A stretch of DNA of 64,000 nucleotides from contig OZ242221.1 in NCBI GenBank assembly GCA_965206845.1, forward strand, positions 64,001 through 128,000, in the 5' to 3' direction. This DNA comes from Cenarchaeum sp. (GTDB lineage: Archaea; Thermoproteota; Nitrososphaeria; Nitrososphaerales; Nitrosopumilaceae). The notes under the pieces were generated by a model, which was not told the origin of the DNA, did not search any database, and saw only the letters and a list, made by a program, of their open reading frames with translations. Position numbers and translations under genes: made by a program. Shown here piece after piece: positions 1-64,000 of this stretch. Every line of letters begins with the position of its first letter. Positions within the stretch are counted from its first letter, which is position 1.

Positions 1-251
1 TCAAAGGCCATACTGAGGCCGGTCTGGCCCTTCTCCAGCATGAACTTGAAGCGCTCGTTTGTCTGCCGGGCGTCACCAAACCCCGAGTACTGTCTCATTG
101 TCCACAACCTGCTACGGTACATGCCGGGGTGGATTCCGCGGGTAAACGGGTACTTGCCTGGCTCCTCCCTGTCCCTCTCCTTTTGGGTTCTGTGGTACAC
201 CGGCCTTACTGCTATGTTGGAATCGGTAACCGCTGACTTGTCGTCTGCCAT
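1..251 (-). CDS. Methylmalonyl-CoA mutase large (substrate-binding) subunit, N-terminal part; runs off window edge
   Basis: Not in the ORF track. Manual translation from ATG at 251 gives [13 protein letters not shown]...[30 protein letters not shown]...[19 protein letters not shown], the MCM signature. It abuts the meaB stop. Confidence 0.92.
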
Positions 252-1166
252 CTATCTCACCAGGTTCTTTGATATGCGATCCGCCGCCTCGAAGGGATCG
301 ATCTGCCCACCTTGGACCTCCTTGAGGCACTTCTTATAGGTCGCGTCCGTCTCAAGCAATGCGTCGACTCGGGTTTTGATGTTATTTAAAATAATGCTCC
401 GAAGCTCCGCCTCCAGGCGGGCAGCCCCCCGCCCCGGTCCGGCCATCTCCTTCTCGCCTATCATCTCCATGAGCATCCTGACAAACACGGCCATTCCACG
501 CCCGGTCTTGGCTGATGTCTTTAGAACCGCGGGCCCGCCTTCAGCAGAGCCGATATACTCGCACACCGCATCAAACAGTCGGGAGGCGCCGGCAAGATCG
601 CTCTTGTTGACCAGGTATATGTCCCCGATCTCCGTCAGCCCGGCCTTGATGGCCTGGATGCTGTCACCGGTATGGGGGTTAAATACCACCACGACAACGT
701 CCGCAATATTTGAGATCTCGACCTCGGTTTGCCCTGCGCCGACGCTCTCGATTATGACCGGATCAAATCCCGCATACTCTAGCACGCGGATGCTGTTCTG
801 CACCGAGGCCGACACGGCGCCGGTGGCTCCCCTGGACGCAACGCTCCTTATGTACACCCCCGAGTCGGTGGACTCGGTCATCCTCACGCGGTCGCCTAGA
901 ACGGCGCCGCCGCTGAGGTGGCTTGTGGGATCCACTGCCAGAACCGCAGGGTTCTTCCCACGCTCCTTCAGCTCTGCCGCAATCCGGTTGATCAGGGAGC
1001 TCTTGCCGGCGCCGGCCGGCCCCGTAAATCCTATCACGACCGAGTTGCCCGTATCCCGGAATATCTCCTTGACTACCTCCCGTGCGCGGGCGCGATCGTT
1101 CTCCATTATGGAGATCGTCCTTGCTATGGCTCCGCGCCTGCCGCTCTTCAGATCCGATAGATCCAA
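252..1166 (-). CDS. meaB: MeaB/ArgK methylmalonyl-CoA mutase-associated GTPase
   Basis: P-loop GPAGAGKSS, AVDPTS..GGAVLGDRVRM, ESVGAGQ, NKSD; directly upstream of the MCM gene. Confidence 0.93.
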   Translation of the reverse strand: MDLSDLKSGRRGAIARTISIMENDRARAREVVKEIFRDTGNSVVIGFTGPAGAGKSSLINRIAAELKERGKNPAVLAVDPTSHLSGGAVLGDRVRMTESTDSGVYIRSVASRGATGAVSASVQNSIRVLEYAGFDPVIIESVGAGQTEVEISNIADVVVVVFNPHTGDSIQAIKAGLTEIGDIYLVNKSDLAGASRLFDAVCEYIGSAEGGPAVLKTSAKTGRGMAVFVRMLMEMIGEKEMAGPGRGAARLEAELRSIILNNIKTRVDALLETDATYKKCLKEVQGGQIDPFEAADRISKNLVR

Positions 1167-1458
1167 CAGACAGTGCTGGATGGCGCCTACAATAAAACCT
1201 TGCAGTCACCGACCGGTACGGGACTCGCGCAGGACAAGGATTCCTTGTGATGAGTATGCCTGAATATGGCAGGAACCTGTACCGTACCGCGTACCTGCGA
1301 ACCGTGCAGATCCAAAGGGCTCCGAACCCGGCGTATGTACGGGTAGCATCAGTGCGCTGAGAGTTTGTGGCGGTTTCGTACGAGGTATGAAGCCGTGATG
1401 TAGGGCCGTCTGATTCTTGGGGTGTGGCGTGCTTCGGATGCCGTATCGGGAGGGCGGG

Positions 1459-1866
1459 CTATGGCCTGCCTATTATTACGTCTGGGGCGTCCTGATCCGA
1501 TGTGTGGATCTCGGTCTTTAGCATCACCGTGCCGAACTCGGGATGCTCAGCAGATACAGTTACAGGATGGGCTGCCCACCCAAGTCCGGGCGGATCGCCA
1601 AGCTGCACCATCTCGATAAACGAGGGTCCCGCAAACGTCCTATGGTATGACTGCGACAGTCCCAGAATCTCCAGCGTGGTGGCAGTAGTCTTGGCCGTCT
1701 TGTCGGTGAACGTGATGGTAACTGCGCCAAAGCGCCCGTCGTACGTGGCATCAAATAGGAACACATCTGCCAGATCTGTGGTATTCTCTTCCTCGCCGGG
1801 TATTATCCAGAATATCATCAGGGCAAATATCGCAGCGAACATGAACATGCGCATGTAGGATTTCAT
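1459..1866 (-). CDS. Hypothetical membrane-anchored protein
   Basis: N-terminal hydrophobic segment (MFMFAAIFALMIFWII); 6 nt downstream of the aminopeptidase on the same strand. Confidence 0.65.
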   Translation of the reverse strand: MKSYMRMFMFAAIFALMIFWIIPGEEENTTDLADVFLFDATYDGRFGAVTITFTDKTAKTTATTLEILGLSQSYHRTFAGPSFIEMVQLGDPPGLGWAAHPVTVSAEHPEFGTVMLKTEIHTSDQDAPDVIIGRP

Positions 1867-1872
1867 AGTATC

Positions 1873-4515
1873 TCATCTGCCTCCTTGGTCTCTTCTTGCA
1901 TCATTCCCTTTGATCACCCTTTGTAGAATATCTACCTTCTCCTCAACTATATCTGAGCCAAGCAGTGCATCTGCCACCATCTCCCGCAGCTGCCTCAGGC
2001 GCTGTTCCATTGCCTCCCCGGATGCGCCGGGGGACGGCCCGCCTGCTTTTTGCACACTAACCAAGAGGCCGTGGTTTATCCTGGCCCGCTCTAGGGCCTG
2101 CTCTAGTGCCTTCTCTGTTCCCGGAGCGGGGTTCGCTGTGAAGAATCGTCGGATCTCGTCCTCCATGGAGGGGGCTGCGGCAGTCGACACGCACGAGACA
2201 ATCCTGGCAAGCAGTGGATTCCCGCGGCCTACTTTTTCTACCACATCGGACCATCTGGATACAAGCCAGGGCCAGAAGACGTCGCGCGAGTGTGGGTTGG
2301 CAGCAACAGCCACTATGAGCATGTGGGTGTCCTGGGAGCGAACCTCGTCGGTTAGGGCAAAGTCAAGATTTCCGGCCAGTATCCTGGCGTCCTCAAAGTA
2401 GCCTAGCGCCCTCAGAACCCTGTGCTTCTCCTCTTGGCTCCCGGCGCCGCGGTACAGGCGGCGCAGAGTCTCACTCGTGTCCCCGTTGCCGCCCCCGGCA
2501 ACCACGGAGTAGATGGACTCTTGTAGGTCTGCGGGCAGGGGCTTTTGCTCCGCGACAGAGTGCCGAAACCGTTTGGCGGCGTCAAGGAATACCGCCGGAT
2601 CGCCCATCACGCCCAGTGCCGTTATGACAAGGCTGCGCAGCAGCGTGTCGGTGTGCCTCTCTCCGGACTCTGGCTCCCAACCCAGCCGGCCGTGCACATG
2701 CGCCAGAAACGTCCTGATGCGATCACGCAGGCGGTGCGCGCCCTCCTCAAGGCAAATTATGAGGTATATGGAAAAGAGGTTGCGCACCACGTCTGTCAGG
2801 GCAGGATACCCGTCGTCGGCGTACGCGGCTGTGAAGTCAAGGTACACCTCCACGCTTGTCTTGCCTGCCAGGCACATGGCAAACAGGTCGTTCTGGAGAC
2901 CCCACCTGTCCGTACCGGAGAACTTGTGATCTGTGATCATCTCCCTGCACCTAAGCACATCCTCTGGCGGGTACGCCACCCGGTAGAACCCGCCCCTTCC
3001 GGGGTTTATCAGGGCAAAGCCGTCTACGCCCATCTCCATCGAGTCCGTGGCGCCGGTCATCATCTTCTTTGATGTGCGGCCCCCGGCACTGGCAGACACC
3101 GGAATGTGCCATGTGGCGTCACCGGCATCCCGGCCTGCCTCGTACTGGAACCTGCCCTGTCTCAGATTTATCTGCGTGCCGTCCCTGCCTGCCTCCAGGA
3201 CAGGAAAGCCTGATCTGTGAATCCACGTGTGCATCATGGGCTTTACCGGAAGGCCCGAGGCGTCGCCGATGGCATCCCAGAGGTCGTCCCCGCGGGCATT
3301 GCCGTACCTGTGCAGATCGAGGTATCTCTTCAGGCCGTCCCTGAACGCCGCCTCCCCTACATACCTCTCCAGCATCAGCAGGATGCTGGCTCCCTTGTCA
3401 TAGGATATGGCGTCAAATATCTCCTGTATCTGCGCCGGCGAGTCTACCCGGACATCGATGGGGTGCGTCGACCTCAGGCCGTCCATCCTCATTGCCGTCC
3501 CCACGACATCCTCGCTGAACTGGTTCCACATGTCAAACTCCGGATACAGCTGGTCAACGAACTTTGTCGCCATGAGCGTGGCAAAGCTCTCGTTTAGCCA
3601 GAGATCGTTCCACCACTTCATGGTGACCAGGTTTCCAAACCACTGGTGCGCTATCTCGTGGGATATCACCTCGGTGACCAGCTGCCTCGTGCGGGCAGAG
3701 GATCTCTCGGGGTCATACAGCAGCAGGGCCTCCCGGAACGTGATGGCACCCCAGTTCTCCATGGCCCCTGCGGCAAAGTCTGGTACCGCGATGAGATCCA
3801 GCTTGGGGAGCGGGTACGCTATCCCAAAGTACTCTTCGTATGCCGCCAGCAGCCGGCAGGCCGCATCCAGCGCGTACGCCCCGCGGGAGGCACTCCCCCT
3901 GACTGCAATTACCCTGATCTGCGTGTCCCCTGACATTCCCTGGATGTGCTCAAAATCGCCGGCGCCCACGTACACCAGGTACGTGGACATGACAGGTGTC
4001 TTTGCGAACCGGTGAACCGCTTTCTGCCCCGCTGCCTTGCAGGATATCTCGGGCATGTTTGATATGGCCACAAGTCCGGCATCGCATGTTATGGAGATCT
4101 CAAAGGTGGCCTTTGCGTCCGGCCTGTCCCAGCACGGAAACGCGCGCCTGGCATCTGCTGCCTCAAACTGCGTGGTTGCAAGGTATCTTGCATCCCCGTA
4201 CCGGCTGCGATAAAGCCCCAGCAACCGATCGTTTAGGCACCCGGTGAACTCAACGTGGATCACGCACCTCCCCGTGATCTTCCTGGGCACTCGTATGGAC
4301 ATCTCCTCGCTCTTTTCGTCGAGTTCCGTGGTGGCATCCAGGTAGTCAGGGTCCACGTGGACTCTGCACCTGTGAATAACAATCTCTGACGCGTTAAGCG
4401 TGATTGTGTCCGTAGGCTCTGGACAGTCCACCGTGATCCACTCCCTGCCCTTGAAGGTAAAGTCCTCAAAAGCCGGCTCAAACTCCAGCCTGTAGTTGAC
4501 AGGAACGGCACTCAT
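1873..4515 (-). CDS. M1 family zinc aminopeptidase (PepN/tricorn-interacting factor type)
   Basis: AGAMENWG and HEIAHQW...WLNE motifs, YDKG; probable start ATG at 4515. Confidence 0.95.
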   Translation of the reverse strand: MSAVPVNYRLEFEPAFEDFTFKGREWITVDCPEPTDTITLNASEIVIHRCRVHVDPDYLDATTELDEKSEEMSIRVPRKITGRCVIHVEFTGCLNDRLLGLYRSRYGDARYLATTQFEAADARRAFPCWDRPDAKATFEISITCDAGLVAISNMPEISCKAAGQKAVHRFAKTPVMSTYLVYVGAGDFEHIQGMSGDTQIRVIAVRGSASRGAYALDAACRLLAAYEEYFGIAYPLPKLDLIAVPDFAAGAMENWGAITFREALLLYDPERSSARTRQLVTEVISHEIAHQWFGNLVTMKWWNDLWLNESFATLMATKFVDQLYPEFDMWNQFSEDVVGTAMRMDGLRSTHPIDVRVDSPAQIQEIFDAISYDKGASILLMLERYVGEAAFRDGLKRYLDLHRYGNARGDDLWDAIGDASGLPVKPMMHTWIHRSGFPVLEAGRDGTQINLRQGRFQYEAGRDAGDATWHIPVSASAGGRTSKKMMTGATDSMEMGVDGFALINPGRGGFYRVAYPPEDVLRCREMITDHKFSGTDRWGLQNDLFAMCLAGKTSVEVYLDFTAAYADDGYPALTDVVRNLFSIYLIICLEEGAHRLRDRIRTFLAHVHGRLGWEPESGERHTDTLLRSLVITALGVMGDPAVFLDAAKRFRHSVAEQKPLPADLQESIYSVVAGGGNGDTSETLRRLYRGAGSQEEKHRVLRALGYFEDARILAGNLDFALTDEVRSQDTHMLIVAVAANPHSRDVFWPWLVSRWSDVVEKVGRGNPLLARIVSCVSTAAAPSMEDEIRRFFTANPAPGTEKALEQALERARINHGLLVSVQKAGGPSPGASGEAMEQRLRQLREMVADALLGSDIVEEKVDILQRVIKGNDARRDQGGR

Positions 4516-4699
4516 GCGCGTACTCGGACAGACCGGGCTTAAGTGTATTTTCAATGTGCCGGTGCAGGGTTACCCGCGCGCCGAGCTGGGCTCAAACAAC
4601 CCATCCGGGTGCGCAAATCCGTGCCTGAATGAAGGTAGGGGCGGTGCCGTGCCTCCGGGGATCAAAAAGGCTTAAAATAAAACACTGTCGCGGTAACAT

Positions 4700-5119
4700 G
4701 TGCAGAAGATGGAGCCGCGCAGGATAAAGATACTTGTAGCCAAGCTGGGGCTTGACGGCCACGACAGGGGGGCGCTGGTTTTGTGCCGGGCGTTCCGGGA
4801 CGCCGGAATGGAGGTCATATACTCGGGGCTGTTTGCAACCCCGGACAGGGTGGCGCAGATAGCAGAGGACGAGGACGTGGACGCTGTAGCCCTGAGTCTG
4901 CTCAACGGAGCCCACAACGTCCTGTTTCCCAGGGTGGTGGACACGCTGCGCAAGAAGGGAATAAACGATGTCTTGGTTGTTGGCGGCGGGGTGATCCCCG
5001 AGAGCGACAGGGGCGACCTTGAGAAGGCCGGCGTCAGCGGTGTGTTCGGCCCTGGCACGCAGCTCTCCACAATCATAGATCACATTGCCCGGGGCGTCAG
5101 GGATCTGCGCGGGGTCTAG
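4700..5119 (+). CDS. Methylmalonyl-CoA mutase small, cobalamin-binding subunit
   Basis: KLGLDGHDRG B12-binding motif, SL, GGG. Confidence 0.93.
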   Translation: MQKMEPRRIKILVAKLGLDGHDRGALVLCRAFRDAGMEVIYSGLFATPDRVAQIAEDEDVDAVALSLLNGAHNVLFPRVVDTLRKKGINDVLVVGGGVIPESDRGDLEKAGVSGVFGPGTQLSTIIDHIARGVRDLRGV

Positions 5120-5152
5120 CTCCCGACAGGCTTGAGAAAAAAATAGAGTTGG

Positions 5153-6151
5153 TTACTCCTTGGAGTCAGGCCACACCATCTTGCGCATTCGCCTTCCGAC
5201 CTGCTCTATCTGGTGCGCGTCGATCTCCCTCATGTATCGGTCAAAGGAGTCCTTGCCGTTCTTCTGGTACTGGCTTATCCATTCCTCGTTGAAGGTTCCG
5301 TCCTGTATCTCATCTAGGACTCTTCTCATGCGGGCCTTGGCATCACTGTTGATGACCACCGGGCCGCGGGTGAGTCCGCCGTACCTTGCAGTCTCACTTA
5401 CGCGCCTCCACATTCCGTTGATTCCATACCGCTGGATCATGTCCACGATGAGCTTGAGCTCGTGCAGAACCTCAAAGTACGCAATCTCGGGCTGGTATCC
5501 TGCCTCAACCAGCGTCTCAAAGGACGACTGAACCATCGAGGCGCATCCGCCACACAGGTCGGCCTGCTCCCCGAACCAGTCCGTCTCGACCTCCTCCTTG
5601 AAGGTTGTCTGGATCAGGCCTGCCCTTGCGCTTCCAATCGCCTTTGCAATTCCCAGCGTTCTGTCCCAGGCGCCACCGGTATGATCCTGATGGACTGCCA
5701 CGATCGACGGCGTGCCAAAGTTCTGCAGGTAGGTCTCCCTGACCTTGGAGCCGGGTCCCTTGGGGGCTACCATGATCACGTCCACGTCACCGGGGACGTC
5801 AATCCACTTCCAGTGCACTGCTGCCGCATGCGAGAAGGAGAGTGCCTTTCCTGCCGTGAGGCTGGGCGCTATCTCGTCCCGGTATACCCGGGCCTGCACC
5901 ATGTCGGGTATCAGAATGTGGACGATGTCTGCCCTCTTGGTTGCTTCTGCGACCGGTAGAACCGTGTGGCCGTCGGCTTGCGCCTTCTCCCAGCTGCTGC
6001 CGCCTTCCCTGAGCCCTACGACCACGTTGAGGCCGGAGTCCTTCATGTTGTTTGCCTGGGCATCGCCTTGGATGCCGTATCCTATTACGGCAACGGTCTG
6101 ATCCCTTATCGCGTCCAGGCTGATGTCATTATCCTTCCATGTCTTTGCCAT
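5153..6151 (-). CDS. ilvC: Ketol-acid reductoisomerase
   Basis: GYGIQG, MVAPKGPG, EEVETDWFGEQ..LCGG, AYFEVLHE, SETARYG. Confidence 0.97.
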   Translation of the reverse strand: MAKTWKDNDISLDAIRDQTVAVIGYGIQGDAQANNMKDSGLNVVVGLREGGSSWEKAQADGHTVLPVAEATKRADIVHILIPDMVQARVYRDEIAPSLTAGKALSFSHAAAVHWKWIDVPGDVDVIMVAPKGPGSKVRETYLQNFGTPSIVAVHQDHTGGAWDRTLGIAKAIGSARAGLIQTTFKEEVETDWFGEQADLCGGCASMVQSSFETLVEAGYQPEIAYFEVLHELKLIVDMIQRYGINGMWRRVSETARYGGLTRGPVVINSDAKARMRRVLDEIQDGTFNEEWISQYQKNGKDSFDRYMREIDAHQIEQVGRRMRKMVWPDSKE

Positions 6152-6305
6152 GCAAGCGCCGAGGACTGTTGCAAATATTAATTGTTGTGGAGACGTGCCA
6201 TGCGGAACTGCTTTTCATCCCCGTCTGCGCGGGGGGGGGGGCAGGCGCCCAGAAGGGTTCCCATGCCCAGCTCTGGGCGGCGGCAAGATCCGTGCGGCGT
6301 GTCAC

Positions 6306-6428
6306 CTATATCTCAATTATTCTGTCGCAAGAGAGGCACCTCACCCTTACGGTGCCGTCCACGGCGAGGCGTTCAAACTTCTTTGAGTTGCACCTTGGGC
6401 ACACGGGACAGGCTCGCACTCTTTTCAT
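6306..6428 (-). CDS. Small zinc-ribbon protein (40 aa)
   Basis: ATG 1 nt after the nadM stop; CPRC...CLSC pair. Confidence 0.6.
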   Translation of the reverse strand: MKRVRACPVCPRCNSKKFERLAVDGTVRVRCLSCDRIIEI

Positions 6429-6429
6429 C

Positions 6430-6960
6430 TCAGTGCCCGGTGGGATCCGTATCTGTTCTGCCCAGAACCTTGATGCGCTGGACGCCATTGACGTTGTGGA
6501 TCACCCTTGCGGCAGCAGACGGAACAAGCTCCTCCCACCTGCCGTCACCGGCGATCAGGCTACGGATATGCGTGGAGCGGTACACCTTTCTGTCAAGAAA
6601 TTTGGGCCGTACCACCTGGTGGCCAGAGTCTGCCAGCAGCATTGCAACGTAGTCATTTCCGCTGTACACCCTCCCAAACTCTGGCAGCGACGCCTTCAGG
6701 TACGAGTACCATGTGGCCACATTGAACTGGTTCTCAATGGCAGTGACGATACACCGCGACACGTCGATGCCCGAGTCCGACAGGGAGCCGTGGATCATCT
6801 CGATCCTCTCCCCTGCAGTAAAGGGATCCTTTGGAAGGTAGTTGAACTGCGAGCTGGTGACGGCGATTATGGCCCCCTCGCACTCGGCGAGGATCTGCCT
6901 TGCCAGATCAAGATGTCCCAGATGAAACGGCTGAAAGCGGCCCATCATCAACCCGCGCAT
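6430..6960 (-). CDS. nadM: Nicotinamide-nucleotide adenylyltransferase
   Basis: GRFQPFHLGH, DPFTAGERIEMI, STHIR. Confidence 0.93.
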   Translation of the reverse strand: MRGLMMGRFQPFHLGHLDLARQILAECEGAIIAVTSSQFNYLPKDPFTAGERIEMIHGSLSDSGIDVSRCIVTAIENQFNVATWYSYLKASLPEFGRVYSGNDYVAMLLADSGHQVVRPKFLDRKVYRSTHIRSLIAGDGRWEELVPSAAARVIHNVNGVQRIKVLGRTDTDPTGH

Positions 6961-7035
6961 ACCGGGATCCGGAGCCGGAATCTATTAAACTAATAGTAGG
7001 CGCGGTCCTGGTGCTGAATACGAATAGTTCCCCGC

Positions 7036-7950
7036 TCACCCTACCAAGCCGTGGCCCATTATGCGGGTTCCGGGCGACTCGGGCCTGAGAACCACGCATG
7101 TCTCTTCGGGGTTGCATACCGCGGGCTTCTCCAAAGCAAGCCTGACCGGATACGTCGACAGGAACCGGGCGGGCTTTATCTGCAGGCCGATGCTCAGAAG
7201 ACATCCCTGATTCTTCACTACGTCGCCCCGGTAGAATGGGCTCTTTTGAAAGTCGAGTTCGAGCTCGGTTCGTACCGGGATGTCGCCCTCGCAGAGGACG
7301 TCGCCCCGGCCAACCTCGTCGGGCCGGACGTTCTTCAGCAAGAGCCCCACCCTGGCAGGAGAGCGCGCCTCCACGACGTCGTCGTCGTGCATCTGGATCG
7401 ACTTTATCATGACCTCCCTGCCCGACGGGAGCAGCCGAAGGTTGTCGTACCGCTTTATGCTGCCTGCAAACACCTTTGCCAGCACAACGGTGCCGACCCC
7501 GCCCACGTTAAAACTGTGGTCCACCACCACCCGGGTGCCACCGCTTCCCGGCACGGGTGCAAACTCTGCCATGGCCTCTCTCATCTTCTCAGGCTCTGTC
7601 CGCTTGTATCGCTCCAGCACCGTGCCCCTGATCATCGCATCCAGCCTCGACTCGTCGATCTCGTAGGTATGGCTGAGAACCCCGCCCTCCACGCCAAGCG
7701 TGTCCAGTGCGATCACCTGCTCGCCGGCAAACCTGTCCAGGCTTCCGATGTGAAACACGGCATACTCTGCCAGGTTCACCGCCTGCAGGAGTGGCTGTAT
7801 CTTCTCCGGAAAGCCCGTCGGCGCAACCCAGGTCCGGATTATGCCTGATTCCTTCTTGTCATATAACGTGAGGTCGGTGCTGGTTCCCTTCTTTCCAAAT
7901 TTTGACGCGGCAGACTGCTCTCCAAGCATGACAAAGTTGACCGACTCCAC
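7036..7950 (-). CDS. Archaeal EF-Tu domain-2 / SelB-like protein with degenerate G domain
   Basis: GKKGTSTD, VDHSFNVGGVGTVVL, IKSIQMHD, GRGDVL. Confidence 0.8.
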   Translation of the reverse strand: MESVNFVMLGEQSAASKFGKKGTSTDLTLYDKKESGIIRTWVAPTGFPEKIQPLLQAVNLAEYAVFHIGSLDRFAGEQVIALDTLGVEGGVLSHTYEIDESRLDAMIRGTVLERYKRTEPEKMREAMAEFAPVPGSGGTRVVVDHSFNVGGVGTVVLAKVFAGSIKRYDNLRLLPSGREVMIKSIQMHDDDVVEARSPARVGLLLKNVRPDEVGRGDVLCEGDIPVRTELELDFQKSPFYRGDVVKNQGCLLSIGLQIKPARFLSTYPVRLALEKPAVCNPEETCVVLRPESPGTRIMGHGLVG

Positions 7951-7986
7951 GCGCTGCAGTCGACGGCATCATAATTTTAGCATATC

Positions 7987-8733
7987 TCACGGGAACGAGT
8001 CCAGCACCTGCAGGTAGCTGGCAAACCGGTGGTTCTCTGGCGCCACCCGCACCTGCCGAAACTTTGGGTGTGCCGCACGGTCCAGACCGTGCAGTCCCAG
8101 CGGCCGCTTCAGGAGGCCCCGCTTGTGCGCATCATCCAGCACGGCATCCTGCGGGCTGTGGTAGTTTGCCACGTATGTCCTGACCGCCTCCCCGATGACC
8201 CTCCAGCCGTCCTCAAGCGCGGCAGCAGATAGCGAGGCGCCAAAGAGATGAACGCTCTCAACGGGAGGCGCGCCGCGTCGGTCCAGATGCCGCAACGTAC
8301 TCATTATCACCTGGGAGCCCAGGGAGTGCCCCATCAGCCGCACCGCAGTGCCCGGACTGCGGCGCCCAAAGTCGGTAACGAACTCTGCCAGGTTCCTGCC
8401 GTTCTTCTGCGCGATCCTTTCCCCGGCTCGCAGGGCCTGCCGCTCGCACCGCCGAAGGTGGGCACCCCTCGTATTTGAATCGTAGCTGAACCCCACCACC
8501 TGATGCTTGTATCCAAGCAGGCAGAGCCGTTCCTTGCACAGCCGGAACTTCTCTACCGCCGCTGCCCTGTTGTTGCGGAGGCCGTGAACCACAACTGCAA
8601 TCTCTTCTGAGCCTGCAATTCCCTCAAAGGCTGCCGCGGGATACAGGTAATACGCCTGCCTCTTCAGGGTCTTGCCGGTCACAAGGTCATAGTAGCCGCG
8701 GGTGGTAACGCGCGGAAATGCATGCGCGCTCAA
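7987..8733 (-). CDS. Alpha/beta hydrolase-fold protein (DUF726/DUF900-like)
   Basis: VHGL, GHSLG nucleophile elbow, D-x-VL, C-terminal His; likely TTG start overlapping the metG stop. Confidence 0.8.
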   Translation of the reverse strand: MSAHAFPRVTTRGYYDLVTGKTLKRQAYYLYPAAAFEGIAGSEEIAVVVHGLRNNRAAAVEKFRLCKERLCLLGYKHQVVGFSYDSNTRGAHLRRCERQALRAGERIAQKNGRNLAEFVTDFGRRSPGTAVRLMGHSLGSQVIMSTLRHLDRRGAPPVESVHLFGASLSAAALEDGWRVIGEAVRTYVANYHSPQDAVLDDAHKRGLLKRPLGLHGLDRAAHPKFRQVRVAPENHRFASYLQVLDSFP

Positions 8734-10397
8734 CTCTGGGCCCTGAGTCCGTCCTTGCGCGCCTTTATGCCTGCATCGTCCACCTTTGCAAAGAGCGGGG
8801 AGTGCGCGCCCAGTCGGTGTCCAGCGGGAACCAGCATGCGGGACATGTCGGCCCACCTCATCCCAGAGACGTCACCCTGCATTCCAAGCTGCCGCCAGAT
8901 GTCTCCTGCGGATCCGGGCAGAAACGGGTACAGCGCCACTGCCATGCTTGCCACGGCGTTGACTGACACATGCGCGCAGGTGCCGGCGCCGGGACCCATC
9001 TTCCAGGGCGCGCTGTGCTGGAAGTACTGGTTAAAGTGCGCAGAGAACTCCAGTATGCTTTTGAGCGCGCGGTCAAGATGGCCCTGCTCCATGAGCCCGC
9101 CGGTACGGGCCGCCAGTGCCTGGATCTGTGACACGGCGTAGTCGTCTGTCTTTTGAAGCGGTCCCCGCTCCGGTACCACGCCGCCGAAGCTTTTGGACGT
9201 AAACCCCAGTGCCCGGTTTACAAAGTTTCCAGCATTGCCGATGAGCTCGGTGTTTATCCTGCCTGCAAACTCGTCCCAGCTGAAGTTGAGATCGTCCTGT
9301 GAGTAGGGGTTTATTATAGTCAGGTAGAACCGGAGATAGTCGGCCGGATAGTACTTGAGGAACTCCCGCAGGCCAATGTACCACCCGCGGCTCTTTGAGA
9401 TCTTCCTTGATTCTAGGGTAAGGTGGCCTCTGGTCGGAATATAGTCCGGAAGCTTGTACTCCTCTCCTATTCCAAGGCGCATGGCGGGCAGAAACAGGTA
9501 GTGGTGATACACAATGTCCTTTCCGATGAAGTGGTAGATGTCTGCCGAGTTCCAGAACTCCTTTCCGTCCAGGCCCATCTCGTCAAGAAACTTGACGGCA
9601 GTGGAGATGTACGCCAGATGGTTGTCAAACCAGCCGTAGAGCACCTTGCCCCTAGCCTCGTCCAGCGGTATGTCTACCCCCCAGGTTATGTCCCGGGTGA
9701 TGTCCCAGTCAGTCAGGCCGTCCTTTATCCAGTTCTGAACGTACCTCTTTGCGTCCTTCTGGAGGTCGGTGTTTGCATCAAGCCACTTCCGCAGGGGCTC
9801 GGCGAAGTTCTTCAGCCGGAAGAAGTAGTGGGCCGTCCCCTTCTTTACCGGCGTCTGCCCGCATATGGAGCACCGGGGATCCACAACCCCCTCAAGCACC
9901 CTGCCACACTTCTCGCACTGATCCGAGTACTGATCCTCTGTCCCACAGTGGGGACATCTGCCCTTTACGTACCTGTCCGGCAGAAACTTGCCATCATTCT
10001 CGCAGTAGAACTGAATTATGTCGGACCGGTATATGTGCCCCGCTGCGTACAGCTTCCGAAACACATCCTGCACAAACGCCACATTCTCTGCTGAGCTGGT
10101 GCGGTAGAACATGTCAAAGTCTATGTTCAGCGCGGCAAAGTCCTCGCAGTCGCGCCGGTTCCAATACCCTGCGTACTCTTGCGGCGTCTTGTTCTCCTTC
10201 TCGGACTGGATCAGGATGGGCGTTCCAAAGTCGTCAGATGCGCAGATGTAGTAGGCCTGAACGCCCCTCTGTTTGAGGAATCTGGTGGTCACGTCTGCTG
10301 GCAGATAGGTGGATGCCACATGCCCCAGATGAATCTCGCCGTTGGCATACGGCAGGGCGCTGGTGATTACCGCTTTGTCTCGCACAAAACGAGTCAA
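8730..10397 (-). CDS. metG: Methionyl-tRNA synthetase
   Basis: ALPYANGEIHLGH, Zn knuckles, IGKDI, KISKS. Confidence 0.98.
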   Translation of the reverse strand: MTRFVRDKAVITSALPYANGEIHLGHVASTYLPADVTTRFLKQRGVQAYYICASDDFGTPILIQSEKENKTPQEYAGYWNRRDCEDFAALNIDFDMFYRTSSAENVAFVQDVFRKLYAAGHIYRSDIIQFYCENDGKFLPDRYVKGRCPHCGTEDQYSDQCEKCGRVLEGVVDPRCSICGQTPVKKGTAHYFFRLKNFAEPLRKWLDANTDLQKDAKRYVQNWIKDGLTDWDITRDITWGVDIPLDEARGKVLYGWFDNHLAYISTAVKFLDEMGLDGKEFWNSADIYHFIGKDIVYHHYLFLPAMRLGIGEEYKLPDYIPTRGHLTLESRKISKSRGWYIGLREFLKYYPADYLRFYLTIINPYSQDDLNFSWDEFAGRINTELIGNAGNFVNRALGFTSKSFGGVVPERGPLQKTDDYAVSQIQALAARTGGLMEQGHLDRALKSILEFSAHFNQYFQHSAPWKMGPGAGTCAHVSVNAVASMAVALYPFLPGSAGDIWRQLGMQGDVSGMRWADMSRMLVPAGHRLGAHSPLFAKVDDAGIKARKDGLRAQS

Positions 10398-10536
10398 GCA
10401 AGCGGAGTTAAGTAGTTTTTTTCAGGCGTGCCCCTCGCGGCATCAGGGTCATTTTGCGGTGCAATCCTAAGGCCATGCCGGGCCCGCAGGCGCGTTAAAA
10501 TTTGCGGCATGGCATTTCGGTGCCCCGCGGCGGCAT

Positions 10537-11787
10537 CTACCAGCTCTTGCCGTACTTTTTCTGCTCACTGCTCAGCCTGTCAATTCTGATGCCCATGGCC
10601 TTGAGGGCATCCTTTGCAATCTGGTTGTCAATGTTCTTTGGAACCCGGATGATCTTGTTTCTCATCTTCTCGTGCCTGGCAAGGATGTACTGGATCGATA
10701 GGATCTGGTTTGAGAACGACTGCGCCATCACCTCGGGCGGATGGCCCTCGGCTGCAACGAGGTTGGCCAGCCTTCCTTTTCCGATCAGGTACAGGCGCCT
10801 TCCATCACGCAGCGTGCACTCGTCCAGGTTCGGCCTTATCTCCCTTACGGACTTTGACTCCTCTAGGAGGGGCTTTGTGTCGATCTCGACGTCAAAGTGG
10901 CCGACGTTTCCCAGGACTGCACCGTCCTTTATCTTTGCGATGTGTTCGCTGCGGATGACACCGGTCATTCCGGTACAGGTGATGAATATGTCTCCTGTCT
11001 TTGCCGCTCTCCTTGCCGGCATTACGTCAAACCCGTCCATGTGTGCCTCAAGCGCCTTGATGTAGTCAACCTCGGTTACGATCACCCTAGCCCCCATTCC
11101 CCTGCACCTCTGCGCGACGCCGCGGCCCACCCAGCCGTATCCGAGCACAACCACGCGCTTTGATGCAAAAAGCAGGTTCATGGCCCGCAGGTAGCCGTCT
11201 ATGGTGCTCTGCCCCGTGCCGTGCCTGTTGTCAAACATGTGCTTTGTAAATGCATCATTTACAACCATGATCGGGTAGCGCATCCTGCCCTCCCTCTCGA
11301 GCGCCTTTATCCTGGTGACGCCGGCGGTGGTCTCCTCTGTTGCCCCTAGCACGTTCAGGCCGGCAAACCTCTTGTCCGTATGGGCCCGGATGTTCATGTC
11401 GCCGCCGTCGTCCACTATGACGTCGGGTTTGTACCGCAGGACGCTGTCGATGCATCGGTCGTAATCCCTCTGCGTCTGTCCCCTCCAGGCATAGACATGA
11501 ATTCCCTGGGACGCAAGAAATGCTGCGACGTCGTCCTGTGTTGACAGCGGGTTGCCGCCGCAGGCAACTACCTGGGCGCCCAGATCCTTGGCGCCCATCA
11601 GTAAGACTGCGGTCTCCTTTGTGATGTGGAGGCAGAATCCCAGCGTCCTTCCCTCAAAGTTGTTGTTCTTTTTGATGCGCGATATGGTGGTGTTCAGGAT
11701 CTTCATGTTGTCCCGGGCCCATTCGTAGGAGATCCTTCCACGATCGGCCAGCTTGATGTCCTTGATCCGGTACTGTCGCTTAGCCAC
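10537..11787 (-). CDS. ahcY: S-adenosylhomocysteine hydrolase
   Basis: CLHITKET, NPLSTQD, EETT.G, KHMFDNRHGTGQS, GYGWVG, GHP. Confidence 0.97.
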   Translation of the reverse strand: MAKRQYRIKDIKLADRGRISYEWARDNMKILNTTISRIKKNNNFEGRTLGFCLHITKETAVLLMGAKDLGAQVVACGGNPLSTQDDVAAFLASQGIHVYAWRGQTQRDYDRCIDSVLRYKPDVIVDDGGDMNIRAHTDKRFAGLNVLGATEETTAGVTRIKALEREGRMRYPIMVVNDAFTKHMFDNRHGTGQSTIDGYLRAMNLLFASKRVVVLGYGWVGRGVAQRCRGMGARVIVTEVDYIKALEAHMDGFDVMPARRAAKTGDIFITCTGMTGVIRSEHIAKIKDGAVLGNVGHFDVEIDTKPLLEESKSVREIRPNLDECTLRDGRRLYLIGKGRLANLVAAEGHPPEVMAQSFSNQILSIQYILARHEKMRNKIIRVPKNIDNQIAKDALKAMGIRIDRLSSEQKKYGKSW

Positions 11788-11830
11788 GAAGTTGCCCGGT
11801 ACTGCGAATATAAAATCTTATTCAAGCGGA

Positions 11831-11921
11831 TAGTTTGTTGCACAACTCCGAATCGCAGACACAGAATGCCTGTTCTTCGACGACCGTCTAGGCACGCTTG
11901 AGAGGGTTGTGCAGCAAATTA
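11831..11921. mobile_element. 91-bp MITE with imperfect ~18-bp TIRs and 8-bp target duplication
   Basis: TAGTTTGTTGCACAACTC ... GGGTTGTGCAGCAAATTA, flanked by CAAGCGGA at 11823-11830 and 11922-11929. Confidence 0.85.
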
Positions 11922-12141
11922 CAAGCGGAAGTGCCCTGATTAGGGTATTTTGGCGTCCGGTATGGGATTTTCTGCCACCGCGTCTCCCACTGGGCAAAAA
12001 ACGGCATTGTGGCCCAGTGCGGTGGCAGGCGTGACCGTCCCGGCCTGTTGCCCATGGCTGTTTGCCCACTTTCCCATCAAGTCCGCCGGCAGCATCGCCA
12101 TGCCGCAGCACATCCTCACGCAGTACTAACAGTACCCCTGG

Positions 12142-12780
12142 TTAATCACCGATGTTTTTTCTTATCGGAAGGTGCCAGTCAAACTTGATTGCAAGCAATC
12201 GGATCCCAGTCACAAAACTAATTCCTATAACGGATGCAATCTGTATGTCCATGCCAAAGTAAAGCAGTACATAGAAGATGGTTATGCCTGCAAGGCTTGC
12301 AACGGCATAAACTTCCTTAACAAAGACAGTGGGGACCTCCAGCACAATCACGTCCCTTAGAATTCCGCCGCCTATCGCAGTGATCATGCCCGCAAACTGC
12401 ATTGGGAGGATGCTCAGTCCCACCACCTGATACGCTATTGTGGCCCCCATGATTGAGAAGACGCCCAATCCGACTGCATCAAAGATCAGCCAGAGATTCA
12501 TGTGCTTTTTGTGCTTTGAGAATGAAAGAAACACCACGATTCCCGCAACCACAGTCAGGGTGACATAGATTGGATCAGACAGCGCAGTGGAGAACCTGCC
12601 AAAGACGACATCCCGCATTATCCCGCCGGCAACCCCGACAATGGTTGCCAAGACAATCACGCCAAAGATATCAACTTTGTGCGCAACTGCCTTTGATGCC
12701 CCGGTCACTGCAAAAGCAATGGTTCCCAAATAATCAAGAATGGTTATGAATCCGAGTATGGGGATGGCGAGTTCGGTCAA
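12142..12780 (-). CDS. UPF0126 / trimeric intracellular cation channel family membrane protein
   Basis: Twofold repeat: GTIAFAVTGA...GGIMRDV and DAVGLGVF...GGGILRDV. Confidence 0.9.
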   Translation of the reverse strand: MTELAIPILGFITILDYLGTIAFAVTGASKAVAHKVDIFGVIVLATIVGVAGGIMRDVVFGRFSTALSDPIYVTLTVVAGIVVFLSFSKHKKHMNLWLIFDAVGLGVFSIMGATIAYQVVGLSILPMQFAGMITAIGGGILRDVIVLEVPTVFVKEVYAVASLAGITIFYVLLYFGMDIQIASVIGISFVTGIRLLAIKFDWHLPIRKNIGD

Positions 12781-12898
12781 TCAATACGGTGACTGCGCTG
12801 CCATTAATTAAGATTAGATCTGTGCAAAGTCCTAGGATGCAGGTACGCTGCCACCTGCTGCGCCGATGCGGGCTGTGGCTACACGATCTTTCCCGGGA

Positions 12899-15142
12899 TT
12901 ATTCGGATATCTGAGACTGGAACATCTGCGCCAGCGCCGACAGCGGGATCTCGTCTAGGGCCTTCTGCAGGATCGAGCCCAGTATCGGCTGATCGTTTCT
13001 GTAGCCGATGGTTATGTCGTACTCGTGTCCCGTGGGACCTGCGTTGTATAGTCCCTCGATTCCCGCTATCTCGGCATAGCTGTATACGGGCTGCCACGTG
13101 GCCGCAAGTGCGTCCGCGTCGCCTGCCTGCATCATCTCGAGTCCGGCCGCATAGCCGTCCACCGATACGTACTCGACATCTGGGTGGTTCTCGTCAAGCC
13201 ACGCCTCTATCGCATGATTCCGTATCGTGAGTAGCCGGAGTCCTTCATCGTTGATGTCAGCCGGCTGGTCACCAAGCGTTGCGAGACTTGTGCCGATGGT
13301 GTAGTGGGGCGTAGTAAAGCTCATGTACTCTAGTCTGTCTGCCGTACTGGCCACCATGAATATGACATCGGCATCCCTGTCCCGTACGGAGTCAAGGGCG
13401 TCGGTCCAGTCAGATATCGGGACCTGCACAAAGTCAGCGCCGGTGATCCTCCCAAACTCCGACATGTACTGCGGCGTAACGACTGCAAGCCGGCCGGACT
13501 CGTCGACGTACTCAAACGGGAACCACGTCGGGTGGTAGGCCACTCTCATGGTCGGGTTCTCCTCCAACCACGCTGCTTCCTCGGCTGTCAGAGTTGCCAG
13601 TGGTACGGCGCTCGTATCATACTCTGCCACCTGTATCCAGATGCCGTCTTTGATCTCCCATACGGCGTAGGGGCCGCCGTCCCGATCGCCCGCAGCATTG
13701 AATGTGACTGTACCGCCGGCGCCAGTGTACCCTTCCGCAATCCGCGGAAGTGCCTCACGGATGTCTGCTGCGGACGTGCCTCCGGTCTCAAGAATTGCGC
13801 GCCCGATCAACTGCACGGCATCATACCCGTGGAGGGCGTAAACGCTGGGCGTTCTGCCCAGAGCTTGGGTCAGCTGGGGTGCTATCTGCATGCCGATCTC
13901 GCTCTCTCGTGCCGTGGGCTGGATCGCCGTAAAGTTTACTCCGTCAGCGAACACCAGCGCAGTCGCGCTGTCATGCAGAATGGTGTTGGTTTCAGATCCA
14001 AACCACCTTACCTCTCCCAGAATGCTGCTCCCAGCTGCCATCTCAATAAAGTCATATGTCTCCTCAAATCCTATGTACAGCACGGCAACCTGATCCGGAT
14101 CATGCGTATCAAGGCGCTTGGCCACATTGCCGACCAGTCTCTGTATGTCAGATTCTGCAAACTCTCCCGATATGTCATACAGGATCCTCTCCTCAAACAC
14201 CCCTTCTCCCAGCTCAAGGAACTTTGCCTCTGCCGAATCGACTATCACTGTAATCCACAACGCGTCCCTTCCTGCCGGTATTACCACCTTGATTCCCTCG
14301 TCATGCATAACGCCTGCGAGTGCATGCCCTTGGTGCGTGCTGTCCGGAGTCATGCGGAACAGGCTGTCTCCGGCAACGGCATACTCTGGCAGGATGGAGC
14401 AGCAGCTGACTAGCAGCATGCCGTTGGAGTCTGCATAGTCTATGATGTCTTGGCTGTAAAGGTCAATTGATGGGCCGGCTACAATCTTGATTCTTCGCTC
14501 GTTGAAAGACACTACCTCCTCTGCCATAACGTCTGGGTGGGTTTTGGAGTCGCGCGACTCTACGTTGAGGCGCCACGGCTCTCCCCGCTCCTGCAGGAGT
14601 CCGTTAAAGTCATCCACTGCCAGGAACGTGGCTGCAGATATGTCCTCCCCGTACCGTGCCGCACCGCCGGTCACTGGCGCAAGCAAACCTATGGTGACCA
14701 CTTCCACATCAGCAAGCTCTGGCGCAGTCAGGTCTATTCCAAGCGCCAGCAAAGCCTCGTACGTGCCGGGGTAAAGGCAGAGGGGCCGCTGGGAGTCCCT
14801 GATGTAAAGATCCCTTGGCGGATTGCACTGTATGTGTGAGAGCAAAGCCCCGTCCCTCTGCTGCTGCAGCGGAGCGGCGTGTCTGGCGGGTTGCCCGTCT
14901 ACAGGTTTCATGGAGTCGTGATCCTCTCCTGCCGGGGCGGCCATGGTTGCGGCCGGCTGCCTACCGGTGTCTGCGGACTGGGCATACGCAGGCACCACTG
15001 GATTGTACGTATGCTTGTCCTGGATCTTCCATGCAATGAGCGGCAGGACATCATGGTGGTAGCTGTCCGATGCGTGCGGCAGTATTGCGACTGCCGCCAT
15101 GAGCCACACTGTGCAAAGGGTAGCAGAGGTTGTGGGTTTCAT
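12899..15142 (-). CDS. Secreted tandem solute-binding protein: type-1 (LivJ-like) domain fused to type-2 (PBPb-like) domain
   Basis: Signal-like N-terminus; TIGLLAPVTG...GYDAVQL...GTVTFNAAGDR; then LTAEEAAWLEENP.MRVAY...PFEYVD...ILQKALDEI. Confidence 0.8.
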   Translation of the reverse strand: MKPTTSATLCTVWLMAAVAILPHASDSYHHDVLPLIAWKIQDKHTYNPVVPAYAQSADTGRQPAATMAAPAGEDHDSMKPVDGQPARHAAPLQQQRDGALLSHIQCNPPRDLYIRDSQRPLCLYPGTYEALLALGIDLTAPELADVEVVTIGLLAPVTGGAARYGEDISAATFLAVDDFNGLLQERGEPWRLNVESRDSKTHPDVMAEEVVSFNERRIKIVAGPSIDLYSQDIIDYADSNGMLLVSCCSILPEYAVAGDSLFRMTPDSTHQGHALAGVMHDEGIKVVIPAGRDALWITVIVDSAEAKFLELGEGVFEERILYDISGEFAESDIQRLVGNVAKRLDTHDPDQVAVLYIGFEETYDFIEMAAGSSILGEVRWFGSETNTILHDSATALVFADGVNFTAIQPTARESEIGMQIAPQLTQALGRTPSVYALHGYDAVQLIGRAILETGGTSAADIREALPRIAEGYTGAGGTVTFNAAGDRDGGPYAVWEIKDGIWIQVAEYDTSAVPLATLTAEEAAWLEENPTMRVAYHPTWFPFEYVDESGRLAVVTPQYMSEFGRITGADFVQVPISDWTDALDSVRDRDADVIFMVASTADRLEYMSFTTPHYTIGTSLATLGDQPADINDEGLRLLTIRNHAIEAWLDENHPDVEYVSVDGYAAGLEMMQAGDADALAATWQPVYSYAEIAGIEGLYNAGPTGHEYDITIGYRNDQPILGSILQKALDEIPLSALAQMFQSQISE

Positions 15143-15413
15143 TCCATCTCGCCAATTCGCAGAGTGCAGGGCTGCGCGAGCCTGTCTGCTGGTTTATGCA
15201 AAAGGCGGTGGTTTGTCATGGCAGTATACAGGGATATAATATATTTAAGGAATTGCGGCAGGCAGGCTGCAGGTGGAGTCCTAATGCCGGCAGGCGCCAT
15301 CGCGGGTGCCCATAACAAAGCCTTAAAAGCTATTTTGAACAAACATGTAGCAACCAGGCGATGGTGAATTTAAATCCGGAAATGAATAGCCCCAGTTATT
15401 CCAGCACAGCTCT

Positions 15414-16679
15414 TTGGAGTGCGCCGTGGTAGACCTCTGGGTTGAGATCGCTGCATTAGCAGTTCTGATCGGCCTGTCTGCATTCTTCAGCGGCCTGGAG
15501 GTGGCGCTAGTAGGCACGAGAGTCTCCAAGGTTCGCCAGCTGGTCAAACAGAACGTCAAGGGCTCTAGGGCCCTCAACCGACTCAAATCAAATCCCAGCT
15601 GGATGATGTCCAGCGTAAACCTGGGAAACAATCTTGTAAACGTAGGCTCGTCTGCACTGGCTACTAGCATCGCGATCAGGACATTTGGAGACCAAGGCCT
15701 GGGCATAGCCGTAGGGGTAATGACGTTTCTAATACTGGTCTTCGGCGAGATCACGCCCAAGACGTACTGCAACGCAAACGCCACAAAGATATCCCTGCGG
15801 TTTGCGCCGGTGCTGCTGGCTTTTGGCTACGCGCTGTGGCCGGTGGTAAAGCTCTTTGAGATCATCACCCGTGGGATGGTAAGGTTGACCGGCAGCAGCT
15901 ACCACGCTCCGCCGATAACAGAGGAGGACATCAAGGGCATTGTGGAGCAGGGCCTGGCAGACAAGGCGCTGGAGAAGGACGAGACCGATCTTGTTCACGG
16001 GGCACTGGAGTTTGATGACATCGTGGTAAGGTCAGTCATGACCCCCAGAACCAAGATGTTCTGCCTCCCGGAGAGGATGCTGCTCTTTGACGCGCTTCCG
16101 CTGATCAACCAGAACGCGCACTCGAGAATCCCGATCTACGGCAAGGATCTGGATGACATCACCGGATTTGTTCACGTGCGGGACATACTTTTGGAGATGG
16201 AGAAAGACAGCAGGATGGTCACGCTACACCAGCTTGCCCGCAAGCCCGTTTTTGTGTCCCAAGAGAAGATGGTAAGCTCCATGCTCAAGGAGATGCAAGG
16301 GAGAAAGACGCACATGGCCATTGTGATGGATGAGCACGGCGGAGTCGAGGGTCTGGTAACCTTGGAAGATCTTTTGGAGGAGATAGTGGGAGAGATAGAG
16401 GACGAGACTGACATCTCCAGATCCCAGCCATACCAACGCGTGGACCGGGACACGGTGATAACCAGCGGCGAGATCGAGATCTCCGTCCTCAACGGGGTGT
16501 TTGATGCCAGTATACCGGAGGGCGCAGACTATAGCACCATCAACGGTTTGCTGCACGAGATGCTCCAGGACATCCCGCAGGAGGGAGACAAGATACAGGC
16601 AGGCGGCCTTAGATTGGTGGTGGAGAAGACAGTCAGGAACCTGCCGGTAAGAATCAGGGTCGAGAGGATAAAGTCCTAG
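15414..16679 (+). CDS. CNNM/DUF21-CBS-CorC membrane protein (hemolysin-like, Mg/Co efflux family)
   Basis: SAFFSGLEVAL, GNNLVN, FGEITPK, VMTPR, HSRIP, DEHGG..GLVTLEDLLEEIVGEI. Confidence 0.93.
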   Translation: MECAVVDLWVEIAALAVLIGLSAFFSGLEVALVGTRVSKVRQLVKQNVKGSRALNRLKSNPSWMMSSVNLGNNLVNVGSSALATSIAIRTFGDQGLGIAVGVMTFLILVFGEITPKTYCNANATKISLRFAPVLLAFGYALWPVVKLFEIITRGMVRLTGSSYHAPPITEEDIKGIVEQGLADKALEKDETDLVHGALEFDDIVVRSVMTPRTKMFCLPERMLLFDALPLINQNAHSRIPIYGKDLDDITGFVHVRDILLEMEKDSRMVTLHQLARKPVFVSQEKMVSSMLKEMQGRKTHMAIVMDEHGGVEGLVTLEDLLEEIVGEIEDETDISRSQPYQRVDRDTVITSGEIEISVLNGVFDASIPEGADYSTINGLLHEMLQDIPQEGDKIQAGGLRLVVEKTVRNLPVRIRVERIKS

Positions 16680-17731
16680 GGATCCTGCCTGGCAAAGTGG
16701 GCCTCCAGTTTGGCCTTCTTCTCTGCCATGTGAAATATCTCTTCTGTGTGCGCCGAGGCTTCGCCATAAGGGCGCCCAAAGAGCATGGCCTGCATCAGGA
16801 GGTGGTTCTCTGGAATCACGATGCCGGTCTGATCATCGGAGTACATCATTTGGAGTGTGTCGCCAGCAGAGACGGTCATGTTTGCATGTATGTGGATCAT
16901 GTTTGTGTCCTTGAAGCTGAACTCCATCGAGTCGGCAAACTCCCTGACATCCGCGGTGCCCTTGGCAGTCCAAAGGGTCGCCACACCGTACTCGTCTTGG
17001 AATATGCCGTGTATGTCGTCTGGCGCCGGCGCGTCGCCGTCAAACCTGACATCAACTATGTGCAGGTGCATCTGCCTGCTGGGAACCTTGATTGCGCGCA
17101 CAAAGAGCGGCGCATCGCGGCCCAGATATGCCTTAACGTCCTCGCCGTGGTGCGGACTTGCGGTCATCTCGATGGTGTCCCGCAGCTGCATGTCGGTCTG
17201 CTCGATGTCCGCCCATCGCCTTATGAGGGTGACGTCGATTCTCCTGAGGCCCTTGCCGTACCTCTCCTTGAGCGGCGAGAGCACCCTTCCCATGCCCGTA
17301 ACGTTGCAGCTGCCCTGCATCGCGTGTCTTTGCCCAAACGCCTCGCGGTAGTTGGAGCGGGAGTTGAACAGCAGGTCTGCTACTGCGCGCTCGCCGTACA
17401 CGGTCTCGCCGCCCTGGTATATGGCGCAGAGCCCCCGCGGCTCGTAGAGCTGAGTCCTGTTGCGGTATCCGTGGCCGCCAGGTGACGCGTCGATGACCAG
17501 ATCGCAGCCGTCCAGTGCGGACTCGATGGTGCCTGCAATCTGGTACCCGTCAAAGTCGTCTGTCTTTGCCTTTGGGACGTATACCGGCAGGCCCCGGGAC
17601 GCAGCCAGTTCCACCCTGGCATCAGGCGAATATTTGCCAATCCCCACCAGCGCGACCTCCGGATCATCCTTTAGGAACGCAGATATCCTGCTTCCTATGG
17701 ATCCGTACCCGTTGACAAAGACCCGTTTCAT
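16676..17731 (-). CDS. gap: Archaeal (type II) glyceraldehyde-3-phosphate dehydrogenase
   Basis: VFVNGYGSIG, YQGGE, SCN catalytic motif, IVIPEN; true start likely ATG 17731 (the upstream ORF extension is IS-derived). Confidence 0.9.
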   Translation of the reverse strand: MKRVFVNGYGSIGSRISAFLKDDPEVALVGIGKYSPDARVELAASRGLPVYVPKAKTDDFDGYQIAGTIESALDGCDLVIDASPGGHGYRNRTQLYEPRGLCAIYQGGETVYGERAVADLLFNSRSNYREAFGQRHAMQGSCNVTGMGRVLSPLKERYGKGLRRIDVTLIRRWADIEQTDMQLRDTIEMTASPHHGEDVKAYLGRDAPLFVRAIKVPSRQMHLHIVDVRFDGDAPAPDDIHGIFQDEYGVATLWTAKGTADVREFADSMEFSFKDTNMIHIHANMTVSAGDTLQMMYSDDQTGIVIPENHLLMQAMLFGRPYGEASAHTEEIFHMAEKKAKLEAHFARQDP

Positions 17732-17757
17732 ACACCGGGGAACATCTATGCCACTTA

Positions 17758-17957
17758 TAGTATTATGTGGGTCAGGCGTATTCGGAGAGGAGGTGTTTGT
17801 GGTCATGTTTGATAGCCTGACTACCGGCGCACCTCTCTGATCAGTATATCTCCTTGTTGAAAATGCCTGATATGGTGCTCAAATTCAGTTGGCATGCCTA
17901 GTCTGGCCTGATTTTGGAGCCATTAGGCGTGACTGGAAATAATTAGGAAACAGAGTC
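17758..17957 (-). mobile_element. Truncated left end (~200 bp) of the IS5-like element found intact at 58469-59831
   Basis: Near-identical to 59632-59831, including the TIR ATAATTAGGAAACAGAGT and the first 16 transposase codons MTTNTSSPNTPDPHNT. Confidence 0.93.
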
Positions 17958-18183
17958 AAGCATTCTATAGCGCCGACTAAAAGTTCTTGCAGAATTCACG
18001 AATCACTTCAGTCAGGCTTCCCTGCAAAGCCACATGCCAGAACGTTATGTCTGCCAAGATTAGGAACGGATTAGGCGGCAATTGTCAATGGCCGGTGTCC
18101 ATGTTTGAGACAAGCGTGATCGAGGCCAGCGGCATACTCTGCAGGAACTTTCGATCGGCGCCATATATCAATAAATAGTTCCC

Positions 18184-21100
18184 TTGAATATGTCTATTAT
18201 GCGGAATAGTTCCCGCCGCGCGGGATATGCTAGCCGCATTGATCGGCACTGCCCGCCCAAGACGACTGCCATCATCTCCGCGGCCATCGCACTGGCCATC
18301 CTGATGACTACGGTGGGCGAGGCCGCCGCGCAGTCAGACACCACCTCGTTTGTCACCACCTGGCGGACGACCGCCGTCAACGACATCATCACCCTGCCGA
18401 TCCACGGCACCAACATGGCCATCTCCTGGGGTGACGGCACCACTACCACCGGGGCCTCCGGACCGACCGACCACACCTACGGGACCCCAGGCAGCCACAC
18501 CATCTCGGTCTCCGGCGGCCTGACGCGCATCAACATCAACGGCCACGCCGACGCACCCAAACTCATCTCGATAGACCAGTGGGGCAACTCCTCCTGGACC
18601 AACATGAGGGACGCCTTCCGCGGAGCCTCCAACATGGTCTATAACGCCATCGATGCCCCCGACCTGAGCAAGGTCACCAACATGCTCAACATGTTCAACG
18701 GTGCTTCCTCCTTCAACGGCAACATCACCAACTGGGACACCTCGTCGGTTATTGACATAAGCTCCATGTTCCACGGCGCCACCGTCTTCAACCAGCCCCT
18801 CGACTGGGACACCTCGAAGGTCATCGGCATGAGAGAAGTGTTCCGCAACGCCCAAGCCTTCAACCAGTCCCTCGACTGGGACACCTCGAAGGTCGACAGG
18901 ACGAGCGCCATGTTCAGCGGCGCCTCCTCCTTCAACGGCAACATCACCAACTGGGACACCTCGAGGGTCACCCACATGATCAGAATGTTCGACGGCGCCA
19001 CCGCCTTCAACCAACCCCTCGACTGGGACACCTCGCGGGTAACCGACATGAACAACATGTTCAGGAGCGCCTCCTCCTTCAACGGCAGCATCACCAACTG
19101 GGACACCTCGCGGGTCACCGACATGAACAGCATGTTCAGGAGCGCCTCCTCCTTCAACCAGCCCCTCGACTGGAACACCTCGGAGGTCACCAGCATGTCC
19201 CGCATGTTCAGCGGCGCCTCCTCCTTCAACGGCAACATCACCAACTGGGACACCTCGAAGGTCACCAACATGAACCTCATGTTCTTCTTCGCCTCCTCCT
19301 TCAACCAACCCCTCTCAACCTGGAACGTCTCCTCGGTCACCACATGAACAGCATGTTCAACCTCGCCATCGCCTTCAACCAGCCCCTCGACTGGGACACC
19401 TCGAAGGTCACCGGCATGAGCACCATGTTCCACGGCGCCTCCTCCTTCAACGGCACCATCACCGACTGGGACACCTCGAAGGTCACCAGCATGTCAGAAA
19501 TGTTCAGCGGCGCCTCCTCCTTCAACCAGCCCCTCGACTGGGACACCTCGAAGGTCACCAGCATGTCCCGCATGTTCAGCGGCGCCTCCTCCTTCAACGG
19601 CACCATCACCGACTGGGACACCTCGAAGGTCACCCGCATGGACTACATGTTCAACGGCGCCTCCTCCTTCAACGGCACCATCACCGACTGGGACACCTCG
19701 AAGGTCACCCGCATGAACAACATGTTCGCCGGCGCCTCCTCCTTCAACGGCACCATCACCGACTGGGACACCTCGAAGGTCACCCACATGAACAACATGT
19801 TCGCCGGCGCCTCCTCTTTCGACCAACCACTGGGTTCTTGGGACGTCTCGTCTGCGCTTGACATGAACGACATGTTCAACGGCGCCGACGCCTTTGACCA
19901 GAACCTAGGCGCCTGGTACATTATGCTTGACAGCACAGCAATCGACAGGACAGTCATTCCCGGCACGGTCGGTGAGATATCTTCGCAGAACCGATTTCTG
20001 AACGACCAGGGGCCCGCCTATGACCCCGTGTCCAACATCGACTCGACAAGGTTTGCCATCGACTCCAATCTACTCAAAATGACATCTATCACGCCGGCAA
20101 AGGCCACCTACATAGTCAACATCACTGCAACCGGGCCCAACGTCTTTGAGAGCGACAACAACTGGCGCGCCTTCAATGTGACCGTGAACGGGGACGTGGT
20201 CCTGCCGGCCCCGACCCTGAGCACCACTGCGACATCGCCAACCAACGCCGCCTCCGTCACCGTCACCGTCGACTTCGGAGAGGCCATCAACGCCGCCACC
20301 TTTGACCTGAGCGACGACGTGGCCGTCACCGGCGGAACCGCCTCGTCCCTGTCCCACCAGTCCGGCAACCAGATCTTCACCTTCACCATCACCCCGTCCG
20401 CCGACGGGCAGGTGACCGCCTCCATCCCCGCCGGCAGCGTCACGGACCCCGCCGGCAACGGCAACACCGCATCCAACGTGCTGCGCGTCACCTCCGACAG
20501 GACAGCGCCCGGCCCCACCCTGTCGACTGACGCGGACTCCCCGACCAACTCCGCCTCCATCACCGTCACCGTCGACTTCGGCGAGGCTGTCAACGCCGCC
20601 ACCTTCACGCTGGATGACATCTCCGTCACCGGCGGGGACGCCTCTGGCCTGGCCCAGGAGGGCGCGACGACCCAAAAATACACATTCACCGTCACCCCGA
20701 GCTCCGACGGCCAGCTGACAGTCACGATCCCCGCCGACAGCGTCAAGGACCCCGCCGGCAACAACAACACCGCCTCCGGCCAGCTGCCCGTGACCTTCGA
20801 CAGGACTACCCCCGGCCCCACCCTGTCGACTGACGCGGCCTCCCCGACCAACGCGGCATCGGTCACCGTGGCAGTAGACTTTGGCGAGCCGATCGACGAC
20901 GCCACCTTCACGCTGGATGACATCTCCGTCACCGGCGGGGACGCCTCTGGCCTGGCCCAGGAGGGCGTGACGACCCAAAAATACACATTCACCGTCACCC
21001 CGAGCTCCGACGGCCAGCTGACCGTCACGATCCCCGCCGACAGCGTCAAGGACCCCGCCGGCAACAGCAACACCGTCTCCAACGTGCTGCGCGTCACCTT

Positions 21101-24100
21101 CGACAGGACTACCCACGTCCCCGCCCTGTCGACTGACGCGGCCTCCCCGACCAACGCGGCATCGGTCACCGTGGCAGTAGACTTTGGCGAGCCGATCGAC
21201 GACGCCACCTTCACGCTGGATGACATCTCCGTCACCGGCGGGGACGCCTCTGGCCTGGCCCAGGAGGGCGTGACGACCCAAAAATACACATTCACCGTCA
21301 CCCCGAGCTCCGACGGCCAGCTGACCGTCACGATCCCCGCCGACAGCGTCAAGGACCCCGCCGGCAACAGCAACACCGTCTCCAACGTGCTGCGCGTCAC
21401 CTTCGACAGGACTACCCACGTCCCCGCCCTGTCGACTGACGCGGCCTCCCCGACCAACGCGGCATCGGTCACCGTGGCAGTAGACTTTGGCGAGCCGATC
21501 GACGACGCCACCTTCACGCTGGATGACTCTGGCCTGGCCCAGGAGGGCGTCTCCGTCACCGGCGGGGACGCCTCTGGCCTGGCCCAGGAGGGCGTGACGA
21601 CCCAAAAATACACATTCACCGTCACCCCGAGCTCCGACGGCCAGCTGACCGTCACGATCCCCGCCGACAGCGTCAAGGACCCCGCCGGCAACAGCAACAC
21701 CGTCTCCAACGTGCTGCGCGTCACCTTCGACAGGACTACCCACGTCCCCGCCCTGTCGACTGACGCGGCCTCCCCGACCAACGCGGCATCGGTCACCGTG
21801 GCAGTAGACTTTGGCGAGCCGATCGACGACGCCACCTTCACGCTGGATGACATCTCCGTCACCGGCGGGGACGCCTCTGGCCTGGCCCAGGAGGGCGTGA
21901 CGACCCAAAAATACACATTCACCGTCACCCCGAGCTCCGACGGCCAGCTGACCGTCACGATCCCCGCCGACAGCGTCAAGGACCCCGCCGGCAACAGCAA
22001 CACCGTCTCCAACGTGCTGCGCGTCACCTTCGACAGGACTACCCACGTCCCCGCCCTGTCGACTGACGCGGCCTCCCCGACCAACGCGGCATCGGTCACC
22101 GTGGCAGTAGACTTTGGCGAGCCGATCGACGACGCCACCTTCACGCTGGATGACATCTCCGTCACCGGCGGGGACGCCTCTGGCCTGGCCCAGGAGGGCG
22201 GACGACCCAAAAATACACATTCACCGTCACCCCGAGCTCCGACGGCCAGCTGACCGTCACGATCCCCGCCGACAGCGTCAAGGACCCCGCCGGACGCGGC
22301 CAATACACATTCACCGTCACCCCGAGCTCCGACGGCCAGCTGACCGTCACGATCCCCGCCGACAGCGTCAAGGACCCCGCCGGCAACAACAACACCGCCT
22401 CCGGCCAGCTGCCCGTGACCTTCGACAGGACTACCCCCGGCCCCACCCTGTCGACTGACGCGGCCTCCCCGACCAACGCGGCATCCGTCACCGTGACAGT
22501 CGACTTTGGCGAGCCGATCGACGCCGCCACCTTCACGCTGGATGACATCTCCGTCACCGGCGGGGACGCCTCTGGCCTGGCCCAGGAGGGCGCGACGACC
22601 CAAAAATACACATTCACCGTCACCCCGAGCTCCGACGGCCAGCTGACCGTCACGATCCCCGCCGACAGCGTCAAGGACCCCGCCGGCAACAACAACACCG
22701 CCTCCGGCCAGCTGCCCGTGACCTTCGACAGGACTACCCCCGTCCCCGCCCTGTCGACTGACGCGGCCTCCCCGACCAACGCGGCATCCGTCACCGTGGC
22801 AGTCGACTTTGGCGAGCCGATCGACGCCGCCACCTTCACGCTGGATGACATCTCCGTCACCGGCGGGGACGCCTCTGGCCTGGCCCAGGAGGGCGCGACG
22901 ACCCAAAAATACACATTCACCGTCACCCCGAGCTCCGACGGCCAGCTGACCGTCACGATCCCCGCCGACAGCGTCAAGGACCCCGCCGGCAACAACAACA
23001 CCGCCTCCGGCCAGCTGCCCGTGACCTTCGACAGGACTACCCCCGTCCCCCGCACGATCCCCGCCGACAGCGTCAAGGACCCCGCCGGCAACAACAACAC
23101 CGCCTCCGGCCAGCTGCCCAGGACCTTCGACAGGACTACCCACGTCCCCGCCCTGTCGACTGACGCGGCCTCCCCGACCAACGCGGCATCGGTCACCGTG
23201 GCAGTAGACTTTGGCGAGCCGATCGACGACGCCACCTTCACGCTGGATGACATCTCCGTCACCGGCGGGGACGCCTCTGGCCTGGCCCAGGAGGGCGCGA
23301 CGACCCAAAAATACACATTCACCGTCACCCCGAGCTCCGACGGCCAGCTGACCGTCACGATCCCCGCCGACAGCGTCAAGGACCCCGCCGGCAACAGCAA
23401 CACCGTCTCCAACGTGCTGCGCGTCACCTTCGACAGGACTACCCACGTCCCCGCCCTGTCGACTGACGCGGCCTCCCCGACCAACGCGGCATCGGTCACC
23501 GTGGCAGTAGACTTTGGCGAGCCGATCGACGACGCCACCTTCACGCTGGATGACATCTCCGTCACCGGCGGGGACGCCTCTGGCCTGGCCCAGGAGGGCG
23601 TGACGACCCAAAAATACACATTCACCGTCACCCCGAGCTCCGACGGCCAGCTGACCGTCACGATCCCCGCCGACAGCGTCAAGGACCCCGCCGGCAACAG
23701 CAACACCGCCTCAAACCCGTTATCGACCAGCCGTAACCTTCGACAGGGTGGCCTTCAGCCACCTTCACGCCCCGCTGACCAACTCCGCCTCGGCCACCAT
23801 AAGGACTTTGGCGAACCGATCGACGACGCCACCTTCACGCTGGATGACATCTCCGTCACCGGCGGGGACGCCCTGGCCTGGCCCAGGAGGGCGCGACGAC
23901 CCAAAAATACACATTCACCGTCACCCCGAGCTCCGACGGCCAGCTGACCGTCACGATCCCCGCCGACAGCGTCAAGGACCCCGCCGGCAACAACAACACC
24001 GCCTCCGGCCAGCTGCCCGTGACCTTCGACAGGACTACCCCCGGCCCCACCCTGTCGACTGACGCGGCCTCCCCGACCAACGCGGCATCCGTCACCGTGA

Positions 24101-26654
24101 CAGTCGACTTTGGCGAGCCGATCGACGCCGCCACCTTCACGCTGGATGACATCTCCGTCACCGGCGGGGACGCCTCTGGCCTGGCCCAGGAGGGCGCGAC
24201 GACCCAAAAATACACATTCACCGTCACCCCGAGCTCCGACGGCCAGCTGACCGTCACGATCCCCGCCGACAGCGTCAAGGACCCCGCCGGCAACAACAAC
24301 ACCGCCTCCGGCCAGCTGCCAGTGACCTTCGACAGGACTACCCCCGTCCCCGCCCTGTCGACTGACGCGGCCTCCCCGACCAACGCGGCATCCGTCACCG
24401 TGGCAGTCGACTTTGGCGAGCCGATCGACGCCGCCACCTTCACGCTGGATGACATCTCCGTCACCGGCGGGGACGACCCAAAAATACACATTCACCTCTC
24501 CGACGGCCAGGCGCTGGCCCAGGAGGGCCGACGACCCAAAAATACACATTCACCGTCACCCCGAGCTCCGACGGCCAGCTGACCGTCACGATCCCCGCCG
24601 ACAGCGTCAAGGACCCCGCCGGCAACAACAACACCGCCTCCGGCCAGCTGCCCGTGACCTTCGACAGGACTACCCCCGGCCCCACCCTGTCGACTGACGC
24701 GGCCTCCCCGACCAACGCGGCATCCGTCACCGTGACAGTCGACTTTGGCGAGCCGATCGACGCCGCCACCTTCACGCTGGATGACATCTCCGTCACCGGC
24801 GGGGACGCCTCTGGCCTGGCCCAGGAGGGCGCGACGACCCAAAAATACACATTCACCGTCACCCCGAGCTCCGACGGCCAGCTGACCGTCACGATCCCCG
24901 CCGACAGCGTCAAGGACCCCGCCGGCAACAACAACACCGCCTCCGGCCAGCTGCCAGTGACCTTCGACAGGACGTCCCCGGCCCCGTCCCTGGCCACCGA
25001 CACCCCCTCTCTGACCAATGCTACCTCCGTCACCGTCGACTTCGGCGAGGCTATAGATGCCTCCACGTTTGCCATCTCGGACGTATCGGTCACCGGCGGG
25101 AATGCCACGAGCCTTGCCCACTCCTCGGCCAACCAGACATTCACCTTCACCCTGATGCCTGACGGCGACGGCGAGGGCGATGTGACTGCCGTAATCCCCG
25201 CCGGCAGCGTCACGGACCCCGCCGGCAACGACAACACCGCCTCCAACATCCTGTCGGTGACCCTCAAGCCGAATGTGGGATGTTTGGAGTATGTGTCATA
25301 CCCCAACAACCCGCCGGTCGTTGATGTGGGTGGAAGCATCACCGTAGCGGAGGGCGAGACCGGTACGCTCCGGGCCACGGTTACCGACATGGACGGCGAT
25401 GATGTGGAGACGATATGGTTTCACTGGAGTCTAGATAATGCGATCATCACCATCGCAGACCCCGAAAGCCTGGTCACGGAGTTTACTGCCCCGTACGTAG
25501 ATAGCGATACGGTCACATACGCGACACTATACGCATGTGACGGCATACACACCGGCGTCGGCAATGATGTCGTACGCATCACCATCACCGACATCCCGGA
25601 GCCGCCAGAGCCGCCCACGCCGCCCCAACTCCCGCCACCGGTACAGGAGCCGGCATACAACGAGTCACCATCCGCGGATGCCGGTGCGGGCTTTACAATC
25701 AACGAGGGCGCCACCGGCCAGCTGCAGGGCACGGCGACCGATCCCGACAACGACCCACTCACCATGGAGTGGTACCAAACCCCCACCTGGCCACTCCTGA
25801 CCCTGACGAATGCATCCGACCCGCGCACGACGATAGTCGCGCCGCAGGTGGACGGGGACACCACCATCACGCTGATACTGTCGGTTTCAGACGGCGACTA
25901 CACCGTGACCGACCAGGTCCGAATCACCATCACCGGCATCCCGGAGTCGCTGGAATCGTCGGAATCAACCACGCCGCCCCAACTCCCGCCACCGGTACAG
26001 GAGTCGGCATACAACGAGCCACCATCCGCGAATGCCGGTGCGGACTTTACAATCAACGAGGGCGCCACCGGCCAGCTGCAGGGCACGGCGACCGATCCCG
26101 ACAACGGCCCACTCACCATAGAGTGGTACCAAACCCCCACCTGGCCACTCCTGACCCTGACGAATGCATCCGACCCGCGCACGGCGATAGTCGCGCCGCA
26201 GGTGGACGGGGACACCACCATCACGCTGATACTGTCGGTTTCAGACGGCGACTACACCGTGACCGACCAGGTCCGAATCACCATCACCGACATCCCGGAG
26301 CCGCCGGAACCGTCGGAATCAACCACGCCGCCCCAACTCCCGCCACCGGTACAGGAGCCGGCATACAACGAGCCACCATCCGCGGATGCCGGTACGGACT
26401 TTACAATCAACGAGGGCGCCACCGGCCAGCTGCAGGGCACGGCAACCGATCTCGACAACGGCCCACTCACCATAGAGTGGTACCAAACCCCCACCTGGCC
26501 ACCCCTGACCCTGACTAATGCCTCCGACCCGCGCACGACGATAGTCGCGCCGCAGGTGGACGGGGACACCACCATCATGCTGATACTGTCAGTTTCGGAC
26601 GGCGACTACACCGTGAACGACCGGGTCCAAATCACCATCATCGATACCGGATAG
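18184..26654 (+). CDS. Giant surface protein: signal/TM, DUF285 (BspA-like) repeats, tandem Ig-like domains, Pro-rich linkers and PKD-like domains; multiply frameshifted in this sequence
   Basis: Consecutive ORFs 18184-19347, 19344-22253, 22415-23947, 24019-24582 and 24654-26654 continue the same repeats; breaks near 19343, 22200, 23870, 24480-24530. Confidence 0.85.
18660..19920 (+). repeat. ~17 DUF285 repeats of 24-25 aa (FNQPLDWDTSKVTxMxxMF / FNGxITxWDTSKVTxMxxMF)
   Basis: Recurrent gactgggacacctcgaaggtcacc...atgttc...tccttcaac. Confidence 0.92.
20500..24975 (+). repeat. Tandem 303-bp (101 aa) Ig-like domain repeats, near identical, about 14 copies
   Basis: ccctgtcgactgacgcggcctccccgacc recurs at 20821, 21124, 21427 etc. 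Confidence 0.93.
25590..26650 (+). repeat. Three ~354-bp PKD-like repeats with PPQLPPP linkers
   Basis: NEPPSADAG.DFTINEGATGQLQGTATD x3. Confidence 0.88.
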
Positions 26655-27280
26655 CCCTCCGCCACCATCTCCACCGTAATCCGACACGGAGCTATCCGTA
26701 CATGAACCGCTCACGTACAACTAACAGCCAGCCGTGGAGGCCGGTGCGGCGCGGGGGGAAGACCCCGGGCCGCGTCCGGGGGCAGTCTTTTTGCGCCTTC
26801 GCGTAAACCGGATCGCCGCACCAGGATGTCACGGGAATGATGCATGCCATGTGCCTGACGCGTGCCATGCGTCTCGGCGCAGAAAGGCTGCGCGGGGTGT
26901 TTTCCCAAACGCTAGATATGGATTGATGGAATTGATGTCTTATTCACCGCAACCATGTGCCACTCCAGAACAGCCATGCGCCCAGGCTGGCGCCGGACTT
27001 CTTGGTTCCCCACGCAGAGACGGCGTCATCCGCTACATTCGCGGCAAAGTCCTGTCCCGACTCCCGCCAAACGTGTCAGTCACGGTGTCGCGGCATTCGG
27101 CATTCGTTGGAGCGGCGGTAGGCGCACCTATGTTAAAACATCCGGTCATAGTCAAGCGTTGATTCCGTTTGACTTCTGATCCACGCCTAGGTTACGCGCG
27201 TGCAACTTTAAAGCTACCGCTAGGGACTGGATTGCAGAAAATCCTGATGCAGGACAGGCCTGACTGGCCGGCCCGTGCAC

Positions 27281-28360
27281 CTACTGCAGGACCTTCTTCA
27301 TCCGTTTCAGCTTTCTGGCATATCGGTCTGCGTTGCGGGACTCGTACGGTTCCTTGGCAGTCAGCATCTTCCAGATGATCCTCACCATCTTGTTTGCCAC
27401 GTGCGTTATGGCAATCGGGTGGTTGCCACCGTGCCTTGTCTTGGCATTTTGATAGAACCACTTTAGCCTATCGTCATAGCGCACCGCCACGTTGGCGGCC
27501 TGGATCATTATCCAGTTTACCCTCCGGTTTGACGCCTTTTTCATGCGGCCGTAATGCGTCACGTTGCCGGACTGGTAGACCCGCGGACACATCCCGGTCC
27601 ATGAGACCAGCCTGTCTGCGGTCTTGAACCTGGTGATGTCGCCAATCTCAGATACCAGCAGCATTGCGGCAAACGTCTCTATGCCAGTCATGCTCATCAG
27701 CAGTTTCGCGTTCTCGTTGACTGCGGCCTGCAGGTCTATCTCTGCCTCGATGCATGTTATCTCCTCTGTGGCATGTGCAATCCTTTTGACGCAGTTTTGC
27801 AGGATCATGTCATCGTTTGGCTTCTTGAGGCGTATCTGCGAAAGCAGCCTGACGGCTTTTTTGCTATACATCCTTGAGACGTCTGGCGTCACGTCGTACT
27901 TGTCAAGCAGGCTGTGCGTGTAGTTGACCAGGGCGGTCCTTGCCTGGACCATGCTTATCCTGTACCTGAGCAGTTCCCTGGCATCGCGCAGATCCGGCGG
28001 TGCCACGTAGCATTCTGGAATGATTCCCACGCGCAGCGCGTTTGCAATCTTTTGCGCGTCGATGGGATCCGTCTTGACGTCGGTGTCCGATATTATCTTC
28101 ATCCTGTACGTGTTGGCAAGCTTGATCGGTATCCCGGACTCTTCAAACGCCTCAAACGTCTTGAGCCACATGTTTGCAGTCGATTCGCACGCGGCCTGGC
28201 ATCGTCCCTTCCCGCCGTATTCTTTTTTCATCCTGCGCGCAAACTCTTTTGCGTCTTCCAGCGTGTTCTTGTATGACGTCCTCTCCAGCACGCCTCCCTT
28301 GCCGTCCACTACGCATACTATGCATTTTCCTTTACCAATGTCTATTCCTATGTTTCTCAT
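27281..28360 (-). CDS. IS110-family DEDD recombinase/transposase, intact
   Basis: IGID, ACES, KTDPIDA, MTGIE, EIGDITRF, YQSG serine motif; SD AAGGAGGTGA upstream of ATG 28360. Confidence 0.95.
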   Translation of the reverse strand: MRNIGIDIGKGKCIVCVVDGKGGVLERTSYKNTLEDAKEFARRMKKEYGGKGRCQAACESTANMWLKTFEAFEESGIPIKLANTYRMKIISDTDVKTDPIDAQKIANALRVGIIPECYVAPPDLRDARELLRYRISMVQARTALVNYTHSLLDKYDVTPDVSRMYSKKAVRLLSQIRLKKPNDDMILQNCVKRIAHATEEITCIEAEIDLQAAVNENAKLLMSMTGIETFAAMLLVSEIGDITRFKTADRLVSWTGMCPRVYQSGNVTHYGRMKKASNRRVNWIMIQAANVAVRYDDRLKWFYQNAKTRHGGNHPIAITHVANKMVRIIWKMLTAKEPYESRNADRYARKLKRMKKVLQ

Positions 28361-28389
28361 CCTTTCTCTCACCTCCTTGCGGATTGTTT

Positions 28390-28530
28390 TTGGCGGATCG
28401 GAAGCTGCAATCACCTATCAGTGCGCGGAGCACAGGAACACAGCAGCTCGGATTGCCCCATTCAAAGGGAAGTGCGCGAAGCACATGGTTTACTAGGGGT
28501 CGATCCACTGCCATGACTACGACGAAGATG
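28390..28530 (-). ncRNA. Predicted bridge RNA of IS110 element 1
   Basis: Outer stem GUGGAUCG/CGAUCCGC encloses two internal-loop hairpins capped by GUGC-UYCGC-GCAC; G-U pairs favour the minus strand; loop strands match the element junctions. Confidence 0.8.
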
Positions 28531-28635
28531 TTTTTCCATGTGTTCAAAGGTTGCTGTGGCTGGCAGAACAAGCAGCCTGACGGAAACGGGCCTGAAAAGT
28601 AGGGCGGGCAGGCTTGAAAAATAATAACGGATCAC

Positions 28636-29026
28636 TTCTCTGCAAGGGATTGGGAATAGTGCCGCTCATCAGGATAAAGAAGAACGCCAACAGCAGGGCC
28701 GGCGGGGTGGGCAGGACGCGCGGCCTGGCCGCCCAGGATCAGCTGTGCGGCAACGATCCCGGCCCGAAAAGACTCGCCGCGCTGGACGAGTGCGAGCGCG
28801 TCCAGAACCAGAAGGACTGGAAGAGGTGGGTCGGCTACGGCCGGCGGTGGCTGGTGGAGATCGTGTTCTCGTCGCTCAAGCGGATGTTCGGCGGTTCCGT
28901 AAACGCGGTAAAGATGGAAAACATCGTCCAGGAGATCGCAATAAGGATCAACACGTACAACAGGCTGTTGGTGGTGGCACGGGAGGCGATCGCAGGAGCG
29001 TGAACGTAGAGTTGTCGCAAGCGCCC
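28636..29026 (+). pseudogene. IS5-family transposase C-terminal remnant with right end
   Basis: WKRWVGYGRRWLVEIVFSSLKRMFG (Y-R-E-K motif); followed by TIR-like GAGTTGTCGCAAGCGCCC. Confidence 0.85.
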
Positions 29027-29166
29027 GCGCTTGGATCAAGGAGGTGCCATTAAGACCTAGGTTGTGAAACTAACTACGATCCGGGCAAAGCATAAAATGT
29101 TGCACCCGCAAAGACAAGCATGGAATTCCACGCCGGCGCACGGCAGGGCTCCTCTCGGCCGTTGCC

Positions 29167-30909
29167 ATGAAAGCCAAGAAGCCGACGGCTCGACAGATAA
29201 GGAATCTGTGCACCGGGGAGTCGTTTGAGCAGGGGCGGCATTACTACGAGCAGGGCATGGTGGCATCGCCGCGCATAAGCGACACCGTCGTGATCGCGCG
29301 CGTCGGGAGTGTCACTCCGAACCGAAGGCCGGACGGGAGCCTCCCGACCGGCGGCACCGTTGTGATCTCCCTAGTCGGCAGGGGCGCCGGGGGCGTCAAG
29401 AATGCCGAACGAGTCAGGGCGCCAGATACCGGGCATGTCGTGGCAGCCCCGCTCGGTTCCTGCGACAGGGAGCACAGGTGCACATGCCCGTACGACGGAA
29501 AGGGGGCCTGCAGCCACGCCGTCGCGGTTCTGCTCTACGCGTCGGACAACTTTGAAAGGATGGCCAAAGACGCGAAGAGGCGAACCAGCCTCATCGGTGT
29601 CTCTCTTGAGGGAATAGTCAACGAGCAGCTGAGGGACTTTCTCATGTCTGAGATGAAGCGTGACGAGGGGCTGTGGAAGCGCTTTCTGGCCCGCGTTGAG
29701 ACCGGCGTGATCCGTGACTACCGCGCGGAGATTGACGCCGCGTATGCCAAGGATGGCGACCGATGGGGGTACAGGGGGGGCGTAAACCTCAGCGAGTTCT
29801 TCATGGCCGCCAAGGCCAACGAGAGGTGCAGAAACCTCGCGGAGGCCGGGCGGATATACGTGGACATGGCCGATGCCATCTACGCCAACATAGTACTCTC
29901 GTACAGCCACGGCGAGCGCTACGACGACTACGAGAAGGCCATAATCGGACTCGTGTCGTGCACGATCAGGCAGGATCGGGGATCCCGCGGGAGACGCCGG
30001 TGCATATCGTATCTGCTCGGGATGGTCGCAAAGGCCAAGATTGACGACGTTGTGGGCATCTGCGAGGATGCTCTGTGCGCGGTGTGCCCCGACAGGCAGG
30101 ACCTGGAGTACCTGAGGGATCTACTCGACCAGCTCGTTCCGGACACGGGTTCCCCCGATCGCCATTCCCTCCATAGCCGGAAGACCACAAGGCTGCTGCG
30201 CATGCAGGCCGATGTGCTGGGCAGGCTCGGAGACGAAGGGCAGGATGCATTCTGCGCAAAGTACTACAGGTACGATCCTGACATCTGCATGCGGTACCTC
30301 AAGATCCTGAACGAGTCGGATCCGGACAGGGCCATGCAGGTAATAGAGGAGGGCGGGCGCCTCTTTCCGCACATAGACATTGCGATGGCCGCGGCCGGAC
30401 TGTACCCGCGATCGGATCCGAGGCGGCTGGATCTGCTGAAGAGGATCTTCTACAAAAAGATGGATCACAGGTACTACCGCATGCTCCGTGACGAATCGAA
30501 CGACTGGCCGGGGATGGCCAAGTCCATAGCCGCGGATCTCAGGAAGGCCGGGCGGTTTGATGCCCTAGTCGCCGCGCTGCTTGCCGTGGGCGCCTACGGG
30601 AGGGCAGTCACCGAGGCGGTCTCGTGCGGCAGCCTTGAGGTGCTTGCGCTGCACCACGGCTACCTGTGCCCGAGGTATCCGGAACGGTACTACGCCGCCT
30701 ACAAGAGCCTCCTGGAAGACTTTGACATAACCGCAAGCAGCGACGGCCACAAAAAGTTCGCGAGGTATCTGAAGATGATGAAGTCCGTTCCGGGCCACGA
30801 GGAGGCGTTTGCGGGTTTTGTGGCATCCGTAATGGACAGGTACCGCAGGAGGTCTGCCCTTCTAAAGGAGATCAAGGCAGCCCTGATGCCGAGCCGAGCC
30901 GCAGTATGA
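29167..30909 (+). CDS. SWIM zinc-finger protein with helical-repeat C-terminus
   Basis: SFEQGRHYYEQG.V, CTCPYDGKGACSH (CxCxnCxH), C-terminal YRRRSALLKEI. Confidence 0.85.
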   Translation: MKAKKPTARQIRNLCTGESFEQGRHYYEQGMVASPRISDTVVIARVGSVTPNRRPDGSLPTGGTVVISLVGRGAGGVKNAERVRAPDTGHVVAAPLGSCDREHRCTCPYDGKGACSHAVAVLLYASDNFERMAKDAKRRTSLIGVSLEGIVNEQLRDFLMSEMKRDEGLWKRFLARVETGVIRDYRAEIDAAYAKDGDRWGYRGGVNLSEFFMAAKANERCRNLAEAGRIYVDMADAIYANIVLSYSHGERYDDYEKAIIGLVSCTIRQDRGSRGRRRCISYLLGMVAKAKIDDVVGICEDALCAVCPDRQDLEYLRDLLDQLVPDTGSPDRHSLHSRKTTRLLRMQADVLGRLGDEGQDAFCAKYYRYDPDICMRYLKILNESDPDRAMQVIEEGGRLFPHIDIAMAAAGLYPRSDPRRLDLLKRIFYKKMDHRYYRMLRDESNDWPGMAKSIAADLRKAGRFDALVAALLAVGAYGRAVTEAVSCGSLEVLALHHGYLCPRYPERYYAAYKSLLEDFDITASSDGHKKFARYLKMMKSVPGHEEAFAGFVASVMDRYRRRSALLKEIKAALMPSRAAV

Positions 30910-31193
30910 GACGGTACGCCTCCAGAAGCCAGCCGCGGCGGGAGCCGGGGATTGGATCCCGGTGCGCCGTGGCTCGATCCGGACGGGGCAGACGGCGCGA
31001 ATTTTTTGTAACCCTGGCAGTACCTTCCGGGATCGGGGACGTGATCCGCGCGCCGTGGCTTCACAGCCGGGACACCTGTCCTCTCATCCCGGTCACCGGG
31101 TGAGCCGTCCCGGCGCGCCAGCTGCGGGCTACCCTTGGAGTGATCGTCGTCGGGCCTTTCCCCGCACCCAACATTTCGTCCCGGCAGGCCCGG

Positions 31194-32246
31194 TCACAGG
31201 AGCCCATGCCTGTCTAGGCTGGCAAGAACGTCAAACGGGATTACCGCCACCTTGTGCCTCCTAGGCGTCGGCGATCCGATCCTCACCCATGCACCCCTTG
31301 TCCTCTCCATTCCGACGAAGAGGATGCCCCTGCTCCTGAGTACCCCGATTGTAGATCGCGATCCGCCCTTGAACCACCGTCTCATCGTATCGTCCCTACC
31401 AAACCGCTTCTGCAAGCCGGCATACATCCGGAGTCCCCCTGTCTCTGCAACGTATCTCAGGCAGTCCATCCCGTCATCCGAGAGGCCGTCCACGGCGCGC
31501 CGTATCCCGTCAGACGTGAGCTCCGACGAGATCGCCACTGCCTTGTCCTTCTTGGTGCGGCACGGCATGTCAAGTCCCAAGGAGTCCCACACATGGTTTA
31601 TCATGGCGGCCGGAAGCTTGTTGAGCACCGTGAGCAACGCAGAGTCAGGCGAGGCGGAGGCGTATTCGGCATTCCTGATGTATTGCTTGATCCTCTCTTC
31701 CCGGCCGTGCCCCTTCTTCCTGCCGTACTCCTCAAAGTCGCGAGCCAAGTCGTCCACCATCACTATGCGGTGGGTAGACTTTGTTATCGCCATGCTTTGG
31801 AGGGTGTACGGCTCGTCGCGCCCATGCCCGGTGAGCCACCCAACGAAGGATTTTGTGAACGCCAGCCTCGCCGCCACGCTGAGGGCTGGCAGGATGCGGT
31901 ACAGGGTGCCGTTGCTGCGTGCCCTGGCGGTAACGAGTCCGCCCCCGTCGCTCTCCACCAGATCGAATTCGCCTATGACGCCATTCTGCATAAAGAGGAT
32001 CATGTGTGCCAGAATCCGATCCTTCACGTACTTGTCCACAAAGTCCTCCAGCGGGGTGGTTCCTGTCACGGGATCTGCACTGTAGCTGAACCACAAAGAG
32101 ATCATCAAGCTGTTGTAGTACTCGACATCCACGTCCGTGCTGTAGGGATACCTGTCTCGGGCCTTCGCTAGGTCGCCGCGGCGCTCTTGCTGCACGTACT
32201 CGTGGAAGACCTGTGGGAAGTTGTCTTCGTTAACCTCGGGGCACAT
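31194..32246 (-). CDS. Hypothetical protein, 350 aa; N-terminal domain paralogous to 34315-34800
   Basis: Long ORF with TATA-like TTATAT about 25 nt upstream; shares DPVTGTTPLEDFVDKYVKD with NPKTGTTILEEFIERHVTD. Confidence 0.75.
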   Translation of the reverse strand: MCPEVNEDNFPQVFHEYVQQERRGDLAKARDRYPYSTDVDVEYYNSLMISLWFSYSADPVTGTTPLEDFVDKYVKDRILAHMILFMQNGVIGEFDLVESDGGGLVTARARSNGTLYRILPALSVAARLAFTKSFVGWLTGHGRDEPYTLQSMAITKSTHRIVMVDDLARDFEEYGRKKGHGREERIKQYIRNAEYASASPDSALLTVLNKLPAAMINHVWDSLGLDMPCRTKKDKAVAISSELTSDGIRRAVDGLSDDGMDCLRYVAETGGLRMYAGLQKRFGRDDTMRRWFKGGSRSTIGVLRSRGILFVGMERTRGAWVRIGSPTPRRHKVAVIPFDVLASLDRHGLL

Positions 32247-32414
32247 GCCACAGATAATGAAGCCTAGAATATAACGCCTGCCATATGGGAGTTCTTCAGC
32301 AGATACTCAGGTGTGCATCCTTAGATCCATGATTAGAATCCAGAGAACTGTGCCGTAGGCACCACAAGTCTTGCCATATCCACACCTGATCAGACACTAT
32401 GTGTTGCTGATATA

Positions 32415-32562
32415 AGGGCAACCGTAGTAACCGCCCTGTTGGACCTGAGAGTCGATGAGACCCTGCCACGTATGAGGGCGTTACTCAGACTGACTCAAGG
32501 TATGCGGATAGTGAAATACCGCTTTGACGGTAAATGGGAGTTTTCCGCTGGTCGGGTCCACT
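32415..32562 (+). ncRNA. Predicted bridge RNA of IS110 element 2
   Basis: 5' stem AGGGC/GCCCT; outer stem UGGACCUGA/UCGGGUCCA; loop 1 closed by GAGUC/GACUC; loop 2 closed by GCGGA/UCCGC with hairpin UACCG/CGGUA; four guide segments match the junctions. Confidence 0.82.
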
Positions 32563-32584
32563 TTACTGCAAAGGAGGTGAGAGA

Positions 32585-33658
32585 ATGTATTACATTGGAA
32601 TAGACGTTCACAGAAAGAAGTGCGTTACAACGATCAAGGAAGACAGCAAGCGGGTGCTGAAACGCACCTCGTTTGACAACGACACCACCGGAATAAACGG
32701 GTTCATCGGGATGCTCCGCAGTGACGGGTACCTGCCGGCCACTGCGGCCTGCGAATCGACCGGCAACTATTGGATCGTCCTGCACGACACGCTGGAGGCG
32801 GCGGGCATCGACACCCTGCTGGCGCACCCGTACCACCTCAAGATAATCACCCAGACCGCCTACAAGAACGACAAGGCCGACTCGGAGAAGCTGGCCGAGT
32901 TGTGCAGGCATGACATGATCCCGGAGTCGTTTGTGGTAAATGCCGCCCAGCGCGACATGCGCGAGCTGACCCGCAGCCGCCTTGGACTGGTGGGCGACAC
33001 GGTAGCGCCCAGAAACCGCATCCACGCGATCGTTGCCAGGTATTCCTACAAGCGTCCCAGCTGCGGACTGTTCACAGGCGGCGGTCTGGAGTGGCTGCAG
33101 AGCCTGTCCCTGAGCGAGACCGACCGTCTGGGGGTGGACACCCACCTGGCCAAGCTGGTCTTCCTGCGGGGGCGGATCGCCAGGTACGAAAGGAGGATAG
33201 CCGAGATCGCCCGGAACGACCCGCGGGCGCGGCTCATCATGATCATCCCCGGAATAGGCTACATTACGGCGGTAACCATACTGGCCGAGATCGTCGACCA
33301 CGGGCGCTTTGCCAACGCAGAAAAGCTGGTCTCCTACGCCGGACTGTCGCCGAGGCACCACAACAGCGGGGATACTGTCAGGACGGGCGGCATAACAAAG
33401 CGCGGCTCCGTCTGGCTGCGCACCGCCATGGTCGAGGCCGCCTTCACCGCCATCAGGCACGACGCCCGGATAGGGGCGCGCTACCACAAGCTGGCAGCCC
33501 GCATAGGGACCATGAAGGCAAGGGTGGCCACGGCCAGGGTCATGCTAGAATGGGTCTGGGAGATGCTGAACAGCGGCACCGAGTACAGGGGAATAGACAG
33601 AAAACTCGTCAGGCGGAAAATGCAGATGACAAGGTGTATCGCCGAGTCCCAGGCGTAA
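32585..33658 (+). CDS. IS110-family DEDD recombinase/transposase, intact
   Basis: YIGIDVH, ACESTG, KNDKADS, IPGIG, YAGL.P.HHNSG; SD AAGGAGGTGA. Confidence 0.95.
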   Translation: MYYIGIDVHRKKCVTTIKEDSKRVLKRTSFDNDTTGINGFIGMLRSDGYLPATAACESTGNYWIVLHDTLEAAGIDTLLAHPYHLKIITQTAYKNDKADSEKLAELCRHDMIPESFVVNAAQRDMRELTRSRLGLVGDTVAPRNRIHAIVARYSYKRPSCGLFTGGGLEWLQSLSLSETDRLGVDTHLAKLVFLRGRIARYERRIAEIARNDPRARLIMIIPGIGYITAVTILAEIVDHGRFANAEKLVSYAGLSPRHHNSGDTVRTGGITKRGSVWLRTAMVEAAFTAIRHDARIGARYHKLAARIGTMKARVATARVMLEWVWEMLNSGTEYRGIDRKLVRRKMQMTRCIAESQA

Positions 33659-34314
33659 CGCCAGGCACTTCCGTCCGGGGGCGTTTCGCCGCCCCTGCAC
33701 AGGCGAGGGGCGGCTCAACGCCCCTTCCGTTCCCTCTGGCTGCCAAAAACAGTGTTGGCAGTAGCCGTCCGGCGCGCGCCGCCCGGCGCGGCAGCCGCCG
33801 GCACACTGGAACTTCCCGGATTTTTAACCGCCTTCCCGCCGCGGCCCGGCGGGGCAACTGCGGCTCCCGTGTAGGGGGTAGCCAGCGCAGGCTGCGCGCC
33901 ATCCGGCGATCCCGTCCGGGACAGGACAGGTTCCGCTCCGAGACGGGCCCGAATATTTAAAAAACCGGCCGGCTAACCTGCAACTGGACTGAACCAGACG
34001 CATTGCCAACACATGACATCTGCGGGCGCAGACGCCCGTAACACATGGGAGTCTCATGTGCCCGTCTGTCATATGGAGGCTAGACGAGAATCGACAGGAA
34101 ATTCGAACCCACGGGCTGGCGGACTCGAGAATGTGCCAAGCGTGTGTTTACGTTGCCAGAACCCGTAAGCGTTCACGCCCCCCATTAATTCACGACTAGC
34201 TGCCACTATGCAGACACGCCCATAGGCACGGATCGGTAGTGGACGTGAACGCCTATGCCAGAACCCGACCCTGCAGTCCGAAAAATACATTTTACGCGTC
34301 TCTGACCGTTCTGT

Positions 34315-34800
34315 ATGCCACATGCCATTACCGCGAAGAACTATCCCGAGTTCCTCCTTCAGTACGCGGACAAAAAGTACTTCCTCGATCTGGTGGATGC
34401 CATGCTTGAATGCCCGTACCGTCTGGGGTTCGACAACGCAAATTATGCAGACACCCAATCCGCGGTCTGGGCCACCCACGCATGGGTCAATCCTAAGACC
34501 GGAACCACGATACTTGAAGAGTTCATAGAAAGACACGTGACGGACAGCAGGGTTGCCGCCAAGATTCTCCAAGCAAAGAATCTCATTCATGACAGGTTCG
34601 AGGTACTCAAGAACAACGGCAACAGGGTCGTTACGGCAAGAGCCGGCGGAAGCGGTGCCACATACAGGATCGCAATGGGTTCTGGGATGGCATACGCGCT
34701 TGATAAGGGATCTGCATTTATCGGGCTGATACACCCATGGGGGGCAGACGGAACGCACAAGGCAGCCGGGTTATGGATGATTGTGAGACCGGACAAGTGA
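34315..34800 (+). CDS. Hypothetical protein, single-domain paralog of the 31194-32246 N-terminus
   Basis: NYPEFL/NFPQVF, TGTT.LE.F, VTARA...GATYRI/GTLYRI, FIG/FVG align. Confidence 0.72.
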   Translation: MPHAITAKNYPEFLLQYADKKYFLDLVDAMLECPYRLGFDNANYADTQSAVWATHAWVNPKTGTTILEEFIERHVTDSRVAAKILQAKNLIHDRFEVLKNNGNRVVTARAGGSGATYRIAMGSGMAYALDKGSAFIGLIHPWGADGTHKAAGLWMIVRPDK

Positions 34801-35131
34801 TCCTGGGATCTGATTTGCAATTAGCACCCAGACACAAGATGTACGCGATTTCCAAACCGATCACGCATGGTTTTGCTTATTGTGGATCACGTCTCTGACA
34901 GGCGGCAGACCGTCACCGGACCACAGGCGACGCACCGCCGCGATCCCCCGCGCAGCAGGCCGGGACGCGCCAGCCCTCCTCCACCCCCCCACGGATGGCC
35001 GGTTTTGGGAGTCCCTGTAGGCAGATGCGACGCAGTTCTGCCCATGCGCGCGATCCCCCGCATGCCATGCAACCGATCCCTGAAACGGGTACCCGTTGGG
35101 GAAGAGGATCCGAATGCATGCTGCAAGAACG

Positions 35132-36340
35132 GAGGTTGGTGCGTAATTCTCCGAACCGCCTAGACCCGTCCGATACGTTCAATGATCCGCGATCTCCCGC
35201 ACGCGGCAATGAGCGAACACAACAGACGGGAAGGGTACTGGCAGTATTATGAGCTGGCAAAGGAAGTCGAGGCGCCTAGTCTGAAGAAGGAGCTGATCGA
35301 GATAATCCGGGAGAACCCTTGCCCGCGCCGAGAAAACGGCAACAGGGGTCGTCCCCCGGTTCACTCCAAGGAGAAACTGGACTTTGCCTGTCTGCTGATG
35401 ATGGCAGGCAACAACACCTATCGCGGAGTCGAATCGGATCTGCGGGGCATGCGGACACCATGGGACAACGAGCCCGTCCCGGACCATACCACACTGGTCA
35501 GGCACCTCCAGACGATACCGGCAGACTGGCTCGATCTGATCGTGGCCGAGACGGCCCGCCGTTGCATCAAGGAGGCGGACGAGGCGACGGGTCCGCTGGG
35601 CGCCGACAGCAGCGCGGCGGAGACCACTAGGTACGAATACGTCGAGAGGCCGAGCAGGGAGGAGCGCGACTTTGTCGAGACACGCCAAAAGACCTACTGG
35701 AAATACCACATAACGGCCATCTTGGGCCTGCAGATCGTGCTGGCGGCGTTTACCACGCCCGGCAACATCAACGACACGACCATGCTTCCAGTCATGCTGG
35801 CTGAGATCAGGCGCCGCGGGTTTGACTTTGCGGGGAACTTCTTTGACGGGGACAAGGGGTACGACTCTGACTACAACTGCGAGCTGCTGTTCTGGATGGG
35901 CATGATCCCCAACATCAGGCAACGGAAGGATGCCGTCAACCGTGGCAAGCCACACAGGAGGAAGGCGGCCGGCATGTTCAGCGATAGCGAGTACAGAAAG
36001 AGGGCCCTGATAGAGGACATCTTCGGGGCCGAGGAGACCCGGCGGCACCAGCTGCACTGCCGGTTCGTCCGGAAGGACAACCGGCGCCTGTTCGCCAAGG
36101 GAAGGGCGATCGCCTGGAACATCCGGGTCCTCAACCGGTTCGAGTGCGCCAACCGGCTAAACATACCAATACCCTCCTACGGTGGCGTGGCGCACGCGGA
36201 GTGCGCCTGATGATCCGACCCGTCAGTAGCTGATCACGGCGTGCGGGCAACAAAAGCTCGACACGCACCAAAGCACCGCCGGTGAAAACGCGGCGGGAGA
36301 CGCACATAAGCAGGACGGAGCAGAATTACGCACCAACCCC
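35132..36340 (+). mobile_element. Complete IS (IS5/IS4-like DDE) with ~19-bp TIRs and 9-bp TSD
   Basis: GAGGTTGGTGCGTAATTCT ... AGAATTACGCACCAACCCC; GCAAGAACG at 35123-31 and 36341-49. Confidence 0.93.
35182..36210 (+). CDS. DDE transposase (IS5-like)
   Basis: VPDHTTL, GADSS, KYH, GDKGYD, YRKRALIE. Confidence 0.9.
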   Translation: MIRDLPHAAMSEHNRREGYWQYYELAKEVEAPSLKKELIEIIRENPCPRRENGNRGRPPVHSKEKLDFACLLMMAGNNTYRGVESDLRGMRTPWDNEPVPDHTTLVRHLQTIPADWLDLIVAETARRCIKEADEATGPLGADSSAAETTRYEYVERPSREERDFVETRQKTYWKYHITAILGLQIVLAAFTTPGNINDTTMLPVMLAEIRRRGFDFAGNFFDGDKGYDSDYNCELLFWMGMIPNIRQRKDAVNRGKPHRRKAAGMFSDSEYRKRALIEDIFGAEETRRHQLHCRFVRKDNRRLFAKGRAIAWNIRVLNRFECANRLNIPIPSYGGVAHAECA

Positions 36341-36472
36341 GCAAGAACGGTAAAAAATTTGAAGGTCTGGCGCCGGCACGGAGCCGCGTGGCGGCCATGA
36401 TGCCCGGAGTGTCCCTGCCTGCCGGAAGTGATCCTATCGCATGCCAGAGCCGGGAACCGGGTTTACGCCCGC

Positions 36473-38107
36473 CTAGACGGACTTAAGCTCCTCTAGAAGC
36501 GAGGGGCGCCTGCGGAACTCTTCCTTTAGGGATGCCAGGAACTCTTCAAACCCTTGCTCGTGTCCCGGAACCGACTTCATCTTCCTTAGGTGTTCGCCGA
36601 ACCTCTTGTAGTGCTTCTTGGCCCTGCCCACGTCGGTCTCTTCCACAAGATCCTTGTATGCCGTGTGGTACTTTGCCGGATACCTCTCGCACAGGTCGCC
36701 GTGGTACGCCTCAAGCAGATCGAGATTCTTGGATGCCACGACCTCGGAGATCGCCCTGTCGTACTTGCCCTCCCTGAGCAGCACGGCGACTAGGGCCGCG
36801 GCGTTTCTGCGGCGCCTGAGGCTCTGGATCACCGACTCGAGCGTCTCCTGTCGGTTGCCGGACGACTCCATGAGTGCGTCATAGTACCGCCACTCCAGCG
36901 TGTCACATAACAGGCCCTCTAGCAGCTCCGAGCGCCTAGGATCCGCGTCTCCGTACAACCAGACCGCGGCATCCCTGATCATCACGTATGGGAAGAGCCT
37001 CATTCCCTCCTCTGCGACCTGTAGCGCCTTGCTGGGATCCGACCTCTTCAGGTGATTGATGTAACCCAGGCACACGTCCGGATCGCTGCGGTAGTGCTTC
37101 AGATAGGCGCCGTCCAAGGAATCGTCTTCCAGCCCCTCCAGAAGGTGCACCTGCATGTTCACCAGCTTTGCAGCCGCATAGTCCTCGTTGCCGCGTATCC
37201 TGTCTGGCAGGATTGGCTCCAGTAGACTCTTCCAGTGCTCGAGATCCTGCCTGTCCGTACATATGCCCTCAAGGGCATCCTGGTAGCACTCCTCAAACTC
37301 CGGGGGATCGAAGCTCACCGCCCTCTCAAACAGGTACGATATGTGCACGCGCTTCTGCTGGTGTTCAAGACTCTGTCCGTTTATGCAATCAGTCATCCCA
37401 CGCACGGCCTTGAAGAAGTAGCGGTCGTAGCGTCCGCTGGAATCATATATGCGCTCCATGTTAGCGGCCACGACCTCAGATATGTCAGTGTATATCCGGA
37501 CGGCCTCGTCAAGACTGCCTCCCTTCTCCTTCATTCTGGCCGCGTCGAAGAACTCGCCCAAGTTTACCCTGGCCTCATACACGTCGGTACTGTACGCCCG
37601 GCTGTATGCCGCATCCATCTCCTCCCGGTAGTTGCGGCGGGTGTCCGCTCCAAAATAGGCCATAAACTGCTTCCGCAGGTTCTTGTCGCGCGCCATCGCG
37701 GACTCCAAGAATTCCCTCAGCTCTGCATGAGATGCGCCGTTGAGGACGCCTTTGATGCCCACTTTCTTCCCGGTTCCGCCCCTAGGAAGACCCGCAAGGT
37801 TCTCGGACGCATACAGCAGGACGGCGACAATGTGTTCACAAATGCCCGCCCCGTCGTACCTGCACGTGCAGTCGTGCCGCGGGTTGCCAAGAAGCAGAGA
37901 TGCCTTCACGCGGTACTTTTCGGTCTCGACGACATGCGCAGTTATGAAGCCGTTGCTGACTCTGACCGATTTTACCATGCCCTGCTTGTAGTATTCCTGC
38001 CCCCTTACGAATACGGCCTCTGTGCACATGCCACTTATCCTCTGCGCTGTGGGCTTGCCGATGATCGTGATCCGGACGGGGGACTGCCCGGGCTTGCGGG
38101 CGCCCAT
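36473..38107 (-). CDS. SWIM zinc-finger protein, paralog of 29167-30909
   Basis: FVRGQEYYKQG.V, CTCRYDGAGICEH, MKSVPGHE, FRRRPSLLEEL. Confidence 0.87.
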   Translation of the reverse strand: MGARKPGQSPVRITIIGKPTAQRISGMCTEAVFVRGQEYYKQGMVKSVRVSNGFITAHVVETEKYRVKASLLLGNPRHDCTCRYDGAGICEHIVAVLLYASENLAGLPRGGTGKKVGIKGVLNGASHAELREFLESAMARDKNLRKQFMAYFGADTRRNYREEMDAAYSRAYSTDVYEARVNLGEFFDAARMKEKGGSLDEAVRIYTDISEVVAANMERIYDSSGRYDRYFFKAVRGMTDCINGQSLEHQQKRVHISYLFERAVSFDPPEFEECYQDALEGICTDRQDLEHWKSLLEPILPDRIRGNEDYAAAKLVNMQVHLLEGLEDDSLDGAYLKHYRSDPDVCLGYINHLKRSDPSKALQVAEEGMRLFPYVMIRDAAVWLYGDADPRRSELLEGLLCDTLEWRYYDALMESSGNRQETLESVIQSLRRRRNAAALVAVLLREGKYDRAISEVVASKNLDLLEAYHGDLCERYPAKYHTAYKDLVEETDVGRAKKHYKRFGEHLRKMKSVPGHEQGFEEFLASLKEEFRRRPSLLEELKSV

Positions 38108-38150
38108 GTCTTGTAGTTTCCTGCATGGTTTTTATGCTTTGGGAATCCGA

Positions 38151-38806
38151 AACTCTGTTTCCTAATTATTTCCAGTCATGCCTAACGGTTCCAAAACCAG
38201 GTCAGATTAGGCAATGCCAACTGAATTTGAGCTTCACATCAGGCATTTTCAACAAGAAGCCATATTGATCAGAGAGGTGCGCCGGTAGTCAGGCCACCAA
38301 ACATGACCACAAACACCTCCTCTCCGAATACACCTGACCCACATAATACTAAAAAATCTTCCAATTCGAAAAAATGCAGGTTCCAGTACGATGACCGCAA
38401 GTACATAGACCGTGGCCAGCTGTACGTGCTTCAGATAAGCATGGCGATCCTAAAGCAGGGCCTGGAGGAGCTAAATCATGGAAAGGTCGGCCGTCCGTTT
38501 GGCTTTTCAAACGCATGCTTTGCGGCAGCATCCCTGTTCAGAAACGCCACGGGCATAAAGTACAGGCAGCTGCAGGGCCTGGCAGAGGCAATCGTCAGCA
38601 AGGTAAATGCGCCCACATACTCGGCATTCCAGAAGAGGATGACAAAACTCGACTGCACTTTTGATGAGAAAGGCAGTGGCAATACGGCTGCCGCATGGTT
38701 CTCAGACGGCAACACGAGAACCGAGATAAGCCTGTTTGCCTTTGACTCCACCGGGCTCAAGCCTACAAACCGCGGTGACTGGATGACAGCAAAGTGGGGC
38801 ACGAGG
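38151..38806 (+). mobile_element. 5' half of a copy of the 58469-59831 IS (truncated transposase 38303-38806)
   Basis: Begins with TIR AACTCTGTTTCCTAATTAT; protein near-identical up to KWGTR, where another IS end begins. Confidence 0.93.
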
Positions 38807-40035
38807 GGCTGTGTCCTAGAGATATAACCCCACAATCATCCGCCGTCGTCGCGTCGGTACAGGTATTCTTCGAATTCTTGGGATTGTGGCATTTTTCACA
38901 TACCGCCGGCTTCAAATGTTGTCCGAAACTGTAAAATCCCATCCGATCCAAGGGATGGTGCGCAGGCTCCCCCACGGACGGCGCGGAGGTCACCGCGCCA
39001 GTCAGGCAGCCATTGCAGTGAGCGACTCGTGCGTGAGCCTGCTGCTTTTTACGTGCGATCGCGCGACCACCTCGATGTTGTAGCAGATGACCCGGATTGC
39101 TATCTCCCGGCTCTGCCTGGCGCGCCTGCGACTCCTGAGGTGGTTCCCATACATTCTCTTGATTGCCCAAAGACGGCCTTGATGATGCTGCGCTGGTGGT
39201 ACTCGTCCATGAACCGGTCCAGCTCGTTCCTATGCGTACGGATCATGCCGCCCCAGGCCTGGCTGCCCTCGTTCCTGCAGACGGTGTTGGACTTGGGCCG
39301 GATGCGCGGTACCAAGTCCTTGGCAGCTATCACGTCGCAGATCTTCCTGGTCAGGTAAGTCGAGTCCAGGCAGAAATCGGCGCCTTCTTCGATCCTGTCC
39401 GGCATCGGCCACATTCTGGAGATGTCGGAGGTATACCCGTCGGTGACTAGGTAGTCCAGGATTGCCCTGGTGGAGACGTCGACGATGCTGTGCATCTTGA
39501 CCCAGCCGCGCTTGAGCCTGACCTGGTCGTGGCGGATGCTGAACCACCTGACAAACCTGTTGCTGGAGTAGTCGGTGCTGTCCCCGGCCAGATAGCCAGC
39601 CACCACGATATCGCCGATGACCCTCGCGCGGACCGCCCGCAGGTACTGCTCGGGGATCATGCCGTAGGCACGCCAGATGGTGCTCTTGGAGGGTATCCTG
39701 GGTAGTCCGATCCTGCGGACGATATCCGGATGCATCCTGAGGTGGCCCACCATCTTCCGGTATGTCCTCAGCTCTGCCTCCATCAGGATGCAGACTATCG
39801 CCATGGCTCTTGGGGGATAGGCGGTCATGCCGCCCAGTCCGGGTTTGGCTTGGTATGGGTCGCCCAGATCCTCGACTATCTTCAGTATCGTGTTCAGTAT
39901 GAGGCCCGGCAGATGTTGCTGTACCAACTCGTACGGTTGCTGATCGCGTTTTCTTTTTTTCATTGGGCCGGGCCGCGATCATCCGATCATTATGCCTTGC
40001 GATTTTGAGGGAGTATATGTCCGTGGGACACAGCC
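38807..40035 (-). mobile_element. IS5-like element with frameshifted transposase (39002-39963)
   Basis: TIRs GGCTGTGTCCTAGAGATATA and TATATGTCCGTGGGACACAGCC; GDST, KMH, YHQRSIIK; 1-nt loss near 39167, C-terminus continues AIKRMYG...CYNIE; no TSD. Confidence 0.85.
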
Positions 40036-40119
40036 TTCTTTGCTTTATTGTACGGCAATTATGTCCGCCTAAGATCAGGCGTAGCGTAAAGGATTACTTT
40101 GCCATTTACCGATCAAGAA

Positions 40120-40536
40120 AAGTAGTAAAACGACTGACGGCGGATGCCATACGATACGCGATAAGACAGCGTAAGAATGGCAAAAGCGCGCCCACGATAG
40201 CATCAGAACTGGGTGTGACTCCCAGACATGTCAGGAGGCTGTGGGTCTGGTTCTGCAGGACGGGCACCCCGCATGTGCTGCGTCGCCCAGGAAGGAAGCC
40301 AGTGCAGCCCATCACGGACGAGATACGGATGGTGCTTGGGGGAACACAAGTGGGAGCCGGTCGGCGTGCCGCGCATGGCGAGGCGCCTGCGGAAAGACCA
40401 CGTTATGAGCTACAACAGCATATGCCGGATAATGAAGGTGAACGGACTGGTGACCCCGTCGGCTGCAAAGTCCAGGAAGAGAAAGTGGGTACGCTACGAG
40501 AGGAGGCATTCTAACTCCATGTGGCATACGGACTGA
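40120..40536 (+). pseudogene. IS481-like transposase N-terminal remnant
   Basis: HTH IASELGVTPRHVRRLW, then RYERRHSNSMWHTD in a shifted frame; cut by the next element. Confidence 0.75.
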
Positions 40537-41871
40537 CGCATAGTCAAGGCCATAAAGATCCGCTCATTTTCCAAGAGAAGCATTCCAAAAATCAAGCACG
40601 GTAAGGATTCGTGATTATGGCATGTGGGCATGCCGTCCACGAGGTTGGCATGAGGCGGTTTGGAGTCACGGGCACATGTTGCCGTGGGGGTTTGGTTCGC
40701 CGTTCAATGAGCGAGGTATTTCATCAGCCTGACTGGCCTCATCTGGCCCGAACCGATCAGGTCTGTTATTGCACCGACAAGGCCGTCTGTCGATTCGAAG
40801 TACTTTCTCGCAAGCATTTCCTTGAGCACCCTCCACTGGATCTCGATTGGGTTGAGTTGTGGGGTGTATGGCGGGAGGCAGGCCAGCTTGATCTCACCGC
40901 AGGTGGACTTGACGAACTCGTTTACCGCCCTGTACCTGTGGTATGATGTGTTGTCCAAGAGTATGACTAGCCGACCGTATTCTTGGCGCAACTCCTTGAG
41001 AAATTCCATGAACGTCTCGGAGTTCGTGCGCTGCACGGCCTTTACGTGGATCCTGTCTCGTCCAAGCGCCCCGAACAGCCTGATTGCCTTGGTGGAGAAC
41101 CCGGTGTGCACCTCGTCGCGGCCCTTGGCCTGGCGCCACCCGTATCCTGGCGATGTCCCGCGCATGACGCTTGACTCGTTCACTGCCAGCACCGCGTACC
41201 CGTGCCCGGACACGTACAGGATCGTCCTTTTCACACTTTTCTTGAACATGTCCTGCTCTTCTGCAGGGGCGGTCTTGCGCGGCACCGGCCTAGGCCTGGA
41301 GTACGAAAGGCCGAGGCGGCGCAAGATCCTCCGCAGCGTGCGGGGTCTGGCGTGCCTGCCGGTCTCCCCCCTGATCATCTCGTTTACCATGTCCAGACGC
41401 CACGACGCCGGCCCGAACCCGTACCTCGAGGGATCCCTGCGCGCCCGCCCCGTTATCTTCTTGAGCGTCTGCGGACTCGGGATCTTCTTCCTTCCGGTCG
41501 ACTTCCGATCAAACCTTCCGCCCAGGCCGCGCCATCCGGACGAGCCAGCCGCGAATGGTGGAGTACGGCCTCATCAGTTCGCGTGCGATGAACCATACCC
41601 CATTGCTCCCCTTGCGCTTGCAGCAGGCGACCGGGATGTCTCTGGCCTTGCCGGGAGAAGACCTTTTGATCATGCGGCAAAGAGCCCTCCTGCTCGTGCC
41701 GGGAAGAAACCTGCCTCCCTTTGGAAACCTTGCCCCATTGCGAACCGGCGCGCGTGAAAGTGTCATGCGGGCGCGGGATATGTGCCCGGATCAAAATCTT
41801 TCGGCTAATGGACACGGGCATCTAAAAATTCAGATGGCAAATTAGCGAAACATTTTGGCCTCGACTATGCG
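40537..41871 (-). mobile_element. IS630-family element with disrupted transposase
   Basis: TIRs CGCATAGTCAAGGCCA / TGGCCTCGACTATGCG; LDNTSYH, LPPYTPQLNPIE..W; first catalytic D reads N (AVNES); frameshift near 41520. Confidence 0.85.
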
Positions 41872-41962
41872 TACTGAAGAACATACAATAGATTTTATGC
41901 GCAGTTCCCCCCAAACCTCATACCAATAGGTTTAGATCAGGCATGATCGTGCCACACACCAA

Positions 41963-43172
41963 ATGCAGAATTTGCCTGATCAAACCATACGCAAGCTGCA
42001 ACAAGAAATTAAAAAACTAAAAAAGATTCTGAAGCAAAAAGACGAGGAGTTAAACCTTGAGCGCCTTCTGTGGAAAAGCAGGGAATCCGGTTGGAATCCA
42101 AGTACCGGTACGGACCTGCACAGGATCGAGGTGTTTGACGGCGTCATATCAGACGAGTCCGGCCTGCGCTCTGCGACACTGCAGCAGGGAGGAGTTCAGA
42201 TGTGTTTTGGAGCGTGCAGAGACGTGCGCGACTGCTTCCGGTGACATGCCGCTGTTTCGCGACGACGAATCCAGGGCGTCTGATCCCGGAAACCGGTGCA
42301 AGCTGCGCTCCAAGCACGCCCTGTTCATGTCATCCATACGCAAAAAGGACAACCCCGCGCAGGGCACGCTGTAGACAATGTTTGGGGTCGACCAGACCAG
42401 CGTGTGCAGGTATCTCAAGGTTATGGACAGGACACTAGCAGTGGTGCTTCCCACGGCCAAGAACGTCTCAGAAGAGATAGCCGCGTGCGAGACCAGGGAG
42501 GAATTCAAGGGAACTGTGCCCGGGTCGGACGGGGGAGACATCATCGCAGACGGTATGCACTGCCCGGTGCAGCGCCCGTCGGAGAAGACTGTCAGGCGCA
42601 TGATGTACTCGGGAAAGAAGAAACGGTTCACCTACAACACCACCGTCTTTACCAATACCGACAGGGTGATAATCGGGATGCCGAGGAGCTCCGTGGGCTC
42701 CACCGGCGACATCACGCTGCTCAGGGAGGATCCTATGCCGTTTGGCAAATGGGCCGAATCCATGCATGACGGCTCCACACCGGAAGAAGACAGGATCCGC
42801 GTCTGAGTCGACCGGGGATACCAGGGAACCGACAAGGATCTGCCCGGCATGATGCTCATGATACCCCACAAGAAAACCAAGAACCGCCGGATCCTGACTG
42901 CCGAGCAGAAGGAGCACAACCACCGAGTCAACTCCACCAGGATGCGCGTGGAGCACTCCATCGGAAGGCTCAAGCGCTACGCGCGCCTGGCGGACCCGTA
43001 CGACGGTGCCATGGGCCAGTCCAACCATGAATTTAACGCGATTACGGGACTGGTGAGCCTGCACCTGCTCTTGGATAGGATCGACAAGGGCCCGCCGTCA
43101 TCTGGCATGTGGGGGACGTCGGTTGACTGGAACGTGGCTGTCTCCCCCCCTGCAAGCAGCGCCCCGTTCTGA
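41963..43172 (+). pseudogene. DDE_Tnp_4 (ISL2/Harbinger-like) transposase pseudogene
   Basis: FGVDQTSV, IADGMHCPVQRP, YSGKKKR, DRGYQG, RMRVEHSIGRLK; in-frame stops at 42372 and 42804 plus a frameshift. Confidence 0.85.
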
Positions 43173-43573
43173 TGGCAGAACCGGTGCACACTGCGGTGCT
43201 GGAATGGTGCGCATGTCATATTCCGAATATTTGTAAAATGTCTCCAATGGCATGCACTCTGGTGCAAAATTAATCCATAAATCAAGTAATAACTCAGGTA
43301 CTCGGCATCAAATTGAAAATTATTTTGGATTGCGCACAGAATCTAATGCAATACACAAACTGTAAGCCGGCCCAAACTATTGCGTGCGGGGGAGTTGGGG
43401 CATATGCGTGTGGAGCCTAAAAATGCTGCATAATCGCGGGAAATCCCTTCTGGTCCACAACATTAATGAATTTTTTAGACGTTTCACACGCATCACATGA
43501 CATGAGATTGACCAAAGACAAGATCGTCCGATCCAAGAACGAGCACCCGTTGGGAGGTGTCCTGTGGATGACG

Positions 43574-46500
43574 TCATCTGGTTTCAGCTACGGCGATCGT
43601 GGCCTCGCCGCTCCAATCCCCGGCGGTGCCGTCGTAGCGGGCGCGCACCTTCACCTTGTAGGTTTCTCCCTCCTCCAAGCCGGTGATCGTATGGGACGTG
43701 TCGGTGGGGAATGCGTTGCCAGACAGGTCAGTCCAGAGCGGGAACGGCTCGCCCACCTTTGCCCAGGATATGCGGTAGTCCACGGGCGCCTCGTTAGGTG
43801 CCTCCCAGCCGACATCTATCGTCCCCGGTTGGGTGCTGCTCAGGATTATGCGACCCATGTCGCGGGCGTCGCGCGGCTCATTGGGCTCGAGCACTACCGG
43901 TTGGGTTTGCGTGTAGCTGGCCGGGACATCCAAGACGGTGACGGTTACAGTATCCGAGTGGACTACTACGCCATCATCAGCGGTCAGCGTGAATGCAATT
44001 GCAGTGTCAGAGTCGACCTGGGGGGCCGTAAAGGAGGCGTCCAGCGCGGAGGCGTCAAGCGTTATGGGCAGGGTCGAGTTGTGCGACCAGGAGTACGTCA
44101 GGGTATCCTCGGTGTCCGAGTCGGCGACCGCGCCGTCCAGGCTCACGGCGGAACCCTCGGCGGCTGTCTGGTCCGGCCCGGCGTTGACCGTCGGGGGGCT
44201 GTTGGGCGAGTCCGTTACGGTCACCTGCAGGGTGTCAGAGACTTCCACGGTCCCGTCATCTACGGTCAGGGTGACGGTGATGGTGGTGTTAGCCGCGACG
44301 TCGGGCGCCGTAAACGACGCGGACAAGGAGTCGGAGCCGGTGATGGTTATCGAGAGGGTGTCGTCGTGGGTCCACGAGTACGCCAGGGTGTCCTCCGGAT
44401 CGTCATCAGAGACGGTGCCCGAGAGGGTCACCGTGGCGCCCTCAGCCACCTCCTGGTCCTGCCCGGCGTTGACCGTCGGGGGGCTGTTGGGCGAGTCCGT
44501 TACGGTCACCTGCAGGGTGTCAGAGACTTCCACGGTCCCGTCATCTACGGTCAGGGTGACGGTGATGGTGGTGTTAGCCGCGACGTCGGGCGCCGTAAAC
44601 GACGCGGACAAGGAGTCGGAGCCGGTGATGGTTATCGAGAGGGTGTCGTCGTGGGTCCACGAGTACGCCAGGGTATCCTCGGTGTCCGAGTCGGTGGCCG
44701 CGCCGTCCAGGCTCACGGCGGAACCCTCGGCGGCTGTCATCCGGCCCGGCAGATGCCGTCGGGGGAGAGTTCGCGCTGTCCGTGATGGTGGGGTTGACAG
44801 GCGTTGCCGTAGTGGCAGCGGCTCCCGTGACGACAATCATGACCTCGCCGCTCCAATCCCCGGCGGTGCCGTCGTAGCGGGCGCGCACCTTCACCTTGTA
44901 GGTTTCTCCCTCCTCCAAGCCGGTGATCGTATGGGACGTGTCGGTGGGGAATGCGTTGCCAGACAGGTCAGTCCAGAGCGGGAACGGCTCGCCCACCTTT
45001 GCCCAGGATATGCGGTAGTCCACGGGCGCCTCGTTAGGTGCCTCCCAGCCGACATCTATCGTCCCCGGTTGGGTGCTGCTCAGGATTATGCGACCCATGT
45101 CGCGGGCGTCGCGCGGCTCATTGGGCTCGAGCACTACCGGTTGGGTTTGCGTGTAGCTGGCCGGGACATCCAAGACGGTGACGGTTACAGTATCCGAGTG
45201 GACTACTACGCCATCATCAGCGGTCAGCGTGAATGCGATTGCAGTGTCAGAGTCGACCTGGGGGGCCGTAAAGGAGGCGTCCAGCGCGGAGGCGTCAAGC
45301 GTTATGGGCAGGGTCGAGTTGTGCGACCAGGAGTACGTCAGGGTATCCTCGGTGTCCGAGTCGGCGACCGCGCCGTCCAGGCTCACGGCGGAACCCTCGG
45401 CGGCTGTCTGGTCCGGCCCGGCGTTGACCGTCGGGGGGCTGTTGGGCGAGTCCGTTACGGTCACCTGCAGGGTGTCAGAGACTTCCACGGTCCCGTCATC
45501 TACGGTCAGGGTGACGGTGATGGTGGTGTTAGCCGCGACGTCGGGCGCCGTAAACGACGCGGACAAGGAGTCGGAGCCGGTGATGGTTATCGAGAGGGTG
45601 TCGTCGTGGGTCCACGAGTACGCCAGGGTGTCCTCCGGATCGTCATCAGAGACGGTGCCCGAGAGGGTCACCGTGGCGCCCTCAGCCACCTCCTGGTCCT
45701 GCCCGGCGTTGACCGTCGGGGGGCTGTTGGGCGAGTCCGGGTCACCTGCAGGGTGTCAGAGACTTCCACGGTCCCGTCATCTACGGTCAGGGTGACGGTG
45801 ATGGTGGTGTTAGCCGCGACGTCGGGCGCCGTAAACGACGCGGACAAGGAGTCGGAGCGGTGATGGTTATCGAGAGGGTGTCGTCGTGGGTCCACGAGTA
45901 CGCCAGGGTATCCTCGGTGTCCGAGTCGGTGGCCGCGCCGTCCAGGCTCACGGCGGAACCCTCGGCGGCTGTCTGATCCGGCCCGGCAGATGCCGTCGGG
46001 GGAGAGTTCGCGCTGTCCGTGATGGTGGGGTTGACAGGCGTTGCCGTAGTGGCAGCGGCTCCCGTGACGACAATCATGACCTCGCCGCTCCAATCCCCGG
46101 CGGTGCCGTCGTAGCGGGCGCGCACCTTCACCTTGTAGGTTTCTCCCTCCTCCAAGCCGGTGATCGTATGGGACGTGTCGGTGGGGAATGCGTTGCCAGA
46201 CAGGTCAGTCCAGAGCGGGAACGGCTCGCCCACCTTTGCCCAGGATATGCGGTAGTCCACGGGCGCCTCGTTAGGTGCCTCCCAGCCGACATCTATCGTC
46301 CCCGGTTGGGTGCTGCTCAGGATTATGCGACCCATGTCGCGGGCGTCGCGCGGCTCATTGGGCTCGAGCACTACCGGTTGGGTTTGCGTGTAGCTGGCCG
46401 GGACATCCAAGACGGTGACGGTTACAGTATCCGAGTGGACTACTACGCCATCATCAGCGGTCAGCGTGAATGCGATTGCAGTGTCAGAGTCGACCTGGGG

Positions 46501-49500
46501 GGCCGTAAAGGAGGCGTCCAGCGCGGAGGCGTCAAGCGTTATGGGCAGGGTCGAGTTGTGCGACCAGGAGTACGTCAGGGTATCCTCGGTGTCCGAGTCG
46601 GCGACCGCGCCGTTCAGGCTCACGGCGGAACCCTCGGCGGCTGTCTGGTCCGGCCCGGCGTTGACCGTCGGGGGGCTGTTGGGCGAGTCCGCTATGGTCA
46701 CCTGCAGGGTGTCAGAGACTTCCACGGTCCCGTCATCTACGGTCAGGGTGACGGTGATGGTGGTGTTAGCCGCGACGTCGGGCGCCGTAAACGACGCGGA
46801 CAAGGAGTCGGAGCCGGTGATGGTTATCGAGAGGGTGTCGTCGTGGGTCCACGAGTACGCCAGGGTGTCCTCCGGATCGTCATCAGAGACGGTGCCCGAG
46901 AGGGTCACCGTGGCGCCCTCAGCCACCTCCTGGTCCTGCCCGGCGTTGACCGTCGGGGGGCTGTTGGGCGAGTCCGTTACGGTCACCTGCAGGGTGTCAG
47001 AGACTTCCACGGTCCCGTCATCTACGGTCAGGGTGACGGTGATGGTGGTGTTAGCCGCGACGTCGGGCGCCGTAAACGACGCGGACAAGGAGTCGGAGCC
47101 GGTGATGGTTATCGAGAGGGTGTCGTCGTGGGTCCACGAGTACGCCAGGGTGTCCTCCGGATCGTCATCAGAGACGGTGCCCGAGAGGGTCACCGTGGCG
47201 CCCTCAGCCACCTCCTGGTCCTGCCCGGCGTTGACCGTCGGGGGGCTGTTGGGCGAGTCCGTTACGGTCACCTGCAGGGTGTCAGAGACTTCCACGGTCC
47301 CGTCATCTACGGTCAGGGTGACGGTGATGGTGGTGTTAGCCGCGACGTCGGGCGCCGTAAACGACGCGGACAAGGAGTCGGAGCCGGTGATGGTTATCGA
47401 GAGGGTGTCGTCGTGGGTCCACGAGTACGCCAGGGTATCCTCGGTGTCCGAGTCGGTGGCCGCGCCGTCCAGGCTCACGGCGGAACCCTCGGCGGCTGTC
47501 TGATCCGGCCCGGCAGATGCCGTCGGGGGAGAGTTCGCGCTGTCCGTGATGGTGGGGTTGACAGGCGTTGCCGTAGTGGCAGCGGCTCCCGTGACGACAA
47601 TCATGACCTCGCCGCTCCAATCCCCGGCGGTGCCGTCGTAGCGGGCGCGCACCTTCACCTTGTAGGTTTCTCCCTCCTCCAAGCCGGTGATCGTATGGGA
47701 CGTGTCGGTGGGGAATGCGTTGCCAGACAGGTCAGTCCAGAGCGGGAACGGCTCGCCCACCTTTGCCCAGGATATGCGGTAGTCCACGGGCGCCTCGTTA
47801 GGTGCCTCCCAGCCGACATCTATCGTCCCCGGTTGGGTGCTGCTCAGGATTATGCGACCCATGTCGCGGGCGTCGCGCGGCTCATTGGGCTCGAGCACTA
47901 CCGGTTGGGTTTGCGTGTAGCTGGCCGGGACATCCAAGACGGTGACGGTTACAGTATCCGAGTGGACTACTACGCCATCATCAGCGGTCAGCGTGAATGC
48001 GATTGCAGTGTCAGAGTCGACCTGGGGGGCCGTAAAGGAGGCGTCCAGCGCGGAGGCGTCAAGCGTTATGGGCAGGGTCGAGTTGTGCGACCAGGAGTAC
48101 GTCAGGGTATCCTCGGTGTCCGAGTCGGCGACCGCGCCGTTCAGGCTCACGGCGGAACCCTCGGCGGCTGTCTGGTCCGGCCCGGCGTTGACCGTCGGGG
48201 GGCTGTTGGGCGAGTCCGCTATGGTCACCTGCAGGGTGTCAGAGACTTCCACGGTCCCGTCATCTACGGTCAGGGTGACGGTGATGGTGGTGTTAGCCGC
48301 GACGTCGGGCGCCGTAAACGACGCGGACAAGGAGTCGGAGCCGGTGATGGTTATCGAGAGGGTGTCGTCGTGGGTCCACGAGTACGCCAGGGTGTCCTCC
48401 GGATCGTCATCAGAGACGGTGCCCGAGAGGGTCACCGTGGCGCCCTCAGCCACCTCCTGGTCCTGCCCGGCGTTGACCGTCGGGGGGCTGTTGGGCGAGT
48501 CCGTTACGGTCACCTGCAGGGTGTCAGAGACTTCCACGGTCCCGTCATCTACGGTCAGGGTGACGGTGATGGTGGTGTTAGCCGCGACGTCGGGCGCCGT
48601 AAACGACGCGGACAAGGAGTCGGAGCCGGTGATGGTTATCGAGAGGGTGTCGTCGTGGGTCCACGAGTACGCCAGGGTGTCCTCCGGATCGTCATCAGAG
48701 ACGGTGCCCGAGAGGGTCACCGTGGCGCCCTCAGCCACCTCCTGGTCCTGCCCGGCGTTGACCGTCGGGGGGCTGTTGGGCGAGTCCGTTACGGTCACCT
48801 GCAGGGTGTCAGAGACTTCCACGGTCCCGTCATCTACGGTCAGGGTGACGGTGATGGTGGTGTTAGCCGCGACGTCGGGCGCCGTAAACGACGCGGACAA
48901 GGAGTCGGAGCCGGTGATGGTTATCGAGAGGGTGTCGTCGTGGGTCCACGAGTACGCCAGGGTATCCTCGGTGTCCGAGTCGGTGGCCGCGCCGTCCAGG
49001 CTCACGGCGGAACCCTCGGCGGCTGTCTGATCCGGCCCGGCAGATGCCGTCGGGGGAGAGTTCGCGCTGTCCGTGATGGTGGGGTTGACAGGCGTTGCCG
49101 TAGTGGCAGCGGCTCCCGTGACGACAATCATGACCTCGCCGCTCCAATCCCCGGCGGTGCCGTCGTAGCGGGCGCGCACCTTCACCTTGTAGGTTTCTCC
49201 CTCCTCCAAGCCGGTGATCGTATGGGACGTGTCGGTGGGGAATGCGTTGCCAGACAGGTCAGTCCAGAGCGGGAACGGCTCGCCCACCTTTGCCCAGGAT
49301 ATGCGGTAGTCCACGGGCGCCTCGTTAGGTGCCTCCCAGCCGACATCTATCGTCCCCGGTTGGGTGCTGCTCAGGATTATGCGACCCATGTCGCGGGCGT
49401 CGCGCGGCTCATTGGGCTCGAGCACTACCGGTTGGGTTTGCGTGTAGCTGGCCGGGACATCCAAGACGGTGACGGTTACAGTATCCGAGTGGACTACTAC

Positions 49501-52500
49501 GCCATCATCAGCGGTCAGCGTGAATGCGATTGCAGTGTCAGAGTCGACCTGGGGGGCCGTAAAGGAGGCGTCCAGCGCGGAGGCGTCAAGCGTTATGGGC
49601 AGGGTCGAGTTGTGCGACCAGGAGTACGTCAGGGTATCCTCGGTGTCCGAGTCGGCGACCGCGCCGTTCAGGCTCACGGCGGAACCCTCGGCGGCTGTCT
49701 GGTCCGGCCCGGCGTTGACCGTCGGGGGGCTGTTGGGCGAGTCCGCTATGGTCACCTGCAGGGTGTCAGAGACTTCCACGGTCCCGTCATCTACGGTCAG
49801 GGTGACGGTGATGGTGGTGTTAGCCGCGACGTCGGGCGCCGTAAACGACGCGGACAAGGAGTCGGAGCCGGTGATGGTTATCGAGAGGGTGTCGTCGTGG
49901 GTCCACGAGTACGCCAGGGTGTCCTCCGGATCGTCATCAGAGACGGTGCCCGAGAGGGTCACCGTGGCGCCCTCAGCCACCTCCTGGTCCTGCCCGGCGT
50001 TGACCGTCGGGGGGCTGTTGGGCGAGTCCGTTACGGTCACCTGCAGGGTGTCAGAGACTTCCACGGTCCCGTCATCTACGGTCAGGGTGACGGTGATGGT
50101 GGTGTTAGCCGCGACGTCGGGCGCCGTAAACGACGCGGACAAGGAGTCGGAGCCGGTGATGGTTATCGAGAGGGTGTCGTCGTGGGTCCACGAGTACGCC
50201 AGGGTGTCCTCCGGATCGTCATCAGAGACGGTGCCCGAGAGGGTCACCGTGGCGCCCTCAGCCACCTCCTGGTCCTGCCCGGCGTTGACCGTCGGGGGGC
50301 TGTTGGGCGAGTCCGTTACGGTCACCTGCAGGGTGTCAGAGACTTCCACGGTCCCGTCATCTACGGTCAGGGTGACGGTGATGGTGGTGTTAGCCGCGAC
50401 GTCGGGCGCCGTAAACGACGCGGACAAGGAGTCGGAGCCGGTGATGGTTATCGAGAGGGTGTCGTCGTGGGTCCACGAGTACGCCAGGGTGTCCTCCGGA
50501 TCGTCATCAGAGACGGTGCCCGAGAGGGTCACCGTGGCGCCCTCAGCCACCTCCTGGTCCTGCCCGGCGTTGACCGTCGGGGGGCTGTTGGGCGAGTCCG
50601 TTACGGTCACCTGCAGGGTGTCAGAGACTTCCACGGTCCCGTCATCTACGGTCAGGGTGACGGTGATGGTGGTGTTGGCCGCGACGTCGGGCGCCGTAAA
50701 CGACGCGGACAAGGAGTCGGAGCCGGTGATGGTTATCGCGAGGGCGCCGTCGTGGGTCCACGAGTACGTCAGGGTGTCCCCCGGATCATCGTCAGTTACG
50801 GTGCCCGAGAGGCTCACCGCGGCGCCCTCGACCACCTCCTGGTCGTCGCCTGCCCCCACCGCGGGCGGGCTGTTGGTATGGTGGATTGTGTCATTGCCCA
50901 CGGTTATCTCCACCGTCTTGGAGTTGCCTTCGCCGAAGGAACCGGTCGACTTGATGGTCACGTTGTATTGTCCCGGCACCACGGTCTGGTCGGCCCTTAC
51001 GGCCAGGTGGCTTGCGTTCACTATCCAGAACTTGTCGCCGTTGGGAGCGGTTCCGTCTACCGCGTATGTCGGGTTCTGGCCGTCCAGGTAGGCGTTCTGC
51101 GCCGATATCGCCAGAGTCTCGTCGGGGCCTGACATGACGGTGTCGTCCAGCACGATGTACCAGTCGCCCAAGTTCCGGGCGAAGCTGTTGGCGCCATCGA
51201 GCATGTTAGACATGTCGGTTATTCCCGAGACGTTCCAAGACGATATGTCGCCGTTGAAGGCTCGGGCAATGGCAAACATGCTGCTCATGTCAGTCACCGA
51301 GGAGACATTCCAGTTGGAGAGGTTGCCGTTGAAACGTAGAGCAAACATGAACATCTCGGAGGTGTCCGTTACGGCTGACAGGTCCGGGGCGTCTGTCGCG
51401 CGATATACCATATTTGACGCGCCATTAAACGCGCCCCTCATCGACTCCCAGCGGATGTCCCCCCACTGCTCTATCGATTGCAGTTTTAGCGAGCTCTCAT
51501 AGTGATAGGGAAGGTAGATTTGGGAAAAGTCGCCATATATGCTGACCGTGTAGGTTCCGGCGGCCTTGTACGTGTGCATCTGGTGCCCAGAGACGTCAGC
51601 GTCGATGCTGGCGTCACCCCAGATGACCGTGTACGTACCCGTAGATCCTCCTACCGGGATCAATATGAACTCGTTGGCACTGGTCGTCTGCCAGGTGGTG
51701 ACAAAGGCGGCGCCCGGCGTGGTGCCGGCAGGGATGCTCGTGACGGTGAGAGCCAGCGGGTCTGATGCGGTGTTGCTGTTGCCTATCGGGTCAAGCACGC
51801 CGCCCTCCGGGATGGAGACAGTCAGGTTGCCGGCTACCAGGCCGGATACCTCGAAGGTGAACGTTCCGGCCGTAATATTGGCAGGAAGCGGGCCTGACAC
51901 CGTCCCGCCCGACGCAGATACGTCCGAGGCGGTAAACGTGGTAGCATCCACCTGCCCGCCAAAGTCCGCCGTGAAGGTGATTCTGGATGCGTTGACCGGG
52001 GAGAATGCCTCCGTGGAGAGGGTTGGGGCGGGGCGGGTGCGCTCGATCTCCACGACGTACGGATCCGATGCGGTGTTGTTGTTGCCTGCCATGTCAAGCA
52101 CGCCGCCCTCCGGGATGGAGACAGTCAGGTTCCCTGTGGCCATGCCGGATACCTTGAAGGTGAACGTTCCGGCCGTAATGTTGGCAGGAAGCGGGCCTGA
52201 CACCGTCCCGTCCGACGCAGATACGTCCGAGGCGGTAAACGTGGTGGCATCCACCTGCTCGCCAAAGTCCGCCGTGAAGGTGATGTCTGGTGTGTTGACC
52301 GGGGAGGATGCCTCCGTGGAGAGGGTGGGGGTGGGGCGGGTGCGCTCGATCTCCACGACGTACGGATCCGATGCGGTGTTGTTGTTGCCTGCCATGTCAA
52401 GCACGCCGCCCTCCGTGATGGAGACAGTCAGGTTCCCTGTTGCCAGGCCGGATACCTCGAAGGTGAACGTTCCGGCCGTAATGTTGGCAGGAAGCGGGCC

Positions 52501-54540
52501 TGACACCGTCCCGCCCGACGCAGATACGTCCGAGGCGGTAAACGTGGTGGCATCCACCTGCTCGCCAAAGTCCGCCGTGAAGGTGATGGTGTGGGCGTTG
52601 GTGGGGGACGGTTCGGCGGTGGAGATCGCCGGCACGGGCCTGTCGATGTCGACTGCGTCAAGCGGGAGGGTGCTTGCGATGGCATAGTCCTGCTGGGAGC
52701 GGCGCGGCGTGTCGATGCCGGATCCCGTCACCGCCACGGTGCACGTCCCAGCCTCGGGGGGCGTGAACACCGCAAACTCGTTGGCCTGGTAGGCCGATTG
52801 CGCCGATATTGTATCCATACCGGGACAGTTCACGGTAAATCCTAGGTCTGCAAAGTAGTTCTTCCCCCTGGGATCGTAATAGCCATCATAAAACATGTCG
52901 ACAGTCCATGACAGTATTATCTTGACGGGGTTTTCGGTATCGGTTACCTCAAAGGTGTACCCGTCGACGTTGGCGTCGGACTCGAGGCTGCCCTCGACGA
53001 GGTGGCGGCCAGATGCCTGGGAGACGTAGTCCAGGGTCTTTGCCGCGTCGAGAATCCCGAAACCGACGTTGTTTACTACCTCGAGCGAGTCGCCGCCTTC
53101 GGTAAAGCTGCCCGGCTGCCGTCCGTGGGAGCAGTTGTCGGTGGCGTTGTACTGCTCGTACTGCACGGACGTGCACGGCACCGGTCCGGTCCAGTTGGCC
53201 CCAAGAAGGATGGCGGTCTTGACGGCAGCAGGCTCCATGTCCCTCTCCTGTAGCACCAGCGCCGCTACCGCGCTGACTGCCGGGGTTGAAAAGCTCGTCC
53301 CGCTGATGAGGGTGGTGGCGCCGTTTGCCGTGTACTGTGGCACCTGCAGGACGGCGGGTGCCACGATCTCCGGCTTGAGTATCGGGTGGGTAACGCCGTC
53401 CACGCGGTGGGTTGCAGGGCCCCTGCCCGAGCCGCTGTACATCTGGATGTTGTCTAGGTCGCGATCGTTTATCCCCCCCACCGTGATGACGTTGTGCGCG
53501 CACCCCCACTGGTTTACAGACTGGTATACCGGCACCTGGTTCTGCCCGCTGCCGATGTCACCCTGGTTTCCTGACGATACGACGACGACCATCCCATTGT
53601 CGACGGCCCCGCCCGTGATCAGTTGGCGCGTCGCGCCAATGTCACTCTCGCGGCACTTTCCGAAACCGAAGCTCAGGTTCGCCACGTCCGCATCCTCGCG
53701 GAGAAGCCACGAAAAGGCATGTGATATACTGGCGTCCCCCGCGCCCAAATAGAAGAGCGAAAGCCCGGCATCCATGATGCTGACGCCAGGGGCTATTCCG
53801 TTGTGTTCCGGGAATCCCGATCCTGCAATGACCAGCGCAACTAGCGTTCCGTGGGATACCCCCTGGTTCCCCGGATCGGGTCCGACCACATCCTCGACTG
53901 GGACATAAGAGCAACTCAGATCATCGCACGAGATGCGGCCGATGACCTTGTCGTTTACCCCTAGTGGGTGGTTCACGCCTTCATCGACTATGCCGACGGT
54001 CACGCCGGAACCGTTTGCGACCGTTCCGATTGGCCTGCGCAGATCGTCGGCGGTCGCGCCTACCGTCACGCGCATCTTGCCGATCGTCGGATGTGACAGT
54101 GCCCAGTCATAATCCACGCTGTACACCAAGTCGTGCCCGGACACGTCCGGGATGCGTTCTGCAGGAACAGACGCGGTGACAAAGGAGAGCGTCTCTGCTG
54201 CCTCGATGTCGCGCGCGCCAATCCCCCTCAGCATCTCGGCTACGATCTCCTTGTTCTCGTCTGAGATGTCCCCACCGTTCTCGTCATATTTGGCGACGAC
54301 TATCATCATGTCGCGGTAGGCGGGATCGCTGTGCGGGTATCCGATCTGCCCGTATTCGATCAGGCCATACGCCCCTGCAAAGCCGCCGTTCAGCTTTCCG
54401 TGGTCGCCGGCACTCCCCTGTGGGTGGCCAGTCACGGCACCGTGGCCTGGAAGCGTGTCAGTTGCCAGCGGCGACAGTATGGCGAGCGCTACCACAGATG
54501 CCAATGCAGCCACGACGGCGTATGTGCTCCGGCCCATCAA
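43574..54540 (-). CDS. Giant secreted S8 (subtilisin-like) protease with Ig-like, DUF285, PKD-like and FN3 domains; frameshifts in the distal repeats
   Basis: Signal peptide; triad VGIVDEG / SHGT / SGTSFSTP, oxyanion SSGN; 2917-aa ORF continued by 44574-45689 and 43574-44836. Confidence 0.9.
43600..50880 (-). repeat. Hierarchical repeat: 1527-bp super-unit (PKD-like domains + FN3) containing 285-bp PKD-like units
   Basis: Identical features at 46093/47620/49147 (spacing 1527) and 46696/46981 (spacing 285). Confidence 0.93.
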
Positions 54541-55869
54541 CGATCATCCACTTGATGTGTGGGTGCGTGACCGGATGCCGACTGGCCGCGCGGGAATCTC
54601 TTAGGCATCGTGAACTGATCGGGCTCCCGCGTCATAGGTATGGTTCCTGCCTGCATGCTGCGTTAAAAAGACGTCTGAGCGTGCCTTGCATTTCTGACGC
54701 TAAAAACGCCGGCCGAACGTACAAAAAACAACTATATCCCAAAGATATGGGCAGGCGAATCAAGTCGCCGAGGAAACGACTGTCGTTCATACATGCGCGT
54801 AGGGCACGGCTGTGAAAAACAAAATCATGATGAGGGCTAAGAATTATTTTCTCCATTTATGATAACAAATATCTATGTTTATAAGCATTCATGCGTTCAC
54901 AATCTTGCCTTTTAGAGATTATGCGTAGTCGGTTCTGGTAAATCTACGTGACCTGAATCAAGGTGGAAAGCACGTAACCTGTGGTGGTGGGACTAGTAGA
55001 TTACCAGTATGGCCGTCTGAACGCCTGTGATGTGGGCGCCACAGATATGGTGGATGTGGTAGCTGAGAGCATGATCTGCAAGGGACTCATCTACCGCGAC
55101 CTAGTAGTTCCGTGGAACTCTTGGAAGGCATCGAGGCATGACTAGCCACTGTGAGCAGGCTCCGGGCGGGCTTGGCACGGCATGGACGTATCTGGAAAGC
55201 GTCGAGGCATGGTAGATGGCATGGTTTTTTGGTCACAACTAGCCTACATGGGGCAACATGGCAGCCATGTCGTGGCAGCCGGCTCCAGGTGCGGTTACCG
55301 TCCAGTTGAATGGACTGTCGCACCGAACCGTGCCGGGACAAGTTTTGGTCGACCCTCGGACCAGCCATGGGTGGCGATATGGCATCCGCTACCGCTAAAA
55401 CTTCACGTAGGGTCTTACCAGACCCGTTAAACAGTGTACAAAATGCCGCATTCACGCCGGAATGCCCACATCATGTCAGCGTCACGGACGCTGGACATCT
55501 CTACTCGACCCGACACACATGGCATCTGGCAAGCATATCAGGTTCTAGGCACGGATCTGGCCATATACGACAGCTTGCAGGGCCCTGAACCCGTGTGATA
55601 ATGATATCACAAGCGATCAGAATCTCCCTAAAGTGGCGTTTTTTCTCCACTTGCTAGGATTAAATCGCCGGTGCACGTCGCCGTCCGGGCTACGCTGCCC
55701 GATCCGTACCAAGACACTGGACCGGCCCGTGCATCCCCGAGTGTCTCGTGCAGGTTTGGGCGCAAATGATGACGGATGCGATCGAGCGCGGGGATTTGAC
55801 CCATCCCAGACTGATTTCTTGCCCGCACCCGGCACCAACCTCTAAATTGATCGTGGCTTGACTGCGGGC

Positions 55870-56562
55870 ATGATGTTGCACGGACCGTCGGTAGCCATAG
55901 GCGCCGCAGTCTCTGCTGCGCTAGTGGCATCGGCCTTTCTTGCTCTCGGTGCCCTGGATCTGCAGAAGACGGATCTTGTGCGGGAGGATGCCCCGGAGCC
56001 CGGGCCGGATGTGGCGTTCCTGCTGGAGAGTGACTCAGTCATACTTGGTGATCCCGACGCCGGTGTGACCTTGGTGGAGTTTGGCGACTACCAGTGCATT
56101 GCCTGCAGCAGGTTCTTCCACCAGACAGAAGATGCCCTGCTGCAGAGCTACGTGGAGACAGGCAAGGTCAAGATGTTCTTCATGGATTTTACCATCATAG
56201 GCCAGGACTCGGCCAATGCAGCTCACGGAAGCCACTGCGCCGCAGATCAGGGCAAATTCTGGGAGTATCACGATATACTGTACAATAACTGGGCGGGCGA
56301 GAACACCGGCTGGGCGTCACCGGACAACCTGTATCGGTTTGCAGGCGAGATAGACCTGGATCTCGCGGAGTGGGGCGCCTGCATGAATGACGCCAGGCAT
56401 CTGGACATGATACAGGCCAGCAACGAGTACGCCAGGGCGGCAGGACTGCCCGGGACACCGTCTTTCTTTGTCATAGGCCCTCAGGGGCATGTGACCTCCA
56501 TCGTGGGGCCACAGCCCTATGAAGTCTTTGCAAGGGTGTTTGACGCAGAGCTGGCAAGATAG
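55870..56562 (+). CDS. Membrane-anchored DsbA/thioredoxin-fold oxidoreductase
   Basis: LVEFGDYQCIAC, QGKFWEYHD, GTPSFF. Confidence 0.92.
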   Translation: MMLHGPSVAIGAAVSAALVASAFLALGALDLQKTDLVREDAPEPGPDVAFLLESDSVILGDPDAGVTLVEFGDYQCIACSRFFHQTEDALLQSYVETGKVKMFFMDFTIIGQDSANAAHGSHCAADQGKFWEYHDILYNNWAGENTGWASPDNLYRFAGEIDLDLAEWGACMNDARHLDMIQASNEYARAAGLPGTPSFFVIGPQGHVTSIVGPQPYEVFARVFDAELAR

Positions 56563-56912
56563 CGCTGGGGCCAAGCGACATACCTCCGGCACCCTTGCTT
56601 GACCTGCGGGCACAGGCACGGCGCATGGGTCCTCCTGCATTAAGGTAGGAACATCACTTCCCTGGGGCCACCCGGGCGCCGCATTCTGCACACCGTGTGT
56701 CCATTGCATGCGTGATCAGGAGTTCCTTCCGGCGGCTCTGCCGTCCCAGCTCACGGCATGGCTGCAAGATGTCCCCCAAGCCCAATGATCCCATGGGAAA
56801 GCTCTAGAGATAAATAACCAACAACGGGCTTAACTGCTATGTCGGCAGAATCACCGCTCATTTCCCGTGTGGGGGGCACACCTAGGCCGATCCGTTCATG
56901 TGTGTGAAGAGT

Positions 56913-58304
56913 ATGAGTCAGATAACCACGGTGAATCCCGCCACAGACGAGCGTATTGCAACGTATCAGGCCATGGACGGGGCTCAGATATCAGGCATGG
57001 TGGGAAAAGCCAAGAGGATATTTCCAGAGTGGAAGAAGAGCTACGAGAAGCGCAGAACCCACATCTACAGCCTGATCGAGTACCTGAAGAAAAACAAGAC
57101 ACGGCTTGCAGAGGTTGCGACCGCAGAGATGGGAAAGGCCCTCAAGGAGTCCATTGGCGAGGTAGAGAAGTGCATCTGGGCGCTGGAGTTTTACGCCGAC
57201 TATGGAGACAGCTTCCTGGCTGACGAGGTGCTAAACACAGATGCAAGAAAGACCTTTCTGACCTTCGAGCCGCTGGGGGTGATCGGATCCATAATGCCGT
57301 GGAACTTTCCATACTGGCAGGCGCTGAGGTTTGCTGCTCCGTGCCTGATGGCCGGAAACGTGATCATAATGAAGCCTGCAAGCATGACGATGCAGACGGG
57401 AATCGAGATCGAGCAGGCATTTACCGAGGCAGGCATCCCCGATGGGATCTTCCAGGCAGTCGTAGGAAGCGTAAGCTCTGCAAACCACCTGATCGACTCG
57501 GAGGTTAGCGCCGTCACATTTACCGGAAGCACCGGCGCCGGAGCAAAGGTTGGCGGAAGGGCGGCTGCAAACCTGAAAAAGTGCGTTCTAGAGCTTGGCG
57601 GAAGCGATCCCTTCATAGTGCTAGATGACGCAATCGTGGAAAAGGCGGCAGAAGGAGCCGTCAAGGGCAGGTTCATCAACTGCGGCCAGAGCTGCATAGC
57701 CTCAAAGAGGTTCTTTGTTGCAAAGAACGTCGCAAATGACTTTATCGAGATGTTCGTCAAAAAGGCATCACGGCTCAAGGTCGGGGATCCTATGTCCATT
57801 GAGACTGACATGGGCCCGATCTCAAGCAAGGGCGGGCTTGAGTGGATCTCAGAGATGGTGGAGGACGCAAAAGCCAAGGGGGCCGAGGTCCTTCTGGGCG
57901 GATCCAGGATCGACGGCAAGGGGTGTTTTTACCAGCCGACGATCCTTGGCAACGTCAAGCCGGACATGAGGATCGCAAGGGAGGAGACATTTGGGCCGGT
58001 AGCCCCGATCACAATAGTGGAGAATGAGCGCGAGGCCATCAGGCTTGCCAACGACAACGAGTTTGGCCTTGGCGCAAGCATCTGGACCAGCGATCTCACA
58101 AAGGCAGAGAAGATGTCCCGACGGATCGAGTCCGGTATCGTGAGCGTCAATAACGTGGTGGTCTCAGATCCCCGAATCCCATTCGGGGGAATCAAGCACA
58201 GCGGGTTTGGGAGGGAGCTTTCAAGGTACGGCATGCTGGAGTTTGTGAACATGAAGTCTATTAGGTACTATGACAACCTGGTGCACAACCACTACGTGGA
58301 GTAG
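56913..58304 (+). CDS. NAD(P)-dependent aldehyde dehydrogenase (succinate-semialdehyde dehydrogenase-like)
   Basis: IMPWNFP, FTGS, LELGGSDP, GQSCI, EETFGP, PFGG.K.SG.GRE. Confidence 0.92.
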   Translation: MSQITTVNPATDERIATYQAMDGAQISGMVGKAKRIFPEWKKSYEKRRTHIYSLIEYLKKNKTRLAEVATAEMGKALKESIGEVEKCIWALEFYADYGDSFLADEVLNTDARKTFLTFEPLGVIGSIMPWNFPYWQALRFAAPCLMAGNVIIMKPASMTMQTGIEIEQAFTEAGIPDGIFQAVVGSVSSANHLIDSEVSAVTFTGSTGAGAKVGGRAAANLKKCVLELGGSDPFIVLDDAIVEKAAEGAVKGRFINCGQSCIASKRFFVAKNVANDFIEMFVKKASRLKVGDPMSIETDMGPISSKGGLEWISEMVEDAKAKGAEVLLGGSRIDGKGCFYQPTILGNVKPDMRIAREETFGPVAPITIVENEREAIRLANDNEFGLGASIWTSDLTKAEKMSRRIESGIVSVNNVVVSDPRIPFGGIKHSGFGRELSRYGMLEFVNMKSIRYYDNLVHNHYVE

Positions 58305-58468
58305 CCTCTTGGCATCGCTACAGAGCCAGGTGGTGGCCATGGCTTCCGCCCAGTGTCCTACCAGGTTTACGGCATTTGCGTTCCACGGCTCCAGTCATGT
58401 CCTGCCACGTGCCGGCCTTGCAGTGGCAGTATCCGATACTGATCGAGCACATTCCCGCCCACAAACCA

Positions 58469-59831
58469 AACTCTGTTTCCTAATTATGCGGCACACAGAC
58501 ACCCGCCTGTGTGACTCTGTCTATGTCACTGCCTCCCCTCCTGTCTTGCTGCCTTCGGGACCGGTTTTACAGACGGGCACACCACCCTTGGCGTGCCATA
58601 TCCGTTGTCAATTGCCGTGTCAATCAGATGGTTGTACAGCCACACCTTGCCGTATATCTCAGTCTTGACGTTCTCCCACTTTCGTGCGTTCACGCACTCA
58701 CCGAGGACCCGTTTGAATGTGGAGAAGGCGATCTCGACTGCCCACCTGTCGTTGTATCCTGACTCTTTCCGCCATGCCTTCTGGAGCTCCCTCTTTTGCT
58801 CGCGCGTAAGATCTGCAAACTCGTGTTCTGTCTTCTTGTCTATGTGGTCAAAACCGCCAAGCTGCCTGAATCCTGCCTCCTTGCGTGGCATGCACCCGTT
58901 TGCGTTTCCGGCAAAATCAATGCGGACGGGAATCAGCGGGTTGGTTCCGCGCTCGTTGCAGTAGCTGCGGATGTTCTTGGTATCGTACGCACCGTCAGCT
59001 GCGATTCCGGCGTCTGCGGACGTACCCGCGTTTGGCGATTTTTCCGCATTTGCAAAAGCCTGCCCTACCAGCTCCTCAAACTGCGGGGAGTCTCCGCACT
59101 TGTCGTCAGTTATGACCACGGCATAGATCTTCTTGGTCCTGGTGTCTACGCCCACGTGCAGCTTTATGAATCCGCGCCTCGTGCCCCACTTTGCTGTCAT
59201 CCAGTCACCGCGGTTTGTAGGCTTGAGCCCGGTGGAGTCAAAGGCAAACAGGCTTATCTCGGTTCTCGTGTTGCCGTCTGAGAACCATGCGGCAGACGTA
59301 TTGCCACTGCCTTTCTCATCAAAAGTGCAGTCGAGTTTTGTCATCCTCTTCTGGAATGCCGAGTATGTGGGTGCGTTTACCTTGCCGACGATTGTCTCTG
59401 CCAGGCCCTGCAGCTGCCTGTACTTTATGCCCGTGGCGTTTCTGAACAGGGATGCTGCCGCAAAGCATGCGTTTGAAAAGCCAAACGGACGGCCGACCTT
59501 TCCATGATTTAGCTCCTCCAGGCCCTGTTTTAGGATCGCCATGCTTATCTGAAGCACGTACAGCTGGCCACGGTCTATGTACTTGCGGTCATCGTACTGG
59601 AGCCTGCATTTTTTCGGATTGGAAGATTTTTTAGTATTATGTGGGTCAGGTGCATTCGGAGAGGAGGTGTTTGTGGTCATGTTTCGCAGCCTGACTACCG
59701 GCACACCTCTCTGATCAATATGGCTTCTTGTTGAAAATGCCTGATGTGAAGCTCAAATTCAGTTGGCTTGCCTAATCTGACCTGATTTTGGAGCCACTAG
59801 GCGTGACTGGAAATAATTAGGAAACAGAGTT
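58469..59831 (-). mobile_element. Complete IS5-family element with perfect 19-bp TIRs and 8-bp TSD
   Basis: AACTCTGTTTCCTAATTAT / ATAATTAGGAAACAGAGTT; ACAAACCA at 58461-68 and 59832-39. Confidence 0.96.
58526..59680 (-). CDS. IS5-family (IS903-like) transposase, intact
   Basis: FDSTGLK, KLH.GVD, ADGAYD, YNDRWAVE.AFS.FK. Confidence 0.93.
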   Translation of the reverse strand: MTTNTSSPNAPDPHNTKKSSNPKKCRLQYDDRKYIDRGQLYVLQISMAILKQGLEELNHGKVGRPFGFSNACFAAASLFRNATGIKYRQLQGLAETIVGKVNAPTYSAFQKRMTKLDCTFDEKGSGNTSAAWFSDGNTRTEISLFAFDSTGLKPTNRGDWMTAKWGTRRGFIKLHVGVDTRTKKIYAVVITDDKCGDSPQFEELVGQAFANAEKSPNAGTSADAGIAADGAYDTKNIRSYCNERGTNPLIPVRIDFAGNANGCMPRKEAGFRQLGGFDHIDKKTEHEFADLTREQKRELQKAWRKESGYNDRWAVEIAFSTFKRVLGECVNARKWENVKTEIYGKVWLYNHLIDTAIDNGYGTPRVVCPSVKPVPKAARQEGRQ

Positions 59832-59876
59832 ACAAACCAGCTAACCTTATATTCTGAAACCAGAGACAGACACTGA

Positions 59877-61271
59877 TTGATAGTTGGAATAGACGACATA
59901 GCGATATACATACCAAGACTGTATGTGGACGCAGAGGACTTTGCGGACTACCGCCACGTGGATCCGGCCAAGCTGCAGAAGGGCCTAGGCATATCACAGA
60001 TGTCCATAGTGGATACGTATCAGGATCCTGCCTGTCTGGCATCAAACGCCTGTCTCAAGGTAATGAAGAAGAGCAAGCTGTCCCCCGATGACGTCGGCAG
60101 GCTGTATGTCTCCACCGAGTCCTCCTTGGACGAGTCCAAGGCGATGAACTCCTACGTTATCGGAATGCTGGAGCAGGTGTACGGCCGCGGAACATTCGAG
60201 CACTGCGGCGGCATAGAGACAAAGTTTGCCTGTGTCTCAGGCTCCTATGCCCTGTACGACAACGCAAACTGGATAAGAGCCGGAGAGGCAGACGGCAAGT
60301 ACTCGATGGTTGTGGTGTCCGATATTGCAAAGTATGATCTGGGCTCCTCTGGCGAGATGACCCAGGGCGCCGGCGCCGTTGCAATGCTGCTGTGCGATCA
60401 CCCCAAACTGATGGCATTTGATCCCAAGGTTACGGCCACCTCGATCAAGGACGAGTATGACTTTTACCGCCCATTTGGAAAGGAGACCCCCATAGTCAGG
60501 GGGCAGTACTCCAACATGCTGTACCTGATTCAGATAAGAAAGGCGCTAGAGGCGTACAAGAAGAAGGCAATATCCACGGGAACCATAGTTCCCAGAGATG
60601 GTGAGACCGTCCTGGATTATATCGACTACCTCTGCATGCACCTTCCATACTCCAACATGGGCAAGAAGGCCCTAGCATACCTTATGAGGCACGAGTGGAG
60701 ATCACTGCCGCGATGGCGTGACATCATCGAAAGGGTCGGCATGGAGGAACCCGTTCCCAAGGATCCCCGAGGAACCATCGAGTCGGTTCTTGCTGACATG
60801 GAGTTCATGCACAACGATCAAAACTTCCAGAGGCGGTTTACGAAGACGCCGGAGTTTAGGGAGACATACGAGAAGAAGATGGCAAGCTCACTCATTGCAT
60901 CCACAATGGTAGGCAACCTGTACACGGCCTCGCTGTATCTGGGGCTCAGAAGCACCATCGAGTTCGAGTACAAAAAGGGCGTCGATCTTTATGGCAAGCG
61001 CTTTGGATTTGGATCCTATGGCTCCGGAAGCTCTGCCATGGTCTTCTCTGGCACGGTACAGCCAGAGTACGCGGAAGTAGCAAAGAGGATGAGCCTTGAG
61101 TCAGAGATTGGTTCGAGAAGAAGACTCACCATAGACGAGTACGTGGCCCTGCATGAGAACAGGAGGGACTTTGCCGAGCCCATCTTGGATCCCAGCAAGG
61201 AGTTTGCCCTGGTGAGCATCGGAACCGGTCCGGAGTTCCGGGGAGAGCGCAAGTACACCTTTAACGAATAG
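59877..61271 (+). CDS. Hydroxymethylglutaryl-CoA synthase
   Basis: VGID, STES..D.SK, KFAC, SDIAKY, EMTQGAGA, HLPY, VGNLYTASLY, SYGSG; TTG start. Confidence 0.95.
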   Translation: MIVGIDDIAIYIPRLYVDAEDFADYRHVDPAKLQKGLGISQMSIVDTYQDPACLASNACLKVMKKSKLSPDDVGRLYVSTESSLDESKAMNSYVIGMLEQVYGRGTFEHCGGIETKFACVSGSYALYDNANWIRAGEADGKYSMVVVSDIAKYDLGSSGEMTQGAGAVAMLLCDHPKLMAFDPKVTATSIKDEYDFYRPFGKETPIVRGQYSNMLYLIQIRKALEAYKKKAISTGTIVPRDGETVLDYIDYLCMHLPYSNMGKKALAYLMRHEWRSLPRWRDIIERVGMEEPVPKDPRGTIESVLADMEFMHNDQNFQRRFTKTPEFRETYEKKMASSLIASTMVGNLYTASLYLGLRSTIEFEYKKGVDLYGKRFGFGSYGSGSSAMVFSGTVQPEYAEVAKRMSLESEIGSRRRLTIDEYVALHENRRDFAEPILDPSKEFALVSIGTGPEFRGERKYTFNE

Positions 61272-61274
61272 ACC

Positions 61275-62876
<1,602 letters not shown>

Positions 62877-62961
62877 ATCATGTGTTGCGCGTACTGGTTC
62901 TATTAAGTATGAACTCACAGCAGGCCGTAGTTGGGCAGGCGGCATTGCGCGAGGCGACAGC

Positions 62962-63465
62962 CTAGTCAAGATACCGGTCATACTTTTTGCGCGTCTCCTT
63001 GTCTGAGAGAACCTCGTATGCACGGTTGATCTCTGCCATGGCCTTCGAGTCTCCCCGGGACCTGTCAGGGTGAGTCTCTTTTGCCAGTTTCCTGAACCTG
63101 CTTCTGATCTCTGCCTGCGTTGCATCCCTTGAAATCCCTAGAACCTTGTAGCAGTCCGGCATGCCGGACTCTATCTCCTCCTGGAGCCCTTCGTCTGTCA
63201 TGCCTCTCTTCCCAAACTCCTCATAGTCGTCACTCCAGCCGGAGTGGTATTTTTCGTAGTCCCTGTTTCTCTTCGAGTCCGTTTCTGTCCTGTCATACTC
63301 GGTCCTCTTTCGGCTGAGCACTCCCCGTGCGGCATACAGCGCTATGCCGATTACAACTGCGACCGACACCGAGAACAGAATGGTAAGATCCGTATCTGAC
63401 GGCGCGGCACCATCCAAACCTTGACCAAAGGCCTCCAGCAACAGATACAACACAGTTCTGCTCAT
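62962..63465 (-). CDS. Membrane-anchored DnaJ (J-domain) protein
   Basis: TM helix, then CYKVLGI...HPD...[10 protein letters not shown]...YD. Confidence 0.9.
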
Positions 63466-63471
63466 ATCGGA

Positions 63472-63909
63472 TCAGAACAGACGAAAATCTTCCTTCGTGG
63501 TGCCTAACACCACATGCGTGATTGTGTTCTCTACGCCGTCTATGGATGCGAGGTTTTTCACAAATCCGCTCAGATCCACACGGTTCCTGAACTTTGCGAT
63601 TACCGCAATGTCTGCGCTACCGGTAATGTCATACACTGCGCATACGTTTTCTATGCGCGCGATCGTCTCCTCGATCCTGATGAGGCGGTCTTTTTTTGCC
63701 ACGACCTCAATGACAGCCGACAGGTTGTACCCCATCATTTCATGGTTCAGCCGCACCGAGTACCCCACTATTACGCCGGATTTTCTGAGTTTTTTTATTC
63801 TGGAGAGTATCGTAACAGTCGACACTCCGAGCTTCAATGACAGCCTGCGGGCTGAGAGCCGCCCGTCAACCAGCAAGCTTTTCAGGATTTTTTCGTCGAT
63901 CTCATCCAC
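63472..63909 (-). CDS. Lrp/AsnC family transcriptional regulator
   Basis: DEIDEKIL..L..DGR, HTH, YDITGSAD. Confidence 0.93.
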   Translation of the reverse strand: MDEIDEKILKSLLVDGRLSARRLSLKLGVSTVTILSRIKKLRKSGVIVGYSVRLNHEMMGYNLSAVIEVVAKKDRLIRIEETIARIENVCAVYDITGSADIAVIAKFRNRVDLSGFVKNLASIDGVENTITHVVLGTTKEDFRLF

Positions 63910-64000
63910 GATGATGCTGACTTAAAAGCACATTAAAGTTTTAGCAAGCGATCTCTTCTGCACCGTCGGGATCTGCTCCCATCCCCTGCATGGACGAAGT

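What the first reader, a model, noticed from the sequence alone, without database searches (positions are those of the whole stretch)
27118..28550. Second, divergent IS110 with a symmetric two-loop bridge RNA (duplicated GUGC-UYCGC-GCAC hairpin) and a CA core
Seen on the minus strand: CCCUA-GUAAACCAU-[GUGCUUCGCGCAC]-UUCCCUUUGAA-UGGGG, then GAGCUGC-UGUGUUCCU-[GUGCUCCGCGCAC]-UGAUAGGUGAUU-GCAGCUU, enclosed by GUGGAUCG/CGAUCCGC. The right junction TGTGTT-CA-AAGG (28539-50) combines the loop 2 left guide with the loop 1 right guide. The left junction CA-CCTAT (27125-31) matches the loop 2 right guide. Sub-terminal inverted repeats independently confirm these ends. The near-identical hairpins suggest the two loops arose by duplication (inference). 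A different core and guides from element 2 imply an orthogonal system in the same genome.
Basis: partly seen in the sequence, partly recalled or inferred. Interest (0 to 1): 0.85.

Follow-up and report, generated by a model that had tools for sequence, protein, structure and literature searches.

The report
Archaeal IS110 element with bridge RNA
This is an intact jumping gene of the IS110 family in an ammonia-oxidising archaeon whose small folded RNA reads both its own ends and its insertion site, a known kind of RNA-guided element in a slightly unusual layout.

Summary
Window 27125-28546 (minus strand) is a 1,420-bp IS110-family element. It has a 359-aa DEDD transposase (Pfam PF01548 + PF02371; NCBIfam NF033542, 229 bits) and a 116-nt RNA (28508-28393) upstream of it.

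The RNA has an outer stem and two arms. Each arm is an internal loop capped by a near-identical hairpin.

- **Structure:** across 21 homologues, 20 of 27 base pairs show compensatory changes.
- **Guides:** the loop strands covary with the DNA in permutation tests on 20-29 element/flank pairs (0 of 10,000 permutations as good).
- **Target:** the predicted target GTAAAC-CA-AAGG appears as the two flanks in contigs of another population.

The guide order (top-strand match 5' of bottom-strand match) and the 13-nt sub-terminal inverted repeats are those of IS1111-type seekRNA elements, yet the RNA lies upstream as in IS110-type elements. In this genome the right flank is not the cognate half-target.

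No circle junction and no firm RNA evidence was found. Verdict: a new member of a known kind.

The parts
27125..28546 (-). Whole IS110-family element including the core dinucleotide at both junctions (1,418 bp plus one 2-bp core = 1,420 bp)
   Evidence: Homology with copies B and C ends at 27125. The left end is set by relatives L016-L019. Length.
28545..28546 (-). Core dinucleotide at the left (RNA-proximal) junction: TG on the coding strand, CA on the + strand
   Evidence: Four relatives with different flanks all begin TG-AATGCATG. 32 of 41 model hits carry TG-N4-(C/T/A)A-TG 30-43 nt upstream of the RNA.
28539..28544 (-). First six bases of the left end (AACACA), complementary to the 5' strand of the donor loop (UGUGUU)
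   Evidence: 6 of 6 here. Over 20 distinct guide/end pairs the mean is 4.70 of 6, against 3.07 when permuted (0 of 10,000).
28527..28539 (.). Left sub-terminal inverted repeat
   Evidence: Pair I2 with 27130-27142, 13 nt, 85% complementary.
28393..28508 (-). Bridge RNA core (116 nt): outer stem P1 (28508-28501 with 28400-28393) enclosing two arms
   Evidence: Fold. Model hit 151 bits, the only hit in the window. All 8 of 8 P1 pairs change on both sides.
28456..28499 (-). Target-binding arm. Stem CCCC/GGGG. The 5' strand UAGUAAACCAU (28495-85) is complementary to TG plus the downstream flank. Cap hairpin 28484-72. The 3' strand UUCCCUUUGAAU (28471-60) has the same sense as the upstream flank plus TG.
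   Evidence: Permutation tests. Upstream flank: 4.76 of 7 against 1.98, n = 29. Downstream flank: 4.73 of 7 against 2.27, n = 22. Both 0 of 10,000.
28402..28449 (-). Donor-binding arm. Stem GAGCUGC/GCAGCUU. The 5' strand UGUGUUCCU (28442-34) pairs with the left-end hexamer. Cap hairpin 28433-21. The 3' strand UGAUAGGUGAUU (28420-09) has the same sense as the right end ATAGG plus TG.
   Evidence: For the right end, 5.0 of 7 against 3.8, with 163 of 10,000 permutations as good, on only 7 distinct pairs.
28370..28376 (-). GGAGGTG ribosome-binding-like motif, 9 nt before the ATG
   Evidence: Read; conserved in relatives.
27281..28360 (-). Transposase gene, 359 aa, intact
   Evidence: PF01548 (9.3e-22) and PF02371 (5.6e-24). 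NF033542 at 229 bits, cut-off 140. C-terminal domain matches ISCro4 (4.7e-8) and IS621 (4.2e-7) chains in the PDB.
27127..27280 (-). Right non-coding end (154 nt), no conserved RNA fold found
   Evidence: RNAalifold on 14 right ends gave no consensus structure.
27130..27142 (.). Right sub-terminal inverted repeat
27125..27126 (-). Core dinucleotide at the right junction (TG coding strand, CA on +)
   Evidence: Copies A, B, C and D all end ...AACATAGG-TG. Contigs of 4 of 4 runs diverge before 27125.
28547..28553 (+). Cognate right half of the target in the RNA's frame (AAGGTTG), part of a truncated DDE-transposase IS
   Evidence: Three intact copies of that IS read ...GGTAAAT-CA-AAGGTTG.... DDE_Tnp_1 on ORF 28614-29003.

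Best explanation
This is an intact RNA-guided insertion sequence of the IS110 family.

**The RNA.** Its left end encodes a bridge (seek) RNA of about 116 nt. An outer stem holds two arms, and each arm is an internal loop closed by a 4-bp, 5-nt-loop hairpin.

**Arm 1 reads the target.**
- Its 3' strand (CCCUU-UG) has the sense of the upstream flank plus core, so it would pair with the bottom strand.
- Its 5' strand (GUAAAC-CA) is complementary to the core plus the downstream flank.

**Arm 2 reads the element's joined ends.**
- Its 3' strand (AUAGG-UG) has the sense of the right end plus core.
- Its 5' strand (UGUGUU) is complementary to the first six bases of the left end.

**The reaction.** Recombination at the shared dinucleotide (TG on the coding strand, CA in the RNA's frame) would insert a circular copy into GTAAAC-CA-AAGG. 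That site lies inside another IS of this genome. No duplication is made.

**Shown here:** the ends, the core, the fold and the guide-to-DNA covariation.

**Inferred from IS621, ISEc21 and ISEc11 work:** the recombinase tetramer, the circular intermediate, a promoter formed at or reading across the joined ends, and strand exchange at the core.

**Layout.** It is a hybrid. The guide order and sub-terminal repeats are IS1111-like; the position of the RNA gene is IS110-like.
For: - **Protein family:**
- **Precise insertion with TG at both junctions.** The empty MITE site reads ...CATT-TG-GTTATG.... The occupied site reads ...CATT-TG-[element]-TG-GTTATG....
- **Left end TG-N6-TG in relatives with unrelated flanks:**
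- **RNA fold:** z = -2.97.
- **Model hits:** 21 of 31 loci and 41 hits in 44 sources, each upstream of the transposase gene.
- **Covariation:** 20 of 27 pairs change on both sides, 93.9% paired, 0 of 500 shuffles as good.
- **Guide against DNA, permutation tests:**
  - upstream flank 4.76 of 7 against 1.98 (29 pairs);
  - downstream flank 4.73 of 7 against 2.27 (22 pairs);
  - left-end hexamer 4.70 of 6 against 3.07 (20 pairs);
  - all three 0 of 10,000.
- **Retargeting within one genome (G084).** The guide changes from UUUUUUGUG to UUGGUCGUG and the flank from ATTTGTG to CGTCGTG.
- **Cognate target seen.** A contig of run X5 carries ...GGATTGGTAAAC before 27125. Intact host-IS copies read GTAAAT-CA-AAGG.
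- **Guide order.** It matches what Siddiquee et al. 2024 (PMC11187229, sections 9 and 12 read) report for IS1111 seekRNAs.
Against: - No circle junction in the assembled genome or in metagenome contigs.
- No firm RNA evidence. The one RNA-library contig over 27929-28487 differs at 24 of 559 positions and may be DNA or another copy.
- Copy A's right flank matches its guide at 0 of 7 positions.
- The CC in the 5' donor strand does not pair with the TG core. That position varies across the family.
- Copies B, C and D lack the six-base left-end match yet sit in three places.
- The right-end test rests on only 7 distinct pairs (163 of 10,000).
- Homologues are kin, not independent, and the alignments were fitted to the model.
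- Nothing was tested biochemically.
Confidence: 0.88

Rival explanations
1. Family placement, reading 1. It is an IS1111-type element whose guide-RNA gene has moved from the right end to the left end. The chemistry and polarity are IS1111-like; only the gene order differs.
For: - The top-strand match lies 5' of the bottom-strand match, as in ISEc11, ISPa11 and ISKpn4 (PMC11187229, section 9).
- It has a 13-nt sub-terminal inverted repeat. This recurs with other sequences in relatives, for example TAACCACCCC in G084.
- The paper notes IS1111-clade exceptions with an upstream non-coding region, such as ISMtsp17 (PMC11187229, section 6).
Against: - The RNA is upstream of the transposase gene, the IS110-type hallmark.
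- No tree with named IS1111 and IS110 references was made.
- The only solved relatives found, ISCro4 and IS621, match the C-terminal domain alone.
Confidence: 0.5
2. Family placement, reading 2. It is an IS110-type element, or a separate archaeal branch, in which the donor site is inverted relative to the genes. The resemblance to IS1111 in guide order and repeats is then convergent.
For: - The non-coding region is upstream: 184 nt against 154 nt downstream.
- Element 2 of the same window (30% identity) fits the same outer-stem, two-arm model weakly, and at the expected place.
- The family is widespread in this archaeal order: 53 of 401 genomes.
Against: - Long sub-terminal repeats are said to be absent or 2-3 bp in the IS110 group (PMC11208160, section 12).
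- The guide order is the reverse of IS621 and ISEc21.
Confidence: 0.35
3. Copy A is a stranded copy in this genome. After inserting into its cognate site it lost the flank next to its right end, and it can no longer excise precisely.
For: - The right flank CGCCTAC matches the guide-predicted GTTTACT at 0 of 7 positions.
- The other half of the host IS is nowhere else in the genome.
- Contigs of runs X1 and X6 bridge 27125 exactly as in the window, so this is not an assembly error.
- ISEc21 needs target-derived bases on both sides to form circles (PMC11187229, section 12).
Against: - The gene, RNA and both ends are intact.
- A copy-out route that spares the donor has been proposed for another IS110 element (bioRxiv 10.1101/2025.10.25.684509, abstract only read).
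- Another population (X5) holds the copy with both cognate flanks.
Confidence: 0.5
4. The folded leader is only a cis-acting regulatory structure of the transposase mRNA, and its matches to flanks and ends are incidental.
For: It lies directly upstream of the ribosome-binding motif. No RNA ends were mapped.
Against: - The loop strands, not just the stems, covary with flanking DNA and with the element's own ends across lineages.
- Solo copies of the leader without a gene also keep the matches, for example L006.
Confidence: 0.03

Closest known systems
IS621 (and ISEc21, ISCro4): IS110-type bridge RNA / seekRNA elements
   Same: - DEDD transposase with the PF02371 domain.
- Guide RNA encoded upstream of the gene.
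- Two loops, one for the target and one for the joined ends.
- A 2-bp core present at both junctions.
- No target duplication.
- Preference for repeated DNA. ISEc21 also targets another IS's transposase gene (PMC11187229, section 12).
   Different: - The guide order is reversed. [quoted passage not shown] - The core is TG/CA, not CT.
- The sub-terminal repeat is 13 nt, against 2-3 bp.
- An outer stem encloses both arms.
- The 5' donor strand does not cover the core.
- Protein similarity is confined to the C-terminal domain (E 4e-7).
ISEc11, ISKpn4, ISPa11: IS1111-type seekRNA elements
   Same: The top-strand match lies 5' of the bottom-strand match. Sub-terminal inverted repeats fall in the 7-17 bp range. 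Insertion is site-specific and makes no duplication.
   Different: Their RNA is encoded downstream of the transposase gene. Many have the donor-binding bases in a multi-loop (PMC11208160, section 12). Here both are simple internal loops and the RNA is upstream.
ISMtsp17, ISHvo10, ISAcp5: exceptions named by Siddiquee et al.
   Same: They are described as IS1111-related elements with an upstream non-coding region, or with long non-coding regions at both ends (PMC11187229, section 6). That is the same hybrid layout.
   Different: The text I read gives no RNA, guides or ends for them. Two haloarchaeal plasmid relatives (32-34% identity) gave no hit to this RNA model upstream of their genes.
Element 2 of this window (32404-33658, +)
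   Same: IS110-family transposase with an upstream leader. The leader fits the same outer-stem, two-arm model at the expected place.
   Different: - 30% protein identity.
- Model score only 8.9 bits, E 0.38.
- Different cap hairpins and loop strands.
- Single copy in the genome.
- Its ends and core were not worked out here.

Membership tests
IS110 family (RNA-guided DEDD transposase elements, both groups) | [quoted passage not shown] | tested here: met
   (9.3e-22 and 5.6e-24). NF033542 at 229 bits, cut-off 140.
IS110 family (RNA-guided DEDD transposase elements, both groups) | Precise insertion without target duplication, with the same core dinucleotide at both junctions | tested here: met
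   Empty against occupied MITE site for sister copies B and C. TG stands at both junctions of A and of relatives. One relative, L019, has CG at the right junction.
IS110 family (RNA-guided DEDD transposase elements, both groups) | [quoted passage not shown] | tested here: met
IS110 family (RNA-guided DEDD transposase elements, both groups) | Circular intermediate with abutted ends | tested here: inconclusive
   The junction string is absent from the genome and from metagenome contigs. Only assembled contigs could be laid, not raw reads.
IS110 family (RNA-guided DEDD transposase elements, both groups) | RNA binds the transposase and is needed for movement | not testable with these tools
   Needs biochemistry.
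IS110-type group (IS621, ISEc21) | Longer non-coding region and guide RNA upstream of the transposase gene | tested here: met
   184 nt upstream holding the RNA, 154 nt downstream without a conserved fold.
IS110-type group (IS621, ISEc21) | Bottom-strand match 5' of top-strand match in each loop | tested here: not met
   The order is the reverse here and in the homologues, against the wording of PMC11208160 sections 6-7 and PMC11187229 section 12.
IS110-type group (IS621, ISEc21) | Sub-terminal inverted repeats absent or only 2-3 bp | tested here: not met
   13 nt, 85% complementary.
IS1111-type group | Sub-terminal inverted repeats of 7-17 bp | tested here: met
   Relatives carry repeats of other sequence. 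The lengths are biased, because the repeat was used to pick the right end.
IS1111-type group | Top-strand match 5' of bottom-strand match | tested here: met
IS1111-type group | Guide RNA encoded downstream of the transposase gene | tested here: not met
   The RNA is upstream. No fold was found downstream.
IS1111-type group | Transposase falls in the IS1111 clade | not tested
   No named reference sequences could be obtained. Plasmid hits are annotated only as 'IS110 family transposase'.
Rfam families | Match to a curated RNA family | tested here: not met
   The only hit at E up to 10 was a trypanosomatid snoRNA model at 17.9 bits, against a gathering score of 35.

The most novel reading that the evidence does not exclude
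These elements are a third layout of RNA-guided IS110 recombination, widespread in ammonia-oxidising archaea. It combines four features:
- an RNA gene that reads away from the joined ends, as in the IS110 type, with IS1111 polarity;
- an outer stem that closes both arms;
- two cap hairpins that are kept alike, which suggests both recombinase dimers read the same RNA feature;
- a 5' donor strand that skips the core.

The sister copies that lack the six-base left-end match still reached at least two MITE copies. This would mean that pairing with only one half of the donor can suffice in nature.
Probability: 0.25. Interest if true: 0.65.

Novelty: new member of a known kind. Interest (0 to 1): 0.45.

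Why it matters
- It documents, with natural covariation, a compact (about 116 nt) two-arm bridge RNA family in Nitrososphaerales archaea.
- It gives a fully specified natural donor, target and core for one member.
- It shows that guide order and RNA-gene position, the two traits used to separate the IS110 and IS1111 types, can be uncoupled.
- The symmetric twin-hairpin scaffold and the second, distant system in the same genome offer a natural pair for testing orthogonality of bridge recombinases.
- None of this changes the known mechanism.

Tried and rejected
- **Rfam scan of 26500-29500:** nothing credible.
- **Circle junction, 8-bp footprint and further full left ends in the genome:** none beyond copy A.
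- **Circle junction in metagenome contigs:** 0 hits.
- **Copy A's left end in metagenome contigs:** 0 hits.
- **RNA evidence.** Run X18 gave one low-depth contig (27929-28487, 24 differences) and fragments. It cannot show a transcript, a start or an end.
- **Named reference transposases for a tree.** The plasmid search returned 613 records, almost all labelled only 'IS110 family transposase'. The control genomes gave no loci. So clade placement was dropped.
- **Extension of the RNA family to haloarchaeal relatives:** no hit upstream of either gene.
- **Invariant catalytic residues.** My automatic start-codon choice misaligned the N-termini, so the list is not used.
- **First boundary reading, rejected.** I first read the left boundary 8 nt further in, from the homology with copies B and C. 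Relatives show that B, C and D carry a deletion.
- **First regular expression:** found nothing because it was mis-written. It was corrected.
- **Rows dropped before the tests:**
  - 9 of 41 model hits lacked a TG-N4-(C/T/A)A-TG motif upstream: L002, L003, L027, L035, L054, L055, L056, L057, L058.
  - Right-end tests used only elements whose right end was found with a terminal repeat of at least 7 nt. L035 and L054 were set aside as doubtful.
- **Supplements.** Those of PMC11208160 and PMC11187229 were closed. They may show upstream-RNA members with IS1111 polarity.
Full report
**What is there.** On the minus strand of 27125-28546 lies a 1,420-bp element.
- Its ORF, 28360-27281, encodes 359 aa. 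It matches DEDD_Tnp_IS110 and Transposase_20 over their full lengths. It also matches NCBIfam NF033542, 'IS110 family RNA-guided transposase', at 229 bits against a cut-off of 140.
- The only solved relatives are the ISCro4 and IS621 transposases, through the C-terminal domain only.
- The genome is a single 1.65-Mb contig. Its nearest named relatives are Nitrosopumilus MAGs.
- Besides this copy (A), the genome holds two full copies at about 92% identity (B, C) and a 5'-deleted copy (D). It also holds a diverged copy (L014), a solo leader (L006) and the 30%-identical 'element 2' at window 32591-33622.

**Ends and core.**
- *Right end.* Copies A-D all end ...GTTTTAACATAGG-TG, and homology stops at 27125.
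- *Precise insertion.* B, C and D sit at one position of a 79-bp MITE. An empty MITE copy reads ...CTCATT-TG-GTTATG.... The occupied ones read ...TTCATT-TG-[element]-TG-GTTATG.... So insertion is precise, with TG at both junctions and no duplication.
But four copies in a Nitrosopumilus MAG (73-74% protein identity, four unrelated flanks) all begin TG-AATGCATGTAAAAAC. This is co-linear with A's TG-AACACATGGAAAAAC. In addition, 32 of 41 model hits across the order carry TG-N4-(C/T/A)A-TG 30-43 nt upstream of the RNA.
B, C and D carry an 8-nt deletion, TG-AACACA-TG to TG.
- *Sub-terminal repeat.* It lies at 27130-42 / 28527-39, 13 nt, 85% complementary. Alone it is one of 15 such pairs in the stretch. 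Relatives have repeats of other sequence at the same places.

**The RNA.**
- Bases 28508-28393 fold into an 8-bp outer stem and two arms, each an internal loop capped by a 13-nt hairpin: -41.2 kcal/mol, z = -2.97, 1 of 200 shuffles as good.
- A covariance model from 7 copies hit 21 of 31 loci taken from an order-wide protein search. That search had found the transposase in 53 of 401 genomes at E up to 1e-30.
- On those 21 sequences 93.9% of cells pair, 20 of 27 pairs change on both sides, and no shuffle of 500 reaches this. Slid controls pair at 41% or less. The alignment is model-fitted and the sequences are kin, so these figures overstate independence.
- A wider search gave 41 hits in 44 sources, with exactly one in the window.
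- Rfam has no matching family.

**Guides.** I took the four loop strands from the model alignment. I located the ends independently: the left end by the TG-N6-TG motif, the right end by the donor-strand match plus the terminal repeat. I then compared each strand with its DNA.

| Loop strand | Compared with | Distinct pairs | Observed | Permuted | Permutations as good |
|---|---|---|---|---|---|
| 3' strand of arm 1 | upstream flank, same sense, ending in the core | 29 | 4.76 of 7 | 1.98 | 0 of 10,000 |
| 5' strand of arm 1 | core plus downstream flank, reverse complement | 22 | 4.73 of 7 | 2.27 | 0 of 10,000 |
| 5' hexamer of arm 2 | first six bases of the left end, reverse complement | 20 | 4.70 of 6 | 3.07 | 0 of 10,000 |
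| 3' strand of arm 2 | right end plus core, same sense | 7 | 5.0 of 7 | 3.8 | 163 of 10,000 |

- Examples of change on both sides: UGUGUU/AACACA in A, UGCGUU/AATGCA in L016, UAUCCA/TAGATA in L030, and UGUAUA/TATACA in L027.
- Within genome G084, one copy has UUUUUUGUG next to ATTTGTG. Three others have UUGGUCGUG next to CGTCGTG.
- The core is covered by three of the four strands. The 5' donor strand has CC in A, and that position varies across the family. In IS621 all four guides are said to include the core (PMC11208160, section 7, passage read).

**Cognate target.**
- A's guides predict GTAAAC-CA-AAGGGAA in the RNA's frame.
- The flank at 28547 onward reads AAGGTTG. It belongs to a DDE-transposase IS. 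Its three intact copies read GTAAAT-CA-AAGGTTG at that point.
- In this genome the other flank, before 27125, is unrelated (0 of 7). The missing half of the host IS is nowhere else.
- Contigs of runs X1 and X6 bridge 27125 as in the window, so this arrangement is real.
- A 421-nt contig of run X5 instead reads ...GCGGATTGGTAAAC immediately before 27125. This is the missing half, with a perfect GTAAAC.
- All 4 of 4 runs laid have contigs that diverge at 27125.

**Polarity and placement.**
[quoted passage not shown] The 3' strand has the sense of the left half.
- Siddiquee et al. report the same order for ISEc21. They report the reverse, top-strand match first, for the IS1111-type ISEc11, ISPa11 and ISKpn4 (PMC11187229, abstract and sections 6, 9 and 12 read).
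- The element here therefore has IS1111-type guide order and IS1111-type sub-terminal repeats, but an IS110-type upstream RNA gene.
- The same paper names exceptions with upstream non-coding regions (ISMtsp17; ISHvo10 and ISAcp5 with both). It gives no RNA details in the text I read.
- A full-text search for bridge RNA together with archaeal, Nitrosopumilus, Thaumarchaeota or Nitrososphaer- terms listed no paper containing 'bridge RNA' among the 12 shown. This is not proof of absence.
- I could not make a tree with named references.

**Twin hairpins.**
- The two caps in A differ at 1 of 13 positions.
Caps of different RNAs are 0.56 identical (0 of 5,000 permutations).
- Several lineages have identical pairs of different sequence: GGGCUAUGCGCCC, CGGCUUCGAGCCG, and GGUC..GACC forms.
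- The arms are thus kept alike. Either both recombinase dimers read the same feature, or the arms are homogenised. Which one applies, and whether the arms began as a duplication, remains inference.

**State of the copies.**
- A is intact but lacks its right half-target here. ISEc21 needs target bases on both sides to form circles (PMC11187229, section 12). So A may be unable to excise precisely in this genome (inference).
- B and C differ at 26 of 1,416 positions in the element. Their MITE arms differ at 8 of 56 and 3 of 24 aligned positions. This points to separate insertions into different MITE copies, or to gene conversion between element copies. I cannot tell which.
- If they were separate insertions, a donor without the six-base left-end match has moved.
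- D lost the RNA and the 5' part of the gene, between two TGGAAA repeats.

**Element 2.**
- Its leader aligns end to end with the model at the expected place, but only at 8.9 bits, E 0.38. So does its homologue L020.
- Different guides and caps make cross-reaction unlikely, but this was not tested. I did not determine its ends or core.

**Mechanism.**
- *Shown by sequence comparison:* the ends, the core, the fold, and which strand matches what.
- *Inferred from the family* (PMC11208160; PMC13626964, abstract and section 4 read):
  - a recombinase tetramer holds both loops;
  - the element excises as a circle;
  - expression of the RNA rises from the joined ends;
  - strands are exchanged at the core.
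- A conserved CTAGCG-N-TAGCT plus TTTAAA/ATAAA box about 95 nt inside the right end (27206-27223), and the T/A-rich TTTTAACATA at the very end, are candidate outward archaeal promoter elements. This is inference only.

**Verdict.** It is a new, well-supported member of a known kind of system with a hybrid layout. It is not a new mechanism.

Noticed in passing
L002 (G000:C1:1326793-1328212), L003 (1542297-1543716), L004 (1266804-1267863): Sister copies B, C and D lack 8 nt at the left end (TG-AACACA-TG reduced to TG). This removes the hexamer that the donor loop's 5' strand reads. Yet they occupy the same position in three different MITE copies, whose arms are much more diverged than the elements.
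   Followed up: partly
L004 (G000:C1:1266750-1267863): Copy D has lost the whole bridge RNA and the first ~57 codons of the gene, through a deletion between two TGGAAA repeats.
   Followed up: partly
G000:C1 near 262120, 864000, 1096155, 1505536: A MITE of about 79 bp has terminal inverted repeats GGCTGTGTCCTAC... and 8-10 bp direct repeats at its flanks. It is the target of copies B-D. Only one of the four empty copies examined has the near-cognate CTCATT-TG-GTTATG site.
   Followed up: partly
window 28547-29050 and 26654-27124: Copy A sits in a truncated DDE_Tnp_1 insertion sequence with three intact copies elsewhere. The half that should follow A's right end is absent from the genome, so a deletion or rearrangement ends exactly at the element's core.
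   Followed up: partly
window 27206-27223 (minus strand): A palindromic CTAGCGGTAGCT followed by TTTAAAG is conserved in relatives down to about 50% protein identity, about 95 nt inside the right end. It may be an outward-facing archaeal promoter.
   Followed up: no
L019 (OZ240211.1 1597980-1602059): One relative has TG at its left junction but CG at its right junction, with a one-base mismatch in the left flank. This looks like insertion at a site with an imperfect core.
   Followed up: no
L006 (G000:C1:678674-678771 region): A solo left end plus bridge RNA with no transposase gene behind it still shows guide-flank and guide-end matches.
   Followed up: no
window 32404-32591 (L015:1349-1481): The leader of element 2 fits the same outer-stem, two-arm model weakly (8.9 bits, E 0.38) at the expected place. 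So does its homologue L020.
   Followed up: partly
window 24654-26654 (+): A 666-aa protein with PKD and bacterial Ig-like domains is built of near-identical tandem units.
   Followed up: no

Follow-up and report, generated by a model that had tools for sequence, protein, structure and literature searches.

Members of the IS110 family in the broad sense carry a recombinase in which an N-terminal DEDD RuvC-like domain (PF01548) is joined to a C-terminal Tnp domain (PF02371) with a catalytic serine. They lack long terminal inverted repeats, duplicate a 2-bp core at both ends and insert site-specifically. For IS621, published accounts place CT on the gene strand and match the 5′ guide to the left-end flank (PMC11208158; PMC11208160). 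For IS1111 elements, the reports cited here give subterminal inverted repeats of 7–17 bp (PMC11208160), usually 11–13 bp (PMC11187229), together with terminal extensions of 7 (or 6) bp at the left and 3 bp at the right; a few members are described there with upstream or double non-coding regions (PMC11187229). A preprint (bioRxiv 10.1101/2024.06.21.599552) lists 662 archaeal IS110 recombinase homologues, in several clades mixed with bacterial ones, so that occurrence in an archaeon is no novelty by itself. The passages of that preprint drawn on here deal with proteins and phylogeny, and archaeal bridge RNAs, guides and targets are not described in them.

The traits given above for the IS110 family in the broad sense are found at a locus in the DNA analysed here, a stretch of 64,000 nucleotides that we refer to as the window. 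We consider it highly probable that positions 32394–34049 plus one AG constitute a complete, single-copy IS110-family insertion sequence with a bridge RNA, carried by an ammonia oxidiser of the Nitrosopumilaceae. By analogy with its bacterial relatives, the element very probably picks its insertion site by means of its own small RNA. It is of a known kind, with some variant features. An ammonia-oxidising host had been named in the original prediction, and this agrees with the archaeal amoA in the host genome and with relatives that are labelled Nitrosopumilaceae.

Ends, recombinase and comparison with described elements

The features of the ends and of the gene are as follows.

32392–32393, + strand: left core copy AG (CT on the minus strand); one AG is present in relatives' empty sites, and AG in 23/23 parsed relatives
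32394–32398, + strand: left terminal extension ACACT, which with AG makes 7 bp outside the inverted repeat
32399–32405, + strand: left subterminal inverted repeat ATGTGTT, the reverse complement of 34040–34046
32585–33658, + strand: recombinase gene, 357 aa, DEDD RuvC-like and Tnp domains, with D7, E57, D96, D99 and S261 (Pfam, IS621 alignment)
33659–34049, + strand: long right non-coding end, 391 nt, 68% G+C, its inner part variable between copies
33952–33965, + strand: conserved A/T-rich motif AATATTTAAAAAAC, a candidate archaeal TATA/BRE promoter pointing outward
34023–34038, + strand: conserved hairpin just interior to the right inverted repeat, CGGGCG / CGCCCG (covariation by eye)
34040–34046, + strand: right subterminal inverted repeat AACACAT, pairing with the left repeat at 32399–32405
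34047–34049, + strand: right terminal extension GGG, 3 bp (sequence and aligned right ends)
34050–34051, + strand: right core copy AG (empty sites, G014 copies, and loose ends after 34051 in runs X18 and X19)

The likeness between two copies in the genome of one relative (G014) ends exactly after ATGGGAG, and contigs of other samples diverge into unrelated sequence at 32390/32393 and 34051/34052; the element boundaries are thus independently supported. Near-identical copies occupy other insertion sites in other samples with their boundaries unchanged (contigs). Other copies had been expected to end at the same places, and the other-sample contigs do so, as does the G014 pair after ATGGGAG. The junctions read as predicted, TCAGACACTAT at 32390–32400 on the left and ATGGGAGTCTCAT at 34045–34057 on the right. 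In its own genome the element is present once. Contigs of other runs, two of them labelled 'sponge metagenome', show it next to other flanks, and a variant in runs X1 and X2 has 22 letters in place of 33667–33790.

The recombinase matches PF01548 (7e-20) and PF02371 (4e-26), both above the curated cut-off, and aligns with IS621 chain 8wt6_A (E = 4e-20) with the D, E, D, D and S columns conserved, as expected for the intact IS110-family gene that had been proposed. A Shine-Dalgarno-like GGAGGTG lies directly 3′ of the left-end structure. The closest metagenomic relatives (P0001–P0003) are 91–94% identical. The best tblastn matches on plasmids are at most 36% identical and are annotated as IS110 family without subgroup names, and so give no guidance on whether the protein belongs with IS1111 or with IS110.

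Several traits of the locus are those of the IS1111 group. The DEDD/Ser recombinase is shared with members such as ISEc11 and IS4321/IS5075, which have a seekRNA or bridge RNA, although the host, unlike the hosts of those examples, is archaeal. As described for IS1111 (PMC11187229), the ends carry 7/3 extensions, AG plus ACACT and GGG, if the core copy is counted with the left end, and the RNA segment complementary to the gene (top) strand precedes the segment that matches it. The subterminal inverted repeat is likewise an IS1111 trait; at 7 bp it sits at the short end of the published range, with an equivalent of 11 bp in the G014 relatives, whereas 2–3 bp are given for IS621 (PMC11208160). 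Also unlike IS621, the strand that carries CT is the one opposite the gene strand, and the flank read by the 5′ guide is that of the right end. We rejected this flipped polarity as a new trait, given that it is the pattern stated for IS1111; together with the subterminal repeats and the 7/3 extensions, it is an IS1111-group trait already published (PMC11187229). In contrast to IS1111, whose guide RNA lies downstream, the RNA structure is upstream of the gene, and both non-coding ends are long. The predicted guide RNA in the left end (32396–32560), ahead of the gene at 32585, resembles the arrangement in IS621 and the IS110 group.

Left-end structure and covariation of the guides

Covariation among relatives indicates that the left end folds into a 5′ hairpin followed by an outer stem around two internal-loop hairpins.

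32396–32428, + strand: 5′ stem-loop, including element bases 3–8 (helix 1: 12 pairs, 8 compensatory, 83.8% of cells paired)
32440–32448, + strand: outer stem, 5′ strand, pairing with 32552–32560 (helix 2: 9 pairs, 3 compensatory, 91.2% paired)
32449–32453, + strand: basal stem of the target loop, 5′ strand GAGTC, pairing with 32492–32496 (helix 3: 100% paired, 2/5 compensatory)
32454–32463, + strand: loop 1, 5′ side, GATGAGACCC, predicted guide complementary to the gene-strand right flank (guide/flank tables)
32464–32480, + strand: inner hairpin of the target loop, TGCC / GGCG (helix 4: 100% paired, 2/4 compensatory)
32481–32491, + strand: loop 1, 3′ side, TTACTCAGACT, predicted guide identical to the left flank plus AG (guide/flank counts)
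32492–32496, + strand: basal stem of the target loop, 3′ strand GACTC (helix 3)
32504–32507, + strand: basal stem of the donor loop, 5′ strand GCGG, pairing with 32545–32548 (helix 5, invariant in 19/19)
32508–32516, + strand: loop 2, 5′ side, ATAGTGAAA; ATAGTG is the reverse complement of element bases 2–7 (CACTAT)
32517–32532, + strand: inner hairpin of the donor loop, TACCG / CGGTA (helix 6: 97.9% paired, 3/5 compensatory)
32533–32544, + strand: loop 2, 3′ side, AATGGGAGTTTT; ATGGGAG (32534–32540) equals the right end ATGGG plus core AG, a motif invariant in the family
32545–32548, + strand: basal stem of the donor loop, 3′ strand CCGC (helix 5)
32552–32560, + strand: outer stem, 3′ strand (helix 2)

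In the alignment used (A1; 19 distinct sequences, 39 pairs), 92.7% of cells are paired, compared with 29–46% when the partners are slid by 1–3 columns, and its covariation score is reached by 0/500 shuffles. Both sides have changed in a compensatory manner in 18/39 pairs, so that the test of covariation among homologues that had been proposed came out positively. Helix 5 is uninformative on pairing because it is invariant in all 19 sequences. The divergent sequences L050, L003 and L015 are off by one column in the 3′ strand of the outer stem in A1, which counts against the structure, and seven of the 19 sequences (the L037 group) carry a 36-nt insertion at the inner hairpin of the target loop. 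A second alignment (A2) was discarded on account of a misplaced 5′ part in the seven sequences with this insertion. The prediction of two loops inside an outer stem is supported by covariation over 19 relatives but is not reproduced by the minimum-free-energy fold of the single sequence, which gives a different structure without two internal loops in an outer stem (z = −1.74, unremarkable). An Rfam scan of 31500–35000 gave no relevant match.

The order of 5′ stem-loop, target loop and donor loop is that of IS621, as are the internal loops, in each of which the 5′ guide is the longer one and the 3′ guide closes on AG. We know of no outer stem enclosing both loops in IS621; the window element has one. 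An A at 32489, after the 3′ target guide, is present in 23/23 rows and is a candidate handshake base at the place where IS621 has its handshake guide. Pairing of a donor-loop handshake base with the first base of the right flank, seen by eye in 9/15 events, is not claimed.

All of the strings that had been listed for the two loops are present, including ATGAGAC (32455–32461) and TCAGAC (32485–32490) in loop 1, and ATAGTG (32508–32513) and ATGGGA (32534–32539) in loop 2. None of 200,000 shuffles of the left end (32406–32584) holds all four of ATGAGAC, TCAGA, ATAGTG and ATGGGAG, and 58 hold at least three. The assignment of loop 1 to the target and loop 2 to the donor is supported across relatives, where the 3′ side of loop 1 tracks the left flank, its 5′ side tracks the right flank, and loop 2 tracks the element's own ends; such covariation of loop bases with target flanks and element ends is the mark of a bridge RNA or seekRNA. 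When 24 distinct guides are represented once each, the 3′ target guide agrees with the left flank at 108/120 positions, against a permutation mean of 42.4 and maximum of 66 (0/50,000 reach 108), figures that overstate independence because the relatives are kin. All 5 non-core bases left of AG are matched in 21/31 unique insertions. For the 5′ target guide, a mean of 3.67/7 positions match the element's own flank and 1.86 match those of others in a fixed register (3/20,000 permutations); taking the best of three registers, the values are 4.93 and 2.81 (0/20,000). The 5′ donor guide matches 4–6 of 6 of the element's first bases in 10 distinct guide/end combinations, and the two change together (CACTAT/ATAGTG, TGCTAT/ATAGCA, TGCCAT/ATGGCA). 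Within the family neither the 3′ donor guide nor the right end varies, each reading ATGGG-AG. The count for the 3′ target guide draws on 52 parsed left ends, from which L093, L096, L098, L099, L100 and L104 were dropped (no AG core or no full loop in the alignment); L043 and L045 are absent from the flank tables (interrupted or shifted). A poor flank match is seen for L111 (0/5), L015 (2/5) and the right flank of L052 (3/7).

Target guides are hypervariable among near-identical copies. Between the window copy and its relatives of 92% and 91% protein identity, 6/9 and 5/9 of the left-end differences, respectively, fall within the 21 target-guide loop bases.

We propose that the bridge RNA would consist of the 5′ hairpin and the outer stem enclosing a target-binding loop (32449–32496) and a donor-binding loop (32504–32548). 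In each loop, the 5′ side would be complementary to the gene strand right of the crossover, and the 3′ side identical to the gene strand left of it, the AG core included. By analogy with IS621 and IS1111 elements, loop 2 would hold the excised circle (...ATGGG-AG-ACACTAT...) and loop 1 the target, and the recombinase would carry out strand exchange at the 2-bp core, after which each side would have an AG.

Fit of the window copy and its core dinucleotide

Compared with most relatives, the window copy is a poorer fit to its own flanks. Seven contiguous bases of its 5′ target guide, ATGAGAC (32455–32461), pair with the core G and TCTCAT, but at register −1, one base off the register usual in the family, which most relatives keep. 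In its 3′ target guide only TC-AG (32485–32488) matches, giving 3/5 non-core positions, and the 5′ side of loop 1 ends in CC, where most relatives have CT. The claim that all guides match the insertion junctions is thus too strong for this copy because of the 3/5 match and the shifted register, although the 7-base match of the 5′ target guide stands. The further remark that the left guides miss part of the core does not hold for the 3′ guides, both of which take in the whole AG; of the 5′ guides, that for the target reaches one core base and that for the donor ends before the core. A search for a cognate site of the window guides in their own genome found none, with 12 matches at 3 mismatches against 28 for the reversed control.

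An alternative that we regard as unlikely, though worth serious consideration, is that the window copy is stranded or decaying, having been placed in trans by the RNA of a copy since lost, or carrying guides that have drifted since it inserted. In that case its site would no longer be specified by its own RNA and the copy may not move, which is compatible with the main explanation for the family. The guide/flank match of the window copy is among the weakest of the 31 events, its core guide is CC rather than CT, and it is a single-copy element with no cognate site in its genome. Furthermore, the flank of the G014 copy L015 (ATAGAC-AG) fits the guide of L102 (ATAGAC) instead of its own, and thus trans action or guide turnover does occur. 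However, the copy has an intact open reading frame, with its catalytic residues, every helix and both ends preserved, and the 7-base match to the right flank is unlikely by chance (~1.3%, for the word anywhere in a shuffled left end). It also bears on this point that the right target guide of IS621 is reported to need only 2 non-core bases (nine-base LTG, four-base RTG; PMC11208160). In the main reading, the window copy may still be mobile.

A second alternative is the original prediction itself, with a GA/TC core, four matching guides, the empty site TCAGAGTCTCAT and the circle junction ATGGGACACTAT. Duplications of GA and of AG can both be read from the window junctions TCAGACACT and GGGAGTCTC, and the GA reading brings the 5′ target guide ATGAGAC into the family register. 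However, it would put the window's 3′ guide out of register, and most relatives keep a fixed register in which CT closes the 5′ guide and AG the 3′ guide. Moreover, in all 13 empty sites found in the genomes of two relatives (G061 with 11, G063 with 2) the flanks are separated by one AG, with no extra GA, in a search that allowed 0–5 spacer bases and returned no spacer longer than AG. It follows that the element duplicates AG as read on the gene strand; on the other strand this is CT, the core also of IS621, where both guides likewise overlap it. The predicted crossover point is one base off, and the GA version is very improbable.

With the AG core, the predicted empty site becomes ...GATC-AG-TCTCATG... 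and the circle junction ...ATGGG-AG-ACACTAT.... In longer form, the empty allele would read ...CCTGATC-AG-TCTCATGTG... and the circle junction ...ACACATGGG-AG-ACACTATGTG...; the short strings GATCAGTCTCATG and ATGGGAGACACTAT, respectively, are incompatible with the GA reading, which would put GA in place of the AG-T step (empty allele) and the AG-A step (circle). The proposed search for further copies and empty sites succeeded with respect to copies elsewhere and the 13 sites in relatives, but an empty allele of the window locus was found in 0/40 relatives searched with either flank. The proposed search for the circle found no joint at the element's ends and no element-skipping contig in 4 runs, which comprise assembled contigs only and are not evidence of absence.

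Hardly credible is the idea that the left-end structure is only a cis element, serving as a 5′ UTR for recombinase translation or as a DNA binding site with no RNA guiding, since this leaves unexplained both the loop bases that change with outside sequences in 24 distinct guide sets and the loop-concentrated differences between near-identical copies, and the homologues IS621 and ISCro4 have solved structures, that of IS621 with such an RNA, even though the contigs show no transcript of the window locus and GGAGGTG lies just past the structure. The left-end structure probably acts as RNA.

Candidate right-end promoter, distribution and implications

The AATATTTAAAAAAC motif (33952–33965) is clear in 12/16 aligned right ends, at a constant distance from the end. 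Contigs of two RNA-library runs (one study) begin at 33996 and 33989 and extend past the right end; these are assembled contigs of relatives, which give no start, strand or level and may hold DNA. The motif may serve as a promoter, one that would transcribe across the circle junction to yield the bridge RNA. A complete TATA-like motif ~95 nt inside the right end would differ from IS621, whose promoter is split across the circle junction. The loop of the 5′ stem-loop, GATATAAG (32409–32416), also resembles a TATA box. A 498-nt RNA-library contig of a relative spans 32426–32923, and its strand, ends and RNA nature cannot be read from it. Parts of the element are uncovered in the RNA runs, which as contigs only are not evidence of absence. 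The right-end hairpin varies as ACGGGT/ACCCGT, CGGGCC/GGCCCG and GGGACC/GGTCC (by eye, no formal count). No loop/flank matches were seen in the 391-nt downstream region.

The family's motif occurs in 13/401 genomes of the order, with one control match, and the conserved donor-loop motif gave 0 matches each in JGI metagenome contigs and IMG/VR. The two closest loci lie on contigs labelled Poribacteria and Dehalococcoidia. Inter-domain transfer was considered and rejected, because their flanks match the window's archaeal genome (66–81% and 98%) and the two contigs are most likely mis-binned archaeal ones.

We suggest tentatively that the family may be a distinct, undescribed Nitrososphaerales lineage of bridge recombinases, combining IS1111-type polarity and ends with an IS110-type upstream RNA, an outward promoter and natural guide reprogramming; published orthologue lists may hold the family. 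Native to ammonia-oxidising archaea and patchy across at least three families, this lineage would have a two-loop RNA closed by the outer stem and guides reprogrammed among copies that are more than 90% identical.

To our knowledge, no natural RNAs other than bridge and seek RNAs specify both partners in a DNA recombination, and genome-writing tools are being developed from them. All of the characterised examples that we found in the literature are bacterial. The family provides an archaeal data set for comparison, in which 24 different target guides occur naturally, empty sites are known and the core is defined, and it indicates that IS1111-type polarity can coexist with an upstream two-loop RNA. 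For sponge-associated ammonia oxidisers, it offers a case of one element homing into the terminus of a second, repeated one; the target in the genome of one relative is placed 18 bases within the end of a different multi-copy element. IS4321 and IS5075 also target transposon ends. Archaea lack sigma-70 promoters, and the family suggests a way in which expression of the RNA could be tied to excision in an archaeal host. If the proposed promoter is real, circularisation would be required before the full RNA, including the 5′ hairpin with the first bases of the element, could be made, and the right-end promoter of an integrated copy would drive the neighbouring gene.

Recombinase gene, relatives and core dinucleotide

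The open reading frame at 32585-33658 (+) encodes a 357-amino-acid protein with both IS110 domains (PF01548, 7e-20; PF02371, 4e-26). This protein matches the solved IS621 recombinase (8wt6_A, E = 4e-20), and the alignment reveals that four acidic residues and the serine are kept (D7, E57, D96, D99 and S261). The element is present as one copy in its own genome (1.65 Mb, one contig), which carries archaeal amoA, and its named relatives reside in Nitrosopumilaceae MAGs.

A protein search yielded 992 homologues, the closest with 91-94% identity, and DNA of relatives was obtained from 37 loci on genome contigs, from related genomes and by scanning 401 genomes of the order for a motif. The motif occurs in 13 of these 401 genomes, with one control hit; by family, it is carried by 8 of 112 other genomes of the family to which the window belongs, 2 of 9 of a second and 2 of 111 of a third. 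The two closest copies (L032 and L033) lie on contigs labelled as Poribacteria and Dehalococcoidia MAGs. These contigs are probably mis-binned archaeal sequences, because their flanks match the genome of the window at 66-81% and 98% identity, and do not count as evidence for the transfer to bacteria that the labels might suggest.

Judged by the junctions of the window copy alone, the duplicated pair could be GA or AG. We therefore rely on empty sites, sought by matching the left- and right-flank words in succession with 0-5 spacer bases permitted. Eleven such sites in the genome carrying relative L046 and two in the genome carrying relative L040 hold a single AG between the flank words, which makes AG the gene-strand core (CT on the other strand), rather than the GA/TC originally predicted. 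The element comprises 32394-34049 and one AG. The corrected predictions are ...GATC-AG-TCTCATG... for the empty site and ...ATGGG-AG-ACACTAT... for the circle junction, replacing those of the original prediction, whose mechanism stands in outline and whose quoted strings are all located where it had placed them.

In the L046 genome (G061; L073-L082, L046 and L047), the target site of the relative is within another multi-copy element, 18 bases in from the conserved left terminus of that element (CTATAGTG...). Among ten empty and two occupied copies that were compared, >60 bases are shared on the right-hand side of the site and nothing beyond CTATAGTG on the left.

Left-end structure and its guides

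A single-sequence fold of the left end is unremarkable. Aligned left ends reveal the following features.

Paired features of the left end, from aligned left ends
32396-32428: 5′ hairpin
32440-48 with 32552-60: outer stem
32449-53 with 32492-96: basal stem of the target hairpin
32464-67 with 32477-80: inner stem of the target hairpin
32504-07 with 32545-48: basal stem of the donor hairpin
32517-21 with 32528-32: inner stem of the donor hairpin

Across 39 pairs in an alignment of 19 distinct sequences, pairing holds in 92.7% of cells, versus 29-46% with slid partners. Both sides have changed in 18 of the 39 pairs, and the covariation score was reached by none of 500 shuffles. The basal donor stem is invariant in the 19 sequences and is thus uninformative on pairing. 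In one subgroup of relatives (L037-L042, L045, L049 and L051), the target-loop inner hairpin is extended by 36 nt of G+C-rich sequence, and the guides flanking this hairpin keep their position. Two relatives are interrupted copies (L043 / L096 and L034); one has an insertion of ~85 nt between the target and donor hairpins, and another has ~1.45 kb between the left-end structure and the recombinase gene.

The 3′ side of loop 1, the target loop, carries the same bases as the left flank of the element. Six of 52 parsed left ends were first removed as unparsable. Of 31 unique insertion events, 21 show a match of this guide to all five non-core left-flank bases, and 24 distinct guides match at 108 of 120 positions (permutation mean 42.4; reached by 0 of 50,000 permutations). 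The 5′ side corresponds to the reverse-complemented right flank and ends in CT in most relatives; its agreement with the copy's own flank averages 3.67 of 7 versus 1.86 for non-self flanks in a fixed register (3 of 20,000 permutations), and 4.93 versus 2.81 in the best of three registers (0 of 20,000). In loop 2, the donor loop, the 5′ side covaries with element bases 2-7, and neither the 3′ side (ATGGGAG) nor the right end (ATGGG-AG) varies. Compared with relatives of 92% and 91% protein identity, the window copy has nine left-end differences in each case, of which six and five, respectively, lie within the 21 target-loop bases.

With an AG core, the 3′ target guide of the window copy matches TC and AG, with agreement at three of the five non-core positions. 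The 5′ guide of this copy, ATGAGAC, is complementary to TCTCAT and the core G before it, a pairing one base off the family register; at the core positions it has CC instead of CT. No better site for these guides was found in its own genome, and no empty allele of its site in 40 relatives. One-base register slips are also seen in the L049 and G014 copies, and copy L015 of genome G014 has a left flank (ATAGAC-AG) that fits the target guide of copy L102 in that genome (ATAGAC) rather than its own guide (GCCAAC). Guide turnover, or the action of guide RNAs in trans, is therefore a plausible explanation of the poor fit between guides and flanks.

Right end, possible transcription and neighbourhood

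Of 16 aligned right ends, 12 clearly show the TATA-like motif AATATTTAAAAAAC (33952-65), at a constant distance from the end. RNA-library contigs from two runs of one study start at 33996 and 33989 and cross the right end of a relative into its flank, and a third covers 32426-32923, although such contigs cannot reveal transcript starts, strand or level. Because element bases 3-8 are part of the 5′ hairpin, any RNA that contains this hairpin has to begin beyond the left end; right-end transcription across the circle junction and read-through would fit such a start equally well. The inner part of the right end is variable. A variant in sequencing runs X1 and X2 has 124 bases replaced by 22 other letters (33666-33791), and more loose ends occur at 33765, 33799 and 33846.

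The surrounding region is rich in insertion sequences. A transposase open reading frame at 35182-36210 (+; DDE_Tnp_1, PF01609, 3.6e-09) lies ~1.1 kb to the right. The flanking open reading frames at 31194-32246 (-) and 34315-34800 (+) lack a Pfam match; they are divergent paralogues of each other, with common stretches such as ...VTARA..G..YRI... The genome also holds at least three full copies of a second, distant member of the IS110 family (27118-28550 on the minus strand; loci L016 and L026; 28-30% protein identity), and two of these copies are alike from TGGAAAAACATC... to ...AACATAGGTG. The subterminal inverted repeat of this second element is 9 bp long (AAAACATCC / GGATGTTTT), and ~85 nt before its right end is a AGCTTTAAAG motif reminiscent of the TATA-like motif at 33952-65.

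Comparison with IS110 and IS1111 elements

Archaeal IS110 recombinases are already catalogued, as seen in sections of bioRxiv 10.1101/2024.06.21.599552, and none of the papers listed by literature searches deals with a thaumarchaeal bridge RNA. According to passages of PMC11208160 and the Extended Data Fig. 1 legend of PMC11208158, the gene strand of IS621 is the CT strand, the 5′ guide of each loop is the sequence left of the core, and the LT-core-RD junction is at the left end. The polarity of the element studied here is reversed. Its inverted repeat (ATGTGTT / AACACAT) and its extensions (AG + ACACT left, GGG right) resemble those of IS1111 elements as described in parts of PMC11187229, where a few IS1111 members are noted to have upstream or double non-coding regions, whereas its RNA lies upstream as in the IS110 group. 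Overall, this is an IS110-family element of the bridge-RNA type, hosted by an ammonia-oxidising archaeon, with IS1111-like ends and polarity and an IS110-like RNA position.
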